64,000 nt of DNA from an uncultured Pseudomonadota bacterium (lineage in GTDB: Bacteria > Myxococcota_A > Polyangia > Fen-1088), in contig CAWKBC010000047.1 in NCBI GenBank assembly GCA_963847705.1, forward strand, positions 128,001-192,000. The letters are read 5' to 3'. This document shows positions 1-64,000 of this stretch, in pieces. The notes below the pieces were generated by a model. The model saw nothing but the letters and a program-made list of their open reading frames with translations, ran no database searches and was not told where the DNA came from. How positions within the stretch are numbered: position 1 is the stretch's first letter; each line of letters opens with the position of its first letter. A program made the translations under genes and the position numbers.

Positions 1-723
1 GCCCGAGAGGTCGCTGCGGCGCCAGGCGTGGGTGATGCCGGTGGAGCAGGTCGCGTCGCCGGTGCCACAGTCGCTGGCGAACAGGTTCTTCCAGTTGCGG
101 ATGAGCGACTTGCGGGTGTCGCTGGCGCAGCTGTAGTTTCCGTCGTGCGTGAGGCCGAAGTAGAGAACGGCGAGCGCGTCAAACGACGGCTGGTTCTTGA
201 AGAGGGCGCCCGACGGGTCACCGAAGGTGTACGTCACGCCGCTGTCGGTTCCGGTCCCGCCCGCGAGGATGTGCATCGCCGTCGCGGAGCCGAGCCCGGA
301 CGCGGCGCTGCTGGAGCAGCTCATGACCTGGTTGGCCGAGATCGCCACGCCGTCGAGACCGACGAGCAGCCCGGCGGTGAGGCCCGCAGAGGCCGAGACC
401 GCCGGAGCCGTGTAGACCGAAGCGACGGTCGAGCAGAACTCGCTGTTCTTCAGCGCGCTCGACATCGGGCTCACGGCCTGAAGGCTCTGGTCCATGTTGC
501 CGGCGCCGACGCGAGAGCCGCCGCCCTGATAGGTGATCGGGTTGGTGGTCCAATCCGAAAACTGCGCACTACATGCCGAGAAGACGTCGTTGTTGGTGAC
601 GTCGAACAGTGTGTCCGAACCATTCAGCGCAATGCCGCTGCCGTTGGTGTCCGCGGCAGCCGCGAGACCGGCAGCGCCGGCACCCGCGAGCAGGAGCGCG
701 GCGCCTGCGATAGAAGTTCTCAT
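1..723 (-). CDS. Secreted Cys-containing PstS-like / periplasmic-binding-protein-fold protein (3' end runs off window; absent from ORF track)
   Basis: Read manually: ATG at 723 with GGGAGG RBS; MRTSIAGAALLLAGAGAAGLAAA signal peptide, then ALNGSDTL, YQGGGSRVG and HAWRRSDLSG, resembling PstS-family GS-T, GSG-G and R-D-SGT motifs; open to base 1. Confidence 0.75.
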   Translation of the reverse strand, partial: MRTSIAGAALLLAGAGAAGLAAAADTNGSGIALNGSDTLFDVTNNDVFSACSAQFSDWTTNPITYQGGGSRVGAGNMDQSLQAVSPMSSALKNSEFCSTVASVYTAPAVSASAGLTAGLLVGLDGVAISANQVMSCSSSAASGLGSATAMHILAGGTGTDSGVTYTFGDPSGALFKNQPSFDALAVLYFGLTHDGNYSCASDTRKSLIRNWKNLFASDCGTGDATCSTGITHAWRRSDLSG

Positions 724-805
724 ATCAAGCCTCCCTATCCTTTGTTGTGTCTTGTCGAATCGCGTTTCCCGGCCGTTCTGGCCGGGAATTCCAGGCCCTC
801 GCCAT

Positions 806-821
806 AACAAAGATCGGGCCA
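806..821 (-). promoter_or_regulatory. Possible sigma54 -24/-12 promoter for the PstS-like gene
   Basis: Minus strand TGGCCCGATCTTTGTT: GG-N10-GT, imperfect -12. Confidence 0.35.
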
Positions 822-1228
822 AATCCCGGCGCCTCCTCCCGTCGAGCTAACCCTCGGCTTCTGCTCCCGATTTCCCGCTGAGCGCCAAAGCGCCCAACCT
901 GGGTCCGGGAAAGACGATTCGATTATCGGTGGTCTCTCCCCGATTTTCGGAGTAACCGGCCAAACGATTGCTTTCTGGAAGCTCGCCGATCCGTTCCGAG
1001 AACCGTATGCCGTTTTCCGATTATCGAACGGCCGGCGAGGCCCCGCAAAACGAGCACGCTCGCGGTGTTCCCCCTAACGGAGCCTAATGATTGAGCATTC
1101 TCGAGCCCGCCCAGCGAAGGGCTCCGCGGCCCAGGAGTTGCTCTCGGAAGGGCCGACGCTGGCGGTCTGCGCTCGGTTGCAGGGGCCAGCAATTCAACCA
1201 ATCAAGAAATTTTTGGGAGGACATCGTG

Positions 1229-2642
1229 ATGATTCGAAATTCTCTGAAACTGACGGCGCTTACGGCTGTCGCGCTCGCAGGCGGGGCGGTCGGCCTCAAT
1301 TGTTCCAAGGGAGGCGGTACTGACACGGGGAGCTTGAAGATCGCGTTCGCCAGTCGGCGGCGTCGTCCTCAACGCGGTCGCCTACAAGATCACCTCGAGC
1401 CTGACCGGCACCACGATCGTGTCGGGGACCATGAACACCTCTGACCCGAACGCGACGGCGTCGCTCGATCTCGCCCTCCCGCCGACTGCGGCGGGCGCGA
1501 CGGACACGGTCGTCCTGACCGCGACGAGCGCCGGCGGCGTGGCCTGTGCCACCGCGCCGGCCACCTTCACGGTGACCTCGGGCGCAAACACCGACGTCAT
1601 GTTGACGATGGTCTGCGGCACCTCCGTTCCGCAGACTGTTCCCGGCACGGTCGACATCACCACGACCGTTTCGTCGAACAACAGCTGCCCCAGCATCACC
1701 AGCGCGGTTGTGGCTCCTGACCAGACCTCGGTCGGCGCGACGGTCGCCGTCAGCACCACGGGCGCGGATCCGGACAGCGATCCGCTGACCTTCGCCTGGG
1801 GCCCCACGGCCAACTTCGCGGCGCCGACGGCGGCGTCCACGACCTATACCTGCACGACGGCCGGCGTCCAGCCGATCACGCTCACCATCAGCGACGGCAA
1901 GTGCAACGCGACCGTCACGCTGAAGATCACCTGCGTCGGCGCGGGCGCTGGCGGCGCGGCCGGTGGCGCGGCTGGCGCTCCGGCGACCGGCGGTGTGGTC
2001 GGCACGGGCGGCATCGTGGCGACCGGCGGCGTGGTCGGCACCGGCGGCGTGGCCGGCGCGGCTGGCGCCCCGGCGACCGGCGGCGCGGTCGGCACGGGCG
2101 GCGTGGTCGCCACTGGCGGCGTGGTCGGCACCGGCGGCGTGGTCGGCACGGGCGGGACGATGGGCGTGGCTTGCAACACCTGCGAGTTCAACGACTCGGC
2201 CCCGCCGCTGTCGTTCTGCGCGGGGACGACGATCGCCGCCTCGACGACGACGCTGTCGGCCTTCGGCTGCGACGGCTTCACCGCGGCGGCCGACGTGGCG
2301 AGCTGCAAGGCCCTCGCGGCTTGCCTTCGTGGCGCGGCCTGCCAGACGGCGATTCAGACGGCGACGTCTGACTACGCCGAAGCGGGCAGCAACTTCGACG
2401 ATCCGCACCCCTGCCTCTGCGGCGGCGTTTCGCTGGCGACCTGCCTCGGGGCGTCGACCTTCACGGGCGTTTGCCAGGCTCAGTACGTTGCCGCCTCCAA
2501 CGGTGGCAGCCCGCTGAACAACTTCGGGAACAACGCGCTGCCGATCGGCATCGCGAACAACCTGATGACCTGCGACGTCGACTCGACCGTGGCCGACAAC
2601 GGCCTCCAGAACTGCGGCGCTTCCTGCGGTCTCGGCCAGTAA
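1229..2642 (+). pseudogene. Surface lipoprotein (Ig-like stalk, GGVVGT linker, Cys-rich C-terminal domain), frameshifted at ~1352, probably a sequencing indel
   Basis: GGGAGG RBS and ATG 1229 give lipoprotein signal MIRNSLKLTALTAVALAGGAVGLNC; a +1 shift near 1352 joins it to ORF 1419..2642 via VGGVVLNAVAYKIT. Confidence 0.75.
1960..2160 (+). repeat. Coding tandem repeats (GGVVGT/GGVVAT and AGAAGAPATGG units)
   Basis: Repeated ggcggcgtggtcggcac-type 18-bp units in the linker. Confidence 0.8.
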
Positions 2643-2694
2643 CTCGCCGAGCAGCGGTGAGCCCGCGCCGGCGGGTCTGAAATCCGGCTAAAGG

Positions 2695-2734
2695 AAAGGG
2701 CGCGTTCGGGAAACCGGATGCGCCCTTTTTCTTT
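2695..2734 (+). terminator. Rho-independent terminator
   Basis: GGGCGCGTTCGG-GAAA-CCGGATGCGCCC stem-loop followed by TTTTTCTTT. Confidence 0.85.
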
Positions 2735-2798
2735 GGCGGCCCTCGTAACGGAAGTGTTGCACTCCCGAAGGTCGGCGTGCCAACCTTGCCTGCGTCAG

Positions 2799-3539
2799 AT
2801 GAAGCCGAACGCAGCTCGCAATGTCACGATTTGTTTGCGCTCGGTTGTCGGGGGAATCCTGGCCGGTCTCGTGGGTTGCAGCGGTTCAATGCCGCCTGAC
2901 GTCGAGGCGAACGTCGCTTTCGTCCTTCCAAATGGATGGAACGTCGTTTCCGCCACCTATGTTGTTTGGTCGTCTGATCAGGTCGCCATCCTCGAGGGGA
3001 CTGAACGTCTCAGTGACCCCAGCGCCCCGCTCTCGCTCAGTCTGCTGGTGCCGGCGGGAAGCGGCGACCTCCTGGAGCTGACCGTGATGACCAGCGATGG
3101 CGAGTCCTGCAGCGGGACCAGCGTGCCGTTCAACGTGGTGGCAGGGGTCCCGACGAACGTCGGTCTGGTGTTGTCCTGCCTCCCCGCCAGCCCGCCCGCC
3201 GACAGCTGTCCCACGGTCGATGTGGAGCTCCCCACGCCCGCGGAGGCAAGCGCGCCTTCGGGCCGGATCACGGTCGCCGCCCTCGCCAGCGACAGCGATC
3301 CGGGGGACCTGCTCACCTTCTCCTGGGCGGCGTCAGCAGGCACCTTCGGTGACCCGGCGGCGCCATCGACCGACTACCTCTGCACGACGGCCGGCACGCA
3401 AACGCTGGTGCTCAACGTCGATGATCATCACGTTCCCAGCAGCTGTACCGAGACCTTCCTCTTGCCGGTCACCTGCCTGGCGGATCCAGGCGACGCCGGC
3501 GCCTGCACCGACGGCTGCGGGCCGCCCTCGGGTTCCTGA
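2799..3539 (+). CDS. Lipoprotein consisting only of the Ig-like stalk module, paralogous to the upstream gene's N-terminus
   Basis: Lipobox LVGC; shared CP...D.D..LTF.W...F..P....T.Y.CTTAG motif. Confidence 0.75.
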   Translation: MKPNAARNVTICLRSVVGGILAGLVGCSGSMPPDVEANVAFVLPNGWNVVSATYVVWSSDQVAILEGTERLSDPSAPLSLSLLVPAGSGDLLELTVMTSDGESCSGTSVPFNVVAGVPTNVGLVLSCLPASPPADSCPTVDVELPTPAEASAPSGRITVAALASDSDPGDLLTFSWAASAGTFGDPAAPSTDYLCTTAGTQTLVLNVDDHHVPSSCTETFLLPVTCLADPGDAGACTDGCGPPSGS

Positions 3540-3541
3540 GG

Positions 3542-4251
3542 TCAGTGCTTCACCTGCACCGTCCCGAGCGGGATCTCGACGGTGCTCGCCAGGCTCCAGC
3601 CGTCGCAGAGCACCGCCTTCACGGCTTGCGGACCCGCCGGCCAGTTCGATGAAGGGATGCTCACAGCGAAGGATCCGGGCCGGTTCATCAAGAAGGCGAG
3701 CCCGTTCACCTCGATGACCCCCAGCACGGAGTCGCCGTCGGGATCGTCGATGACGGCCGTGAAGGCCAGCTCGGCGCCCGGCGGTGGCCGGAAAGTCACT
3801 GAGCTTCAATCGTGGGCGCTCGATTGTCTGGCGGGGGCGGCCCCTTGACCGGCTGCGCAGCCCACCGTCGGAGGGTGTCGCTCTCCCATCCGGGCAGCGC
3901 GGGACTCGGTTGGGGCGGCATTCGAGGCCACATCGCGCCCTGCTGCGCGACGACGTCGGTCTCGATCTGAGGCGGCGCCAGCGAAGAGCCGGCGAGGATC
4001 GACCCACTCCCCAGCGCCAGCGCCGCGTCGCCGCAGACGGCCGCCGTGACGTCGAAGAAATCGAACCGGTAACCGCCGCCCGTTTGCCCCGCGTTCCACC
4101 CGTGGCATCCGTTGCACTCGCCACGGAAGATCGGCGCCACGTCGGCCCAGGCCGGGTTCGCAGGCTCGGCCGGCGTCGAGCTGCAGCCCATGCCAGCCAG
4201 GAGACCGAACACCAGAAGACCGGCGAGGTCGAGGGGGCGCTTCCGCGTCAT
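3542..4251 (-). pseudogene. Monoheme cytochrome c lipoprotein with C-terminal Ig-like domain, split by frameshift at ~3800
   Basis: Lipobox GMGC, CNGCH, RMPP axial-Met motif; NRAPT continues in another frame as FTAVIDDPDGD (ORF 3542..3799). Confidence 0.7.
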
Positions 4252-4255
4252 CGTT

Positions 4256-4834
4256 CTAGTCCGCGCCCTGGTCGCGGGCAGCGTCGGAGATCGGTCCATC
4301 GATCGCCCCAGCCTTGGCGTCGCTACCGCTGATCGATGCGTCGGCGCCCCGGAGGCCAACCGGATATTCGAACGCGCCGTTCAGGATCCAGCGCTCGACC
4401 AGCTCGATGTCGGCTTCGGGCAACGGCCGATCGGGCGGCATCCGGGGCGCGTCGCGGGCGCGCAACATGTTGACCACGCGCGAGCCGGCGGGATCGTAGG
4501 GCGTGACCAGCGGGCGCTCCTTCTCCTCGCAAACGTGCGTCCCATCCACCGTTGCGCAGGCAGTGCCGAGGGGCGCCGCGGCGTCGGGCGGAGACACCAC
4601 CCAGACCCAGAGCTGCGTCAGGCTGGCGTAGCCGTTCGCCGGTGTCGAAAAATCCAGGCCTGACACCGCGGCAGCGGGGTTGTGGCAGCTCGTGGTGGCG
4701 CAGTTCGGCTGGAAGATGGCGGGCGAGATGTAGCCCCACTCGGCCGGCCGATCGTCGGTTTGACTGCAGGCACCCGCGCCAATCACCGCGACGACGAGCG
4801 TGAGCCAATGCGCCGTGTTCACGGAGAGACCCAA
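4256..4834 (-). CDS. Putative c-type cytochrome lipoprotein (CX4CH)
   Basis: Lipobox AGAC; IFQPNCATTSCH; P.DP..S; RMPPDRPL...I..WI..GA as in planctomycete-type cytochrome c domains; start may be GTG 4822. Confidence 0.75.
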   Translation of the reverse strand: MGLSVNTAHWLTLVVAVIGAGACSQTDDRPAEWGYISPAIFQPNCATTSCHNPAAAVSGLDFSTPANGYASLTQLWVWVVSPPDAAAPLGTACATVDGTHVCEEKERPLVTPYDPAGSRVVNMLRARDAPRMPPDRPLPEADIELVERWILNGAFEYPVGLRGADASISGSDAKAGAIDGPISDAARDQGAD

Positions 4835-5005
4835 CCCAAGGCCGCGCGTATATCAAAGGCGACGCTCCCCCGGTGTGACGAGTGTGAAAATGTCCCGCGG
4901 CGAATTGGTCAGGCACACAGTCGGGGGGCTGAGGCCGCCGTCGTCGGGCCTGCGACGCACCCAGGCGCACGCTGGCCTTCAGCCGCACCGCTTCCGGCGC
5001 CGTCG

Positions 5006-5491
5006 TCAGGCGTGCGACGGAACGAAGCTGACCGCGCCGATCCGCACGGGCGCCGCGCCTTTCGTGATCCCCCCAGCGGCCTCGAGTTGCATCGGCTTCG
5101 TACAGGAGAGACCACCGCGGCTCATGAACCGAAGCTCGAAGTTGCCCGCCTGGCCGGCCTCGATCGACAGCGGATCGCTGGCCTTCCAGGTCGTGGTGGG
5201 AACCGCGCGCCCGTCGGCGCCGCGCAGGCGAAAGGCATCGCGGTGGATCACCAGCGGCGGCGGGGCCGCATTGCGCACCTGCACTTCGATCCTGGCCTCC
5301 ACGAGGTTGACGCCGGGAAGCTCGGTCTCGACGGTCTCGGTACAGCTCTGGCCAATGACCGCGATCTCGACGCCGCTCGGATCCGCGGCGGCGCCGCTGT
5401 TTTGAACCGGTGGATGCAGCGCGCAGGCAGGCGTCAGCGCGGCGAGAGCAATGGACGTGAAGAACAGGATTCGGGTCTGGTCAATTTTCAT
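5006..5491 (-). CDS. Small lipoprotein, Ig-like (DUF4352-like) fold
   Basis: GGAGG RBS, ATG 5491, lipobox TPAC, V.V.N...F.L...DG....I.AG.....L.F pattern. Confidence 0.7.
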   Translation of the reverse strand: MKIDQTRILFFTSIALAALTPACALHPPVQNSGAAADPSGVEIAVIGQSCTETVETELPGVNLVEARIEVQVRNAAPPPLVIHRDAFRLRGADGRAVPTTTWKASDPLSIEAGQAGNFELRFMSRGGLSCTKPMQLEAAGGITKGAAPVRIGAVSFVPSHA

Positions 5492-5515
5492 GGAAGCGCC
5501 TCCATCCCCAACAAA

Positions 5516-5531
5516 AGCAGCGGCCGTGCCA
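5516..5531 (-). promoter_or_regulatory. Sigma54 -24/-12 promoter
   Basis: Minus strand TGGCACGGCCGCTGCT, near-consensus TGGCAC-N5-TTGC. Confidence 0.85.
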
Positions 5532-5548
5532 TTATAGAAATTGAGCAA

Positions 5549-5561
5549 AATCAAACACTTG
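5549..5561 (+). promoter_or_regulatory. IHF binding site
   Basis: AATCAAACACTTG matches WATCAANNNNTTR exactly, in an AT-rich patch between enhancer and sigma54 promoter. Confidence 0.7.
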
Positions 5562-5585
5562 TGGCAGGCCACGTTTCTCGGGGGC

Positions 5586-5618
5586 GGAGATTCTCCCTGA
5601 GGCCCAGGAATTTCTCCC
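5586..5618 (-). promoter_or_regulatory. Tandem enhancer (UAS) for a sigma54 activator
   Basis: Minus strand GGGAGAAATTCC and GGGAGAATCTCC, 21-bp period; same motif recurs at 10138..10170. Confidence 0.7.
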
Positions 5619-5855
5619 TTGATGACAACTCAGCCGGTTGGATCGGCTGGCGACGGCGGAGCCGCCGGGGCGGAGGCGCGGCCGGATCGAGCGGCGGAGT
5701 CGGTGCCGGCGGGGCCGGTCCTGCCGGGGGAAGGCGTTGGCCACGCCGGAGGCGGCGGCGCTGGCGGTCAGAGTGACGCCGGCGTCGACCGACCGCGGTT
5801 CCCCGGCCCGGCGTCAGCCATCCGCCAAGGAGGCGGCGGCAAGGGTGGGCGCTCA

Positions 5856-7052
5856 TCAAAGCATCAGATTGATCTGGAGCGTGATGAGCTGGGTTCGGCC
5901 GGCGGTTGCCGGGAGCGTCACCGATCCGAGCGCCGCCATCCTGGGGCTCTGCTGATCGCCGTAGCCGTACCGGAGCTTCAGGATCAGCGTCGGGGCCGAG
6001 ATGTAGTAGGCGATCTGCCCCTCGGCCGAGAAAAAGCGATCGTCGGCGAGGGCTGTGCTGGGGTTGGTCCAGCTGATACGAACGGCGGCGTCGAGCCGCT
6101 TTGGGAGCAGCAGAACCCCGAGCTGTCCCCACAGTCCCAGCGACAGGAAGCTCGAGCTGCCCGCCGGATAGGTCCGCCGTACATAGCCCTCGCTGAGGAA
6201 CATGAGACGGCGCGATTGGAGGAACAGATCCGCGCCGCCCGCCCGTTCCTTGTTGGTCATGCCCGTCGGCGTCGCCGTGTAGAGAAAGCTGTTCGGATCG
6301 AAGTTCTCGGTCGCGTCCTGGATGTTCCCGAAGTAGCCCTGGATCGTGAAGGAGACGCGCGTCGGGGCTGGGGTGTCTCCCAGCACGTAGGCGTACTCGG
6401 CGTCGCCGGTCTTCCCCATCGGGTTGGCCGTGACGCGCCCCTCGACGAGGTAGTTCCCGGCGATCGTCGTGAACTGGCGCAGCGGCGAGCCGCCATAGTA
6501 GCCCGCGAAATAGTCAATCCGATCGGAAGCAAGCGAGCCGTACGCCGTGATCCCCTTGTCACGGCCCGTCCAGAAGTAGTCTGGGACCGGTCCCGTTTCG
6601 GGGAAAAGGCCCCGGTAAAGGCCGAAGGACTCGTGGCGTGAGAAGGGTGTGTCCTGCTGCCCGCCGCGGATGCCGAATGCCTTCACTGGCCTGACGTCGA
6701 GGTAGGCGTACAGCAGGTAGGGAGGGTTATCGGCGAGCTCGGCTGTCGTCAGGAACGTGATCCAGGGCCGTACCACGTTCCCGCCCAACGACGGGCGCGC
6801 CGAGTAGATCGCGTCGCGATTCTGCGAAACGCCGTTCAGATACCTCGGCTCGAACCGATATGCCCCCTGCAGGCCGATCCGAAGCCGGTAGCTCTCGTCA
6901 GGGGACTGGAGGACGAACCCTTCTCCAGGATCGTAGCCCGACAACCCCGGTTCTCGTTCGGTATCTCCCCCTTCCGCGTTCGCCGCCACACCTCTCCCGG
7001 CACACATCGAAACGACAGCACACGCGACAATCGCCCTTGGACCTCTCGACAT
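5856..7052 (-). CDS. OprO/OprP-family (phosphate-selective-like) porin
   Basis: Signal peptide; GFVLQSPD..YRLRI, YAYLD, GQQDTPFSRH, GRDKGI motifs; alternating beta-strand pattern. Confidence 0.75.
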   Translation of the reverse strand: MSRGPRAIVACAVVSMCAGRGVAANAEGGDTEREPGLSGYDPGEGFVLQSPDESYRLRIGLQGAYRFEPRYLNGVSQNRDAIYSARPSLGGNVVRPWITFLTTAELADNPPYLLYAYLDVRPVKAFGIRGGQQDTPFSRHESFGLYRGLFPETGPVPDYFWTGRDKGITAYGSLASDRIDYFAGYYGGSPLRQFTTIAGNYLVEGRVTANPMGKTGDAEYAYVLGDTPAPTRVSFTIQGYFGNIQDATENFDPNSFLYTATPTGMTNKERAGGADLFLQSRRLMFLSEGYVRRTYPAGSSSFLSLGLWGQLGVLLLPKRLDAAVRISWTNPSTALADDRFFSAEGQIAYYISAPTLILKLRYGYGDQQSPRMAALGSVTLPATAGRTQLITLQINLML

Positions 7053-7256
7053 GGCCCCTCCCAAAGGCCACGCAAGCTAGGGTCGGCGTCAGGCTTCGCA
7101 AGATCGGCGATCGGTCGGAGCGGAAGAGGCGACGAGCTCAGCGTCGCTGCGCCGGCGACACCGAGGAGCATCAGAACGTCACCAGCGAGGTCGTCGTCGC
7201 GCTCCAGAAGGCGGACTTCGAAGATCTTCGAGCCCGGGCACACGACAACTGATGGA

Positions 7257-8657
7257 TCAGTCGGACTTCGGAAGATCGGAGCTGTTTGGTCCGCGGCGCT
7301 CGGCCGACTCATCGCTCAGCCACTTCGCGAGCGTCTTCCCGTCGACGCCGAGCTGATCGGCCGTGCGACCGCGCTGGCCACCGAACTGGGCAAGAGCCCA
7401 GGCAGCATAGCGGCGCTGCAGCTCGCGAAACGGAATGACGCCGCCCCGAAACTCCAGGTCGGAGGGAGGGCCGCCGCGTTCGATCTCGGTGGGGAGATCT
7501 TCCGGGCCAGCCTCCTCCTTCCGCGCCAGCAGCACCACCCGCTCGACCGTATGAGCCAGCTCGCGCACGTTGCCGGGCCAAGAGTAGGTCAGCAACAGCT
7601 TCAGGGCTCCCACGGTAAAACCACGCATTGGCGAATTTGAATGGCGCTCCCGAGCAAGCGTCAGGAAGTGACCCAGGATCGCCGGGATGTCCTCCCGGTG
7701 ATGGCGCAAGGCGGGAAGCGACACCGTGACGACATCGAGGCGATAGAGGAGGTCTTCCCGAAAGGAACCGGCCCGAACCGCGTCCTTGAGGTCGCGGTTC
7801 GTCGCCGCGACGATCCGCGCGTTGACCGCGCGCTCGCGCGTGGCGCCAACCGGGCGCACCGAGCCACTCTCCAGCACATGAAGCAGCTTCGATTGCAGCC
7901 CGATCGGCATCTCGCCGATCTCGTCCAAGAACAGGGTGCCGCCGTTCGCCTCGGCGAAGAGCCCGGGGCGATCGGCAGTGGCCCCGGTAAAGGCGCCCCG
8001 GACGTGGCCGAAGAGCTCGCTCTCCAGGAGCGCCTCCGGGATGGCAGCACAATTCACGTGGACGAAGGGCGCACCGCTCCGATGGCTTTCAGCATGAAGG
8101 GCCCGCCCGACCACGCCCTTGCCAGTTCCGGTTTCGCCGGTAATCAAGACCGGGACGTCGGTGTCGGCGACGCGTTCGATCACATCGATGACGGCCCGCA
8201 TGGCCGGCGTGTCGCCGATCAGGTTGGCGGCGGAGAACCTCTGCTTCAGGGTCTTCCGCAGGGCGGTCGCCTCGTGTCTCAACCGGTGCTCTTCGAGCGC
8301 GCGGGCCAGGAAGATCCGAAGCTCATCCAGCTTGAATGGCTTCGTGAGGTAGTGATAGGCGCCTTGCCGAATCGATTCGACCGCAGAATCGATCGCGCTG
8401 TAGGCGGTCATCACGATGACCGGCGGACCCGGGGCGACGCGACGAGAGGCAGCCAGGACGGCCAGACCGTCCACGCCCGGCATTCGCAGGTCGGTGACCA
8501 CTGCGTCGAGGGGCTCGGCCGCCAGCCGGTCGACGGCCTCCTGACCACCGGCAGCGATGACTGCGTCGTAGCCGTGCTCGGTGAGACCGTCGGCGATCGT
8601 CCGCGCCATTTCGACGTTGTCGTCGGCAATCAAGATTCGCGGCCGAGGACGATTCAT
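7257..8657 (-). CDS. Sigma54-dependent response regulator, NtrC/AtoC family (REC-AAA+-HTH)
   Basis: ILIADD/TDLRMP receiver, GETGTGKG, ESELFGHVRGAFTGA, LFLDEIGE, WPGNVREL, C-terminal Fis HTH. Confidence 0.97.
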   Translation of the reverse strand: MNRPRPRILIADDNVEMARTIADGLTEHGYDAVIAAGGQEAVDRLAAEPLDAVVTDLRMPGVDGLAVLAASRRVAPGPPVIVMTAYSAIDSAVESIRQGAYHYLTKPFKLDELRIFLARALEEHRLRHEATALRKTLKQRFSAANLIGDTPAMRAVIDVIERVADTDVPVLITGETGTGKGVVGRALHAESHRSGAPFVHVNCAAIPEALLESELFGHVRGAFTGATADRPGLFAEANGGTLFLDEIGEMPIGLQSKLLHVLESGSVRPVGATRERAVNARIVAATNRDLKDAVRAGSFREDLLYRLDVVTVSLPALRHHREDIPAILGHFLTLARERHSNSPMRGFTVGALKLLLTYSWPGNVRELAHTVERVVLLARKEEAGPEDLPTEIERGGPPSDLEFRGGVIPFRELQRRYAAWALAQFGGQRGRTADQLGVDGKTLAKWLSDESAERRGPNSSDLPKSD

Positions 8658-10063
8658 GCGTCGATTCTCCTCCGGTCGGCCGGGATCTCCACCACGGCGC
8701 TGGTTCCGCGCGGAAACCTGGGCGTGAGCGACAGGGTCCCCAGGTGACTCTTGACGATCTCGTTCGTGATTGCGAGACCGAGGCCCGTTCCTTCGCCGCT
8801 CGCCTTGGTCGTGAAGAACGGTTCCAGAACCCTCTCGGCATGTTCTTCCGAGATGCCAGAACCGTCGTCGACGACCGAGAAGCGGACCGCGCTGCCGTGC
8901 GCCTCGACGGAGAGGCGCACGTGTCCACCCGGGGCGCAGGCGTCGCAGGCGTTGAGAAGCAAGTTGACCAGCGCGCTCTCGATCAGGCGCGCATCACCGG
9001 TGATCGTCGGGAGGTCTTCGGAAACGTCGATCGCCAGCGGAATGCCTGCCTTGTCGAAACGGTGCTCCACGAGAGCTCGTGCTCCCTGCACCAGACCGAC
9101 GGCTGACAGATGGTCCGCCGTGACCCGATCGCCACGCGCCAATCCGAGGAGACCACGGATGACCTGACTGATCCGGTGCGTTTGATCCAGGATGGCCTGA
9201 ACGGCCGCATACCCGCGCTGGTCGTCGCGGACCTTTGGCAGGAGCTGCTCCGCCCGTCCAGCGATGACGCCCAGAGGTGTCGACACCTCGTGCGCGACGC
9301 CGATCGCCAGGGTTCCGAGCGAGGCGGCGCGGGTCGCCAATGCGAGCCGTTCGTCCTGTTCGTCGCGCAGGCTGGCGAGAGCCAGCTCCCGTTTGAGCTC
9401 CAGCTCCTTCCGTTGGTTTCGGAGAGCGACGACGCCGAAGACCAGCAATAGTCCCGTCGCCGTCAGCACACTGAGGATGGAGCGCGCTTGCGCCCAGCGA
9501 TCTCGGTCACGCTCGCGGAGCGCCGTGGCTGCGACCGCGATGGTCCAGCCGGCCAGTGGTCCCCGGGCGATCGTCGCCAAACCGACGAAAGCGGTCCGCG
9601 GCGGGAGGCCCAATTCACCCGCCTCCGGCCTCGAGAGATGGACAATTGCCTCTCCGCGCCGGGCAGCATCCACGATGCGGTCGGACGAAATCGAGCGCCC
9701 TTCGCTCGCTTCCAGGCGGGACCCGTCAGGCGGAAGCAGGAACAGCTTCAGCGCACCCTGCCTTTCGACGGCCGCCAGCTCGCGGGGAATGCGGCCGGCT
9801 GCCGCTTCCGGCAGGCCATCCGTCCGAAGGGCCAGAGCCGCCGCCATTCCGCGCGCAAGATTCACCTGCTCGTCCGCCAAATCGGCGAGCGCCGCGCGCG
9901 ACACGCGCACCGCATCCCAGTAGGCCAGGCCGCCCACGATTCCGATCGCGATCCCGACCGACCACAGGAGGCGCGACGTTCGAACCTGAGCGCCGTGGTC
10001 GCTCCCAGCGGTCTTCCCCGGATGAGTGGGCTCAGCTTTCGACCCGGATTCGCTCGCGTACAT
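8654..10063 (-). CDS. Membrane sensor histidine kinase
   Basis: Two TM segments, VAHEVSTPL H-box, NLLLNACDA, DDGSGI, FFTTK, GTGLGL; 4-bp overlap with regulator; ATG 10063 chosen from promoter position. Confidence 0.95.
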   Translation of the reverse strand: MYASESGSKAEPTHPGKTAGSDHGAQVRTSRLLWSVGIAIGIVGGLAYWDAVRVSRAALADLADEQVNLARGMAAALALRTDGLPEAAAGRIPRELAAVERQGALKLFLLPPDGSRLEASEGRSISSDRIVDAARRGEAIVHLSRPEAGELGLPPRTAFVGLATIARGPLAGWTIAVAATALRERDRDRWAQARSILSVLTATGLLLVFGVVALRNQRKELELKRELALASLRDEQDERLALATRAASLGTLAIGVAHEVSTPLGVIAGRAEQLLPKVRDDQRGYAAVQAILDQTHRISQVIRGLLGLARGDRVTADHLSAVGLVQGARALVEHRFDKAGIPLAIDVSEDLPTITGDARLIESALVNLLLNACDACAPGGHVRLSVEAHGSAVRFSVVDDGSGISEEHAERVLEPFFTTKASGEGTGLGLAITNEIVKSHLGTLSLTPRFPRGTSAVVEIPADRRRIDA

Positions 10064-10079
10064 ACTCGACTGCGAGCTT

Positions 10080-10095
10080 AGCAAGGTGTGGGCCG
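10080..10095 (-). promoter_or_regulatory. Sigma54 promoter for the kinase-regulator operon
   Basis: Minus strand CGGCCCACACCTTGCT: GG-N10-GC with TTGCT. Confidence 0.6.
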
Positions 10096-10137
10096 CGAAA
10101 CCGCCACGCAGAAGGCCGCCTTCATCTGATGGACAGC

Positions 10138-10170
10138 GGGACTATTTCCTCCTGCACCGGGAAAAATTCC
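10138..10170 (+). promoter_or_regulatory. Tandem enhancer (UAS) between divergent sigma54 promoters
   Basis: GGGACTATTTCC and GGGAAAAATTCC, 21-bp period. Confidence 0.7.
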
Positions 10171-10224
10171 GCCCGCTTTGCGGTGACCAGGGGTCCCAGC
10201 GCTCGCTGACGCGGGTCATCCCGT

Positions 10225-10240
10225 GGGCATGGGCGTTGCT
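10225..10240 (+). promoter_or_regulatory. Sigma54 promoter for the TolC-MFP-RND operon
   Basis: GGGCATGGGCGTTGCT: GG-N10-GC with TTGCT. Confidence 0.7.
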
Positions 10241-10255
10241 TAGGTCGTTCGGACG

Positions 10256-11707
10256 ATGCCGAGTCGGACGCGCGCAGGGGCGCTATTGGGAGCGCTCGGG
10301 TTATTCAGTTCGGGATTCGCCGTGGCCGCCGGCACCGCCTCGGTACCAGATTCCTCGCCCGCAGCGCCCACTGTCACAAATCTCGGAATACCCCAGGCGC
10401 GCTCAATCACGCTCATCGAAGCACTCGCATTTGCACGCAGCCACCAGCCAGCGGTGCTCGCGTCCCTCGCACGCATCCGAACCGAGAAGGCGAACGCCGA
10501 GGTGTCGCGCGCGCAGTACTACCCGCTTCTCGGCCTGACCGCTCAGTTCCTGGAAGGCAGCACGAACAACACGACGGCTTCCTATCTGACCGATCCAGTC
10601 GTCGATCTGCCGCGGATCGGGGGCACCCCTTCGACAACCGGCGACAGCGCGACCTGGAAGCCCTACGCATCGACGCTCGTGGCCGCGGGTCTCAGCCAGG
10701 AGATCTTCGACTTTGGCCGGATCGCGGCCGAGGCCGCGGCAGCCGATGCGCGCGTGACCGTCGCCGCGCACGCCGCCGACACCCAGCTCCTCGACATCGA
10801 ATTGAACGTCGAGGAGGCGTTCTTCGCGGTCCATGCAGCGAAGTCGATCCTCCAGGCCTCCGAGGAGGCCTATCAGCGATCGCTGGTCCACCGAAACTTT
10901 GCCAGCGCAGGGGTCAAGTCGGGCCTCCGCTCGCCCATCGAGCTGACGCGCGCCGAGGCCGACCTCAGCCGCTTCGACACCGGACGGATCCGCGCGCGCG
11001 GCGGTCTCGCGGTCGCTCGCACGGTTCTGGCCGCAGCGGTCGGCTCGTCGGAGCTGGCACTCGATGCGGCCGACGAGGCGCCCAAGGCCGCCGATCTGCC
11101 GACGCTCTCGAACGCCATTCAGCTCGCCTCGGAACGTGACCCGCGCTTGCAAGAGGCGCTGGCACGGCTGCACCAGCAAGAGCTCGCCACACGAGCGGTG
11201 AGTGCCCTGGCGCGGCCAGACATCCACCTCTCCGCCGCGATCTCAGGCCGGGCCGGCGGGGCCATGCCCAGCAACGGCGGCCAAGAGGCCTCGGGAAGCG
11301 GGTACCTCCCGAACGTGCCCAACTGGGACGGCGCGCTGGTTCTGAGCTGGCCGCTCTTCGATCCGATCATCAACGCCCGCCAGAGGGCTTCGCGCGTTGC
11401 CGAGGAGATCCAGCGGTCCGAGATCGATCTGGTTCGACAACAGGTCGTGGCCTCGGTCGAACAGGCCTACGTGGGCGTCTCCGTGGCGCGGGAGGCGCTC
11501 CCCTCGCTGCAACACGAGCTCGAAGCCGCGCAAGCGAACTACGCTCAGGCGGACGCCCGGTTCAAGGCCGGGCTCGGCACCAGCGTCGAGCTGGCCGACG
11601 CCGAGGCGCTGCGGGCCGACGCCGACATCCGGCTGGCTATCGGCGTCTTCGATCTGGCCAAGGCCCGCGCGGCCTTCGGGCGCGCCATCGCCGAAGGCAT
11701 CAGATGA
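10256..11707 (+). CDS. TolC-family outer membrane efflux protein
   Basis: Signal peptide, two OEP repeats (QEIFDFGR, SWPLFD, RFKAGLGT..EL.DA). Confidence 0.93.
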   Translation: MPSRTRAGALLGALGLFSSGFAVAAGTASVPDSSPAAPTVTNLGIPQARSITLIEALAFARSHQPAVLASLARIRTEKANAEVSRAQYYPLLGLTAQFLEGSTNNTTASYLTDPVVDLPRIGGTPSTTGDSATWKPYASTLVAAGLSQEIFDFGRIAAEAAAADARVTVAAHAADTQLLDIELNVEEAFFAVHAAKSILQASEEAYQRSLVHRNFASAGVKSGLRSPIELTRAEADLSRFDTGRIRARGGLAVARTVLAAAVGSSELALDAADEAPKAADLPTLSNAIQLASERDPRLQEALARLHQQELATRAVSALARPDIHLSAAISGRAGGAMPSNGGQEASGSGYLPNVPNWDGALVLSWPLFDPIINARQRASRVAEEIQRSEIDLVRQQVVASVEQAYVGVSVAREALPSLQHELEAAQANYAQADARFKAGLGTSVELADAEALRADADIRLAIGVFDLAKARAAFGRAIAEGIR

Positions 11708-12906
11708 CCGACCAGAGAGAATCAAGGAGCCCGGGAAGCGAACCTCACGGACGATCGAGGCTGCCGGTGGCGATTGGGGTCTCGGCAATCGCGATTGTCC
11801 TGGTGGGCGGTCTGATGGCGTGGCGTGCCGACGCGCGCACCAACAAGATCGCGCTCGCCGCCCGTCCGAAACCGGTGACGGCGGTCCGGGCCAAACGGGC
11901 GCTCTACCGTTCGACGCGCACCTATGTCGGTACGCTGCAGCCCTGGCTTCAGGCCAACGTCGGACCGCAGCTCGTCTCCGCCTACGTCGACACCGTGCTG
12001 GTGCGCCCCGGCGCGGTGGTCAAGAAGGGTGAAGTTCTCGCGACGCTCGACTGTCGCGAGGCCAGCGCCGCCACCAAAGCCGTCGCCGCCCGTGCGCGGG
12101 CGCTCGACGCCCGACAGCAAGCGGTCGAGCACGAGGCTGCCCGAACGCAGGGGCTCTTGAACGGGGGCTTCGTCTCCCCGAACGAAGCGGAACAGAAGAA
12201 CGCCCAGAGCGCGTCAGAGGCCGCGCAGGTCGACTCCGAGCGGGCCAACCTGGCTCGCAGCTCGCTCGACGTCAACGACTGCATCATGCGCGCGCCGTTC
12301 AACGGTGAGATCGCGCAACGGTTGATCGACCCGGGCGCCTTCGTCCGTCCGGGAACCACCATCGTGAGGGTGATCGATCGCGACACCGTCCGCATGACGG
12401 CTGACGCCCCGGAGATGGACTTCGACGTGGTTCCCGCGGGCACCAGGGTCGCGGTCCACGTCTACGCGACGAAGCGAGACCTCCCAGGCACGATCACCCG
12501 GCGCTCGCCGGCCGCCGATCCGTCGACCCGCACGGTGCACTTCGAGGTCGATCTGCCCGATCCGACCCGCGCCATTCCGGTGGGCACGACCGGCGAGGTT
12601 CGCATCGAGGTCGGTGCTCCAGTGCCCGCAACCGAGGTCCCGCTCTACGCCGCGACCGTGCGCGGGGACGAGGCGACCGTCTTCGTCGTCGACCACGGTG
12701 TGGCGCAAGCACGGACGGTGGCAGTGAAGGGCGAAGCGCAAGGCTCGCTGTTCTTGGATTCGGTGCTGGCGCCGGGGGCATTCGTCGTCACCGAGGGCCG
12801 GGCACTCCTGGTCAACGGCGACCGAGTCGACCTCAAAGAGGAGCCCAAGCTGGGACCGACGGTGACCACACGCCGACCGGCGGGAGCCGAACGAGAAGGC
12901 CGATGA
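11704..12906 (+). CDS. RND efflux periplasmic adaptor (MFP)
   Basis: N-terminal TM, VRPGAVVKKGEVLA lipoyl motif, RAPFNG, P.ADPSTRT. Confidence 0.93.
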   Translation: MTDQRESRSPGSEPHGRSRLPVAIGVSAIAIVLVGGLMAWRADARTNKIALAARPKPVTAVRAKRALYRSTRTYVGTLQPWLQANVGPQLVSAYVDTVLVRPGAVVKKGEVLATLDCREASAATKAVAARARALDARQQAVEHEAARTQGLLNGGFVSPNEAEQKNAQSASEAAQVDSERANLARSSLDVNDCIMRAPFNGEIAQRLIDPGAFVRPGTTIVRVIDRDTVRMTADAPEMDFDVVPAGTRVAVHVYATKRDLPGTITRRSPAADPSTRTVHFEVDLPDPTRAIPVGTTGEVRIEVGAPVPATEVPLYAATVRGDEATVFVVDHGVAQARTVAVKGEAQGSLFLDSVLAPGAFVVTEGRALLVNGDRVDLKEEPKLGPTVTTRRPAGAEREGR

Positions 12907-15900
12907 CCTCGCTGTCGCTCCGCAATCCGATCGCCATCCTCATGATCTGCGTCGGGCTCGTCGTGTTTGCGGCCGTGGTCACGCCGCGGATGAGCGTGGA
13001 CACCTTCCCCGAGCTGACCCCCCCCGTCCTCATCATCGGTACTCTGTGCCCCGGCCTCGGACCGAAGGACGTCGAGAAGACCATCAGCTGGCGTCTCGAG
13101 AAGTACGTGTCGGCGACACCGGGCGTCGATCACGTCGAGAGCGCCTCGCGGAACAGCCTTTCGATCATCTACGTCTGGCTGAAGTGGGGCACCGATCTCA
13201 ACGGCGCGCAGACGTTGGTGCAGCAGCAGGCCGCCTTCGCGATGGCGGCGGTTCCCAAATCGCTCGGCGTGCTGCCCCCCTTCGTCCTCCAGTACGATCC
13301 TTCGAACGCGCCGGTCATCCAGGTGGTCGTGTCGGGCGCCGGCTACACCGGCCCCCAGCTCTACGACTACGCGTTCAACAGCGTCGAGCCGCTGCTGGAA
13401 GGGATCGCCGGCGTCGCCAGCGCGGCGCCCGACGGAGGGCGGATGCGCCAGATCAACGTGGTCGTCGATCCTGTGCGCGCCCAGGCGCGGAACGTCACCA
13501 CGGCAGACGTCTCGGCCGCGGTCGCGAAGTCGAATGCGCTGCTCCCCTCGGGCGAGCTGATCTCGCCGAAGTTCGACGCCAACGTCTACACCAACGCCAT
13601 CCCGGCCCGGGTGAGGGACATTGGTGACGCGCCGGTGAAGATCGAGGGCGCGATCCCGGTCCTCATCCGGGACGTGGCGCAGGTCGATGACGGCGGAACT
13701 CCCCCCACGCAGTCCGTTTCGGTCAACGGCCGGGACGCTGTCTACCTCAACGTCCTTCGCGTTCCGGGGGGCAACACCTTGGAGATCGTGGACGCCGTCC
13801 GCAAGGTGGTGGCCAATCTCCACGATCTGCCGCCCGGGATGACGGTCAAGGCGTTCTTCGACCAGTCGACCTTCGTTCGTACGACCTACCACGGGCTCAA
13901 GAAGGAGATCGTTCAGGCGCTGGTTCTCATCGGGATCGTCATCCTGCTCTTCCTGCAGAGTGCCCGGGGAACGCTGATCGTGTCCGTCGCCATTCCGCTG
14001 TCATTCGCCATCACCCTGCTGGTCCTCTATGCGGCGGGGCAGACGCTGAATGCCTTCACGCTCGGGGGCCTGACGTTGGCGATGGGCCGGCTGGTCGACG
14101 ACGCGGTCGTCGTCCTGGAGTCGATCCACCGTCACCAGCGGATGGGCCTCGACAACCGCGAAGCCGCCCTGCGAGGCGCCAACGCTGTCGCGCTCCCGGT
14201 GTTGGCCTCCACGCTGACGACCATGGCGGTCCTCCTGCCCGTGCTGCTCCTGGCGGGGCTCGCCAAGAAGCTCTTTGCGCCGTTGGCGCTCACGGTGGCC
14301 GTCGCCATGATCGCCTCCTACTTCGTGAGCATGGCGGTGACGCCGGTCGCCTGTCGCTACTTTCTCGGACACGCCGAGCGCGGAGAGCTCGGCCGGCGGG
14401 TGGAGGGCCTGGTCGACCAGATCGCCACCGGCTACTCCCAGCTTTTGCGCCGTGTTCTCCCCTTCCGGCGAACCGTGCTCGCGTCCGCGGCGCTGCTCGT
14501 ATTGGGCAGCGTCTGGGCGGCCGCTCGCCTTCCAAGCACCTTCTTCCCCGAGATCGACGAGGGGATGGACATGATCTACGTCCGCTTCACGCCGGGCATC
14601 TCGCTCACCGACGCCGCTCAGCAGCTGAACGCGATGGGCGAAGCGCTCTCGCGCGAGCTGCCGAAAGGCAGCGTCCAGATGGTCATCGCCAACATCGGCA
14701 CGCCCCAAAACGCGCGCGCGGCCATCATCAGCCCGAACGTCGGGCCCCACACCGGCTTCCTGCGTTTGGCGTTTTCCGAGCCCGAGGAGCGCAGTCTGTC
14801 GCAGTCCGAGCTGGCGGTTCGGGCGCGCGCCATCCTCACCCGCGAATTTCCGGGCGTCGAAGCGCTGCAGTACCCCGGCGGGCTGGTCGCCAGCGTCTTC
14901 GCCAACGGGTACACCGCCCCCTTGGTTGTCGAGGTGCGCGGCGAGAAGCTCGAGGAGCTCGACGCCCGAGCCAAGGCGATCGCCGAGGTGGCGCGGACCG
15001 TCCCCGGCATCCGCGACGTCCGCTCGTCGCTGCAGATGGACTACCCCGAGATTCACGTCGACACCGATCGCGAGAAGGCCGGCCTGGTCGGCATCAATCT
15101 GCAGAGCGCGGCTCAGACGACGCTGGAGGCCACTCTCGGCAACATCAACACGCCGAGCGTCTGGATCGACCCGGACAACGGGCAGTCCTATTACGTGGTG
15201 ACCTCCTACGCCGGCGTCGACGACCTCCGGGCCCTCGCGCAACTGCCCGTCCGGGTGAGCAACACCGGCCAGCCGGTGATTCTGGGGGCCTATGGCCAAA
15301 TCAGGCGCGCGTTGGGACCGATCGCCGTCGAGCGCAACCAACTCGAACGCGCCGCGCACATCTTGATGCAGACGGAGGGGCGAGACATCGGCAGCGTTTC
15401 AAACGAGCTCGAGCGCGCTCTGCACGCCGATGCGCGTACGCGCGACATTCCTTTCGACTACGTCGGACAGGTGCAGCTCATGCGCACGACCTTTTCGGGA
15501 CTGGGCCTGGCGCTGGGGCTCGCCGTCATGGTCGTCTTCATGATCATGGCGTCGCAGTTCAAGTCGCTCCGGCTGCCGTTCGTCATGCTGTTCACCATTC
15601 CGGTCTCGCTGGTCGGGATCGTCCTGGCGCTGATGGCGGCCGGCCAGGGATTCTCCATCACGGCGCTGATGGGGATTCTGATGGTGATCGGAATCGCGGT
15701 CTCCAACGGAATTCTGCTGGTCGACGACGCCAACCGCCGGCTCGGCGAAGGGGTGGAGATGATCGACGCGATCGTGGCGGCCGCGCGCTCGCGGTTCGTC
15801 CCCATCGCGATGACCAGCCTGGCGACCGTGGTCGGGTTGATCCCCACCGCGCTCGGCCTCGATCGCGGCTCCGAGGCGAATCAGCCGCTGGCGCTTGCCG

Positions 15901-16034
15901 TCGTGGGCGGCCTCACCTCTTCGACGATTCTCTCGCTGTTCCTGGTCCCGGTGATGTTCCTGTTCTTCGCGCCCAGGCCGGTCGAGGAGAGCGAAGCCGC
16001 GCCCGGGGCACCACTCGTCGAGGCACACCCCTGA
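12903..16034 (+). CDS. RND efflux permease (AcrB/CusA superfamily)
   Basis: 1043 aa, GRLVDDAVVVLE, VSNGILLVD, R..PIAMTSLAT, PLALAVVGGL. Confidence 0.96.
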   Translation: MTSLSLRNPIAILMICVGLVVFAAVVTPRMSVDTFPELTPPVLIIGTLCPGLGPKDVEKTISWRLEKYVSATPGVDHVESASRNSLSIIYVWLKWGTDLNGAQTLVQQQAAFAMAAVPKSLGVLPPFVLQYDPSNAPVIQVVVSGAGYTGPQLYDYAFNSVEPLLEGIAGVASAAPDGGRMRQINVVVDPVRAQARNVTTADVSAAVAKSNALLPSGELISPKFDANVYTNAIPARVRDIGDAPVKIEGAIPVLIRDVAQVDDGGTPPTQSVSVNGRDAVYLNVLRVPGGNTLEIVDAVRKVVANLHDLPPGMTVKAFFDQSTFVRTTYHGLKKEIVQALVLIGIVILLFLQSARGTLIVSVAIPLSFAITLLVLYAAGQTLNAFTLGGLTLAMGRLVDDAVVVLESIHRHQRMGLDNREAALRGANAVALPVLASTLTTMAVLLPVLLLAGLAKKLFAPLALTVAVAMIASYFVSMAVTPVACRYFLGHAERGELGRRVEGLVDQIATGYSQLLRRVLPFRRTVLASAALLVLGSVWAAARLPSTFFPEIDEGMDMIYVRFTPGISLTDAAQQLNAMGEALSRELPKGSVQMVIANIGTPQNARAAIISPNVGPHTGFLRLAFSEPEERSLSQSELAVRARAILTREFPGVEALQYPGGLVASVFANGYTAPLVVEVRGEKLEELDARAKAIAEVARTVPGIRDVRSSLQMDYPEIHVDTDREKAGLVGINLQSAAQTTLEATLGNINTPSVWIDPDNGQSYYVVTSYAGVDDLRALAQLPVRVSNTGQPVILGAYGQIRRALGPIAVERNQLERAAHILMQTEGRDIGSVSNELERALHADARTRDIPFDYVGQVQLMRTTFSGLGLALGLAVMVVFMIMASQFKSLRLPFVMLFTIPVSLVGIVLALMAAGQGFSITALMGILMVIGIAVSNGILLVDDANRRLGEGVEMIDAIVAAARSRFVPIAMTSLATVVGLIPTALGLDRGSEANQPLALAVVGGLTSSTILSLFLVPVMFLFFAPRPVEESEAAPGAPLVEAHP

Positions 16035-16101
16035 GACGGACGCGGATCCACCGCGGCCAGTCGGCCGAGGCGGATCCGCTCGATCTCGGACAGACCAGAG
16101 A

Positions 16102-16419
16102 TCAGGCGCCGGCAGCACCCCCGGCGCCGCCCGCAGCGCCGCCCCCCGCTCCTGCGACGCCCGCGCCGCCGCCACCACCCGCACCAGCGCCGCCCGCACC
16201 GGCCGAACCGCCGCCGGCACCGGCCACACCACCGCCAGCGCCGGCATGACCTCCACCGGCTCCAGCCGTTCCTGCGCTGGCGCCTCCGGCTCCGCCCGCC
16301 GCAGGCGTGATCTTGCCGTCGGAGTTGACGTCGCTGCTGCACCCCATCGTCCCGAGGCAAACTGTGACTGACCCAGCCAGAAAAGCGCCGGCGAGAACGT
16401 TTCGGAGGATCCTTGGCAT
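16102..16419 (-). CDS. Small Gly/Ala-rich lipoprotein
   Basis: AAAGGA RBS, ATG 16419, lipobox TMGC, then ~65 aa of almost pure AGG repeats. Confidence 0.65.
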   Translation of the reverse strand: MPRILRNVLAGAFLAGSVTVCLGTMGCSSDVNSDGKITPAAGGAGGASAGTAGAGGGHAGAGGGVAGAGGGSAGAGGAGAGGGGGAGVAGAGGGAAGGAGGAAGA

Positions 16420-16476
16420 TGGCTGTCCTTTTCGTTGACGAGGTCGGTAACTGAACGTGTTCATGTGAAGCACAGG

Positions 16477-18072
16477 CTAGAAGATGTAGAACGCCGAGAA
16501 TTGCACGCGGCTGTTCTTCCCGGTCGAGCCATCCAGGAAGTTCTGGTGGAAGTAGGCGTACTCCAGGCCGAAGCGAACGGCGGAGTTCGCCTCGACGAAC
16601 AGGTTGCCGTCGACGAAGTCGGACTTGTTGAACATCTTGGTGGCGTTCGCCGAGGTCTCGAGCGCCTTGATGTCGCTCGAGTACATGTGCGAGTAGTTGG
16701 CCGCGAGCCACATACGGTTCGGCGTCGGCAGGTAGTACTGCAGCCCGACGAGCACCGATTCCCAGCGGATGGCGTGCAGCACGCCGTCGGCGGTGAAGGC
16801 CACCAGTCCGTTGTCGACGTCCTGCGGATAGGTCGGCACCACGCCCATGGCGTTCGCCGGCGGGCTCGCGAAGGCGGCTCCGCCATTGAGGCCGGTGTAG
16901 AGATCGGCGATCGCCTGACCGTAGACGAACGAGCCGGTCAGCGTCAGCGCGTTGTCCGGGTGGTTGACGTCGGTGGCCGGGATGACCGGGATGAGCGCGT
17001 CGACCGAGTAGCCGTAGCCGTTGATGGTGATCGCCTTGGTGGGCGCACCCGACAGGTTCGGGATCTTGAAATAGCGGCCCACCGTCGAGAAGCCGATCGA
17101 CATCCCGTCCACGGCGCTGCCCGCGGCACCGGCGGTGTGCATGCCCTTCCAGTTGTTGATCGCCAACCGAATGCCGGCCTGGCCGTCGGGCACCTCGGAG
17201 TCACGCTGCGGCGGGCGGGAGGCGGCGCCGGCGAGCTCGACGTTCACGGCGTCGCTCTTGAAGACGTGCGAGAGGCGGAACTGCGGCGAACGCGAATAGA
17301 TCTGCCCGGGGATGCCCTGCATCTCGACGGTATTGGGGTGAAACAGCGACTGAAACCCGAACAGCTGCCAGTACTGGCCGGCCAGGAAGTCGATGTAGGG
17401 CGTCTCCATCTTCAGCGCATAATGGCGCATGCGGAACGTCGGGCTGGTGTAGAACGACGCCTCGGAAACGGCAGGCGTGCCGACCGGGTTCGGGGACGAC
17501 AGCGGCTGATTGCCGAGGAAGTCGCACTCGAAGATGCCGGAGGTCTTGATCGTGTCCGTCTCCGGTCCCTTGAGCTTGACCCCGAAGCGCGAGTTGCGCG
17601 CGCTGAAGGTGGTGCGCCCGTTCTCGGCGCCGTACACCGGCGTCGGGTTCGGCGTGGCCGTGGTCGGAGCCGGCGTGTGCGTGATGGCGGCGTTGCCGGC
17701 CAGATCGTTGAAGGTCTGGGTCGAGTCGTAGATCCCGTCGGCCTCGACGAAGCCATAGACCGTCGCGGAGAACTTGCTCATCACGTTCACCAGCGGCGAC
17801 GAGGTCGGAGGCGTGTGCGCCAGTGGCGTGAGCGTGATCGGGGCCGAAGGTGCCGCCGGCGGTGGCGGCGGCGGTGGCGGCGGTTCGGGAGCGATCATGA
17901 CTGACGGTGGCGGCGGCGGGGGCGGCGGTGCGTCGGCGGCCGGCGGTGGCGGCGGCGCCGGCGCCGCCTCGGGAGCCGGCGCGGGCGTGGCCGGCGTTTG
18001 AGCGACCGCGATCCGACCGATGCAGGAAATCGCGAGCGCGACCACGCTGTTTCTCAAGGGGCCTGATTTCAT
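16477..18072 (-). CDS. Outer-membrane beta-barrel porin (DcaP-like) with Pro-rich N-terminus
   Basis: Signal peptide, poly-Pro linker, VYGFVEADGIYD, ARNSRFG, ECDF, FRMRHYA, LAGQYW, C-terminal FSAFYIF. Confidence 0.8.
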   Translation of the reverse strand: MKSGPLRNSVVALAISCIGRIAVAQTPATPAPAPEAAPAPPPPPAADAPPPPPPPPSVMIAPEPPPPPPPPPAAPSAPITLTPLAHTPPTSSPLVNVMSKFSATVYGFVEADGIYDSTQTFNDLAGNAAITHTPAPTTATPNPTPVYGAENGRTTFSARNSRFGVKLKGPETDTIKTSGIFECDFLGNQPLSSPNPVGTPAVSEASFYTSPTFRMRHYALKMETPYIDFLAGQYWQLFGFQSLFHPNTVEMQGIPGQIYSRSPQFRLSHVFKSDAVNVELAGAASRPPQRDSEVPDGQAGIRLAINNWKGMHTAGAAGSAVDGMSIGFSTVGRYFKIPNLSGAPTKAITINGYGYSVDALIPVIPATDVNHPDNALTLTGSFVYGQAIADLYTGLNGGAAFASPPANAMGVVPTYPQDVDNGLVAFTADGVLHAIRWESVLVGLQYYLPTPNRMWLAANYSHMYSSDIKALETSANATKMFNKSDFVDGNLFVEANSAVRFGLEYAYFHQNFLDGSTGKNSRVQFSAFYIF

Positions 18073-18152
18073 TTTTCTCTGTCTCCTCTGGGATTGGTTT
18101 TCCGCGTGGCGGACCGTACCGGAGGACATTCACTGACATCCATAACAACCCC

Positions 18153-18181
18153 GTTAAGGTCTTGTGTCATTTAGGTGACAT
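18153..18181 (-). promoter_or_regulatory. Candidate transcription-factor site (Pho-box-like 11-bp repeats and/or TGTCA-N6-TGACA palindrome)
   Basis: Minus strand ATGTCAC-CTAA-ATGACAC-AAGA-CCTTAAC about 80 bp upstream of the porin start. Confidence 0.5.
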
Positions 18182-18389
18182 CGTCCCCGCTCGCGCAGCT
18201 GTGGACTTGCTGGGACGCCTGCTGGTCGCATGGCGCCGGCGCCGAAAGGCCCGCGCGGCGGGTGGAGCCCGGAGCTGGCGAGTGCCGGGCCGCCCGGGGC
18301 GTTGACCGGTTCGCGCAGCCGGGACGCGCGTGATCGTGCCGGGCGGCTGCTGGGGAGGCCGCCCCCAGCGACAGGTGAGAAGGCGAGCC

Positions 18390-18848
18390 CTATTGGCAGG
18401 GGCAGCAATAAACTACGGCGCCGGCAGAGAAAGAAAATGCCAGCCGACATCCGTAGGTTGGGTCTGAAGAGGTCGCTGCGTCCGGCTGGGAAACGCCGCA
18501 CGACAGTGCAAACTCCCCGGCGGTGCAGGAGTCCGCGCAGGTTCCGCTGCAGTCCAGGCACCCCATCGGGTCCGTTGCGGAGTATGAAGATGAACTGGTT
18601 GGCGTCGTGCAGGTAACGAAAGCACGCGCCGGCACGCACCCAGCTGCGCCGCCGTTATCGAGCTTCGTCGGCCATCGGCATTGAGGGCCCGAGTCGAGCG
18701 CAACGTCGGTCCGAGCCGCACCATCGGTGAGGACGGGACGATCGGCCGGTCTCGCACCGTCGGTTGGGCTGGGAAGGTTCGATGTGCTGCTGCATGCCAA
18801 TGGCCAGAGGGACAATAGCGCGAGCCAATGGCGGCGATCAAAGTGCAT
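18390..18848 (-). CDS. Cys-rich lipoprotein of unknown function
   Basis: Lipobox PLAC; ~12 further Cys ending YCCPCQ. Confidence 0.7.
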   Translation of the reverse strand: MHFDRRHWLALLSLWPLACSSTSNLPSPTDGARPADRPVLTDGAARTDVALDSGPQCRWPTKLDNGGAAGCVPARAFVTCTTPTSSSSYSATDPMGCLDCSGTCADSCTAGEFALSCGVSQPDAATSSDPTYGCRLAFSFSAGAVVYCCPCQ

Positions 18849-18920
18849 TTGCCCTTCCAAACATTGGCTCCTCCAACATTGCCTCCTCCAAACATCGCCG
18901 CCTTCTCCAAACATCGCCGT
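18849..18920 (-). repeat. Four degenerate 15-19 bp tandem repeats, each ATGTT(T)GGAG/AAGG
   Basis: Plus strand (C/T)TCCAA(A)CAT(T/C)G four times. Confidence 0.8.
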
Positions 18921-19088
18921 CCGAGTGCCCTTTCGCCGGGTCGTCGCCCTCGGACGAGGCAACGGAGTCTTTCACCGGCGCGCCGGAAGAGTCAACCTCC
19001 CGCGGCCGGATTCGACGGTCCCTCGACACCGAGTCGGGGCGGCCTCAATCGAGGCTCATTGAGAGGGTGGCCGCAATGTCCACCCACG

Positions 19089-19454
19089 CTAACCCTGGCC
19101 GGCGGTCTCGCCGGCGCGTGGGCCGTTTTGCGGCGGCGCAAGGCGCGGCTTCTGTGCCGGCGCGAGCCGCGCCGGCAGCAGCCTGGCCAGGGTCAATAAC
19201 AGGGATCGGTTCACGGAGATGAAGCGGTGCTTGCCCTGGCACCGCACCGACAACACCCCGGCGACGCACAGAACCTTGAGGTGGTGCGAGATCGTCGGCT
19301 GCGTGACGTCGAATCTCTCGGCCACCTCACCGCAGCAGAGCTCCCCGCCCGCGGCAATCTCCTGAACCATTCGAAACCGCGTCGTGTCACCGAGCGCCCG
19401 GAGCGCCCGCAACAGCGCGTGGTCGTCCGGCTCAGGGACGTCTTCCGCGACCAT
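19089..19454 (-). CDS. ArsR/SmtB-family transcriptional regulator
   Basis: LRALGDTTRFRMV, GELCCGEV, TQPTISHHLKVL...GV. Confidence 0.9.
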   Translation of the reverse strand: MVAEDVPEPDDHALLRALRALGDTTRFRMVQEIAAGGELCCGEVAERFDVTQPTISHHLKVLCVAGVLSVRCQGKHRFISVNRSLLLTLARLLPARLAPAQKPRLAPPQNGPRAGETAGQG

Positions 19455-19554
19455 CGCCCATTGAAGGTGGGGCCCGGGAGGGATGCCGCCAAACTGAAGC
19501 GGCGCGAAAAAACTGGCGGCGCCGGCACGCCGGCTCGACCATCGTTCGAAGCCG

Positions 19555-20790
19555 ATGCCGGCACGCTCCAAACGCGACCTGCTCTGGACCTCCACGACCT
19601 ATTTCGGCGAAGGGCTCCCCTGGAGCTTCCTTCACCAGATGGGGACCGAGTTCTTGACCGCCATCGGCGCCTCGAAGACGCAGATCAGCTCGACCTCGCT
19701 GCTTCACCTGGCGGTCACCTTCAAGTTCGCCTGGAGCCCCGCGCTCGACCTGTTCGGCAAGCGCCGGACCTGGCTCTGGGTGCTGCAGCTGGTGCTCGGC
19801 CTGGGGATGTTCGCCGTCGCGGCCGTCTCGCCCAGCCGCAATCTCTCCGCGTTCTGGCTGGTGGTCTCCGCGCTGGCGGTCGTGCACGCCACCCACGACG
19901 TCGCCTGCGATGGTTTCTATCTGCAGGCGCTCGACAAGCGGGGTCAGGCCCTCTATTCCGGCACGCGCCTCGGCGCCTACCGGCTGGCGATGATCGTCGG
20001 CTCGTCGGTCCTGGTGGTTCTGGCGGGCAAGACCAGCTGGCTGTGGGGATTTGGCGCGGCCGGCGTCCTCATGATCCTGACCGCGCTGGTGAACGCGGCG
20101 ATCATGCCGCACCCGCCGGAGCACCCCGCTGCCGACCCAGCCACCCCGGAGGGGGCGCATCCCCCCAAGGCGATCGCTTTCATCGACGCCTTTCGATCCT
20201 TCATCACCCAGCCCCAGGCAGCCCTGGTGCTGTCGTTCATGCTCTTCTACCGGCTGGGCGACATCATGATGTTCGCCATGTCGAAGCCGCTCCTGCGCGA
20301 TCTCGGCGTCGGCACCGCCCAGCGCGGCTTGCTGAACGGCTTCGGAACTGGCGCCTCGATCCTGGGCGTGGTGCTGGGCGGGGCGTTCGTTGCCCGGCGC
20401 GGCCTGGAGCGGGCGCTCGTGCCGCTCATCTACGTTCAGAACCTGGGCATCCCGCTCTATATCGGGATGGCGGTCTGGAAGCCGCACCTGCTGGCGATCA
20501 CCGCCATCGTCCTGGTCGAGCAGCTGGTCGGCGGGTTCGGGATGGCCGGCGCCACTGTGTTTCTGATGCAACGCTGCCGGCGGGCTTTCTCGGCGTCGCA
20601 TTTTGCGATGGCGACCTCTGTGGTGTCACTGGCGAGCACATTTTCGGGATATGCCTCCGGTCCGCTCAACGAGCGGCTGGGGCACCCGCTCTTCTTCACG
20701 TTGGCCTTCTTGGCCAGTGTTCCCAGCCTGGTGCTGGTCCTCCTGGTGCCGAAGACTTCCATCGAGCTGGATCCGGACGGCGTTCGCTGA
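19555..20790 (+). CDS. ampG: AmpG-like MFS transporter
   Basis: YFGEGLP, KFAWSPALD, ATHDVACDGFY, YRLAMIV, FYRLGD, ASHFA. Confidence 0.8.
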   Translation: MPARSKRDLLWTSTTYFGEGLPWSFLHQMGTEFLTAIGASKTQISSTSLLHLAVTFKFAWSPALDLFGKRRTWLWVLQLVLGLGMFAVAAVSPSRNLSAFWLVVSALAVVHATHDVACDGFYLQALDKRGQALYSGTRLGAYRLAMIVGSSVLVVLAGKTSWLWGFGAAGVLMILTALVNAAIMPHPPEHPAADPATPEGAHPPKAIAFIDAFRSFITQPQAALVLSFMLFYRLGDIMMFAMSKPLLRDLGVGTAQRGLLNGFGTGASILGVVLGGAFVARRGLERALVPLIYVQNLGIPLYIGMAVWKPHLLAITAIVLVEQLVGGFGMAGATVFLMQRCRRAFSASHFAMATSVVSLASTFSGYASGPLNERLGHPLFFTLAFLASVPSLVLVLLVPKTSIELDPDGVR

Positions 20791-20913
20791 GCGCTGGGCC
20801 GGTTGCGGCGGCTATCGCACATCAGACCACGTCCCAGACGGCACGTTCCACGTCCGAGACGGCACGCTGGATCTCTCTGCTGGGCGTACAATGATCCGTC
20901 TAGCGAGGGAACC

Positions 20914-22839
20914 ATGACTAAGACCCTATCGATCGCCACTGCCGCCGCCGTCGCCACCGTCTTCGTCGGACTTGGCTGCGCCTTCAACCCGTCGAACCTG
21001 CAGCCCACCACCGGCACGACCGGCCCCGGGAGCACGCACAGCATCTCCGGGTTGACCTCTCTCAGCATCAGCCCGACCAGCGCGACGTTGTCGGTGTCCT
21101 CGGGCGGTGCCACCAAGACCCAGCAGTACAAGGTCACCGGGATCGTCAACGGGCACGCGCAGGACGTGACGGGTCAGGTCGGCTACTCGCTGAGCACGAG
21201 CGGCATCGTGACGATCAACGGCAGTGGCCTGGCGACCACCACCAACACCAGCGGCGGCGTCGTGGTCATCACCGCCGCAGCCGGCAGCGTCACAGCCACC
21301 GCGGTCCTGACCGTTCAATATGGGTTCACCGGTCCCGATCCGGGGATGGCCGGGCAGGGCGTGCCGGCGAATGCCGGGTCGTTCTTCACCACCACACAGA
21401 ACGACACCAGCCGCGCGCCGCAGCTCATCTACCCAAACGACCACGTGCTGTTTCCGCCCAACGTCACCGGGATCGAGATCCACTTCATGCCCGGCAGCAG
21501 CAGCAACACCCTCTTCGAGGTCAGCTTCCAGGGGCCCGTCTCGACGATCAACACCTTCATCCGCTGCCAGTCGCCGCAAGGGATCAACGGCTGCATCTAC
21601 CTGCCCGATGCGACGCTCTGGCGCAGCGTGGCCCTCTCGAACGCTGGCCAGGGGGACGTGACCCTGACGGTCCGCGGGACCGACGACACCGGCAGCTCGG
21701 TCGGCAACAGCTCCACCTTTCACATCTCGTTTTCGAAGTCGTCGATCGAGGGGGCGCTCTACTACTGGACCACCAGCGGCCAGACCGCGATCATGCGCTG
21801 GGACTTCGGCGGCAGCACCACCACCGCGACGTCGTACCTGACGCCCACCAACACCGACGGCAAGACCTGCGTCGGCTGTCACGCGCTGGCCCCCGACGGC
21901 ACCAAGCTGGTGGCGAGCGCGGGTGGACAGAATGACGGGCGGCTCCTGCTGTGGGACATCGTCAACAACCAGGCGATGCAGCCGTTCCCGCTGGCGCAGA
22001 AGAGCCAGTTCGAGTCCTGGAACGCCGACGGGACTCAGTTCGTCGGCGTCTATGGCGACACCACGCACATGGCGCCTTCGAACCTCATGATCTTCGACGG
22101 GACGATGGGGACCGTGGTCTCGACCATCGATCTCGGCGGGCTGCGGGCCGATCACCCCGACTGGTCGAAGAACACGGACGGCGCCAACACCATCGCCTTC
22201 ACCTCGGTCGACCCGGTCGCCAACACCACCGATCAGCGGCCCGCCACCGGCGGCATCGACTTCGTCCAGTACAACAACGGCGCCTGGGGCGCGCCGCAGG
22301 TGCTGGTCCCCTCGGAGCTGGGGAAGAACCGCTACTACCCGGCCATCGCGCCCGACGGAAACCTGCTGGTCTACGACGAGTCGACCTGCACCAACGGGAC
22401 GGCGACCGCGGGCCAGCCGGCCGACAAGTCGTGCGACGCCGACACCGACGCCACGGCGACGATCATGTTCACCTCGCTCCAGGGCGACACGCCGATTCCG
22501 CTCACCAACGCCAACGCGCCGGGCGTCGCCGACAACGGCGCGACTGCGCTCACCAACTCGTTCCCCAAGTGGGCGCCGTTCGTGGAACAGCTCGACGAGC
22601 AGAGCCAGCTGGTCTGGCTCACCTTCTCATCGACGCGGCAGTACGGGCTGCGCACGCCGCCCGCGCCGGCCGACATGGACGAGACCACCAAGGGGACGCT
22701 GATCTGGATGGTCGGGATCAGGCCCTCCATCGGCGGCGGCGACCCCAGCTTCACCGCGTTCTGCCTGCCGTTTCAGGACATCACGACGTCCAACCACATC
22801 GCGCAGTGGACCAAGGTCTTCATCAAGGGCCCGGGCTAG
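20914..22839 (+). CDS. Lipoprotein with Ig-like domain and TolB-like beta-propeller, single CVGCH motif
   Basis: GAGGGA RBS, lipobox GLGC, LSISP Ig domain, YPND..LFPPN, GALYYW, CVGCHALAPDG, YYPAIAPDG, NSFPKWAP, WLTFSS.R.YG. Confidence 0.8.
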   Translation: MTKTLSIATAAAVATVFVGLGCAFNPSNLQPTTGTTGPGSTHSISGLTSLSISPTSATLSVSSGGATKTQQYKVTGIVNGHAQDVTGQVGYSLSTSGIVTINGSGLATTTNTSGGVVVITAAAGSVTATAVLTVQYGFTGPDPGMAGQGVPANAGSFFTTTQNDTSRAPQLIYPNDHVLFPPNVTGIEIHFMPGSSSNTLFEVSFQGPVSTINTFIRCQSPQGINGCIYLPDATLWRSVALSNAGQGDVTLTVRGTDDTGSSVGNSSTFHISFSKSSIEGALYYWTTSGQTAIMRWDFGGSTTTATSYLTPTNTDGKTCVGCHALAPDGTKLVASAGGQNDGRLLLWDIVNNQAMQPFPLAQKSQFESWNADGTQFVGVYGDTTHMAPSNLMIFDGTMGTVVSTIDLGGLRADHPDWSKNTDGANTIAFTSVDPVANTTDQRPATGGIDFVQYNNGAWGAPQVLVPSELGKNRYYPAIAPDGNLLVYDESTCTNGTATAGQPADKSCDADTDATATIMFTSLQGDTPIPLTNANAPGVADNGATALTNSFPKWAPFVEQLDEQSQLVWLTFSSTRQYGLRTPPAPADMDETTKGTLIWMVGIRPSIGGGDPSFTAFCLPFQDITTSNHIAQWTKVFIKGPG

Positions 22840-22849
22840 CCAGCTCGCC

Positions 22850-22949
22850 CGGGACCCTTTGAGGGTCCCGAACTGGATCGCGTGAGGGAGAGACGGCTCA
22901 GCCGGCTCGAGCTCGTCGCGGGGGGCGCGGGACCCTTTGAGGGTCCCGA
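22850..22949. repeat. Two identical 22-bp palindromes (REP-like) between convergent genes
   Basis: CGGGACCCTTTGAGGGTCCCGA at 22850 and 22928. Confidence 0.8.
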
Positions 22950-22951
22950 TC

Positions 22952-24002
22952 TTACGGCAGCCCGGGCACCGGGACGCGCACCTCGTACACGGCGTGCAAC
23001 GTCGTGACGTAGAGGGTCCGGCGATCGGCGCCGCCGAAGGTGCAGTTCGACGGTGCGGAAGGGAAGGGGATTCGCCCCAGGAGCTCGCCGGCGGCGTCGA
23101 ACACCTCGATCGCCTTGATCTCTTCGCTGTTGTTGGCGACGTAGAGATTTCCGTGGTCATCGACGCAGATGCCGTCGGGGACCTTGAAGCCGCCGGGCAC
23201 ACGCGCGCCGTCGATGAGGACGGTCGGCCCCACGGTGCCGGCGACCACGGCGCCGCTGGCATCGAGCGGGAGCTTCCAGACCTTGGCCTGGGTGTCGCTG
23301 CCGATGTAGAGGGTCCCGCCGTCGGGCGACAGCGCGACGCCGTTCGGCTTCTCCATCGCGAGGACGACGCTCAGCGCGCCCGCCGGCGAGACGCGGTAGA
23401 CGGCCATCGGCGCGTGCGGCGTGCCAGGGCGGGCGCCCCAGTCGGTGTCGGTGAAGTAGATGTTGCCGTCGCTGCGCAACACGAGAATCGTTCGGTGCAT
23501 TCAGTGGAACGCCGGGCCGGCCCGCAGCCGAGGGCGGCCAGGCGTCGGCGAGCACGGTGCGCTTCCCCTCGGGCGACACCCGAACCAGGCGCCCGTTGTA
23601 GCGCTCGCAGGCGACCAGATCTCCGGCGGCGTCGACAGCGAGACCGTTGGTGCTGGTCGGTCCGGGCGGCTCGGTGGCGGGGTAGGGGAAGATCGAGAAG
23701 CGGCGGTAGACCGGATCGAAACGGTAGATGACCGCGCCCGCCCCGTTGTTTTCCACCACGTCGGAGAAGAGCAGATAGGGGCCGGCGGCGACCCACAGCG
23801 GACCCTCCAGCGAGACGAATGGGACGGGGCTGGGGATCGCGCGCGGCGTGCCGGCTCCGGCCAGCAGAGCGGGCGGCGCCGCCGCGGCCGCCGCCAGGGC
23901 GGGCGGCGGCGCGGTCGCTTCGGTGGGCGCGCAGGCGCCGAGGGCCGCGAGCGAGGCGGCCACGATCAGGAGCGAAGCCAAGGGGGGTCGCCGGGCGAGC
24001 AT
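22952..24002 (-). pseudogene. SMP-30/gluconolactonase-family lipoprotein, frameshifted at ~23486
   Basis: LEGPLW, LLFSDV, TNGLAVD, LNAPND | LVLRSDGNIYFTD, PNGVALSPDG, PDGICVD, PSNCTFGG; removing one T restores the frame. Confidence 0.85.
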
Positions 24003-24038
24003 GGCGCATCAAATCACGGGCCGGCGTTTCTGGCGACG

Positions 24039-26504
24039 TTACGTTCGCGTCTCCTCCAGGCCGACCTCGCCGCGTCGCCGGCGAGGGAGCACCACGGTGA
24101 ACGTCGTCCCTGCCGACTCGGCCGAACGGACGTCGATCGAGCCACCGTGGACGCGGACCAGCTCGCGGGTGATGAAGAGGCCCAGCCCGAGACCGCGTGA
24201 CTTCTGCATCTGCCGCGCGGCCAGCGGCTCGAACAGCGTGGGGAGCCGGTCGGCCGGAATGACGCCCTGGTTGTGCACCGCGACCTGCACGCTGTCGGAG
24301 GCGCGTCCGTCGATGGTGACCGCCACGCCCCCCTCGGCCACGCCATGTTGAACCGCGTTGGCCACCAGGTTCGAGAACAGCTGCGACAGCCGGTCCTGGT
24401 CCCAGTGCCCGAGCGTGTCGCCCAGGCTGGTCGAGCGGAGCGTGCAGTCGGGATTGGCCTCGTCGAGCTCGTCGATGACCTGGCGGACCAGGGGGAGGAG
24501 ATCGAGCTCGGTCCGCACCAGCGGGATTCCGCCGCCCAGGCGCACGCGCGTGAAGTCGAGCAGCTGATCGATCATGCGGGTCATCCGCTCGCTGCTGGAG
24601 AGGATGCGTGACAGAGGCTTCTGCAGCCGTTCGGTCTCGGCCCGGTTCATCGCCAGGCGCGCCGAGGTGATGATGGCGGCCAGCGGATTGCGCAGATCGT
24701 GGCCCAGGATGCCGGCGAACGTCTCGTTGAAGTGGACGGTCTGCTGCAGCTCGGCCAGCGAGCGAAACCGAAGCACGGCGGCGGCGACGTGGTTGGCGAT
24801 GGCGCGCGCCAGCTCCAGCTCCTGCGCGGTCAGGTCGCGCGGGCGCGTGTAGTACACCATGAACTTCCCGATCAGGCGTCCGCCTCCGACCAGCGGGATG
24901 AAACCGAGCGCGCCGATCTGCTCGCTCTCGAACAGCGGCAGGTAGGAGGCCATCGCCGGGTCGGTGGCGACATCGCCGCTCACGATCGGTTGCGGGTCTC
25001 GCGCGTCCGCAGCCCAGGGCGAGTGCCCCTCGACCGCTGCCCGGTACTGGTCGGAGAGGTTGCGCCAGGCCCGAAACCGCATGACCCCCTCCCCGTCCAA
25101 CAGCAGCACCGAGGCGCGGTCGGTCCCGAGCGCCCGGGCGATCGCGTCCAGCGCGGCGTCGTAGATCTCCTCCACCCTGCTGGCGCTGATGACCGTCGCG
25201 GCCAGCTTGTAGAGGAGCTCCGCGCGGATGCGGTTCTGTTGCTCCACCGCCAGGAGACGCAGCCGCTCCAGCGCCTGGCCGCAGTAGCGGGCAATGAGAA
25301 ACAGGAAGTGCGCCTCCTCGTCGTCCAGCGCCCGCGCGTCTTCGAACGTCAGCCCGATCGCGCCCAGCGTCCGTCCGGGGGTCTTCACCGGGAGACAGAC
25401 CACGCCGTAATGGCGTGAAGGCGTGGCGCTCCCGGCCAGGTTGGGATAGCGGGCGATGAGCTCGTCGCGCGAGGCGATCCAGATCAGCTCGCCGCCCCGG
25501 ATGGCGTCGACGATCGGCGTCGCGGACGGGTTTCCCTCGAGCGAGATCGTCGCGAAGGCCTGGGCGGCCTCGTCGCTGTATCCGTCGGCGCGGACCAGAC
25601 GAGCCGCCGCCTCGCGCCAGCCGGTCAGCCAGAGGGCGGCGCTGGAGGCCCCCAGCGCGACGCGTGTCTGATCGACGACGGCCTCGAAGACCTGCTCGGC
25701 GGTCACGGCGTCGGCGATCGCCGAGGTGATCTTCGCCAGCCGCTCGGTCCGGCGCGCTCGGCCGTCACGCTCGACCGCCGCCCGCTTCAGATCGGCGAGG
25801 TGCGCCTTCAGCTCCTGTTCCCGGAGCCGGAGCTCGCGCACCGAGTTTCTCAGCTCGTGTTCGAGCTCCTTCCGGTGCCCGATCTCCGCGGCCAGCGCCC
25901 GGACATTTTCGGCGGAGTGCTCGGGGCGCTGGCGATCGAGCAGCGGACGCACGTGCGTGTGCGTCCGGCAGATGTCCTGGAGGCCGCTGCTCTCCTTGTA
26001 AAAGCTCGACACCACGTAGCTGCAGAGGAGCGAGAACGAGCGGAGGGTTCGCAGCTCGTTCCACATCCCCTCGAGGGCCACGGCCGCGCTGCGATTTCCG
26101 CCCCGCCAGAGCAGATCGACCATCTCGCCGTAGGCCCGGATCTCCCTCCGCCCGCCACTGGCGCGCGCCCGCTCGATGACGGGGCCCACCGTCCCGGTGA
26201 ACCGCTGCCAGTCGGGGGACGCGCCCACCATGAACTGGTCGAGCGTCTCCTGGGCGTCGAGCATGACGAGGAGGCCGGCCGCGATCCGGCGCCCCGGATC
26301 GAACCCCCGGGTGGTCAACTGCGCGATGAAGGACCGCCGGTGCGCCTCCGTGGCGATGACGACGGTCGGCGCGTCCGCCGCCAGGCCGTCCGCCAAGAAG
26401 TCGACCACGGCGCTCTCGAGCAGATCCTCACTCTCGTAGAACTGGACGATGTGCGGCGGCTCGTCACCTTGACTGTTGACGGTCGTGGCAGATTCCAGCG
26501 GCAT
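24039..26504 (-). CDS. Soluble sensor histidine kinase, MEDS-GAF-GAF-HisKA-HATPase
   Basis: HIVQFY..RAYGEMVDLLW..LE..WN.L..LLCSY (MEDS), two GAF domains, LGHDLRNPL, NLVANAVQH, GLGLGLFI. Confidence 0.92.
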   Translation of the reverse strand: MPLESATTVNSQGDEPPHIVQFYESEDLLESAVVDFLADGLAADAPTVVIATEAHRRSFIAQLTTRGFDPGRRIAAGLLVMLDAQETLDQFMVGASPDWQRFTGTVGPVIERARASGGRREIRAYGEMVDLLWRGGNRSAAVALEGMWNELRTLRSFSLLCSYVVSSFYKESSGLQDICRTHTHVRPLLDRQRPEHSAENVRALAAEIGHRKELEHELRNSVRELRLREQELKAHLADLKRAAVERDGRARRTERLAKITSAIADAVTAEQVFEAVVDQTRVALGASSAALWLTGWREAAARLVRADGYSDEAAQAFATISLEGNPSATPIVDAIRGGELIWIASRDELIARYPNLAGSATPSRHYGVVCLPVKTPGRTLGAIGLTFEDARALDDEEAHFLFLIARYCGQALERLRLLAVEQQNRIRAELLYKLAATVISASRVEEIYDAALDAIARALGTDRASVLLLDGEGVMRFRAWRNLSDQYRAAVEGHSPWAADARDPQPIVSGDVATDPAMASYLPLFESEQIGALGFIPLVGGGRLIGKFMVYYTRPRDLTAQELELARAIANHVAAAVLRFRSLAELQQTVHFNETFAGILGHDLRNPLAAIITSARLAMNRAETERLQKPLSRILSSSERMTRMIDQLLDFTRVRLGGGIPLVRTELDLLPLVRQVIDELDEANPDCTLRSTSLGDTLGHWDQDRLSQLFSNLVANAVQHGVAEGGVAVTIDGRASDSVQVAVHNQGVIPADRLPTLFEPLAARQMQKSRGLGLGLFITRELVRVHGGSIDVRSAESAGTTFTVVLPRRRRGEVGLEETRT

Positions 26505-26711
26505 TGGTCCTTCCCATCGGCCATTTGCTCGACGCACCACCCTCGAGCGTGAACAAACTGCGTACGAGAAATCCGTAGGCCAGCCCCGGGGAGCGATTTC
26601 GGAGCGCGATTTTCGGGAGCCCGCTGGCGACCCGGCCCGCCGAGCTTGGATGTCGAGCCGGGCGTACCCAGGTTGCTGGAAGTACGGCGTGTCATTGGAG
26701 GAGGGCCTGGG

Positions 26712-27263
26712 ATGAAAAGAGCGAAGGGCGTTGGTGGTCTGGGTGTGGTGGCGGCGTGGGCGCTCTCGATGGGGGCGGTGGCAACCGCGCGGGCGCAGCC
26801 GCTGCCGGGTGGGGGACCGGTCCGGACGCAGGTGTCGCAGATCGAGACCCGCCTGCAGCAGGATCCCAACCTCAAGAACAATCCCATCCAGGTCACGGTC
26901 GCCAACGGCGTCGCCACCTTGACGGGGAAGGTCGACACCCAGGCCGAAAAGGCGGAGGCCTCACGCCTCGCGTCGGTGAGCGGCATCGTCGGGATCGACA
27001 ATCGGCTGGAGGTCGGCGACGCCAACCTCGACCAGTCGGTGGCGGACGATGCGCTGACCTCCAACATCAAGGAAGGGTTGATCGCCAGCCAGTCGGGCCA
27101 CTTCGATCACGTCTCGGTCGCGACCCACAACGGCGTCGTGACGTTGACCGGGTCGGTGGCCAACGAAAGGGCGCTCAAGCAGGTCCTGGAGATCGCCCAC
27201 GGCACCGACGGCGTCGCGGGGGTCGAGAACAAGCTGACCATCGCGCCGCCGAGTCAATATTGA
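26712..27263 (+). CDS. Dual-BON-domain periplasmic protein (OsmY-like)
   Basis: Signal peptide; two V...NGV.TLTG.V...GV.GV.N.L repeats. Confidence 0.88.
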   Translation: MKRAKGVGGLGVVAAWALSMGAVATARAQPLPGGGPVRTQVSQIETRLQQDPNLKNNPIQVTVANGVATLTGKVDTQAEKAEASRLASVSGIVGIDNRLEVGDANLDQSVADDALTSNIKEGLIASQSGHFDHVSVATHNGVVTLTGSVANERALKQVLEIAHGTDGVAGVENKLTIAPPSQY

Positions 27264-27300
27264 GCCCCGGCGGGCCTCCGACCGCGATAGGTTCGAGTCC

Positions 27301-28311
27301 ATGAAGACGGTGGTGACCCTGTTGCGGGGAGATGGCATCGGACCCGAGGTGGTGGATGCCGCCGTGCGCGCGATCGAGGCGACGGGCGCGGAGATTGACT
27401 GGGAGCCGCGCGACGCGGGCGCGGGCGCCGTCCCCAAACATGGCGCGCCGCTGCCCGAGGCGACGCTGGAGTCGATCCGGCGCACGCGGCTCTGTCTCAA
27501 GGGCCCCCTGGCCACGCCCATCGGCGGTGGGTACGCCAGCGTCAACGTGGCGCTGCGACGGGAGTTCGATCTCTACGCCAACGTCCGGCCGGCCCGCACC
27601 TTCGCGGGGCTGGCGGGGCGCTACGACAAGGTGGATCTCGTGGTGGTCCGGGAGAACACGGAGGGCGAATACTCCGGCATCGAGCACTACATCGATCCGG
27701 CCCGGAACGCCGCCGAGGCGATCTCGATCATCACGCGGCACGGTTGTGATCGCATCGTCCGCTTCGCCTTCGAGTACGCCCGCGCCAACAAGCGCAAGCA
27801 GATCACGCTGGTGCACAAGGCGAACATTCTCAAGATGACCTCCGGTCTGTTTCTGCAGATCGGACGGGAGATCGCGGCGACCTACCCGGACATCGTCTTC
27901 AACGACCTCATCGTCGACAACACGGCGATGCAGCTGGTGCGCGATCCCACGCGGTTCGATGTCATCGTGACGACCAACCTGTTCGGCGACATCCTCTCGG
28001 ACCTCACCGCCGGGCTGGTCGGTGGGCTCGGCCTGGTGCCGGGGGCGAACATCGGCGAGGGGGCCGCCATCTTCGAGGCGGTGCATGGCACGGCCCCCGA
28101 CATCGCCGGCAAGGGGATGGCCAACCCGACGGCGGTGATGCTGGCCGGAGCGATGATGCTCGATCGGCTCGGGCAGCGCGACCGCGCGCTCCGCCTCGAG
28201 CGGGCGGTCCGTCAGGTGATCGAGGGCGGCCGGGATCTCACCCCCGATCTGGGAGGCAGCGGATCGACCACCTCGTTCACCGATCGCGTCATCGCCGCGC
28301 TGGGCGCCTAG
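27301..28311 (+). CDS. icd: Isocitrate/isopropylmalate dehydrogenase family, likely NAD-dependent isocitrate dehydrogenase
   Basis: GDGIGPEV, KGPLATPIGGGYASVNVALRR, RENTEGEY, VHKANILK, NLFGDILSD, FEAVHGTAPDIAG. Confidence 0.85.
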   Translation: MKTVVTLLRGDGIGPEVVDAAVRAIEATGAEIDWEPRDAGAGAVPKHGAPLPEATLESIRRTRLCLKGPLATPIGGGYASVNVALRREFDLYANVRPARTFAGLAGRYDKVDLVVVRENTEGEYSGIEHYIDPARNAAEAISIITRHGCDRIVRFAFEYARANKRKQITLVHKANILKMTSGLFLQIGREIAATYPDIVFNDLIVDNTAMQLVRDPTRFDVIVTTNLFGDILSDLTAGLVGGLGLVPGANIGEGAAIFEAVHGTAPDIAGKGMANPTAVMLAGAMMLDRLGQRDRALRLERAVRQVIEGGRDLTPDLGGSGSTTSFTDRVIAALGA

Positions 28312-28323
28312 CCCCGGGCCCGA

Positions 28324-29708
28324 TCAGTTCGCACAGCGCGCCGATGGCGGCGTCGCCGCCGCCAGATCGCCGTCGGTGAGCGTCTCCAGGAAGCAGACCA
28401 GGTCGCTCACCTGCTGCTCGGTCATGGGGGGCTTCGTGCCCGGCGCCCGCCCATCGAGGGGGAGCTGGCTGTCGAGGTTCTTGCGGTCGCCGGCCGGAAG
28501 ATCGTCGTACTTCTGGACGGTGCCGCCCAGGTGCTGGGCGGTGACCAGGCCGTAGCGCGGGAAGTCGGGGTCGGGCTTCGCCTTGGCGCGACCGCCGGCG
28601 GTCGGGTACCAGAGCTCCGGGCGGGTGTCGCGGGTGTTGTAGAAGCGGACCGCCTGCTCGAGCGAGTGGATGACGCCGTTGTGGAAGAAGGCGCCGCGGG
28701 TGGCGACGTTGCGCAGGGTGGGCGTCTTGAACAGGCCGCAGTACTCGGGGAACTTGGTGTGATCGTCGCGGAGCGGGCCGCAGATGCCGAGATCGCGGTA
28801 CTTGTGGTCGCGGTTGGCGGGGATCTCCGGGTTGCGCGGGACGCCGATCGCCTCGAAGGAGAAGTCGGTGAACTGGGCCGGTGCGCCGTCGTTGAAGCTG
28901 GCGTCGGCCAGGTGGCAGCCCTGGCAGTTGCCGGTCTCCTTGTCCTTGAAGACCTTGAGCCCGCGTTCTTCGGCGGGCGTCAGCTCGGAGCCCGGCTTCT
29001 TGTAGAGATAGAGGTCGTACTTGCTGTTGTAAGGATGGAAGCTGGGGTCCTCGATCTGAAACGACTGCAGGGCCAGCTGCACCTTGCTGAAGGCGACGTC
29101 GACGTCGGCCAGCGCCGCCGCGCCGAAGGCGCCAACGAACTCGGGCGCCGCGGGTGAGGCCCGGAGCCTGGCCACCAGCTCGGCGGGGCTGGCGTTGGCC
29201 ATCTCGAACGGCGAGAGCAGCGGCGCCTTGGCCTGCTCGGAGAGCGAGTTGGCCCGCCCGTCCCAGGCGAACCCGCCGCCGGGCGCGGGGAGGCTGAAGC
29301 CGTCGGGGTTGTCGAGAGATCCAGATAGCCGGGGGTGAACTCCTTGTAGCGGATGGACGGCGTGGCGCGCAGTCCGGGCGAGGTCCCCTGGGGGCCACCG
29401 AGCTGCACCGCCAGGCCGTTGGGCGGACCGTAGCCGTGCGCCGGATCGTGGCAGGTCGCGCAGGACATCTGCCCGGAGGCGGAGAGGCTCTTGTCGAAGA
29501 AGAGGAGCTTGCCGACCTGCGCCGCCGGCGTGAGGTGGTGCGGGGGCGGGGCGGCCGGCCCGGGCGCCAGCTCGGCGGCCGGCTTCTCGGACGGGAGCTG
29601 CCCGACCGAACCGTCGGCACGCGAGCAGGCGTCGACGGGGAACGTGAGGCAGGCGAGCGCGAAAACGGTGCCTGCGTTGCGCTTCCAGATGTCTCGCGAA
29701 TCAATCAT
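28324..29708 (-). pseudogene. Di-heme cytochrome c peroxidase / MauG superfamily (BthA-like), frameshifted at ~29315
   Basis: GKLLFFDKSLSASGQMSCATCHDP; after shift FAWDGRA..L.EQA..PLL.P.EM, CQGCH, FKTPTLRNVA, FFHNG, FYNTRD. Confidence 0.88.
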
Positions 29709-29734
29709 GCGTCTCCCCGGGTTCGGTCTTGCCG

Positions 29735-29786
29735 AAACGAAAAACGACCGGCGCCCCTCACCCCGTCGAGCGGGGGGCGCCGGTCG
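29735..29786 (-). terminator. Rho-independent terminator after the phosphoesterase
   Basis: Minus strand CGACCGGCGCCCC...GGGGCGCCGGTCG followed by TTTTTCGTTT. Confidence 0.75.
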
Positions 29787-29799
29787 GAACGAGGACGGC

Positions 29800-32244
29800 C
29801 TACTGGTTAAAGTCGAACGCGTCCCACAGGTCGGTGAGCGCCGGGGAGTTGACCGGGGCGTACGGGTTGTCCGCGGTGGTCTGCGGGTTCGGCAGGTTGT
29901 CGCGGCTGCGGCCGGTGATCGGCGCGAGCTGCCAGTTCTTCTCGATGAACTTCAGGATCGAGACGTGGTCCGCGTACCCGTGGTTCACCTTACCGCCCGT
30001 GGTGTAGGGCGAGACGATGATGAGCGGGATCCGCGTGCCGTCGCCGAAGAAGTCGAGCGGCTGGATGTAGCCCGAGTCGTAGTAGCCGCCGCCCTCGTCG
30101 AAGGTGACCATCACGGCCGTGCTGGCCGCCAGCGCCGGGTTGGCCTGCAGCTTGACCAGGATGTTCTTCACGTACGACTCGTAAAGGTCGAGCTTCGACG
30201 ACGACGGGTGTCCGTCCATCACGCCGTCCGGGTGGGCGTAGGAGACCGACGGCAGCGTGCCGTTGGCGATGTCGGTGTACATGTCGGTGGTGTCCTTCAT
30301 GTGCTCCGCCACCGAGGCCGGATCGCCCATGACCTGGGCCTGGTACTCGAACGGGTTGCAGATCTGGCAGTAGCCGTTGTTGGTGTTGAACCCGCCGCCG
30401 TAGAAGCGCCAGGAGATCCCCTTGGCGTTGAGCGAGTCGGCGATCGACTTTTGGTTGGTGGGCGGCACCACCGTCCCCGACTGCACGTTGCCGTGCGGGT
30501 CGTAGGTCGGGTTGGTGTTGTTCAGGTAGTAGTAGGTGTTCGGCGCGCAGTTCGGGTTCGGGTGGCTGGGCAGCGAAGCCAGGTAGCCGAGGATCGGCGC
30601 GACGCCCGGCTGGGTCGGGTCGGAGCAGTTGCTGAAGTTTCCGTCCACCGTGTAGTTGTTGTTGGTCCCGGACTTGGGGTTCGGGTTGGCGATCAGGCTG
30701 GCCGGCGGCATGGCCGGGCTGCCGGTCTTTCCGTCGGTCCAGGCGACCGCGTCGCCGAAGCCGGCCATCGAGTGGTCGGCGCCCGTGCCGCCCATGAACG
30801 ACTGGTGCATGTTGTCCGACAGCGTGTAGCTGTTGGCCAGCATGGTGAGGAACGGCATGTCGCCGTTCTGCACGTTGGTGAACGCCATGCTGCTCCCCAC
30901 GCCGTTGTCCGAGGTGGAGAAGGAGATGCCGACGAACGGGAAGAGATCGCTCACGCAGCCGCTCGGGTTGGCGGCGGTGGCGTTGGAGACCGAGCAGTCG
31001 GTCTGCTGCCACATCTGGTAGAAGCGGTGGATGATGTCGCCGGTGTACGAGTCGTAGGGCATCGTCGGGCCGGTCAGCTGGAACGACCCGTTCGGCAGGT
31101 TGGCGGCGTTGGTGACGCGCGTGTCGACCGTGCGCGCCGGAAGGCCAGTGGCGCCGGTGGTCACCAGGTTGATGTCGGCCGGGAAGATGTCGGTCTCGAA
31201 GGCGGCCTGCGCGGTGGTCTGGAAGGGCGGCGCGGTCGGCCGCTGCGCGCTCGGCGCGCCCGAGGTGCTGGGCGGCGGCAGGGTCGCGTAGGGCGACTTG
31301 CTGTCGGGCGCGATCCAGAACGCCGTCTGCGCGGCGGCCTGTGACTGCGCGGAGACCGCGAAGTTCGGGCCGGGCGTGCCGTCGGCGTTGACGATCCCCT
31401 TCGACAGGAGGTTGGAGATCGTCTGTCCCGACTTGGGGACGTAGGTGCCGAAGGCGTGGTCGAAGGACCGGTTCTCGCCGATGAGCACGATGACGTGCTT
31501 GATCGGCGATTGCGCCTGCGGCTCCGTGCAGACGACGTCGATCGACTGCTGCGAGGCGCAGGCCGAGTCGCCGTCGGAGGCCGCCAGGGTGACCGTCACC
31601 ATGCCCACCTGGGTGCAGGTGAAGTTGGCGCTGGCGCTGGCCGGGGTGTCGATGGTGCCGGAGCTGGCCGTCCAGCCATAGCTGAGCGCCGCGGGGCCGT
31701 GGTCGACGTCGACCGCGGTGGCGGTGAGCGAGATGGTCCCGCCGACGGCGGCGTTGGCCGGGCTGGCGCCGACCGCGTCGATGCGCGGGCAGGCGTTGAG
31801 CACGCCGTTGACCACGATGCTGCCGGTCTGCGGCTGCAGGTTGCAGGTGATCGCAACCGGGACCGCGACGGTCGTCGTGCTGGTCACGTCGAACGAGGCG
31901 GAGCCCATGCAGACGCCCAGGCCGTCGGCGGTGGTCCCCTTGAGGGAGATCTGATAGCCGGTGCCGAACGGGATCCCGCTGATGATGGCGTTGACCGCCG
32001 AGCTGTTGGTGACGTCGATGGTTCCCGTGCGGGTGTAGCCCGCGGGGCCGGTGATGGTGTAGCTGACCGTGTTCAGGGTGACGTCGACACCGACCACCAG
32101 GCCGATGCTGATGTTGCCGAGATTTTGTGAGGGGGGGCCCGATTCGACCGGATCGGTCGAACAGCCGGCGATCCATCCGCCGGCGGAGAGCCCGCCCGCG
32201 AGGAGCGCGCTGAGCAGGGTGACTTTCGTTGTTCTCTTCGTCAT
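29800..32244 (-). CDS. Phosphoesterase (phospholipase C / AcpA family) lipoprotein with N-terminal Ig-like stalk
   Basis: AAAGGA RBS, lipobox IAGC; IKHVIVLIGENRSFDH, LSDNMHQ..GGTGADH, DGHP, TFDEGGGYYD, GTRIP, DHVSILKFIE.NW. Confidence 0.9.
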   Translation of the reverse strand: MTKRTTKVTLLSALLAGGLSAGGWIAGCSTDPVESGPPSQNLGNISIGLVVGVDVTLNTVSYTITGPAGYTRTGTIDVTNSSAVNAIISGIPFGTGYQISLKGTTADGLGVCMGSASFDVTSTTTVAVPVAITCNLQPQTGSIVVNGVLNACPRIDAVGASPANAAVGGTISLTATAVDVDHGPAALSYGWTASSGTIDTPASASANFTCTQVGMVTVTLAASDGDSACASQQSIDVVCTEPQAQSPIKHVIVLIGENRSFDHAFGTYVPKSGQTISNLLSKGIVNADGTPGPNFAVSAQSQAAAQTAFWIAPDSKSPYATLPPPSTSGAPSAQRPTAPPFQTTAQAAFETDIFPADINLVTTGATGLPARTVDTRVTNAANLPNGSFQLTGPTMPYDSYTGDIIHRFYQMWQQTDCSVSNATAANPSGCVSDLFPFVGISFSTSDNGVGSSMAFTNVQNGDMPFLTMLANSYTLSDNMHQSFMGGTGADHSMAGFGDAVAWTDGKTGSPAMPPASLIANPNPKSGTNNNYTVDGNFSNCSDPTQPGVAPILGYLASLPSHPNPNCAPNTYYYLNNTNPTYDPHGNVQSGTVVPPTNQKSIADSLNAKGISWRFYGGGFNTNNGYCQICNPFEYQAQVMGDPASVAEHMKDTTDMYTDIANGTLPSVSYAHPDGVMDGHPSSSKLDLYESYVKNILVKLQANPALAASTAVMVTFDEGGGYYDSGYIQPLDFFGDGTRIPLIIVSPYTTGGKVNHGYADHVSILKFIEKNWQLAPITGRSRDNLPNPQTTADNPYAPVNSPALTDLWDAFDFNQ

Positions 32245-32646
32245 TGACCGTCGTCCTTTTTCCGAAAACGTCCGACAACGCTCGCGGCGCCCGCCATTCG
32301 AGCGCGGGCGTCGCACTGAGCGACGGCACTCTATGAAGTGCCGCGAAGGACGAGGGCGACAGTTGGGCTGCGGTTGTGCGAGCGCGCGTCACGGCTCGAT
32401 GTCGCGCGCGTGAATGCCGTCGCGAAATCGGAGGGGCCCGTTCGAAAATCGAAGGCCCGAACGCGAGATCGTTTGAAGTCCGGAGAGCGCCAGGGCCGTC
32501 GGTGAGCGTCGGCGCCCGTTCGCCGGGTCAATGCGCCGTTGCCTGATCGGTTCGGCCGACTGCGGGATTCCATGATCTTGTTCTTGGGAGAGCGAGGACC
32601 ACGTTCATCGGTGAGCCTCAAAACGGCAGAGAAGGAGAACGCGATC

Positions 32647-33252
32647 ATGAAAACCAGACTGAGCCACAAGACGTTCATGGCGGTGCCGCTGGCGCTCGCG
32701 CTGGCGATTGCAGCGATGAGCTGCGCGTCGACCGAGATGACCAGCAGCTGGACCGATCCCTCCGCAAAGGGGGCGTCGCTCTCCAAGGTCGCGGTCATCT
32801 GTCTGGCGAAGGACCCGGGTCTGCGGCGAATGGCCGAGAACACCGCCGCCTCCAACCTGAAGGGCGCGGACGCGGTGCCGAGCTACCAGGTGCTGGGCGA
32901 CACCGACCTCAAGAACCGCGAGCTGGTGAAGGCGAAGCTGTTGTCGCTGGGGTTCCAGGGTGCGCTCATCATGCGGGTGGCCAGCGTCAACGAACAGGTC
33001 ACCGCGGTGGACGGCCCCTACGGCACCTTCGACGGCTACTACGACTGGGCCGGCGCCGCCGTGTACGCCCCGGGCTATCTGGAGACGGACACCGTCGTCC
33101 ACGTGGTCAGCAACCTCTACTCGCTGAACGATCAGAAGCTGATCTGGTCGGGCGTCAGCGAGACCTTCGATCCGGCCTCCGCGCAGTCGTTCATGAACGA
33201 CGTCTCGAAGGCGGTCGCCAAGTCGATTCAGAAGGATCACCTGGTCCTCTGA
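32647..33252 (+). CDS. Lipoprotein (DUF4136-like)
   Basis: AAGGAG RBS, lipobox AMSC, SSW.DP, RR.AE, SNLYSL...KLIWSGVSET. Confidence 0.7.
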   Translation: MKTRLSHKTFMAVPLALALAIAAMSCASTEMTSSWTDPSAKGASLSKVAVICLAKDPGLRRMAENTAASNLKGADAVPSYQVLGDTDLKNRELVKAKLLSLGFQGALIMRVASVNEQVTAVDGPYGTFDGYYDWAGAAVYAPGYLETDTVVHVVSNLYSLNDQKLIWSGVSETFDPASAQSFMNDVSKAVAKSIQKDHLVL

Positions 33253-33374
33253 GGCTCCAGCGCTCGACGGGCCGGAGGGGCGAGCTCCCATCGCCACGTC
33301 CGGCCCGTTTCGTTTGCAACCTTCTTGCAGGCCGCTCACCGGCGGCGCCGGGTGAGCGGCCAGAGGCGCGGCGG

Positions 33375-33689
33375 CTATTTCGGCTTCGCCGCGCCGGCGG
33401 CTTTGTCGGGCTTCGCGCTCCCCTTCGACTCGATGTTCTTGGCGGACATCGTGTACTCGATGGTGACCTTGTCGCCGACCTTCACGTCGCCGGGCGCTTT
33501 GGTCTCCTTGTCGCGCGCGAGCTGCCACTTCTCCTTCCCCTTCTGAACAGTGATGGTCGAGTCGGTCACCTCGAGGACCGGTCCCGTCACCTGGTAGGTC
33601 TTGGTGGCTTCCGCGCGGGCCGCGGCGGGAAGTGCCGCCGCAGTGGCCAGCGCCAGCAGTCCTCCGCCGATCAAACTCGAGAGCTTCAT
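33375..33689 (-). CDS. Small secreted OB-fold-like protein
   Basis: GAGGAGGA RBS, signal peptide, YQVTGPVLEV...KVGDKVTIEY. Confidence 0.75.
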   Translation of the reverse strand: MKLSSLIGGGLLALATAAALPAAARAEATKTYQVTGPVLEVTDSTITVQKGKEKWQLARDKETKAPGDVKVGDKVTIEYTMSAKNIESKGSAKPDKAAGAAKPK

Positions 33690-33873
33690 GGGAATCCTCC
33701 TCGTGGACGGCAAGCCTGGGTCGCACGCGCGCCGCCACCAGATCAGCCTTCGCCCGATCCGTCTGGCCAACGGGCTTCGCTTGACAATCGATCGGGCCGG
33801 CTCCCCTTTGTAAGGAGAGCGGTCGTCGAACGCACTGCGAGCCCTGCTCGAGCGCCAGCGGCCGTCGGGCCTC

Positions 33874-36434
33874 ATGCGCAGCGAGCACGACCATTTCCCC
33901 TTTCTGAAGGGGGGCGGAGTATCGGGGAAGCTGGCCCGATCGCTCGACTGGTCTCGCACGCCACTGGGAGCGCCGGGTGGGTGGCCGCAGAGCCTCAAGA
34001 CCATCGTCGGCGTCGTCCTGCAGTCGCGCCACCCGATGTTCCTCTGGTGGGGCCCCGAGCTGATCCAGGTCTACAACGACGCCTATCTGCCCAGCTTTGG
34101 TGCCGACAAGCACCCGGCCGCCATGGGACAGCGAGGCCGGGACTCCTGGCAGGAGATCTGGCCGATCATCTGGCCCCAGATCGACGACGTGATGAGCCGC
34201 GGGCGGTCGAGCTGGAACCAGGACCAGCTGGTGCCGGTGTTCCGCAACGGGCGTCTCGAGGAGGTCTACTGGACCTACGGCTACTCTCCGGTCCTCGACG
34301 ACCAGGGGGGATCGGCGGTGTGCTGGTGGTCGTCAACGAGACGACCTCGCAGGTGGTCGTCGCCAGGCGGGATCGCACCATGCGTTCGCTCGCCGAGCGG
34401 ACCGCGCTGACCACCGATTCCACGGTGATGCTGAACGCCGCCATCGATGCGCTGCAGGAGGCGCGTCATGACGTTCCGTTCGCGCTCGTCTACCGCTCCG
34501 AGGGAAGATCGCGCGCGCTCCGGCTGGTCCGCGCGGCGGGGCTGGCCGAGCCAGCGACGGTGGACGCCACCGTGCGCGGACGGATGGGCGCCCTTCCGTT
34601 CGGCGAGGGAGAGCCGCGGGCCATGGTGCTCCCGTGCGACGCCGCCTGCGCGCTGCCAGGCGGGGTCTGGCCGGAGCCCGCCCCGGCGCTGTTCGTCATC
34701 CCCGTCGCCCCCTCGGGCCGGGAGAAGTCCTCCGACGTCATCGTGTTCGGGCTGAGCCCACGGTTGCCGTTCGACGACGGCTATCGCAATCACCTGACCC
34801 AGATCGCGAATCATCTGGGGTTTGCCCAGGCCCAGATCAACGCCTTTCGCATTCAGGCGGCGGCGGACAACGAGCGGAACAACCTCCTCCTGCAGGCACC
34901 GGTCGGGACCGCGCTGCTGTCGGGTCCCGAGCACGTGTTTCGACTGGCCAACCCTCGTTTCCGCCGGATGGTGCGCAGAGACGACATCGTGGGGAAGACC
35001 TACCGGCAGGCCTTCCCCCGTCCCGAGGAGAGACCGCTCGGCGAGATCCTCGAGCGGGTCTACGAGACCGGTGAGCCGTTCAGCACGGACGAATACCTGG
35101 TCCCCGCCGATCTGCAGGACGACGGCACGCGCGTCGATCGCTACTTCAGGTTCAACCTCGAGCCGCTGCGCGACGCCGAGGAGAAGGTCTACGGGATGAT
35201 GGCGGTGGCGATCGAGATCTCCGAACAGGTGCGGGCGCGGCAGGTCCTGGAGCGATCGCAGGAGGAACACCAGAAGCTCCTGGCCGACCTGGAGGCCGCC
35301 AGCCGCGCCAAGGACGAGTTCCTGGCCATGCTGGGACACGAGCTGCGCAACCCGCTGTCGCCGATCGCCACGGCGCTCCAGATGATGAAGTTGCGGGGCG
35401 ACTCGCGAACCACCCGGGAGCAGCAGGTCATCGAGCGGCAGGTCAATCACCTCACCCGCCTGGTCGACGATCTCCTGGACGTCTCCAAGATCACCCGCGG
35501 GAAGGTGGAGCTGCGCAAGGAGAAGGTCGAGATCGCCGACGTGATCGCCAAGGCGGTCGAGATGGCGAGCGATCTCTTCGAGCAGCGCAACCACGACCTC
35601 TCCGTCGACGTTCCGGAGGAGCGACTGTGGGTCTGCGGCGATCCGGTGCGGCTCGCCCAGGTGGTGGCGAACCTGCTGACCAACGCGGCCCGCTACACGG
35701 AGCGGGGCGGAAAGATCATCGTGAGCGCGCGGCGCGAAGGCGCTGAGATCGTCGTCCGGGTCGAGGACAACGGCTCGGGGATCTCGTCCGACCTGCTCCC
35801 CCGGATCTTCGATCTCTTCGTGCAGGGGCACCGGAGCTCCGATCGGGCACAGGGCGGTCTCGGTCTCGGCCTCGCGCTGGTCAAGAACCTGGTCGCGCTT
35901 CATGGCGGCAGCGTCGTGGCCCTGAGCGACGGTCCCGGGAAGGGGAGCGAGTTCGTGATCCGGTTGCCGCTGGCCGAGGCAGGGGGGGCGGCCTCGGTCC
36001 GGTCGGAGCAGGGCCGGGCGCCACCGCCCGCGAACGTTCACAGCAAGCGCATCCTCATGGTCGACGACAACAATGACGCGGCGGACTCTCTCGCCGACCT
36101 GCTCCGCGACGTCGGCCACCAGGTCGAAGTCGCTTACAGCCCCGTCGCCGCGCTGAAGGTCGTCGAATCGTTTCGACCCGAGGTCGCGGTGCTCGACATC
36201 GGGCTGCCCGTGATGGACGGCTACGAGCTCGCCGCGCGCCTCCGGGCGAACCCCGTGACCGCGAACTGTCTGCTCATCGCGCTCACCGGGTACGGACAGT
36301 CCCACGACCGGATCCGCAGCGAAGAGGGCGGTTTCCAGTACCACCTCGTCAAACCGGTGGACATCGCCCAGCTGTTCAGGATCGTGGCGGGCGATGGAAC
36401 GGCCGCCGCTGGCGCATCGCCCGACATCCATTGA
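33874..36434 (+). pseudogene. Hybrid histidine kinase (PAS-like, GAF-like, PAS, HisKA, HATPase, REC), frameshifted in the G6 run at 34305-34310
   Basis: DWSRTPLGAP..WPQSL N-terminus; one extra G gives DQGGIGGVLVVV; LGHELRNPL, NLLTNAARY, GGLGLGL, LDIGLPVMDG. Confidence 0.9.
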
Positions 36435-36496
36435 GGGGCCGGGCGGAGGGTCGCCGGAGCGACCCGCCGCCGATCAACAACGGCTCGTTCGTCCGC

Positions 36497-36892
36497 TTAC
36501 TTGGCGGCCGTGCCCTCGCCAGCCTTCTCGCCGGCCTTCTTGGACTTGACGCCGGCCTTCTCGGCCTCGTTGCCGGATTTCTCCATCTGCTTGGCCTCGT
36601 CGCCGCGTGCCTCGCCGGCCTTCTCGATCGCCGCACCCTTCTTCTTCTTCTGCTTCCCCGCCGCCTCTTCGGTCTTGTTGCCGGACTTCTTCCCCATCGA
36701 CTCCTCGTCCTTGCCCGCTTTCTCCATCTTGGCGCCCTTGGCCTTGTCGGCGTTGGCGGCCTTCTCTTCGGCGTTCCCCTTCTTCTCCATCGAATTGCCG
36801 GCTTTTTCACCGGCGGTCTGGGCACGGGCCGGACCAGCGATGAAGGCGACAGTGAAGAGCGTGAGCGTGAGACGAAGTAGCGAACGAACCAT
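36497..36892 (-). CDS. Secreted Lys/Glu/Ala-rich low-complexity protein
   Basis: GGAGG RBS, signal peptide ending ARA-Q, repeated (M/I)EKxG units. Confidence 0.7.
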   Translation of the reverse strand: MVRSLLRLTLTLFTVAFIAGPARAQTAGEKAGNSMEKKGNAEEKAANADKAKGAKMEKAGKDEESMGKKSGNKTEEAAGKQKKKKGAAIEKAGEARGDEAKQMEKSGNEAEKAGVKSKKAGEKAGEGTAAK

Positions 36893-37177
36893 GCGTGAAC
36901 CTCCGGATTGGGTAAAAGAACGGGGAGAGCGACGAACGCGTGACACGTTCGACTCCCCGAATGTAAGTCGCTTCCTGATTACGGATAGGGGCGCGGACTA
37001 CACGGGAGGCCCCAGGAGGGCGTCGCCGAAAGGCGACGGTGAGCGAAGCGAACCATGCCCGAGACGTGCCGCCCGATGGGCGGCCCAGGCGGCAAGAAGC
37101 GGCGCACGGCCGCCGGTCCCAGCTTGCTTGGCCTTTGCCGCAACAGCCGACGGAGCTCGCCGAGCTGGGGGCGCCCG

Positions 37178-38074
37178 TCAGCGGCCGGCGACCCAGCGCA
37201 GCGCACCGACCAGCAGGTGCCGGAACAGCGGGTCGCAGTAGCTCTCGTCGGTGTGGCCCATCGCCGTATAGAAGGCGCGCCCGCCGCCGCCGGTCGGATG
37301 TGACCAGGTGATGGGGTGGTCGGCGCCCATCGTCCCGCCGGTGTACGTCGACTCGTCGACGGTGGCCAGCACCGTCACGTTGGGCCGCGGGTTGGTCTGA
37401 AAGTTGTACCACTCGTCGGTGCGGACCCACGGCGACGGCAGACCGACGGTGGCAGGATGATCCGCGACCTCGATGTCGACACTGGCCTGCTGGATGGCGG
37501 GGTGACTGAGGAAGTAAGCGCCCATCAGCGCGCCGTAGAACGGCCAGTCGTGCTCCGTGTCGGCCGCCGAATGGACGCCGACGTAGCCACCGCCCCCGGC
37601 AATCCAGGCCTCGAACGCGGCCTGCTGGTCGTCGTCGAGCACGTCACCCGTCGTCAGCAGAAACACCACCACCTGGAATCGCGCCAGGTTTTCGGGCGAG
37701 AACTGCGTTGGATCCTCGCTCGCCTCGGCGACGTATCCGCCGGTCGCTTGCAGGGCCATCAGCTGCGCGATGGCGGTGGGGATCGATTCGTGCCGGAACC
37801 CGGCGGTGCGGCTGAACAGCAGCACCCTGAACGGCGCGCCCGCGTCGCCGTCCGTCGCGCCGACGCCGGCGTCGGTCGTGGCGGCGGCGTCGGCGGCAGC
37901 GGCAGCATCGGCAGCATCGGCGTCGGCAGCATCGGCAGCATCGGCAGCATCGGCAGCACTGGATCGACTGGCGGCGCCGGGGCACACGAACGCGGGCGCC
38001 GGCGTTGGCGTCGTGCTGTTGCACGCTGCCAGCGCAGGCACGAGCGCGACCGCAAGCAGGCGGGACGATGCCAC
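37178..38074 (-). CDS. ThuA-domain lipoprotein
   Basis: Lipobox LAAC, VLLFSRTAGFRHESIP, TTGDVL, GGGYVGVHSA.DTE, DEWYNF, FYTAMGH. Confidence 0.92.
   Translation of the reverse strand: MASSRLLAVALVPALAACNSTTPTPAPAFVCPGAASRSSAADAADAADAADADAADAAAAADAAATTDAGVGATDGDAGAPFRVLLFSRTAGFRHESIPTAIAQLMALQATGGYVAEASEDPTQFSPENLARFQVVVFLLTTGDVLDDDQQAAFEAWIAGGGGYVGVHSAADTEHDWPFYGALMGAYFLSHPAIQQASVDIEVADHPATVGLPSPWVRTDEWYNFQTNPRPNVTVLATVDESTYTGGTMGADHPITWSHPTGGGGRAFYTAMGHTDESYCDPLFRHLLVGALRWVAGR
37895..37958 (-). repeat. 9-bp coding tandem repeat (Ala-Asp-Ala)
   Basis: GGCAGCATC repeated about 6 times on plus strand. Confidence 0.85.
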
Positions 38075-38251
38075 GCGGGGATACTACGCCCGGCCCGCCC
38101 CGGCACGGCAGGAAGCTGCTCCGGGTGCCCAGGCGAGGGGACCGCGTTTCAAGGATTCCCGGCGATGTAACGGAACGGTCGGGATTGAGCCAGGTCGTTA
38201 CCATCCGGTCCCATTCGACCCTTAGGTCGGCGGCTTACAGGGCCGCTCACT

Positions 38252-38267
38252 TGGCATGATTGTCGCT
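38252..38267 (+). promoter_or_regulatory. Sigma54 -24/-12 promoter
   Basis: TGGCATGATTGTCGCT: GG-N10-GC. Confidence 0.55.
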
Positions 38268-38280
38268 GTTCGTCAGCCGC

Positions 38281-38586
38281 ATGAGTTCACTGCAGAAGAA
38301 ACCAGGGATTCCAGCCAAATCGGTCAAGAAGTCAGTCAAGAAGGCGGCCCGGAAGGTGGCCAAGGTGGCCAATGTGGCAGCGACAGCGGCCAGGCCGACT
38401 GGTTCCGCGCTGGCGATCGTCGCGCGTCGCGCTCCGCCCAGCCCCCGCGTCGTGAAGCGTGCGCGGGCGACGCTGACGGCGCTGCCGAGTCGCGCGAGAA
38501 GCTTCGTGAAGCGCAATCCCGTGCGGGTGCTTCTGGGTGCTTCGGCGCTTGGTCTGGTTCTGGCCAAGCTGAGACAGCTCGTTTGA
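38281..38586 (+). CDS. Small basic protein with ElaB/YqjD-like C-terminal membrane anchor
   Basis: KSVKKSVKKAARKVAK N-terminus; FVKRNPVRVLLGASALGLVLAKL tail. Confidence 0.6.
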   Translation: MSSLQKKPGIPAKSVKKSVKKAARKVAKVANVAATAARPTGSALAIVARRAPPSPRVVKRARATLTALPSRARSFVKRNPVRVLLGASALGLVLAKLRQLV

Positions 38587-38609
38587 GCGGCTCGGCGCAG
38601 CGAGCCCGG

Positions 38610-39425
38610 ATGCAAGAACCGTCGGCGAGATCGGCCCCGTCCGAGCACCTGGCGATTTGCGGTGCCACCGATGTTGGAGCTTCGCGCAAGAACAATCAGG
38701 ACACCTTCGTCATCGCCGATCTGCGATCGGGCGATCTGAGCAACCCCTGCGACCGGGCGGAGATCCCGCTGTCGAGACAGGGGATCTTGTTGCTGGTCTG
38801 CGATGGGATGGGCGGAGCCGCCGCCGGCGATATCGCGGCGCGAATCGCGGCCGAGGCCATCAAGCAGCAGCTGGTGGGCAGCGGTCGGGCGACGATCGAG
38901 CATCCTGACGAATCCTTGAAGAGCGCCGTCTGTGGCGCCAACGGAGCCGTCTTGGCGGAGGCCAAGGCGCACCCCGAGACCCGTGGGATGGGGACCACCT
39001 GCACCGCGGCGATCGTCCTGCCGGACCGGCTGTTCATTGCGCAGGTCGGTGATTCGCGCGCCTATCTTCTGCGCAACGGCCGGCTGCTCCTCTTGACGCG
39101 CGATCAAACGGTGGCCGAACAGCTGGTGGATTCCGGCGCGCTTCGGCCCGAGGACGTCAGCACCTTCGCTTACAGCCACGTCCTCATCCAGGCCGTGGGG
39201 ACCCGGTCGACGATTGAGCCCATCACCACGGACCTGCTCCTGCAGCGCGGCGATCGGATCTTGCTCTGCTCCGATGGACTGCACGGCCCGGTTGCCGATC
39301 CCGAGATCACCCGCATTCTGGGCGGCTCCCCGGACATCAACAGCGTCGCCCACGAGTTGATTCAGGCGGCGCTGAGGGCCGGTGGGCCGGACAACGTGAC
39401 CGTGGTCGTGGCCGACTGCGAATAG
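38610..39425 (+). CDS. PP2C-family Ser/Thr protein phosphatase
   Basis: TDVG..RKNNQD, VCDGMGG, GMGTT, QVGDSRAY, LTRDQT, LCSDGL, GGPDNVT. Confidence 0.93.
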   Translation: MQEPSARSAPSEHLAICGATDVGASRKNNQDTFVIADLRSGDLSNPCDRAEIPLSRQGILLLVCDGMGGAAAGDIAARIAAEAIKQQLVGSGRATIEHPDESLKSAVCGANGAVLAEAKAHPETRGMGTTCTAAIVLPDRLFIAQVGDSRAYLLRNGRLLLLTRDQTVAEQLVDSGALRPEDVSTFAYSHVLIQAVGTRSTIEPITTDLLLQRGDRILLCSDGLHGPVADPEITRILGGSPDINSVAHELIQAALRAGGPDNVTVVVADCE

Positions 39426-39524
39426 AGGACGCAAAGCCAACGCGTCCCCGCCCCCCTCGGCGAAAAGCGGCCGGACAGCCTGACGGCGAACCGCCGCACG
39501 ATTCGGCTAAGCTCCGCGCTGGTC

Positions 39525-41789
39525 GTGGCAATCCGCAGGTCCCAAAATCTGACGGTCTACTTTTGCAGCCTGGCGTGGCTGGTTCTCGGGTGTGGCGAGC
39601 AGGGAGCAGCGCCCAGGTCGACGGACGCCTCGACGACCGCCACCGACGGCGCGCCGCCCATCTGTTCGCAGATGCATCGCGACGTCAGCCGCTGGCAGGG
39701 GACGGAGATCGCGGATTGCGGACCCGACGTGAGCGGGCTCCTCGAGCTGTCACCGATCGGCAACGGCTGGCTGCTGGTGCGTCGGCGGTTCTCGCCACTC
39801 GACGACCTGTGGTCTCTCTCCCCGCAAGGCGTGCCCGGCGTCGAGCCGACCTCGGTCGATCAGGTGACGGATGCCGCCACGGCCGGCTTCACGCTGCTCC
39901 CGGGCGCACCCCCCCGGGTGTTGGTCTACGATCCCCGCCAGTCGCAGTGGAATCTCTACGTCACCGAGAGCTCGCCCATCACCGGCGCCATCCTGGCCAG
40001 CGCGGGTGAGGGGCAATGGCCCACGGGGTACTGGCCGGCCAATGAAGCTGGCCTCCCCTGGAATCGCCAGTTCATCGGCCTCGAGGATGGCAACGTCCTC
40101 GATCGCGATCTCGGTGACGGCAGCACCCGGATCTGGACGGTGGCCGCTAGCGCGGACGCCACCAGCCCCACCGCGTTGGTCCCGTCTGCCAGCCTGGTCG
40201 GCGCTCCTCAGGAGCAGTTCCGCCGCGGCCACCGGTTGGTCCACCTCGGTCCGAATCGTCTGCTCGAATGGGTGCCGCGGCCCTGCGCCAGCCGCACCGC
40301 CCCCTCGGATCCCTGCGCGGGCTCGGACTTCAACGTCTGGAGCTATTCCCTCGGTGGGGGAGCGCCGCTCAACTTTCAGATCGTTTCCTCCGGGTTTTGG
40401 CCCGACCTGGGCGACGAAAGCGACGTCGAGGCCGACGGCGAGCATCTGTTCGTCTGGACCCGCGCCACCGGCCGTCTGCGCTCGTACGCGATCGATCCGA
40501 CCCTGGCCGATCCCCTGGGCCAATCGCCGGCCGCCGATCCGCCGGCGAACGCCCAGCTCGCCAGCCAGGACTGGGCTCCGCCCACCTCGGCGCCGGCGAT
40601 CAAGCACCTGGTGGTGATCCTGCAAGACGGACGCTCGTTCGATTCGTATTTCGGACACTCCTGTCAGAGCCCGCCCGGCACGGGCACGCCGCCACCCTGT
40701 ACCAGTGGCGCGTCCTGCTGCGAGGCGATCCCGGCGTCCGTTCCCGGCGCCGCCACCTGCACCGATCCCGAGACCGAGACCAGTTACCAACCGGACAGCT
40801 CGCCGGAGTGCCTGCGGGCCAAGATCAACGGCGGCGACATGCAGGGATTTGCGGTCTCGCATCCGCCCGAGGCTTGCGGCGATCCGCGCGACTTCGCCTG
40901 CGCGGCGGCCGGCCCAGGCTCCGGCGGCGCCGCGATCTACCAGGACCTGGCCGCCGGCGGCGCGCTGGCCGACCGTTACTTCCAGACCTACGCGTTCGAG
41001 GAGAGCGTGGCGGCCGGCTCGGATCCGGAACCGGATCCTCTGATCGAGAACCTCCTCTATCTGGTGTCGTCGCGGTTCGCGTCGTATTTTCCTTCGCTCA
41101 TCGATTCGCCGCTTCTCACCAAGGAGCTGGTCCGCCTCCAGGTGGCCTGGGCGATCTACGCCGGCCCGACCGACCTCCCCCAGCTGGAGGCCTTCGGCGT
41201 GCCGATTTACTACGACCCGGACTGGTTCCCTTTCCGCTCCCTGAACGGCGGAGAGCTCGAGCACGACATCGCGGTGGGCGCCTTGCCGGCGGTCGCGGTG
41301 GTTCTGCCCGATCGCGGAGATCCGGCCCGCAGCGAGGCGCCTGGCCAGCCATTCGATCCGGGGATCGCCTACACCCAGTCGCTGGTGAAGGCCATCGCCG
41401 CCTCGCCCTACCAGAACGACACGCTGGTGCTGCTGACCCATCTGACGGCGGGCGGCTTCTACGATCACGTGCCGCCGCCGCCGCCGCCGCCGCTCTCGGT
41501 GGACGCCTCGAGTGACATGGCGGCGCTGGCGACGGCCATCCACTACGGCCCCCGCGTCCCCTTCCTGGCGCTGGGGAAATTCGCCCGCAGCGGCACCGTG
41601 TCGCACGCTCAGCTGGAGCTCTCGTCCGTCACCAAGTTCGTCGAATGGAACTGGATGCACGGGGTGGCGCTGAAGGGCATTCGCGAAGGGAACGATCTGC
41701 GCCGCTACCGAGACACCGCCGTCAACAACCTCGGCTCTCTCATCGACGGAACGGCGGCGGGGATCGACGTGCCGGCCGGCTCCGACTGA
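39525..41789 (+). CDS. Lipoprotein with novel N-terminal beta domain and degenerate phosphoesterase (PLC/AcpA-family) domain
   Basis: Lipobox VLGC; IKHLVVILQDGRSFDSYFG, LADRYFQ, GGFYDHVPPP, YGPRVP, SSVTKFVEWNW. Confidence 0.8.
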   Translation: MAIRRSQNLTVYFCSLAWLVLGCGEQGAAPRSTDASTTATDGAPPICSQMHRDVSRWQGTEIADCGPDVSGLLELSPIGNGWLLVRRRFSPLDDLWSLSPQGVPGVEPTSVDQVTDAATAGFTLLPGAPPRVLVYDPRQSQWNLYVTESSPITGAILASAGEGQWPTGYWPANEAGLPWNRQFIGLEDGNVLDRDLGDGSTRIWTVAASADATSPTALVPSASLVGAPQEQFRRGHRLVHLGPNRLLEWVPRPCASRTAPSDPCAGSDFNVWSYSLGGGAPLNFQIVSSGFWPDLGDESDVEADGEHLFVWTRATGRLRSYAIDPTLADPLGQSPAADPPANAQLASQDWAPPTSAPAIKHLVVILQDGRSFDSYFGHSCQSPPGTGTPPPCTSGASCCEAIPASVPGAATCTDPETETSYQPDSSPECLRAKINGGDMQGFAVSHPPEACGDPRDFACAAAGPGSGGAAIYQDLAAGGALADRYFQTYAFEESVAAGSDPEPDPLIENLLYLVSSRFASYFPSLIDSPLLTKELVRLQVAWAIYAGPTDLPQLEAFGVPIYYDPDWFPFRSLNGGELEHDIAVGALPAVAVVLPDRGDPARSEAPGQPFDPGIAYTQSLVKAIAASPYQNDTLVLLTHLTAGGFYDHVPPPPPPPLSVDASSDMAALATAIHYGPRVPFLALGKFARSGTVSHAQLELSSVTKFVEWNWMHGVALKGIREGNDLRRYRDTAVNNLGSLIDGTAAGIDVPAGSD

Positions 41790-41813
41790 GCCGGTCCACG
41801 GCTGCCCCTCGGT

Positions 41814-42482
41814 TCACGGCCCGTGGCTGGCGCGACAGGTGCGGACGTCGGGAAAGTCCTGGGAGGGCTGGAGGATCATCTCGACCTTCTGTGGATTGAC
41901 GGAGTTCGTTCCGGCGGCCAGCTGTCCCTGACAGTTGTAGTTCACCAGGGCGTACCCGATCTGCGCCGGCAGGGTCAGCGGCGAGCTGCTCTGGGGCGAG
42001 GGGAAGGGCGTCTCGACATAGGTGAGGACGTTGGCCGATCCCGCCAGATAGCGCTCGGGCGCCGAGATGGTGGCGCGCGGGCCCTTCACCAGAAATCCCC
42101 CGTCGCCGTCCGAATCGTCGACGATCACGATCTCGGCCATCGCCAGCTGCTGGGAGACTTTGCCCGAGGGGGCGGCGAGCTCGACCACCGCCTCGGGCGG
42201 CGGTGGCCGGAAGATGTCGACGGTGAAGGTGTCGGCGGCCGTGTCGACGGTCGACTGCAGCCAGCGCGCCGGCATGGTCACGTCAGGGCTGCGCTGCAAG
42301 GGATCGGTCCAGAGCAACCCGACGATCGGGTGCTGGGCCTGGGCGAGGCCACCCGTCGGGCTGATGGTTCCGCTGAAGGAGAGCAGAGGCTGGTCGTAGG
42401 CCGCGCCGGGGACCACGCCCCGTCCGCAGGCTCCTGCCGCGCTGGCCATGAACAGCGCGAAGAGGGCGGCCTGATTTTTCAA
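41814..42482 (-). CDS. Lipoprotein of unknown function, last gene of the ECF-caspase operon
   Basis: TTG start overlapping the caspase stop (TTGA); lipobox AGAC; C-terminal part of ORF 41814..44018. Confidence 0.7.
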   Translation of the reverse strand: MKNQAALFALFMASAAGACGRGVVPGAAYDQPLLSFSGTISPTGGLAQAQHPIVGLLWTDPLQRSPDVTMPARWLQSTVDTAADTFTVDIFRPPPPEAVVELAAPSGKVSQQLAMAEIVIVDDSDGDGGFLVKGPRATISAPERYLAGSANVLTYVETPFPSPQSSSPLTLPAQIGYALVNYNCQGQLAAGTNSVNPQKVEMILQPSQDFPDVRTCRASHGP

Positions 42483-44041
42483 AACGAGGTCCCCGCTCCC
42501 AGCGCTGACGCGAAGGCCGGCCGCCAGTCGGTCCCGCTGCCCGCCGTGGCGGTCTGCACCCGCAGCGCATAGATCGGGAGGCCCAGGTCGAGGCGAATGA
42601 AGAAGCGGCGCCCGATGGTCAGCTCCGCCAGCGCCACCGGTCCCAGGTAAGGGTTGAAGGTGTCGCGCTGCTCTCCGTCGTCCAACGTTTGCGCCAGGTA
42701 CGCGAGGCCCACCTCCGCGCCGAAGGCGCAGGTCAGGCTGGAGCGCCGCGTGACCGGTCCGACGTCGATCGCCCGCACCACCGCCGCCGCCACAGAAAGA
42801 TCCCAGGTCGTGGACGACAGCCGCTCGGAGGCCTGCTGCGCGTGACCGAGACCGAGGCGCAGCTCCAACGAGACGGGGCGGAGATCGGCCCGCGCCGCCA
42901 CCACGGCGCCCGCCGACAGGCCCAGATCTTCGAGCGGGCTCCGAACCGCCGTCGAGATCGCCATCGCGTACGCCGCCTCGGGTCCCTGCCCCTTGCGCAC
43001 CATCCGTCCGAAGGCGACCGGATGGCTGGCCGTCTGGCTGATGGTGGCCGCCGTTCCGTCGCCCACGCTCAGGTTGGCGACGTCGAGCTCGTCTCGTTCG
43101 CGCCGGGTGATCTCGTAAGGGCCCGGCTCGAGCGCCAGGATGTCGTCGCCGCGGCTGACCGTCTCGGCGGCCATCGTGCCGTCGGCGCGACGCACGAAGT
43201 ACCAGCCGGGGACGTCCAGCCGCAGCTGCCCGTAGCCGGTCCCCGCCAGGCCTGGGCGGGTGAGGATCAGATCGTCGCGGCCGGTCAGATCGAGACGAAA
43301 GGTGGGGTGCTGCGGTCCGGTGCTGGTCCCCATGGTCGCCGCCAGCGTGTGGTCGGCGGTGTAGTCGAACACCTCGCCGAGGGAGACGTTCCCGTCGCGG
43401 TTTCGATCGGCCAGGCCCGAAAGACCGACCTCGAGATAGTGGGTGAACACGGAGGCGCGCAGCTGATCGGATTCCTGCGCCATCTCCGATCCCGAGCTGG
43501 CGGCCAGGATGGCCAGACCCCTGGTGGCTTCCCCCTTCGCCAGATCGATCTCGAACCCCGGACCCGGACGGCCGCCTTTGGGGCGCGTCAGCACTCCGGC
43601 CTGACAGGCGTCGAGGATCAGCACCTTGGTCGCCGCGGGAAGCGCGCTCACGGTCTCTCGCAGCTGCCCCAGCGGAAACGCCGAGGCGCCGAGGTGGAGC
43701 GCCTGGGCGTCGGCGTGACCCGAGTAGTAGACCAGCACCAGGTGGTCGCCCGGCGTGGTGCGCAGGCGGTCCGCCACCTCGGCCAGCGCGCTCTGCAGCT
43801 CGCCGGCCGTTCGCGCCAGCAACACCACCGTCTTGCCGCTGGAGAATCCACCGAGCCGGGTGAGGAGCTCGGCCAGACGGACGGTGTCGCTCTCCGCGAA
43901 CCGGAGGTGGGCCTCGCTCCCCTGGCCTTCGTTGTTGCCGACCAGGACGGCGAAGCGCGCCGCCGCCGCTGGAGCGCTGAGCCCCAACGAGCCAACCAGC
44001 GCCAGCAGCGGCAGGCAAGCTCTGCAGGACCTGACCATCAC
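42479..44041 (-). CDS. Exported caspase-family (peptidase C14) protein with barrel-like C-terminus
   Basis: Signal peptide, RFAVLVGNN, YYSGHAD and ILDACQAG dyad, AQESD, FTHYL..GL.G.AD; C-terminal alternating strands ending in Phe. Confidence 0.88.
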   Translation of the reverse strand: MMVRSCRACLPLLALVGSLGLSAPAAAARFAVLVGNNEGQGSEAHLRFAESDTVRLAELLTRLGGFSSGKTVVLLARTAGELQSALAEVADRLRTTPGDHLVLVYYSGHADAQALHLGASAFPLGQLRETVSALPAATKVLILDACQAGVLTRPKGGRPGPGFEIDLAKGEATRGLAILAASSGSEMAQESDQLRASVFTHYLEVGLSGLADRNRDGNVSLGEVFDYTADHTLAATMGTSTGPQHPTFRLDLTGRDDLILTRPGLAGTGYGQLRLDVPGWYFVRRADGTMAAETVSRGDDILALEPGPYEITRRERDELDVANLSVGDGTAATISQTASHPVAFGRMVRKGQGPEAAYAMAISTAVRSPLEDLGLSAGAVVAARADLRPVSLELRLGLGHAQQASERLSSTTWDLSVAAAVVRAIDVGPVTRRSSLTCAFGAEVGLAYLAQTLDDGEQRDTFNPYLGPVALAELTIGRRFFIRLDLGLPIYALRVQTATAGSGTDWRPAFASALGAGTSF

Positions 44042-44057
44042 GCCCGGACGGCGACCT

Positions 44058-44894
44058 TCATGGCGCCGACTTGCGCAGCAGCACCGAGCTCTCGGCGCAG
44101 CCGGTGCCCAGGGAGCCCACGGCCTCGGGGCGGCCGCCGGCCATGGCCAGCGCAGCCCGGGCCCTTTCTTTCAAGGTCTCGGGCGGCGTCTCGGTCGGAC
44201 AAACGACCGCCACAATCCGCTCGAATCCCCCGGTCTCGTCGGCGATCACGCTTCCGGGCAACGTCACCGGGCCCGTCGCTTCGACCGGCGTCGGCCGCGC
44301 CGTCGAACCGGCCGCCGGCACGTAGATCGTCACCGACGGCGCGCCATCCAACCCCAGAACGACGGCGAAGCCGGGCCGCGCCGCGGCGACCGTGAACCGC
44401 ATCTCCTCGCCGGCGCGCAGCGGCCCTTCTCCGTTGACCGCCTCGACGGTGGGCGTCCCGCCATTCGCCGGCGTGCGCTTGACGTGCACGGTGAGAGCGA
44501 GCCCTCCCTTGGTTCGATCGGCCCCCTCCGCCGAGGTCTCGTCGGGAGAACCGCTCCGATGGCCCCAGAGGACCAACCCGGCCACCGCGGCGCTGCCCAC
44601 TGCGCCCCCGAGGCCGATCCAACGCCGCCGCGCGCGGGCCCGTCTGGTCGCCGCCGCCGCCGCCGCCGTTGCCCCCGGTGACGACAGCAGCGGCCGGAAA
44701 ACCAGCGGGTCGGGGGCCAAGGTGGGATCGGCCTGCCGGGCCGCCAGGCGTGGTCCGCAGATCGCACAGCCGTCGAGGTGATGCCTCAGGTCGGCCTCGC
44801 GGGCGTGCCCGGCCAGATCGCCCGACAGCAGCTCGTCGAGCTCGAGATCCGAAGGACAGCCCTCCTTCCGCCGGCGCGGGGCGAGCGACCTCAT
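44058..44894 (-). CDS. Zinc-finger (ZAS) anti-sigma factor with TM helix and periplasmic DUF4384-like domain
   Basis: HLDGCAIC (HxxxCxxC), TM, RTKGG, LRAGEEMRF, LPGSVIAD...G.ER. Confidence 0.8.
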   Translation of the reverse strand: MRSLAPRRRKEGCPSDLELDELLSGDLAGHAREADLRHHLDGCAICGPRLAARQADPTLAPDPLVFRPLLSSPGATAAAAAATRRARARRRWIGLGGAVGSAAVAGLVLWGHRSGSPDETSAEGADRTKGGLALTVHVKRTPANGGTPTVEAVNGEGPLRAGEEMRFTVAAARPGFAVVLGLDGAPSVTIYVPAAGSTARPTPVEATGPVTLPGSVIADETGGFERIVAVVCPTETPPETLKERARAALAMAGGRPEAVGSLGTGCAESSVLLRKSAP

Positions 44895-45379
44895 TGCGCC
44901 ACCCTCAGGTCGGGAAACAGGCTATCGACCGTCCCTCGAAAGGCCGCCAGGCGGTTGCTCACCGTCCGCCGGGAGACGCCGATCAACCGCCCAATCTCGT
45001 CGTAGGTCAGCTCGTCGAGGAAGAAATAGACCGCGATGTCTTGCAGCTCCTCGGGGACGCGGTTCAGGATCTCGAACAGCACCGCGCGGGCCTCCCCGTT
45101 CGGCGCGACCTCCCGTCCGGGCGGGTACTTCGCGAGGAGTTCGTTCCGGCGTTTCCGGTCCCGCAGCTGGTTCAGACAGAAATTGGTGGTCACGCAATGG
45201 AGCCACGCGGTGGGCGTTGGCTCGAGCGGCAACTTTCCACCGGCCCGGATGACCCGCATGAAGACCTCCTGCGTGGCGTCGCGCGCCGCTTCGTCATCGA
45301 CCAGCAGCTCGCGCGCTCGCCGGTAGACACTTCGACTATAGCGAAGATAGAGCTGTTCAAGATCATCCCAAGACTGCAA
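44891..45379 (-). CDS. ECF RNA polymerase sigma factor
   Basis: ARDATQEVFMR, AWLHCVTTNFCLN.LR, LTYDEIG.LIGVSRRTVSNRL. Confidence 0.92.
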   Translation of the reverse strand: MQSWDDLEQLYLRYSRSVYRRARELLVDDEAARDATQEVFMRVIRAGGKLPLEPTPTAWLHCVTTNFCLNQLRDRKRRNELLAKYPPGREVAPNGEARAVLFEILNRVPEELQDIAVYFFLDELTYDEIGRLIGVSRRTVSNRLAAFRGTVDSLFPDLRVAQ

Positions 45380-45839
45380 GGCGGCGCAAAGCTACCGCGG
45401 GGGATCTTGCTCGGCCAATGGTTCCTTGCGCCGATTCCGGCGCGGGGCGCTGGCGATCCCGGGTTCACATCGTGCCGGTTCTGGCCGGCCACTGCGGCGG
45501 CATCCTGCCACGTCCATGTCGCTGCGCGCCGCTGGCGGACCAGCGCTGCAGCGTGAAGAGAGAAGAGGGATTCGCGGGGCATGGTTCAAAGCGGTCGCGC
45601 CTCTCGAATATGAAAACCCCCGACCGCTCCGCGCAGAGCACAATTTTTCTTTCCGCGCGCTCGACCCGGAGCTGAAAACGACCGTGGCCCGCCGAATTGT
45701 TTGCCCCCGGAAGACCGCTCGGGGGTCCCGAACCCCAACCTGAGGATCCATCCCGCCATCTTCGGACCCTTGGCCGCCGTCCCGGTAGTCCGTCGTATTG
45801 CCGCGCCGCTGGGGCGTCCGCAAGGTGGGGTGGTGGACC

Positions 45840-46466
45840 ATGCCCGCAGGGCCGCTCATCGCCTGTCCCGAGTGCGATCTGCTCCAACGCGAGCCGTCGC
45901 TGTCTGCGCGGGGGCGGGTTCACTGCGCTCGCTGCGGGGCGTTCCTTTACCGCCAGGTCCCGGGAGGCATGCAACGCGCGGTCGCTTATGCGGCGGCCGC
46001 CGCCATCGTGCTGCTGATCGCGAACCTCTCGGTCATGGTGGGGCTGGAGGCGCAGGGCAATCGCACCTCGACCACGCTCGTGGGGACGGTGCTCTCTCTC
46101 CGGGCACAGGGCCTGGCGAGCGTGGGGGCGCTGGTCCTGACGACGGCTCTGGTGATGCCTGCGCTCGAGCTCGGGTTGACGCTCTATCTGCTGGCGCTGC
46201 TTCGCTTCCGGTCCCGCCCGTCGTGCTTCCCGATGACGCTGGCGCTGCTTCAGACCGCGCGCCGCTGGAGCATGATCGAGGTGCTCGTGCTGGGGACGTT
46301 GGCCGCGCTGGCCAGGCTCGCCTCGTTGGCGCGGGTCGAGATCGGCCCGGGGCTGTGGGCCTTTGGAGCGCTCATGGCGCTGATGGCGATGATCCCGAAC
46401 GCCTTCGACCTCCGCGAGATGGCGACCCGGCTGAACTGGCGGCCGACCCGGACTGAAAGAGGCTGA
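45840..46466 (+). CDS. pqiA: Paraquat-inducible protein A (N-half)
   Basis: ACPECDLL, CARCGAFL, WSMIEV. Confidence 0.9.
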   Translation: MPAGPLIACPECDLLQREPSLSARGRVHCARCGAFLYRQVPGGMQRAVAYAAAAAIVLLIANLSVMVGLEAQGNRTSTTLVGTVLSLRAQGLASVGALVLTTALVMPALELGLTLYLLALLRFRSRPSCFPMTLALLQTARRWSMIEVLVLGTLAALARLASLARVEIGPGLWAFGALMALMAMIPNAFDLREMATRLNWRPTRTERG

Positions 46467-47095
46467 TGGCGCTCACGGCTGCGCGGTCGAATCTGCTCTT
46501 CTGCCCATCGTGTAAGAGTCTGAACCGGGCGGCTCCCGCCGGCGCAGCGGCCGGCCAGGCAGCCTGCGCCCGTTGCGGCTTGGTCGTGCACCGGCGCAAG
46601 CCGCGCAGCCTTTCGCGGACGCTGGCCCTGCTGCTCGCGGCGTCCATCCTCTACGCTCCGGCGAACCTGCTGCCAATCCTGGAGACCAGCTCCCCGTTGG
46701 GATCGCAGCGCGACACCATCATGAGCGGGGTGGTCTATCTGTGGGCCACCGGCGCGTGGCCCCTGGCGGTGCTGATCTTCGTCGCCAGCATCCTCATCCC
46801 GCTGGCAAAGTTGCTGGCGCTGGCGTTCCTTTTGTTGTCGGTGCACCGGCGCTGGCGCAGGGCGCGCTTGCAGCGCGCGCGACTCTATCGCCTGGTCGAG
46901 CGCGTCGGGCGCTGGTCGATGACCGACATCTTCGTGGCGGCGATCGTGAGCGCGCTGGTGCAGCTGCAGGGCGTCGCCACCATCACGGTCGGTCCGGGTG
47001 CGCCCGCCTTCGGTGCGGTCGTGGTGCTCACGCTGCTGGCCACGCGGGCGTTCGATCCGCGCCTCATCTGGGATCGGTCTCGAGGAGAAGGATGA
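46466..47095 (+). CDS. pqiA: Paraquat-inducible protein A (C-half)
   Basis: CPSC, CARCG, PANLLP, TIMSGV, GRWSMTDIFV, FDPRLIWD. Confidence 0.92.
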   Translation: MALTAARSNLLFCPSCKSLNRAAPAGAAAGQAACARCGLVVHRRKPRSLSRTLALLLAASILYAPANLLPILETSSPLGSQRDTIMSGVVYLWATGAWPLAVLIFVASILIPLAKLLALAFLLLSVHRRWRRARLQRARLYRLVERVGRWSMTDIFVAAIVSALVQLQGVATITVGPGAPAFGAVVVLTLLATRAFDPRLIWDRSRGEG

Positions 47096-48648
47096 ACGAC
47101 CAGACCCCCACGACGGGCGAGTCTGAGATTCCGGAGGCGGTGGTGGCGCGCCGGTCGCGTCTGCTGCCCGAGCTGGTCTGGGCCATCCCGATCGTGGCCG
47201 CGCTCGTCGGAGGCTGGCTGGCCGTCAAGTCGATCCGCTCGCACGGCCCGACCATCACCATCAACTTCCGGGACGCTGGCGGGCTGGCGGCCGGCAAGAC
47301 CAAGATCAAGTACCGGGAGGTCAACGTGGGCGAGGTCCGCTCGATTGGTTTCAGCCCCGATCGCGCGACCGTCGTGGTCACGGCCGAGCTGATGCGCGAA
47401 GCGGCCCCCTGGATGGTCGACGACACGCGCTTCTGGGTGGTGCGCCCGAGAATCGCCGCCAGTGAGATCTCCGGGCTCGAGACCCTGCTCTCCGGTTCGT
47501 ACATCGGCCTCGACGTGGGAACGTCGGCGCTTCCGCGGCGCGACTTCAAGGGGCTGGAGACCGTGCCGGTCATCAGCGGCGGGACGCCGGGACGGGCCTT
47601 CGTCGCCCACGCCGCGCGCTCGATCGGCGTCGGCTCGCCCGTCATCTTCCGTCATCTGCAGGTCGGACAGGTGACGGCGTCCGATCTCGACGCAGACGGC
47701 AATCGCGTCTCGGTCGGCCTCTTCGTGCGGGCACCGTACGACCGCTATGTGACGACCGCAACCCGCTTCTGGGAGGCCAGCGGTGTCGACATCTCGCTGA
47801 CGACCGCCGGCCTCAAGATCGAGACCGAATCGCTGGTGACCCTGATCGTGGGAGGGATCTGCTTCGAGCCAGGACCCGATGACCGTGACGCCGGGCCCGC
47901 CCCGCCGAACCACGCCTTCGTCCTCTTCCGCAACCGGGACGCGGCCATGAAGCAGCCCGACACGGAGGCCGAGGATTACACCCTCGTGTTCCGGCAATCT
48001 GTGCGGGGACTGGAGGTGGGGGCGTCGGTGGACTTCCGCGGCGTCCCGCTGGGCGAGGTGACGCGCATCGGGGCGGACTACGATCCCGAGCGCTTCAACT
48101 TCACGACGCCCGTCGATGTGCGGCTCTATCCTGGGCGCCTGCGCGCCCGCCTCCGCCACCCAGCTCCCACCGAGGCGCCGGCGTCCGCCGAGGCGCAGCT
48201 TCAGCGCTTCGTCGAGCACGGCCTGCGGGCGCAGCTGCGCAGCGAGAACCTCCTCACCGGCCGGCTGTACGTTGCGCTGGACTTCTACCCGCAGGCTCCG
48301 CGCATCAGGCCCGACCTCGGGCGCCACCGGCGGGAGATCCCCACCCTCCCCCCCGACGACCTGGAGGCATCGCTCGCGGGGGCTGCCAGGAAGATCGATT
48401 CATTGCCCCTGGATCAGGTCGGTCCGATCATCGGCGACGTCCGGAAGGTGCTGGCAGAGGCTGGCACGGCCTTCGCGGACGCCGACTCCGCCGTGAAACA
48501 GTTCGGCCCGACCTCGCCCCGGCAGGCGGAGCTGGATGAGGTCTTCCAGCAGATCGCCCGCGCGGCCCGCTCCCTGCGCGCGCTGGCCGACAGTCTCCAG
48601 CGGCACCCCGAATCGTTGATCAGAGGTCGGAAGGGAGCGTCTCGATGA
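47092..48648 (+). CDS. pqiB: MCE-domain intermembrane transport protein PqiB
   Basis: VWAIPIVA, GPTITINF..A.GL.AGKT, TRFWVVRP, TRFWEASG, SVRGLEVGA.V.FRG, HPESLIRG. Confidence 0.92.
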   Translation: MNDQTPTTGESEIPEAVVARRSRLLPELVWAIPIVAALVGGWLAVKSIRSHGPTITINFRDAGGLAAGKTKIKYREVNVGEVRSIGFSPDRATVVVTAELMREAAPWMVDDTRFWVVRPRIAASEISGLETLLSGSYIGLDVGTSALPRRDFKGLETVPVISGGTPGRAFVAHAARSIGVGSPVIFRHLQVGQVTASDLDADGNRVSVGLFVRAPYDRYVTTATRFWEASGVDISLTTAGLKIETESLVTLIVGGICFEPGPDDRDAGPAPPNHAFVLFRNRDAAMKQPDTEAEDYTLVFRQSVRGLEVGASVDFRGVPLGEVTRIGADYDPERFNFTTPVDVRLYPGRLRARLRHPAPTEAPASAEAQLQRFVEHGLRAQLRSENLLTGRLYVALDFYPQAPRIRPDLGRHRREIPTLPPDDLEASLAGAARKIDSLPLDQVGPIIGDVRKVLAEAGTAFADADSAVKQFGPTSPRQAELDEVFQQIARAARSLRALADSLQRHPESLIRGRKGASR

Positions 48649-49250
48649 GGTTGGCGCGGATCGTCGCAGTCACGCTGGTCTGCGCCGCGATCCTCGTTGC
48701 CTGCGTGCGCACACCCGAGATCCGCTATTACACCCTGAGCGCCGACGGACCCGCACGGCAGGCCGGGACGGAGTCGCCGCGGTTCACCGTTCGGGTCGGC
48801 CCGGCCTCCGTGCCCGAGGCTTTGGATCGCCCGGAGCTCGTCCTCCGCGCCTCCGCCACCGAGCTGGTCGTCGACGACAGCCACCACTGGGCCGAGCCGC
48901 TGCGGACGGGCATCGCGCGTGCCGTCGCTGGCGGCCTAGCGCGCGAGCTGGACGGGGCGCGCATCGTGGTCGCGGATGAGCGCGTGACCGGCGAGACCCC
49001 CGACGTCGAGGTGTTGCTCGACCTGCAGCGCCTGGACGCCAAGCTGGGCGACGGCGTGGCCATCGAGGTGGCGTGGGTGGCCCGCTGGACCAACGCCGGC
49101 CCCGTCCGCACGGGGCGGTCGGTCATGTGTGAGCGCCTGGCCCCTGGCAGCAGCTACGACCCGCTGGTGGAGGCCTGCGCACGGGCCCTGGCGACGCTCA
49201 GCAGCGAAATCGCGCGCTCGGTCCGCGCTGATTCCCTCGCTCGTCGGTGA
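48645..49250 (+). CDS. pqiC: PqiC-family lipoprotein
   Basis: Lipobox LVAC, YYTL, VGPASVPEALDRPELV, HWAEPL. Confidence 0.9.
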   Translation: MRLARIVAVTLVCAAILVACVRTPEIRYYTLSADGPARQAGTESPRFTVRVGPASVPEALDRPELVLRASATELVVDDSHHWAEPLRTGIARAVAGGLARELDGARIVVADERVTGETPDVEVLLDLQRLDAKLGDGVAIEVAWVARWTNAGPVRTGRSVMCERLAPGSSYDPLVEACARALATLSSEIARSVRADSLARR

Positions 49251-49319
49251 GGCCGGGGGACGCGCTCGGCGCGGTCGAGGCCGGGTGTGACCGCGGCCGA
49301 GGCGCGCTGGACAATCCAG

Positions 49320-49356
49320 GTTGTTTGCCCTCCGTCCGAGTTGTTTGCCCTCCGTC
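49320..49356 (+). repeat. 17-bp direct repeat, 20-bp period
   Basis: GTTGTTTGCCCTCCGTC twice. Confidence 0.85.
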
Positions 49357-49389
49357 GGTGGTAATGATCGTGATGAAGGCGAGTGACGA

Positions 49390-49935
49390 GTGGGCAGCGA
49401 GTCGGCGCGAGTTGGGAGTCCAGCCAGCCACGGATGGGTCCGCACGGCCCTGATTGGTGGCATCCTGGCTGGAATCGTCAGCAACGTCGTGCTGACCCTG
49501 CTCCGGATGACCTTCCTCATCGAATGGCAGCTGATGTTGAGTCTGATCTTGGGACCCTGGCATCCCGACTTCTGGCGGGCGGTCGTCCCCCAGCTCTGGG
49601 TGCCCTTGAAGCTCTTCGCCTACCCTTTGATAGGTGCGCGGTCCTTGGACGTGGGCTTCGATGGGGGCGTCGTCTTGCTCGGTCTCGGTATCCGTCTCGT
49701 CTACGCCATCTGCTCGGGCGCGCTGTTCGGCCTCCTGGCGCACCGGCTCTCACGGATTGAGACGGTCGCCCTGGGGGTCCTGTGTGGGATCGTGTTCTGG
49801 GCGGCGAGCTCCCACGTCCTCACGCCGCCCGTCGTCCAGTCGGTCGGAAGACTGGTCGAGTTCATCCCCTACGGGTTGGCGCTGGCTGCGACGTACTTGC
49901 GGTACCAACGACGGGCCTCTTCGGTGCGGGGCTAG
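49390..49935 (+). CDS. Multi-pass membrane protein of unknown function
   Basis: 4-5 hydrophobic segments, GGILAG and G.L.GI.FW motifs. Confidence 0.6.
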   Translation: MGSESARVGSPASHGWVRTALIGGILAGIVSNVVLTLLRMTFLIEWQLMLSLILGPWHPDFWRAVVPQLWVPLKLFAYPLIGARSLDVGFDGGVVLLGLGIRLVYAICSGALFGLLAHRLSRIETVALGVLCGIVFWAASSHVLTPPVVQSVGRLVEFIPYGLALAATYLRYQRRASSVRG

Positions 49936-50093
49936 CAGAGGCCGTCCCCAATCCCCTCGGACCGGGTCGACTTTCGCCGAGAGATTCCAGGCCGCGCGGC
50001 CCCTCATCCTTCCACGTAAAAACGGCGTCTGCGGACCTCGACTCTCCCACACGCGTTGGCGGGTGCGCACCCTCCCGACGAAGGAAGGACACC

Positions 50094-50936
50094 ATGGCTC
50101 AACCCGCGCTGAGTGTGAACGTGTTTACCGCCCCAGGAAAGGCCATGGTCGGCGAGCGGCCAAAACCCTTCGGCGAAGCGCTCGGCTTCGACCCGATCAC
50201 GTCGACGCTGATCTTCGGAGAGAACGACGCGGTGCTGGTGGACGCGATGACGACGGTGGCCGAGGCCGAAGCCCTCGCGGATTGGATTGCTCTGCACAAC
50301 CGCAACCTGGAGACCATCTACATCACGCACGCCCACTTCGACCATTTCTACGGCCTGGGCATCTTGCTCGACCGTTTCCCGGGCGCGCGGGCGATCGCAA
50401 CGCCCAGGACCGTGAACGCCATGCAAATGTCTTTTACGCCCCCGGTGGAGCGGTTGGCCCGCCGGATGTTTCCTGGGCAGGTGGCGACCAAGTTGGTTGC
50501 ACCCGAGCCTTTTGACCAAGACACGTTCCACCTCGAAGGCCACGAATTGCGCATCATCGAGCAGGGTCGCACCGATGTTGCCGCTTCGACCTCTCTCTAC
50601 GTTCCATCGATGGGGCTGATCGTCGCTGGCGACGTCGTGTACAACCAATGCCGCATGTATGTGGGCGACACCACCCCCGAGAGCCGAAGGAATTGGATCG
50701 CGGACCTGGACCGGTTGGCGGCGCTGAACCCGACAACTGTCGTGGCCGGGCACAAGAAGCCTGGCGCGCCCGACTCTCCCTCGGCGATCCAGGACACCAA
50801 GCGTTACCTCGAGGACTTCGATCGGGTGCAAAAAACCGCCACGTCCGACCAGGAGCTGTTCGATCAGATGACGGCGCTCTACCCGGATTGGGTGGCCAAT
50901 CAGTCGTGGTTGATGTTCGGGTTCCCCGGAGTGTGA
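50094..50936 (+). CDS. MBL-fold metallo-hydrolase
   Basis: AAGGA RBS; THAHFDH, VAGDVVYN, VVAGH. Confidence 0.9.
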   Translation: MAQPALSVNVFTAPGKAMVGERPKPFGEALGFDPITSTLIFGENDAVLVDAMTTVAEAEALADWIALHNRNLETIYITHAHFDHFYGLGILLDRFPGARAIATPRTVNAMQMSFTPPVERLARRMFPGQVATKLVAPEPFDQDTFHLEGHELRIIEQGRTDVAASTSLYVPSMGLIVAGDVVYNQCRMYVGDTTPESRRNWIADLDRLAALNPTTVVAGHKKPGAPDSPSAIQDTKRYLEDFDRVQKTATSDQELFDQMTALYPDWVANQSWLMFGFPGV

Positions 50937-50963
50937 CTCACCCTCAACGCCTGTCGCCGCGGT

Positions 50964-51869
50964 TCAGGGGAGCAGGAGAACCTTACCTGCGCTGCCGCCC
51001 TCGACGAGAGAATGCCCCTTTGCGGCCTCGGCGAGAGGAAGACGGTGCCCGATCGGAATTGACAACCTTCCGCTCGTGACCGCGTCGGCCACGTACCGCA
51101 GCGTCTCCGCGCTCTGCTTGGAAATGAAAGCGACCACGCGAACCGAAGGATGTTGCGCGGCGGTGCCCGGCGCGCCGGTGACCGAGGCGAAGGTCCCGCC
51201 CGGCTTCAGCTTGGCCAGCAGCCTCTCCGCCGTCTCGCCGCGCACGGTGTTGGCGACGACATCGACCTTGGGCAGAGCCCCGAGTGCGTCGCTGTCGTCG
51301 ATCGCCACCACCTGATCGACGCCGAGCGCCGCCGCCGCGTCGAGCTGTCGCCCGAGGACGCCGGCGATGACCTTTGCGCCTCGGTCCTTGGCCGTGAAGA
51401 CCGCCAATCGACCGACTCCACCGAGGGCCCCCGAGACCAGCACGGTCTGGCCGGCGACCAGCCCGCTGGCCACCGAGATGAGTTGACACCCCGTCGTTCC
51501 CACCAGGGGAAGGGCCGCCGCAGTCTCGAGGTCGATCTCTGCGGGAACCTTGGCGACGACCGCCGCCGCGACCCGGCAGAGCTCCGCGTAGGTGTGGTAT
51601 CCCCAGGCAAAGACATCGTCGCCCTCTGCGAACCCCTTCGCCTCGCTTCCGACCGCGACGACCTTTCCCGCCACATCCCATCCGAGGATTGCCGGGAACG
51701 TCGGGTGCCAATCCCTCGTATGGCCCGCGCGTTCCGCGGTATCGATCGCGTTGATGCCCGCTGCAGCGACCCGGATGAGAATGTCGCCCGGGCCGATCTC
51801 CGGGTCGGCGACGTCCTCGAGATGCAGGACCCCCGGCCCCCCATATTCACGAATGACCGCTGCCTTCAT
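50964..51869 (-). CDS. NADP-dependent oxidoreductase (MDR / quinone oxidoreductase family)
   Basis: MKAAVIREYGGPGVL, GINAID, LGWDVAG, SGALGGVG, GKVLL. Confidence 0.92.
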   Translation of the reverse strand: MKAAVIREYGGPGVLHLEDVADPEIGPGDILIRVAAAGINAIDTAERAGHTRDWHPTFPAILGWDVAGKVVAVGSEAKGFAEGDDVFAWGYHTYAELCRVAAAVVAKVPAEIDLETAAALPLVGTTGCQLISVASGLVAGQTVLVSGALGGVGRLAVFTAKDRGAKVIAGVLGRQLDAAAALGVDQVVAIDDSDALGALPKVDVVANTVRGETAERLLAKLKPGGTFASVTGAPGTAAQHPSVRVVAFISKQSAETLRYVADAVTSGRLSIPIGHRLPLAEAAKGHSLVEGGSAGKVLLLP

Positions 51870-51919
51870 GATCGCCTCCTGCTCGGACGAACGATGGTCG
51901 CCCCCGAGCCCTCTCCGCG

Positions 51920-52324
51920 TTACTTCTCGCTCGAGATCCGCGGATCGTCCTTGGGGTCGAGGTATTCGAGACCGAGCGGCCCGATCGCCGTCACCTGGGT
52001 GATGTATTCGCCGGACTTCGCCCAATGAAAGTGTGACGTGTTCCGCGGCAGCATGATCACCGCGCCCGGCGGATAGGCTTGCAGCCTCTGGGGATCGAAC
52101 TCGTCCCCCAGGCCCAGGTAGAACACGCCGGAAATGACGGTGTAGATGCGGTCCTCGGGGTGTCGATGCGGCATCAACTTCACCCCGCCCGGCAGCTTGA
52201 CCCTGATTGTGTAGGGTCCCTCTTGCGAAGGTTGCCCGGCCAGCACCGCCAGGCGGGCCGAAGGTGGAAAAGCCGGAAACGGCTTCCAGTCGACGTCATC
52301 GGGAAAGACGGATCGGTATTCCAT
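51920..52324 (-). CDS. Cupin-domain protein
   Basis: PHRHPEDRIYTVISG...HFHW. Confidence 0.88.
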   Translation of the reverse strand: MEYRSVFPDDVDWKPFPAFPPSARLAVLAGQPSQEGPYTIRVKLPGGVKLMPHRHPEDRIYTVISGVFYLGLGDEFDPQRLQAYPPGAVIMLPRNTSHFHWAKSGEYITQVTAIGPLGLEYLDPKDDPRISSEK

Positions 52325-52534
52325 TTTGGGCCGCTGACAGTGAGGCTAAGGATCGAGCGGCGACATTCAAGAGCGGCAGTTCCCGGGGTTCAGGCCGGCC
52401 CGGCGGCGGCAGCGCGGGAGGCGTGAAAGTACGAGCATCCGCTTATGGCCGCGGCCCGAGGCGTGTCCATTTTCGGGAGCAATCCAAGCGGGTCAATCCA
52501 CCGCGTGGGAACGGGGACGAGAGGAGCTGTTGCT

Positions 52535-53233
52535 ATGGCGAAGAAGATACTTTTCATTGTGAGCGGGGCCACCTACTGGGTGCTGAAGGACGGGACGAGG
52601 TACGCGACCGGTTACTGGGCCGAGGAATTCGCGAGGCCCTACAAGATCATCACCGACGCCGGTCACGAAGTGGTGGTCGGGACGCCCAACGGGGTGACCC
52701 CGAACGTCGACATGATGAGCCTGCGACCCGCGATGGCGGGTGGGGTCGAGGGAGCTCTCGAGCTGGAGGCCATCATCCGGTCCGCGGAGGCGATGCGGCG
52801 GCCGCTGAAGCTGTCGGATGTCCGGCTCGAGGACTACGACGCCGTCTACCTGCCGGGCGGTCACGGCCCGATGTCGGACCTGGCATTCGACGCCGACGTG
52901 GGGCGGTTGCTCACCGCGCAGCTCGCCTCTGGCAACCCTCTCTTCATCGTGTGCCACGGTCCCGCGGCGATGCTGGCCACCCGGATCCACGGCGTTTCGC
53001 CCTTCAAAGGCTACCGAGTCACGGGCTTCACCAACAAGGAGGAGGAGGGCGTCGGGCTCGCTTCCCGGGTCACCTGGCTGCTCGAGACCGAGCTCAAGGA
53101 AAAGATCGGCGTCAACTTCAGCTCCGGCGACATCTGGAAGCCCTACATGGTCGAGGACCGAAATCTGGTCACCGGGCAGAACCCCGCCTCCGCCGCGGTT
53201 CTGGCCAAGCGGTTGCTGGAGGTCCTCAGGTGA
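52535..53233 (+). CDS. DJ-1/PfpI (Hsp31-like) type 1 glutamine amidotransferase domain protein
   Basis: TGYWAEEF, YLPGGHGPMSD, VCHGPAA, VTGQNPAS. Confidence 0.92.
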   Translation: MAKKILFIVSGATYWVLKDGTRYATGYWAEEFARPYKIITDAGHEVVVGTPNGVTPNVDMMSLRPAMAGGVEGALELEAIIRSAEAMRRPLKLSDVRLEDYDAVYLPGGHGPMSDLAFDADVGRLLTAQLASGNPLFIVCHGPAAMLATRIHGVSPFKGYRVTGFTNKEEEGVGLASRVTWLLETELKEKIGVNFSSGDIWKPYMVEDRNLVTGQNPASAAVLAKRLLEVLR

Positions 53234-53296
53234 CAGCGTGAAGCGCGACCGTTACCAGGGAGGAGGTCGATCACCGAAGACATCGAGCTGGGACCG

Positions 53297-53340
53297 TTGA
53301 CAGGAGGGACGGCGGGGCGTAAAAAGAACGCTCATTCGTT
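53297..53340 (+). promoter_or_regulatory. Sigma70 promoter overlapped by a candidate TetR operator
   Basis: TTGACA-17 bp-TAAAAA; imperfect palindrome AAAGAACGCTCATTCGTT (12/18 self-complementary) at 53323-53340. Confidence 0.65.
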
Positions 53341-54237
53341 ATGCGATCCTCCTCGACCGCCACCACTATGGCCCTTCAACGCGCGTTCGAGTCCCATCGC
53401 CCGCGCGCGAAGCGGCTCTTCAACGACCCCTACGCCGAAGCGTTTCTCAGCGGCGGCTGGTCCGTCCTGGCCGGGATCGGTCGGCTCCCGGGACTGGCCG
53501 AGGTCGTCGAGCGCTGCTTCGACACCGTCGCCGGGCCGGGCCCCCGGCCGTCGGCCGTCGTGCGGACGCGCGCGATCGATGACGCGGTCTCCTCGGAGGT
53601 GGGCGCCCGGGGCATCGATCAGGTCGTGATCCTCGGCGCAGGGTTCGACAGCCGCGCTCATCGCCTCCCGGCGCTCCGAGCTTCGAGAGTGTTCGAGGTC
53701 GACCACGCGGCGACGCAAGCGACGAAGCGGGTGCAGTGCGACCGGTGCGACTTGCCGCTTCATCCCGTCGTCTACGTTCCTGTGGACTTCGAGAGGGACA
53801 ATCTCGTCATGTCGCTCGCCAGCGCGGGCTTCCGTCGCGATCGTCCTGCGCTCTTCCTCTGGGAAGGGGTCACCAACTACCTCACCGCCGAAGCCGTGGA
53901 TGCCACGCTCGACGCCATCGCGCGCGCGACGACCGGAGGCACCCTCATCTTTACCTATGTCCACGCCGGCGTCCTCGACGGGACGGTCCGCTTTCCAGGT
54001 GGGGACCGCTGGCTGCGCAACGTCGCCCGCCTGGGCGAGCCGTGGACGTTCGGGCTCCTCCCGGAGCGCGTGCCGCAGTTCCTCGCCGATCGGCGTTTCC
54101 ACCTCGCCTGGGACGCGTCGGCCGCCGAGCTGGGGGCACGCTTTTTTCTCCCCTTGGGCCGCTCCGAGCAGGCGTCGGCGCTGTATCGCGTCGCCGTGGC
54201 TCGCTTCGGTGACGGCTCCGATGCCACGAATCACTGA
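53341..54237 (+). CDS. SAM-dependent methyltransferase (leucine carboxyl methyltransferase-like)
   Basis: DPYAEAF, RTRAIDD, QVVILGAGFDSRAHRL, FEVDH, WEGVTNYL. Confidence 0.92.
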   Translation: MRSSSTATTMALQRAFESHRPRAKRLFNDPYAEAFLSGGWSVLAGIGRLPGLAEVVERCFDTVAGPGPRPSAVVRTRAIDDAVSSEVGARGIDQVVILGAGFDSRAHRLPALRASRVFEVDHAATQATKRVQCDRCDLPLHPVVYVPVDFERDNLVMSLASAGFRRDRPALFLWEGVTNYLTAEAVDATLDAIARATTGGTLIFTYVHAGVLDGTVRFPGGDRWLRNVARLGEPWTFGLLPERVPQFLADRRFHLAWDASAAELGARFFLPLGRSEQASALYRVAVARFGDGSDATNH

Positions 54238-54871
54238 GGCGCGCAGCGCCGCGCAGCGCCGACGTGTCCTCGACGCCGCGCTCACCTGCTTCGACCGCAG
54301 GGGATTCCATCGGACGACGATGCAGGACATCGTGCGCGAGTCGGGGCTCAGCCCCGGCGCCATCTACGGCTACTTCGACAGCAAGGTCGCCATCGTCGAG
54401 GCCGTGGCCGCCGAGCGACACCAGGTCGAGCACGCGATGCTCCGTGAAGCGCTCGCCTGCGCCAATCCCATCTTCGGAATGACCACGTTCGTGAAGCGCT
54501 ATTTCGACTGGCTCGACGACCCGCAGGAGCGGCGCCGTCGGCGGGTCGGCGTCCAGGCGTGGGCGGAGTCGCTCCACGACGCGCGAATGAGGGCGAGCGT
54601 CGACATCGGTCTGGCGCCGCTCGCCGAGATCGTCCGTTCGCTTCGCGCCGCGAGACGGCGCAAGAAGCTCCCCTTCACGGTCGATCCCGAGGGGCTCGCG
54701 CGCGTCCTGCTCGCGCTCATCCAGGGGTTCATTCTGCAGCAGGCCTGGCAGCCTGACCTCGATGTCATCGCTTACCGTGACACCGTGCTCGCGGCGCTGG
54801 CCGCGCTGGTGTCGGTCGAGGCTCCGGGGCGCTCCCCTCGTTCTCGCCCGAATGTCCGCCCCACGAGATGA
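54221..54871 (+). CDS. TetR/AcrR-family transcriptional regulator
   Basis: MPRITE..RRRVLDAA..CF...GFHRTTMQDI...GLSPGAIYGYF.SK. Confidence 0.93.
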   Translation: MPRITEARSAAQRRRVLDAALTCFDRRGFHRTTMQDIVRESGLSPGAIYGYFDSKVAIVEAVAAERHQVEHAMLREALACANPIFGMTTFVKRYFDWLDDPQERRRRRVGVQAWAESLHDARMRASVDIGLAPLAEIVRSLRAARRRKKLPFTVDPEGLARVLLALIQGFILQQAWQPDLDVIAYRDTVLAALAALVSVEAPGRSPRSRPNVRPTR

Positions 54872-55042
54872 CGGAGAAAGCTCGAAAGACGTCGAGATCC
54901 TGACCGGGGTTCAGCCCGACCGTGGACCAGGGTGGCGGCCTTCTGACTCGTCACCTTCTTGGTGCCGAATCCTTTGGCCCCGACGTCGGCCCGCCATGCC
55001 CCGGGCAATGTGATAGAGCACTGCGGGCTGGAGGACCGAGAC

Positions 55043-56293
55043 GTGACATCGCACGAAGACACAAAGGAAACAATCTCTTTACGAGACCAAACGGGTGGTC
55101 GACGCATCTCGAACACGATGCGAATCGTCGTTGCTGCCGGAATTTCGCTCGTCGTGATCGGCCTGCTGGCAGGCACGAAGGTCGCCCAGATCTCGTCCTT
55201 GATCCGCTTCGGAAAGGCCGCCCAGGCGGCCGGGCCTCCGCCCGAAGCGGTGGGAACCGCGGTGGCGAAGGGGGCCGCCTGGGAGTCGCTGCTGGAGTCT
55301 GTGGGCAGCGTCGCCGCTGGCCGCGGGGTCACGATCAGCAACGAGGTCCCCGGCCTGGTGCGCGCCATCCGCTTCGACTCGGGGGCGAAGGTGCGCCCCG
55401 GCCAGGTCCTGGTCGAGCTGGACGCCAGCGTCGAGCGGGCGCAGCTGTCGTCGTTGCAGGCGCGGCGGGACCTGGCCACCGCTTCGGCGACGCGGACGCG
55501 CAAGCTGGAGGTGAGCGGCGCCTCCACCAAGGCCCAGCTCGACTCCGATGAGGCCCAGCTCAAGACGGTGAGCGCCGACGCCCGGGCGCTCGAGGCGGAG
55601 ATCGAGAAGAAGACGATCCGGGCGCCCTTCGGCGGCAAGCTGGGCATCCGCTCGGTCAACCTGGGTCAGTATCTGAACCCGGGGACGCCCATCACCGTCC
55701 TGGAGTCGCTGGACGCGGTCTACATCGACTTCACGGTTCCCCAGCAGCAGGTGGCGAGCGTACCGGTCGGCACCGCCGTCCGCATCGCGCTGCCCGGCAC
55801 GCAGCCCCCACGGACGCTGACCGGCAAGATCGCCGCCGTCGATCCGAACGCCGATCCCCTCACGCGCGCCGTCAATCTGCGCGCCTCAGTCGATGAAACG
55901 CAGGAGGACAAGACCGCCCCCGGCGAGCTGCGCCCGGGCATGTTCGTCAACGTCTCGGTCGTGCTGCCCAACCGGGCCAGCGTCGTCTACGTGCCCGCCA
56001 CGGCGATCATGCGCGCGCCGTACGGCAACTCCGTCTACATCGTCGAGGACCGGAAGGACCCCGAGGGTCATCCCGTGAGCGGCCCCGACGGCAAGCCGGC
56101 CAAGGTCGCGCGCCAGCAGTTCGTGCGCGTCGGCGTCACCCGGGGCGACTTCGTGGCCATCGACGAAGGGGTGACCGCTGGGCAGGAGGTGGTCGTCATC
56201 GGCGCCTTCAAGCTGCGCAACGGGGCGCCTCTCGTCGTGAACAACGAGATCCAGCTCCCCAGCTCGCAAGCTCCGAACCCGGAGAATCGCTGA
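55043..56293 (+). CDS. RND efflux periplasmic adaptor (MexH/MexV-like)
   Basis: GGAGGA RBS before GTG 55043; PPPEAV, FDSGAKVRPGQVLV, IRAPFGG.LGIR, LRPGMF. Confidence 0.92.
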   Translation: MTSHEDTKETISLRDQTGGRRISNTMRIVVAAGISLVVIGLLAGTKVAQISSLIRFGKAAQAAGPPPEAVGTAVAKGAAWESLLESVGSVAAGRGVTISNEVPGLVRAIRFDSGAKVRPGQVLVELDASVERAQLSSLQARRDLATASATRTRKLEVSGASTKAQLDSDEAQLKTVSADARALEAEIEKKTIRAPFGGKLGIRSVNLGQYLNPGTPITVLESLDAVYIDFTVPQQQVASVPVGTAVRIALPGTQPPRTLTGKIAAVDPNADPLTRAVNLRASVDETQEDKTAPGELRPGMFVNVSVVLPNRASVVYVPATAIMRAPYGNSVYIVEDRKDPEGHPVSGPDGKPAKVARQQFVRVGVTRGDFVAIDEGVTAGQEVVVIGAFKLRNGAPLVVNNEIQLPSSQAPNPENR

Positions 56294-56295
56294 GG

Positions 56296-59200
56296 ATGCG
56301 CCTCACGGACATCTTCGTACGGCGGCCGGTCCTCTCCATCGTCGTCAACCTGATCATCGTCATCGCCGGCGTGCAGGCCATCCGCACGCTCAATGTCCGG
56401 CAGTACCCGCGCCTGGAGAGCGCGACCATCGTCGTTCGCACGCCCTACGTGGGCGCCAGCGCCGACCTCGTGCGTGGCTTCATCACCACGCCCATCGAGC
56501 GGTCCGTCGCGGCCGGCAACGGGATCGACTACATCGAATCGCAGAGCGAACAGGGGCTCTCCACCATCAACGTTCGCCTCCAGCTGAACGTCGACACGGC
56601 GCGGGCGCTGGCCGACATCAGCGCCCGCGTGAATCAGGTGCGTGGCGATCTGCCTCCCGAGGCCGAGGTCCCGGCGATCAGCCTGGAGCCCTCGGACGCC
56701 GCCTTCGCCTCGATGTACCTGAGCTTCGACTCGAAGATCCTCCAGGACAACCAGGTGACCGACTACCTCATTCGTGTGGTGCAACCGCGGCTGTCGGCCG
56801 TCGAAGGGGTGCAAAAGGCGGACATCCTGGGCGGACGCACCTTCGCGCTGCGCGCCTGGCTGAAGCCCGACCGCATGGCGGCGTTGAACGTCAGCCCGTC
56901 GCAGGTGCGACAGGCGCTGGCCGCCAACAACTACCTCTCGGCCATCGGCCAGACCAAGGGCACCTACGTCCAGCTCAACCTGTCGGCCACCACCGGGATC
57001 GAATCGGTCGAGGACTTTCGCCGGCTGGTGATCCGCCAGGAAGGGGGCACGCTGGTGCGCCTGGGCGACGTCGCCGACGTGGTGCTGGGGGCCGACAACT
57101 ACGAGATGGACGTGCGCATGTCGGGCGACCGCGCCACCTTCATGGGCGTCTGGGTGCTCCCCAACGCCAACGCGCTGGACGTCATCAAGCGGGTGCGCGA
57201 GGAGATGGCCAAGATCCAGAGCGAGCTCCCGACGGGGCTCTCCGCCACCATCGCCTTCGACGCCACCAAGTACATCGACAGCGCCATCCACGAGGTGCGC
57301 GGGACGCTGGTCGAGACCATCTTCATCGTGATCGTGGTGATCTTCCTCTTCCTTGGATCGCTGCGCACGGTGATCGTGCCGGTCGTCGCCATCCCGGTGT
57401 CGCTCATCGGCGCGGTCTTCCTGATGCAGGTGTTCGGCTTCTCGTTGAATCTGCTGACGCTGCTGGCGATCGTCCTCTCGGTGGGCCTGGTGGTCGACGA
57501 CGCCATCGTCGTGGTGGAGAACGTCGATCGGCACATGCGCGAAGGGCACTCGCCGATCGAGGCCTCGATGCTCGGCGCGCGCGAGCTGGTGGGCCCCATC
57601 ATCGCCATGACCATCACGCTGGCCGCGGTCTACGCGCCGATCGGCTTTCAGGGTGGCCTGACGGGCGCGCTCTTCCGCGAATTCGTCTTCACGCTGGCGG
57701 GCGCCGTCCTCATCTCGGGCGTCGTGGCCTTGACGTTGTCACCCATGATGTCCTCCAGGCTGCTGCAGTCGCAGCAACACGAGCAGCGGATGACGGCCTT
57801 CGTCGACCGGGTGTTTCAGCGCATCAAGGCGCGCTACTCGCGCATGCTGGCCGCCACGCTGGCCAACCGTCCGGCGGTCTACATCGTCTGGGGCGTGCTC
57901 TCGCTGCTGGTCGTCCCCATGTACCTGTTCTCCCCGAAGGAGCTGGCGCCCACCGAGGACCAGGGGGTGGTGTTCGGCAAGGTCGACACGCCCGCCAACG
58001 CCACCATGGAGCAGGTCACCCCCTTCACCGAGAAGATCTTTCGCAACTTCAAATCGATCCCCGAGTTCGACAGCAGCTTCCAGCTGACATTTCCAAGCGG
58101 CGGCTTCGGCGGCATGATTGTCAAGCCCTGGGAGGAGCGCAAGCGCAGCATCTTCCAGATCCAACAGGAGCTGTTCGGAAAGCAGATGATGCTCACGGGC
58201 GTGCAGGCGCCGGTGTTCCTGCCGCCGGCGCTCCCCAGCTCGGGCATCTTCCCGGTCGAGTTCGTCATCGCCTCGACGGGGAGCCACGAAGAGCTGGTGC
58301 GCGCCGCCGACAAGATCGTCGTCGAGGCCATCAAGAGCGGCCAGTTCGCCTTCCCGCCGGTGACCGACGTGAAGATCGACCAGGCCAAGGCGGAGATCGT
58401 CTTCGACCGCGAGAAGATGGCGTCGATGGGCCTCAGCATGCAGCAGGTCGGCGCCGATCTGGGGACGATGCTGGGCGGCAACTACATCAATCGGTTCAAC
58501 ATGGATGGGCGCAGCTACAAGGTCATCGCCCAGGTGGAGCGCGCGGGCCGACTCACCCCCACCGATCTCGGCGAAATCCACGTCACCGGCCCGGGCGGCA
58601 CGCTCATTCCCCTGTCGTCCATCGCCACCTTCCGCACCGGCGTCGAGCCGCGCTCGCTGAACCGCTTCCAGCAGCTCAACGCCGTCAAGATCTCCGGCGT
58701 GGCGCCCCGTGGGCTCGAACAGGGGCTGGCGGTGCTGGAGGCGGCCGCCGACAAGGCGCTGCCGGCCGGCTCCCGGGTCGACTACACGGGCGAGTCCCGG
58801 CAGCTGCGTCAGGAGGCGGGCAAGTTCCTACCGGCGATGGGCCTGGCGATCGTGCTGATCTTCCTGGTGCTGGCCGCCCAGTTCAACTCGTTCCGGGACC
58901 CGGTCGTGGTCCTGGCCGGCTCGGTGCCGCTGGCGATGTTCGGCGCCATGATCTTCACCTTCCTGAAGTTCTCCGGCCCGCCGGGCATGAGATTCGCCCT
59001 GACAGAAGGCTGGACCACGACGCTGAACATCTACTCCCAGGTCGGCCTGGTCACACTCGTCGGCCTCATCGCCAAGAACGGGATCTTGGTGGTCGAGTTC
59101 GCCAACCACCAGCAAGAGAGCGGATTGTCCAAGGTCGCCGCCGTTCAGGCCGCCGCGGAGACCCGCCTGCGCCCCATCCTGATGACGACCATCGCGACCG

Positions 59201-59460
59201 TGGCGGGACACTTCCCCCTCACGCTGGTGCACGGCCCCGGCGCCGCGGCCCGCAACTCGATCGGCGTGGTGCTGGTGGGCGGCATGGCCATCGGGACGAT
59301 CTTCACCCTCTTCGTCGTGCCATCCGTCTACGTCCTCGTCGCCAGGGACCACCGCTCGACCGCCGCGCGGAAGCCAGAGCTCGCGCTCATGAAGGCCAAC
59401 GAAGACGTGCTACCCCCACAGCGAGTCTCCGTCGAGGCTCTCCCGAGCAGCAGCGGCTAG
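56296..59460 (+). CDS. RND efflux permease (MexI/MexW-like)
   Basis: MRLTDIFVRRPV, GLVVDDAIVVVEN, GLIAKNGILVVEFAN, RLRPILMTT. Confidence 0.96.
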   Translation: MRLTDIFVRRPVLSIVVNLIIVIAGVQAIRTLNVRQYPRLESATIVVRTPYVGASADLVRGFITTPIERSVAAGNGIDYIESQSEQGLSTINVRLQLNVDTARALADISARVNQVRGDLPPEAEVPAISLEPSDAAFASMYLSFDSKILQDNQVTDYLIRVVQPRLSAVEGVQKADILGGRTFALRAWLKPDRMAALNVSPSQVRQALAANNYLSAIGQTKGTYVQLNLSATTGIESVEDFRRLVIRQEGGTLVRLGDVADVVLGADNYEMDVRMSGDRATFMGVWVLPNANALDVIKRVREEMAKIQSELPTGLSATIAFDATKYIDSAIHEVRGTLVETIFIVIVVIFLFLGSLRTVIVPVVAIPVSLIGAVFLMQVFGFSLNLLTLLAIVLSVGLVVDDAIVVVENVDRHMREGHSPIEASMLGARELVGPIIAMTITLAAVYAPIGFQGGLTGALFREFVFTLAGAVLISGVVALTLSPMMSSRLLQSQQHEQRMTAFVDRVFQRIKARYSRMLAATLANRPAVYIVWGVLSLLVVPMYLFSPKELAPTEDQGVVFGKVDTPANATMEQVTPFTEKIFRNFKSIPEFDSSFQLTFPSGGFGGMIVKPWEERKRSIFQIQQELFGKQMMLTGVQAPVFLPPALPSSGIFPVEFVIASTGSHEELVRAADKIVVEAIKSGQFAFPPVTDVKIDQAKAEIVFDREKMASMGLSMQQVGADLGTMLGGNYINRFNMDGRSYKVIAQVERAGRLTPTDLGEIHVTGPGGTLIPLSSIATFRTGVEPRSLNRFQQLNAVKISGVAPRGLEQGLAVLEAAADKALPAGSRVDYTGESRQLRQEAGKFLPAMGLAIVLIFLVLAAQFNSFRDPVVVLAGSVPLAMFGAMIFTFLKFSGPPGMRFALTEGWTTTLNIYSQVGLVTLVGLIAKNGILVVEFANHQQESGLSKVAAVQAAAETRLRPILMTTIATVAGHFPLTLVHGPGAAARNSIGVVLVGGMAIGTIFTLFVVPSVYVLVARDHRSTAARKPELALMKANEDVLPPQRVSVEALPSSSG

Positions 59461-59525
59461 GACTCGCCAGAGGGGCGGACCGTGATGGCGCGGAGAGGGC
59501 GCACGCCAGCTCGACCATGCGCGGC

Positions 59526-60182
59526 TCAGAGCCCAGAGAAGACGCCTCTTCGCGATCCGACCGCCTTGCCGAAGTGAAACGTATCGAGGATCCACGCGAA
59601 AGGTCCCGAGATGCCCAGATCCGACCACGAGGCGACGAATGAGAGCACCGCCGAGCCGTCCGGGTTGAACCTCATCTCGAAGGGCACCGTGGCCCTCACG
59701 GTTCCCCACCCGCCAGACGTCGGGTCCGTCGACGAGGGCAGGGCGTTGCGGATTGGAAGCCCGGCAGCGGCGCGGATCTCGTCACCCCGAACGATGGCGC
59801 CAGGGACCGTGCCCGAGTCCGCGCGCCGCGTCGGGTCGTAGGAAATGTAGTACTGGAAGGAGTCCTCTGTCCGGCCCGTCTGATCGAACGTCAAGAAATC
59901 TGGAATATGATCAAAGGGCACCTCGAATCGAATCGGCCCTCTGCTCTTGGTGTCGACCGTTGTTAAGTCGGCACTCACCGCCTGGACGTTGGGATCGTCG
60001 GCGGCGCTGGTGCCGCAGCGGTCCTCGCAGGCCCCCACGTCATACGAGCTGTCGTTGTCGCGAGAGCGCTGGCAGTCCTGCTGGCAATCGAAAGCCGCCT
60101 GTGTGCTGTCGCAACCGATGGAGCTCCCCGCGGCCAGGGCACCCAGCACGGCGAACGCCGACGGAATCAGGCTCTTTCGCAT
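59526..60182 (-). CDS. Lipoprotein of unknown function, apparently chimeric
   Basis: Lipobox SIGC; Cys-patterned N-part then beta-rich PDFLTFD..GR..DSFQYYI domain. Confidence 0.55.
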   Translation of the reverse strand: MRKSLIPSAFAVLGALAAGSSIGCDSTQAAFDCQQDCQRSRDNDSSYDVGACEDRCGTSAADDPNVQAVSADLTTVDTKSRGPIRFEVPFDHIPDFLTFDQTGRTEDSFQYYISYDPTRRADSGTVPGAIVRGDEIRAAAGLPIRNALPSSTDPTSGGWGTVRATVPFEMRFNPDGSAVLSFVASWSDLGISGPFAWILDTFHFGKAVGSRRGVFSGL

Positions 60183-60365
60183 TCCCCAACAACATGGGGG
60201 TGGATTGGCCGGGTGAGAAGGTCCTGCTCGCCAGTAGGCGTGACACTTTCGACCGATGCCCGCCGAAAGCCCGGGCGGACATCCGCCCCCCACCTCTGGC
60301 CGCTCGCAGCGAAATCGCGCTGCGCGCGCGACCAGTGAAGCGCCCCCGCCGCGCGACCTTCTCGC

Positions 60366-60659
60366 TCAGGAGGTCGCCGAAGCCGACGGCTGAGCTGCCT
60401 CTCCCCGGGCGAGGGCGGGAACCCTTGCGCGGGCGAGTCCGCGCGAAGCGAGTGCCGTGAAGACGTAGGCGCCGGCGAGCGCGCCGAAACCTTTCCAGAT
60501 GTCCGTCCAGTGGACGCCGCCACCTCCGAACAACTTCGCGAGGTGGCCGGAAGCCAGGTAGACGTGGACGCCCGCCACGAGCAACGAGGTGGTCGGCCGC
60601 TGGACGAAGCGGGGCAGGGGAAGCGGGCGGCCGAACCGCAGGGAGAGGTGATCTCTCAT
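60366..60659 (-). CDS. Small membrane protein
   Basis: ATG overlaps upstream stop (ATGA); two hydrophobic segments with HVYLA..H and DIWKGFGA. Confidence 0.6.
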   Translation of the reverse strand: MRDHLSLRFGRPLPLPRFVQRPTTSLLVAGVHVYLASGHLAKLFGGGGVHWTDIWKGFGALAGAYVFTALASRGLARARVPALARGEAAQPSASATS

Positions 60660-61990
60660 CTGGAGGCCTGGAACAGCTCCACACTTCCGTAGGGCTCGGC
60701 TGATTGTGGACGAAACCGGTTGAGGGTGAACTTCGTCTTCTGACCGGGCTGGACGTCCACCAGGACGTAGTTGTAGTCCTCCCTGGGGCTCTCGCCTTTC
60801 CAGTACTGATCCGGCGGGTAATCTGCCGGGACCTTGAGATGGGTGCGGCCCGGAAGGATGGGGTCCTGTTCCGCTCCACCGCCGCCGAGGACCAGGTATT
60901 TCACCCCGTCGACATCGTAGAGCTCCGTCGTGTGCACGTGCCCGTTGAAAACGACGATGTCCAGGTCCTTGGCGTAGGAGGCCAGGAGCTTGTGGGGATT
61001 CTGCTCGTCGGGGATGGCGCCCAGGCCGGAGCGGCAGAACACCGGCGCATGGAAGGCGATGAAGACCTTGCGGGTGCCCGCGGCCTTGGCCTCCTCCAGC
61101 CACTGCCGCAGTTGCGCCATCTGCTCGGCGAACGCGGGTCGCGTGGCGTCCCAGGCTGACGGCGAGCGGTAGTTGAGCTTTCCCGTCCAGAGGAAGATGA
61201 AGCGAACGCCGTTGAAATCGAACTTGTAGATGAGCCGCTCGTTCGAGACCCCGAACGTCTTCAGATAGGGGAAGGACGCCAGCAGACCCTCCACGTCGGA
61301 GTCCTCCCACACCTCGTGATTTCCGACCGCCGGGAAGACGCGACCGGGCAGCCCGGCCGCGCGCATCTCGGCGTCCGGAGGTGGCAGTCGCTTGAGAACC
61401 TCCTCGTTCACCAGGGTCCAGTACGGATTCTCCGAGGGGGACGCGGCCTGCTTGCCCCACCACACCAGGTCCCCGGTATTGAGGACGAACCTGGCTTTTC
61501 CTTGCAGGACGTCCTGCACCACCCCGCGGGCGACCCACTCGCCGCCATCGAGGCGGAACATCGTCCGGCGCACGCCTGGTAGAAGCTTCACGTCCTCGAC
61601 GGAGGCCTCGGTGACCCACCCCTTGTCGAGGGTCATCGTCGTAACCTCGCTGGCCGTCATGAACGGCATGACCATCTGAACGAGCTCCTTGGTCGCCGGA
61701 TCGTAGGTCAGCTTGACGTGCTTCTTGACCGTCTCCTCCGAGACCTTCTCCGGGAGCACCTCGGAGAACAGGTCGACCATCATCTTGCGCGCTTCCGCTT
61801 GCTGATCCGCCCGGTAAGGCAGCTGCATCATCGACCGCGAATCGCCGTAGACCGCAAAGGAGAAACCGGCCTTGGGCTTCTCGGCCGCCGCCGCTTTGTC
61901 GCCTCCGATCGCGGCCCTTCCGCAGCTCGCGGAAAGAACGAGGACCGCCGCGCCGCCCATGCACACCCTTGCTGCCGTCTTCGTCCACAT
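60656..61990 (-). CDS. Calcineurin-like metallophosphoesterase lipoprotein
   Basis: YGDSR, NTGDLV, VGNHE, FHAP, NGHVH; lipobox SASC. Confidence 0.9.
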   Translation of the reverse strand: MWTKTAARVCMGGAAVLVLSASCGRAAIGGDKAAAAEKPKAGFSFAVYGDSRSMMQLPYRADQQAEARKMMVDLFSEVLPEKVSEETVKKHVKLTYDPATKELVQMVMPFMTASEVTTMTLDKGWVTEASVEDVKLLPGVRRTMFRLDGGEWVARGVVQDVLQGKARFVLNTGDLVWWGKQAASPSENPYWTLVNEEVLKRLPPPDAEMRAAGLPGRVFPAVGNHEVWEDSDVEGLLASFPYLKTFGVSNERLIYKFDFNGVRFIFLWTGKLNYRSPSAWDATRPAFAEQMAQLRQWLEEAKAAGTRKVFIAFHAPVFCRSGLGAIPDEQNPHKLLASYAKDLDIVVFNGHVHTTELYDVDGVKYLVLGGGGAEQDPILPGRTHLKVPADYPPDQYWKGESPREDYNYVLVDVQPGQKTKFTLNRFRPQSAEPYGSVELFQASR

Positions 61991-62038
61991 GCAGGTTCTC
62001 CGAAGGTGAAGTGCGGCGATCGCCTCGCGCCGACGCGT

Positions 62039-63577
62039 CTACTGGCCGTGGTGCGCCTGCATGGCGCGCTGAACCTGCTCCTTGACGGCGTCCATGTTGA
62101 ACGAGGCGCCCTTCTGCAACGGCGGAAAGTCGATGAAGGTCTGCGCCGCCTTCGCCACCTCCTGCTGCACGAAGACGAAACGCCAGAACTCGTACTTGAA
62201 CCAGTCGGAGAAGGCCATCGATCCGGCGATCCCGGTCCGCTCGAGCGGATCGAGGCGCAGGTTGGTGAGCATCGGCCAGTCGACCTTCACCGTTCCCCCC
62301 AGCCAGCCGCCGGGCTGGTCGATGAATCGATATTTGTAGTCCCCGATTCGAACGGCGCCCAGCTGCCCCTCGGCGAAGTAGTAGATCTCTTGCCGCTTCG
62401 AGTCCCCTTTTCCGGTCAAGAGAGCGGTCTGGTCGTAGCCGTCGAGGTGGACCTTGTAGCTGCGGTCCCCCAGCTTCTTTCCCTGTTTGAGCTCGTCGAC
62501 GATCTTCCCGTTCCCCGCCAGCGAGACGAAGGTCGGGAACCAGTCGAGGCTCGAGAAGATCTGGTTCTCCACCTTGCCCGCCGGGATCTTCCCCGGCCAG
62601 CGCGCGATGCAGGGGACGCGGAAGCCCCCCTCGAGTACGGTCCCCTTCCCGCCCGCGAACGGGGTCTGACCGCCGTCCGGCCAGGTGAAGTTCTCGGCGC
62701 CGTTGTCGGTGCTGAAGACGACGATCGTCTCCTCGTCGAGCCCGTCGTCCTTGAGCTTCTTGAGCACCGAGCCGACCATGTCGTCGAGCTGCGCCATCCC
62801 GGCCTCGTAGATGCCCCAGTTGTTCTCGGGCGTCCGCCGGCTCTCGTACTTTTCGGACAGGTGGGTCACGACGTGCATGCGCGTCGGGTTCAGCCAGATG
62901 AAGAACGGCTTGCCTTCGCCCTTGGCCTTGTCGATGAACTTCAAGCTGTAATCGAGGATCTCGTCGTCGACGGTTTTCATTCGCTCCGGGTACAGCGTGC
63001 CGGCGTCCTTGATCACCTGCTTGCCGACCTTCCCCCAACGTGGATCCACGTGCGGGTCATCGACCTCGTTCGCCTGACAGTGAAGCATGTTGCGCGGCCC
63101 GACCTTGTCCTTGAGCGCCGGCGGGTAGTTGGGATGAGCGGGATCCTCCATCGCGTCGAGGTGATAGAGGTAGCCGAAGAACTCGTCGAACCCGTGCACG
63201 GTCGGCAGAAACTCGTTGCGGTCGCCAAGATGGTTCTTGCCGAACTGGCCGGTCACATAACCGAGCGACTTGAGCGCGGTGGCGATCGTCGGCGCCGCGG
63301 CCGGCATCCCGACGGTGGCGCCCGCCTGACCGACGGTGGTCAGACCCGTCCTGATTGGCATCTGGCCGGTGATGAAGTTGGCGCGCCCGGCGGTGCAGCT
63401 CGCTTCGGCGTAACAGTCGGTGAACAACATCCCCTCGGCCGCCATCTTGTCCAGGTTCGGCGTCCGCCCGGCCATCATGCCGCGGTGGTAGGCGCCGATG
63501 TTCAACCACCCGATGTCATCACCCATGATGAAGACGATGTTGGGTTGCTTGTGCGCGGAGCCGGTCGGTTTTGCCAT
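62039..63577 (-). CDS. Arylsulfatase (formylglycine-dependent, CxAxR variant)
   Basis: PNIVFIMGDDIGW, TPNLD, SCTAGRA, FGKNHLGD, STDNG, GGFRVP; no signal peptide. Confidence 0.93.
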   Translation of the reverse strand: MAKPTGSAHKQPNIVFIMGDDIGWLNIGAYHRGMMAGRTPNLDKMAAEGMLFTDCYAEASCTAGRANFITGQMPIRTGLTTVGQAGATVGMPAAAPTIATALKSLGYVTGQFGKNHLGDRNEFLPTVHGFDEFFGYLYHLDAMEDPAHPNYPPALKDKVGPRNMLHCQANEVDDPHVDPRWGKVGKQVIKDAGTLYPERMKTVDDEILDYSLKFIDKAKGEGKPFFIWLNPTRMHVVTHLSEKYESRRTPENNWGIYEAGMAQLDDMVGSVLKKLKDDGLDEETIVVFSTDNGAENFTWPDGGQTPFAGGKGTVLEGGFRVPCIARWPGKIPAGKVENQIFSSLDWFPTFVSLAGNGKIVDELKQGKKLGDRSYKVHLDGYDQTALLTGKGDSKRQEIYYFAEGQLGAVRIGDYKYRFIDQPGGWLGGTVKVDWPMLTNLRLDPLERTGIAGSMAFSDWFKYEFWRFVFVQQEVAKAAQTFIDFPPLQKGASFNMDAVKEQVQRAMQAHHGQ

Positions 63578-63818
63578 GTGGGTCGTTCCCCTTTCGACGG
63601 TGCAAGATGAGCCAGCATCGCGGGTCATCAAGTCGTCGTAGGCCGCTGCGCCATCAATCAGGAAATGGCCGACAGCAGGGCCGTAGCCCGGCGGGCTGCC
63701 ACCGAGGTCGGCGGGCGCAAGGCAGCAAGAGGCCGGGCGCCGGCTTGACAGGGTGGCGCGTGCGACCAAGTTCAATCCGGCTCAGAGAGCACTGGTCGTT
63801 GATAAAGAGGAGGGTCCC

Positions 63819-64000
63819 ATGTCCACCGAGAGCCTGACCACCGCCGTCGACATCGTGCTGGAGCCGGACGCGGCGATGAACGATCGCGCCGAGACCGTCA
63901 ACGCTCGCCTGCTGACCGCCTTCCCCCAGGGTTTCCCCCTGGGCGCCACGCACAGGCCGCACATTTCGATCCTCCAGAGGTACGTTCGGACCGCGGACCT
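63819..64000 (+). CDS. Partial 2H-phosphoesterase (2'-5' RNA ligase-like) family protein, truncated by window end
   Basis: GAGGAGG RBS, MSTESLTTAVDIVLEPD...HRPHISILQRYV (HxS motif). Confidence 0.6.
   Translation, partial: MSTESLTTAVDIVLEPDAAMNDRAETVNARLLTAFPQGFPLGATHRPHISILQRYVRTAD

Follow-up and report, generated by a model that had tools for sequence, protein, structure and literature searches.

NtrC-family activators bind tandem upstream activating sequences located 80–150 bp upstream of their promoters, often with the help of IHF. The locus studied here shares with ZraPSR of E. coli and Salmonella, as described in the available part of PMC4987338, a sigma54 two-component system with divergent sigma54 promoters and a small exported protein and, as predicted here, co-regulation of that protein, autoregulation and a role of the system in envelope stress. 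With QseEGF of E. coli (GlrK-QseG-GlrR) it shares the set of kinase, sigma54 regulator and lipoprotein; an absence of autoregulation is reported for that system in the available part of PMC6075780. NmpR of Myxococcus xanthus, likewise an NtrC-like regulator of a myxobacterium, has two dyad sites at each promoter, a preferred site spacing, autoregulation and a small regulon obtained by pattern search (PMC11841059, in part), and the targets listed for Nla28 of the same species include a sigma54 promoter ahead of the RND efflux gene MXAN7147 (PMC9765219, in part).

The window, a stretch of 64,000 nucleotides from an uncultured bacterium of the class Polyangia, carries the genes and sites listed in Table 1. 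We propose that they probably constitute an NtrC-family envelope-stress circuit, which would act like ZraPSR or QseEGF and belong to neither. As in ZraPSR, one enhancer region (pair 2) serves divergent sigma54 promoters, and the cytoplasmic part of ZraS ranks first among the fold matches to the kinase (30% identity). On the other hand, the window proteins are far under the NCBIfam cut-offs for ZraR and ZraS (365/760 and 150/479), which argues against orthology. An Ig-like lipoprotein is present instead of the chaperone ZraP, whose fold is helical; the main predicted target is a TolC-MFP-RND pump, unlike in ZraPSR, and the sensor has no invariant metal ligands. In one related locus (L039) the lipoprotein gene is placed between kinase and regulator, like qseG, but the lipoprotein here has its own enhancer, is duplicated and is often unlinked. 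The regulator also misses the GlrR cut-off (353/763), against GlrR orthology, and the GlrR site TGTC-N10-GACA (PMC4987338, in part) differs from the window palindrome. NmpR differs in its site (GCGCA-N5-TGCGC), gaps of 14–15 nt, oxygen-related targets and multi-step phosphorelay (PMC11841059, in part), whereas Nla28 has loose 8-bp direct repeats, mostly intragenic, and a large regulon (PMC9765219, in part), in contrast to the strict, intergenic and phased palindromes found here.

Table 1. Genes and regulatory sites of the locus (positions in the window)
Feature	Position	Strand	Characteristics
Predicted lipoprotein, 161 aa	5006..5491	-	lipobox-like signal, Cys23; Ig-like beta-sandwich; invariant Cys50/Cys130
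Sigma54 -24/-12, lipoprotein gene	5516..5531	-	TGGCAC-N5-CTGCT; predicted +1 ~5505
IHF site	5549..5561	+	perfect WATCAA-N4-TTR; between enhancer pair 1 and lipoprotein promoter
Enhancer pair 1	5585..5618	strandless	palindromic sites 5585-5597 and 5606-5618, period 21
OprO/P-like porin	5856..7052	-	Pfam Porin_O_P E=0.005, under cut-off
Remnant (3' third) of second lipoprotein paralog	7094..7234	-	tblastn 60% over 47 aa, E=3e-12
Sigma54-dependent response regulator	7257..8657	-	receiver (Asp56), AAA+ with GAFTGA (221), C-terminal HTH
Sensor histidine kinase	8654..10063	-	TM1, sensor domain, TM2, HisKA (His258), HATPase; start codon uncertain
Sigma54 -24/-12, kinase-regulator operon	10080..10095	-	CGGCCC-N5-TTGCT; predicted +1 ~10069
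Enhancer pair 2	10138..10171	strandless	palindromic sites 10138-10150 and 10159-10171; common to divergent tolC/kinase promoters
Sigma54 -24/-12, pump operon	10225..10240	+	GGGCAT-N5-TTGCT; predicted +1 ~10251
TolC-family outer-membrane factor	10256..11707	+	Pfam OEP
RND periplasmic adaptor (MFP)	11704..12906	+	TIGR01730 over cut-off
RND permease, uncharacterised subfamily	12903..16034	+	TM4 GRLVDD; Ser replaces AcrB Lys940

The three sigma54 elements and the tandems of a 12-bp motif (5586–5618 and 10138–10170, period 21 bp) reported in the preliminary description were confirmed by the sequence. With +1 placed 12 nt after the -12 C, at 5505 and 10251, both tandems do lie at -113..-81 of the lipoprotein and TolC promoters, and the 12-bp pair is 54 nt from the -25 base at both. 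The motif proved to be palindromic over 13 bp, (G)GGAAA-W-TTTCC(C), with two sites per pair that lie two helix turns from each other, and this model replaced that of a direct repeat. Since the motif is palindromic, each pair represents two dimer sites, and the common orientation that had been attributed to the two tandems is meaningless; pair 2, located 53 nt from the pump sigma54 element, also faces the kinase promoter on the other strand, 42 nt away. The IHF site at the lipoprotein promoter is indeed perfect under the consensus that we take for this factor, matched just 14 times across the 6.1-Mb genome; ihfA (by a match) and rpoN are present. As a general feature IHF did not hold, with sites of at most one mismatch at 0/27 tolC, 0/32 kinase and 6/23 lipoprotein promoters; the site is weakly kept in five other lipoprotein promoters.

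Scanning the genome with a PWM of the four window sites, the check that had been suggested, revealed three tandems of 37.4–37.7 bits. Two of them are the training sites and the third is on contig C8; the next independent match reached 19.5 bits, and ten column-shuffled PWMs peaked at 19.1–25.8 bits. A second PWM, built from 52 sites of the relatives alone, returned the same three tandems (31.9–33.4 bits; next match, 21.3). The motif pairs of the window are not due to chance. The third pair (C8:102562) precedes a lipoprotein paralog, at a position common to congeners, and this genus-wide resident copy shows that the regulon, earlier described as self-contained, is not so. A kdp potassium regulon under the sigma54 regulator was rejected, since PWM scans found the kdpA loci pairless: the genome has two kdp operons, each beside its own regulator.

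Pairs precede kinase, pump and lipoprotein genes in the relatives as well. In 514 kb from 33 relatives' loci, 26 of the 27 tandems found with the window-only PWM stand before kinase, tolC or lipoprotein genes; 24 of the 27 have a period of 21–22 bp, and permuted PWMs gave 0–11 matches. A gene-blind genome-wide pattern search, with a pattern shaped on loci that were later re-found and among relatives that are not independent, located 50 pairs in 30 of the 89 family genomes (reversed control, one match), 40 of them followed by a kinase, pump or lipoprotein gene. No such start is near the other ten, nor near 16 of the 84 PWM tandems, and six pattern matches are without explanation. The pattern occurred in 17 of 31 kinase-bearing family genomes against 1 of 20 among the kinase-free genomes listed; the remaining 14 kinase-bearing genomes had no match at one mismatch. 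Kinase, regulator and TolC-MFP-RND genes form a conserved core across Polyangia. Among 20 further loci, mostly of other families, the pair was present at 13/15 with pump genes and 0/5 without. The loci L150, L210 and L223, with pump and kinase, have no pair above threshold.

A sigma54 element stands after the pair in 86 of the 96 target directions (random windows, 3%), and 23 of the 24 lipoprotein genes behind a pair have one. The pair-to-promoter spacings cluster at 40–45, 50–57, 62–64 and 72–76 nt, one helical turn apart, and of the 28 spacings that are not modal, 27 differ from 53 by whole turns to within 2.5 nt. As judged from these sequence comparisons, the placement of the pairs before kinase, pump and lipoprotein genes, their 21–22 bp period and their helical phasing are conserved across Polyangia. 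Full-text searches of the open literature gave no account of this motif (GGAAAATTTCC with sigma54: 0 matches) or of the system; a similar site could stand in subscription journals, in RegPrecise or in the motif tables and supplements of PMC4641369. The proposed palindrome-pair switch is apparently undescribed, and ordinary in kind.

The regulator presents the receiver Asp and the AAA+ domain with GAFTGA of NtrC-family regulators, and the GG-N10-GC promoters with paired dyad sites some 70–150 bp upstream also agree with this family. Its C-terminus had no Pfam HTH match (HTH_8 undetected), but can be aligned to the HTH of the other activators, and its clade conserves the region. The regulators were grouped in one clade with a shared HTH (34 rows, SH-aLRT 99, quick tree), of which the window regulator is the sole member among the 22 regulators of its genome in the tree. 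The pair is likely the binding site of this enclosed regulator. Of the control earlier ascribed to it, over itself, the pump, the lipoprotein and the porin, the first three would stand, as conserved targets of the likely motif reader; the porin, which has no pair of its own, would not be a direct target.

The kinase has an extracytoplasmic alpha/beta sensor domain of about 150 aa, with a fold read from secondary structure only because the whole-kinase fold search was dominated by the catalytic core. The sensor profiles had no Pfam or PDB sequence match. The domain has invariant Arg and Asp residues, clustered at both ends, and no invariant His, Cys or Met. In phylum-wide searches its family appeared only in genomes of the same class (5/400 others), an absence that holds for the genomes searched, since only seven candidates were scored per genome. 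Searching for related loci with the whole kinase gave a single true relative; the other 79 were generic kinases and were left out.

The lipoprotein had no Pfam or NCBIfam match, and its profiles no Pfam or PDB sequence match; weak DUF4352 matches occurred in 3 of 63 family members. Its model is nearly all beta, with the Ig fold of MPT63/DUF4352-type exported proteins (1LMI, YcdA 4R4G, YjhA 3CFU, Listeria 4EAE) and ApaG; Foldseek against MPT63-type proteins gave E-values of 2e-4 to 2e-3 and TM of 0.4–0.55. These proteins present 9–16% identity to the lipoprotein and no function transfers, the conserved Cys pair being specific to the lipoprotein family. The C8 copy is 87% identical to the window lipoprotein, and the window gene with its upstream region is 83% identical to that copy over 637 nt. 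Duplication between the two window promoters was considered and not needed, the window lipoprotein gene instead resembling the C8 copy. In the relative G024 (L038) the second paralog is intact, with an enhancer pair of its own. A complex prediction for the sensor domain (48–196) and the lipoprotein (23–161) scored 0.00, in a run whose controls were not folded.

The RND permease is under the cut-off for all RND families and thereby reaches none of the NCBIfam families of metal or drug pumps. It is equally far from AcrB and ZneA (304–307 bits). In HAE1 pumps (AcrB type) the TM4 Asp-Asp, TM10 Lys and TM11 Thr act in the proton relay; here the Asp-Asp and Thr are kept and the Lys940 position is Ser, against membership. 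For HME pumps (CusA/CzcA/ZneA) the TIGR00914 score was 415 against a cut-off of 701, and the permease has a few conserved His/Met.

In the envelope-stress circuit that we favour, the kinase would sense an extracytoplasmic cue and phosphorylate Asp56 of the regulator, as in the family mechanism. Two regulator dimers on one face of the DNA would then oligomerise and reach the sigma54-polymerase through a short loop. Pair 2 would fire both ways, giving positive autoregulation and pump expression, and pair 1, assisted by IHF, and the C8 pair would drive the lipoproteins. The cue may be envelope or membrane damage, the least certain step, proposed because of the nature of the targets, which are all envelope proteins. 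SPFH pairs were also observed behind or beside enhancer pairs in four loci. The genus's other copy of the system adjoins a Bax-inhibitor-1-like gene and an M48 protease gene, which may be mere neighbours because their promoter, read by eye, is sigma70-like and not sigma54.

With the same enhancer and regulator, the cue could be one specific pump substrate (organic compound or ion) bound by a Cache-like sensor, the lipoprotein being a pump accessory or binding protein and not a general stress component; we regard this as possible, if rather unlikely. Substrate-induced efflux usually has this layout of inner-membrane kinase and pump, the pump genes are the most constant neighbours (5/6 and 15/20 loci) and are tracked by the pair, in L042 the lipoprotein gene lies directly after the RND gene, and the sensor is a small alpha/beta domain with its invariant Arg and Asp. 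However, roughly twelve loci of the genus carry the system but no pump, the pair is retained by lipoprotein genes distant from any pump, the sensor lacks invariant His, Cys and Met, and the permease fell short of every NCBIfam family for metal or drug pumps. Acid-induced efflux occurs in enterobacteria, and a cue of acid or ion stress, with low pH or a change in proton-motive force read by charged residues beside the membrane, would agree with the Asp/Arg clusters of the sensor, the universal stress proteins that recur at loci, a CLC channel that ends a pair-driven lipoprotein operon (L186) and a P-type ATPase, presumably a proton pump, after the regulator in L207 and near the pair in L201. 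Such cargo is found in only 3 of more than 70 loci and in none of this genome, and in L201 the search near the pair gave no sigma54 element, which makes this cue improbable.

The closed module of porin uptake and pump efflux put forward in the preliminary description now appears very improbable. The porin gene lies after that of the regulator, in the same direction and without a clear terminator separating them, and may be the distal gene of the kinase-regulator transcript; the porin's PF07396 score is 16.6 against a gathering value of 20.9 bits, while many homologs of 45–80% carry PF07396, one named OprO/OprP family. Three of 11 porin homologs lie directly after an RND gene of the same subfamily, and a distant O/P porin (L224) has its own pair and sigma54 element. 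However, no pair or sigma54 element precedes the window porin, the 11 homolog loci are all pairless, 27 kinase loci lack the porin, its place here follows the loss of most of a lipoprotein gene, and the regulon reaches C8. That a different protein (an unlinked activator or a repressor) binds the palindromes, or that they are AT-rich islands arisen by chance, is hardly credible. The genome holds more than 20 other sigma54 activators, and in yccA-linked loci one pair extends over the upstream portion of a sigma70-like promoter. The genome is 85% complete, so that a further protein which recognises the motif could be absent from it. Against this reading stand the shuffled-PWM, permuted-PWM and reversed-pattern controls, the co-occurrence with the kinase family and the placement of the pairs at fixed helical steps from sigma54 elements. 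A more elaborate form of the envelope-stress circuit is doubtful: a Polyangia-specific three-component surveillance in which an amplified disulfide-bearing Ig-fold lipoprotein would be the partner in feedback for a kinase whose sensor domain is undescribed. Its effector would be an RND subfamily whose proton relay is rewired, TM4 Arg replacing the TM10 Lys that is missing, and the enhancer-promoter distances would reflect, through natural variation, a strict rule on the face of the helix.

As a mechanism this is textbook and would not surprise a specialist. Myxobacteria have dozens of sigma54 activators, few of them with a known site, and one conserved regulator clade gains here a sharp predicted operator, a short list of targets and promoters predicted exactly. 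In addition, the spacing data are a natural counterpart of the helical-phasing experiment.

The seven genes of the preliminary description, with the lipoprotein, porin, sigma54 regulator and kinase genes on the minus strand and the TolC, adaptor and RND permease genes on the plus strand, were confirmed, as were the positions of three -24/-12 elements, of both motif pairs (at -113..-81) and of an IHF match. The genome scan suggested there, made on the 6.1-Mb genome with a position weight matrix (PWM) of the four window sites, found three tandems near 37.5 bits and no independent match above 19.5. Ten column-shuffled control PWMs reached maxima of 19.1–25.8, and a PWM trained on relatives only recovers the same three tandems.

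Positions of the features discussed (window coordinates unless a contig of the same genome, G000, is named)
Feature	Position	Strand
Lipoprotein gene	5006..5491	-
Pair 1	5585-5618	
Porin gene	5856..7052	-
Second lipoprotein paralog, residues 109-155	7094-7234	
Regulator gene	7257..8657	-
Kinase gene	8654..10063	-
Predicted kinase leader	10063-10069	
Pair 2	10138-10171	
Predicted tolC leader	10251-10256	
TolC gene	10256..11707	+
Adaptor gene	11704..12906	+
RND gene	12903..16034	+
Unannotated outer-membrane-like protein	16477-18072	-
Third pair	C8:102562	
Second lipoprotein paralog, residues 4-108	G000:C21:250092-250409	
Remaining palindrome	G000:C29 ~275370-275435	
Second adaptor-RND	G000:C30:538090-542459	

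When a symmetrised PWM built solely on the window sites was run, with periods of 15–35 allowed, over 514 kb covering 33 loci of relatives, it revealed 27 tandems. Of these, 26 stand in front of a kinase, tolC or lipoprotein gene and the last is inside a gene; 24 have a period of 21 or 22. Permuted PWMs gave 0–11 matches. The sites share a palindromic consensus, (G)GGAAA-W-TTTCC(C), which makes each unit of the tandem a dyad site for one dimer. By the mechanism known for the regulator family, a pair would carry two dimers, two turns apart, on the same DNA face. Since 53 nt separate pair 2 from the tolC element, and 42 nt separate it from the kinase element of the opposite strand, a single predicted enhancer can be common to both divergent promoters. 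The leaders predicted for the kinase and tolC mRNAs have just 5–6 nt; the kinase ATG is at the predicted +1 in some relatives and 8 nt past the -12 GC in others (loci L053–L058, L061).

A target start (kinase, pump or lipoprotein gene) is close to 68 of the 84 distinct tandems, and a sigma54 element follows in 86 of the 96 target directions, against 3% of random windows. Pair-to-element distances are 40–45 (n = 19), 50–57 (58), 62–64 (4), 72–76 (4) and 98 nt (1); distances of 46–49, 58–61 and 65–71 are absent. All but one of the 28 non-modal distances deviate by at most 2.5 nt from a whole number of turns counted from 53. These counts take in kin and hence are non-independent, but several families and genera show the shifted classes. 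A two-site NtrC promoter is known to depend on the face of the helix (PMC7408454). The IHF match before the window lipoprotein is no general feature: the consensus (at most one mismatch) occurs in 0/27 tolC, 0/32 kinase and 6/23 lipoprotein promoters.

In a gene-blind search of 89 whole genomes from the family, the pattern matched 50 pairs in 30 genomes, and the reversed pattern gave one match. Individual examination of all 50 placed 40 before the kinase, pump or lipoprotein (37/47 without the own genome); some of these loci had served to design the pattern, so the independent part of the result consists of the newly added genomes and of those lipoprotein genes that are unlinked. Of the other ten, one is before a second adaptor-RND, one before an operon that encodes two lipoproteins and a CLC channel, and one before an SPFH pair; one follows an SPFH pair, and six are unexplained. 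Gene pairs of the SPFH/band-7 type, whose products have lipoprotein-like signals, are repeatedly seen behind enhancer pairs or close to them (loci L204, L189, L190, L209). Of 31 family genomes with the kinase, 17 contain the pattern, as does one of the 20 listed (of 28) without it. At 20 further loci, 18 of them from other families, the pair accompanies pump genes in 13/15 and is present in 0/5 without them.

The predicted regulon, previously regarded as self-contained, extends beyond the window. The third pair (period 22), on contig C8, precedes a lipoprotein gene 87% identical to the window copy; an Rrf2 gene, an O/P porin and sulfate-transport genes lie opposite it. The lipoprotein and its pair are found at this position in eight congeners as well, which marks the C8 gene as the resident one; over 637 nt, the window copy and the DNA upstream of it share 83% identity with the C8 copy. 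The window regulator is the sole clade member among 22 activators in the tree from this 85% complete assembly, and thus likely also drives the C8 gene in trans. In many congeners, the kinase-regulator genes have a protease gene on one side and a Bax-inhibitor-1-like/M48-protease operon on the other; at the equivalent position of this genome, on C29, kinase and regulator genes are both lost and one palindrome is kept. This palindrome precedes the Bax-inhibitor-1-like gene, whose own element resembles an extended -10.

Regulator and porin genes flank the 3' third of a second lipoprotein paralog; a relative (G024) has this paralog whole and with a pair of its own. The C21 and window pieces are complementary, either from a single gene split by rearrangement or from two copies decayed separately. 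A third paralog (42%), likewise on C21, lacks an enhancer pair.

Inclusion of the porin among the controlled genes was not supported. In the window it has neither a pair nor a sigma54 element of its own, no pair occurs at 11 homolog loci, and it is not present at a set of 27 kinase loci; it is at most a distal passenger. Speaking for a link, three of the 11 homologues follow an RND gene of the same subfamily as the window RND, and one distant porin has a pair. A closed module coupling uptake (porin) with efflux (pump) seems very improbable. Both kdp operons, earlier proposed for inspection, were rejected as targets: each has its own regulators and no pair. On C30, a sigma54-like element lies behind the activator gene that belongs to the operon; the C33 operon is followed by a sigma54 regulator, a KdpD-like protein and a kinase. 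The unannotated outer-membrane-like protein has no pair before its gene here; its homologues adjoin the same kinase-regulator in L045, L153, L202, L214 and L215, and lie near porin homologues in L231 and L233. The second adaptor-RND (47%/67%) belongs to the subfamily of the window pump and lacks TolC and a pair; in a relative (G009) it directly follows the first pump.

The regulator has Asp56, GAFTGA and a probable clade-specific HTH, ending in D-x-K-T-L-x-x-W-L in most clade members. We consider its assignment to the enhancer pairs very likely, and reading of the palindromes by another factor, or their occurrence by chance, scarcely credible. In the proposed mechanism, the kinase would phosphorylate the regulator, and paired regulator dimers would activate the phased sigma54 promoters, giving positive feedback and synthesis of pump and lipoprotein upon envelope stress; as a whole, we favour this proposal with moderate confidence. 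The kinase has two membrane helices flanking a small alpha/beta domain without a library match; from the order of its helices and strands it may be a single Cache-like domain. Asp/Arg are invariant in it, with no invariant His, Cys or Met. The RND is about equally distant from AcrB and ZneA. In TM10 (residue 934), Ser replaces AcrB Lys940 in every family row; in TM4 (residue 396), Arg precedes Asp-Asp in 31/38 homolog rows, and the seven with Pro have all lost the second Asp, a covariation that points to an ion pair as compensation. A specific pump substrate as the cue is an unlikely alternative to envelope stress, and acid or ion stress a still less probable one. The lipoprotein is modelled as a beta-sandwich (pLDDT 85) whose closest matches, at low identity, are exported proteins of the MPT63/DUF4352 type and ApaG; some genomes have several copies.

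The proposed envelope-stress circuit resembles ZraPSR in its divergent sigma54 promoters and exported co-regulated protein (PMC4987338), QseEGF in its lipoprotein (PMC6075780) and NmpR in its two dyad sites (PMC11841059). However, the window system fails orthology tests for ZraPSR and QseEGF, and its palindrome is unlike the site of each of the three. Full-text literature searches listed no description of this system. The sensor-region profile matches 89/401 genomes of the class, in seven families, with no match outside the class in a 401-genome phylum sample, and named homologues of lipoprotein and porin are labelled Polyangia bacterium. The system is solid and testable, and its mechanism would be unsurprising.
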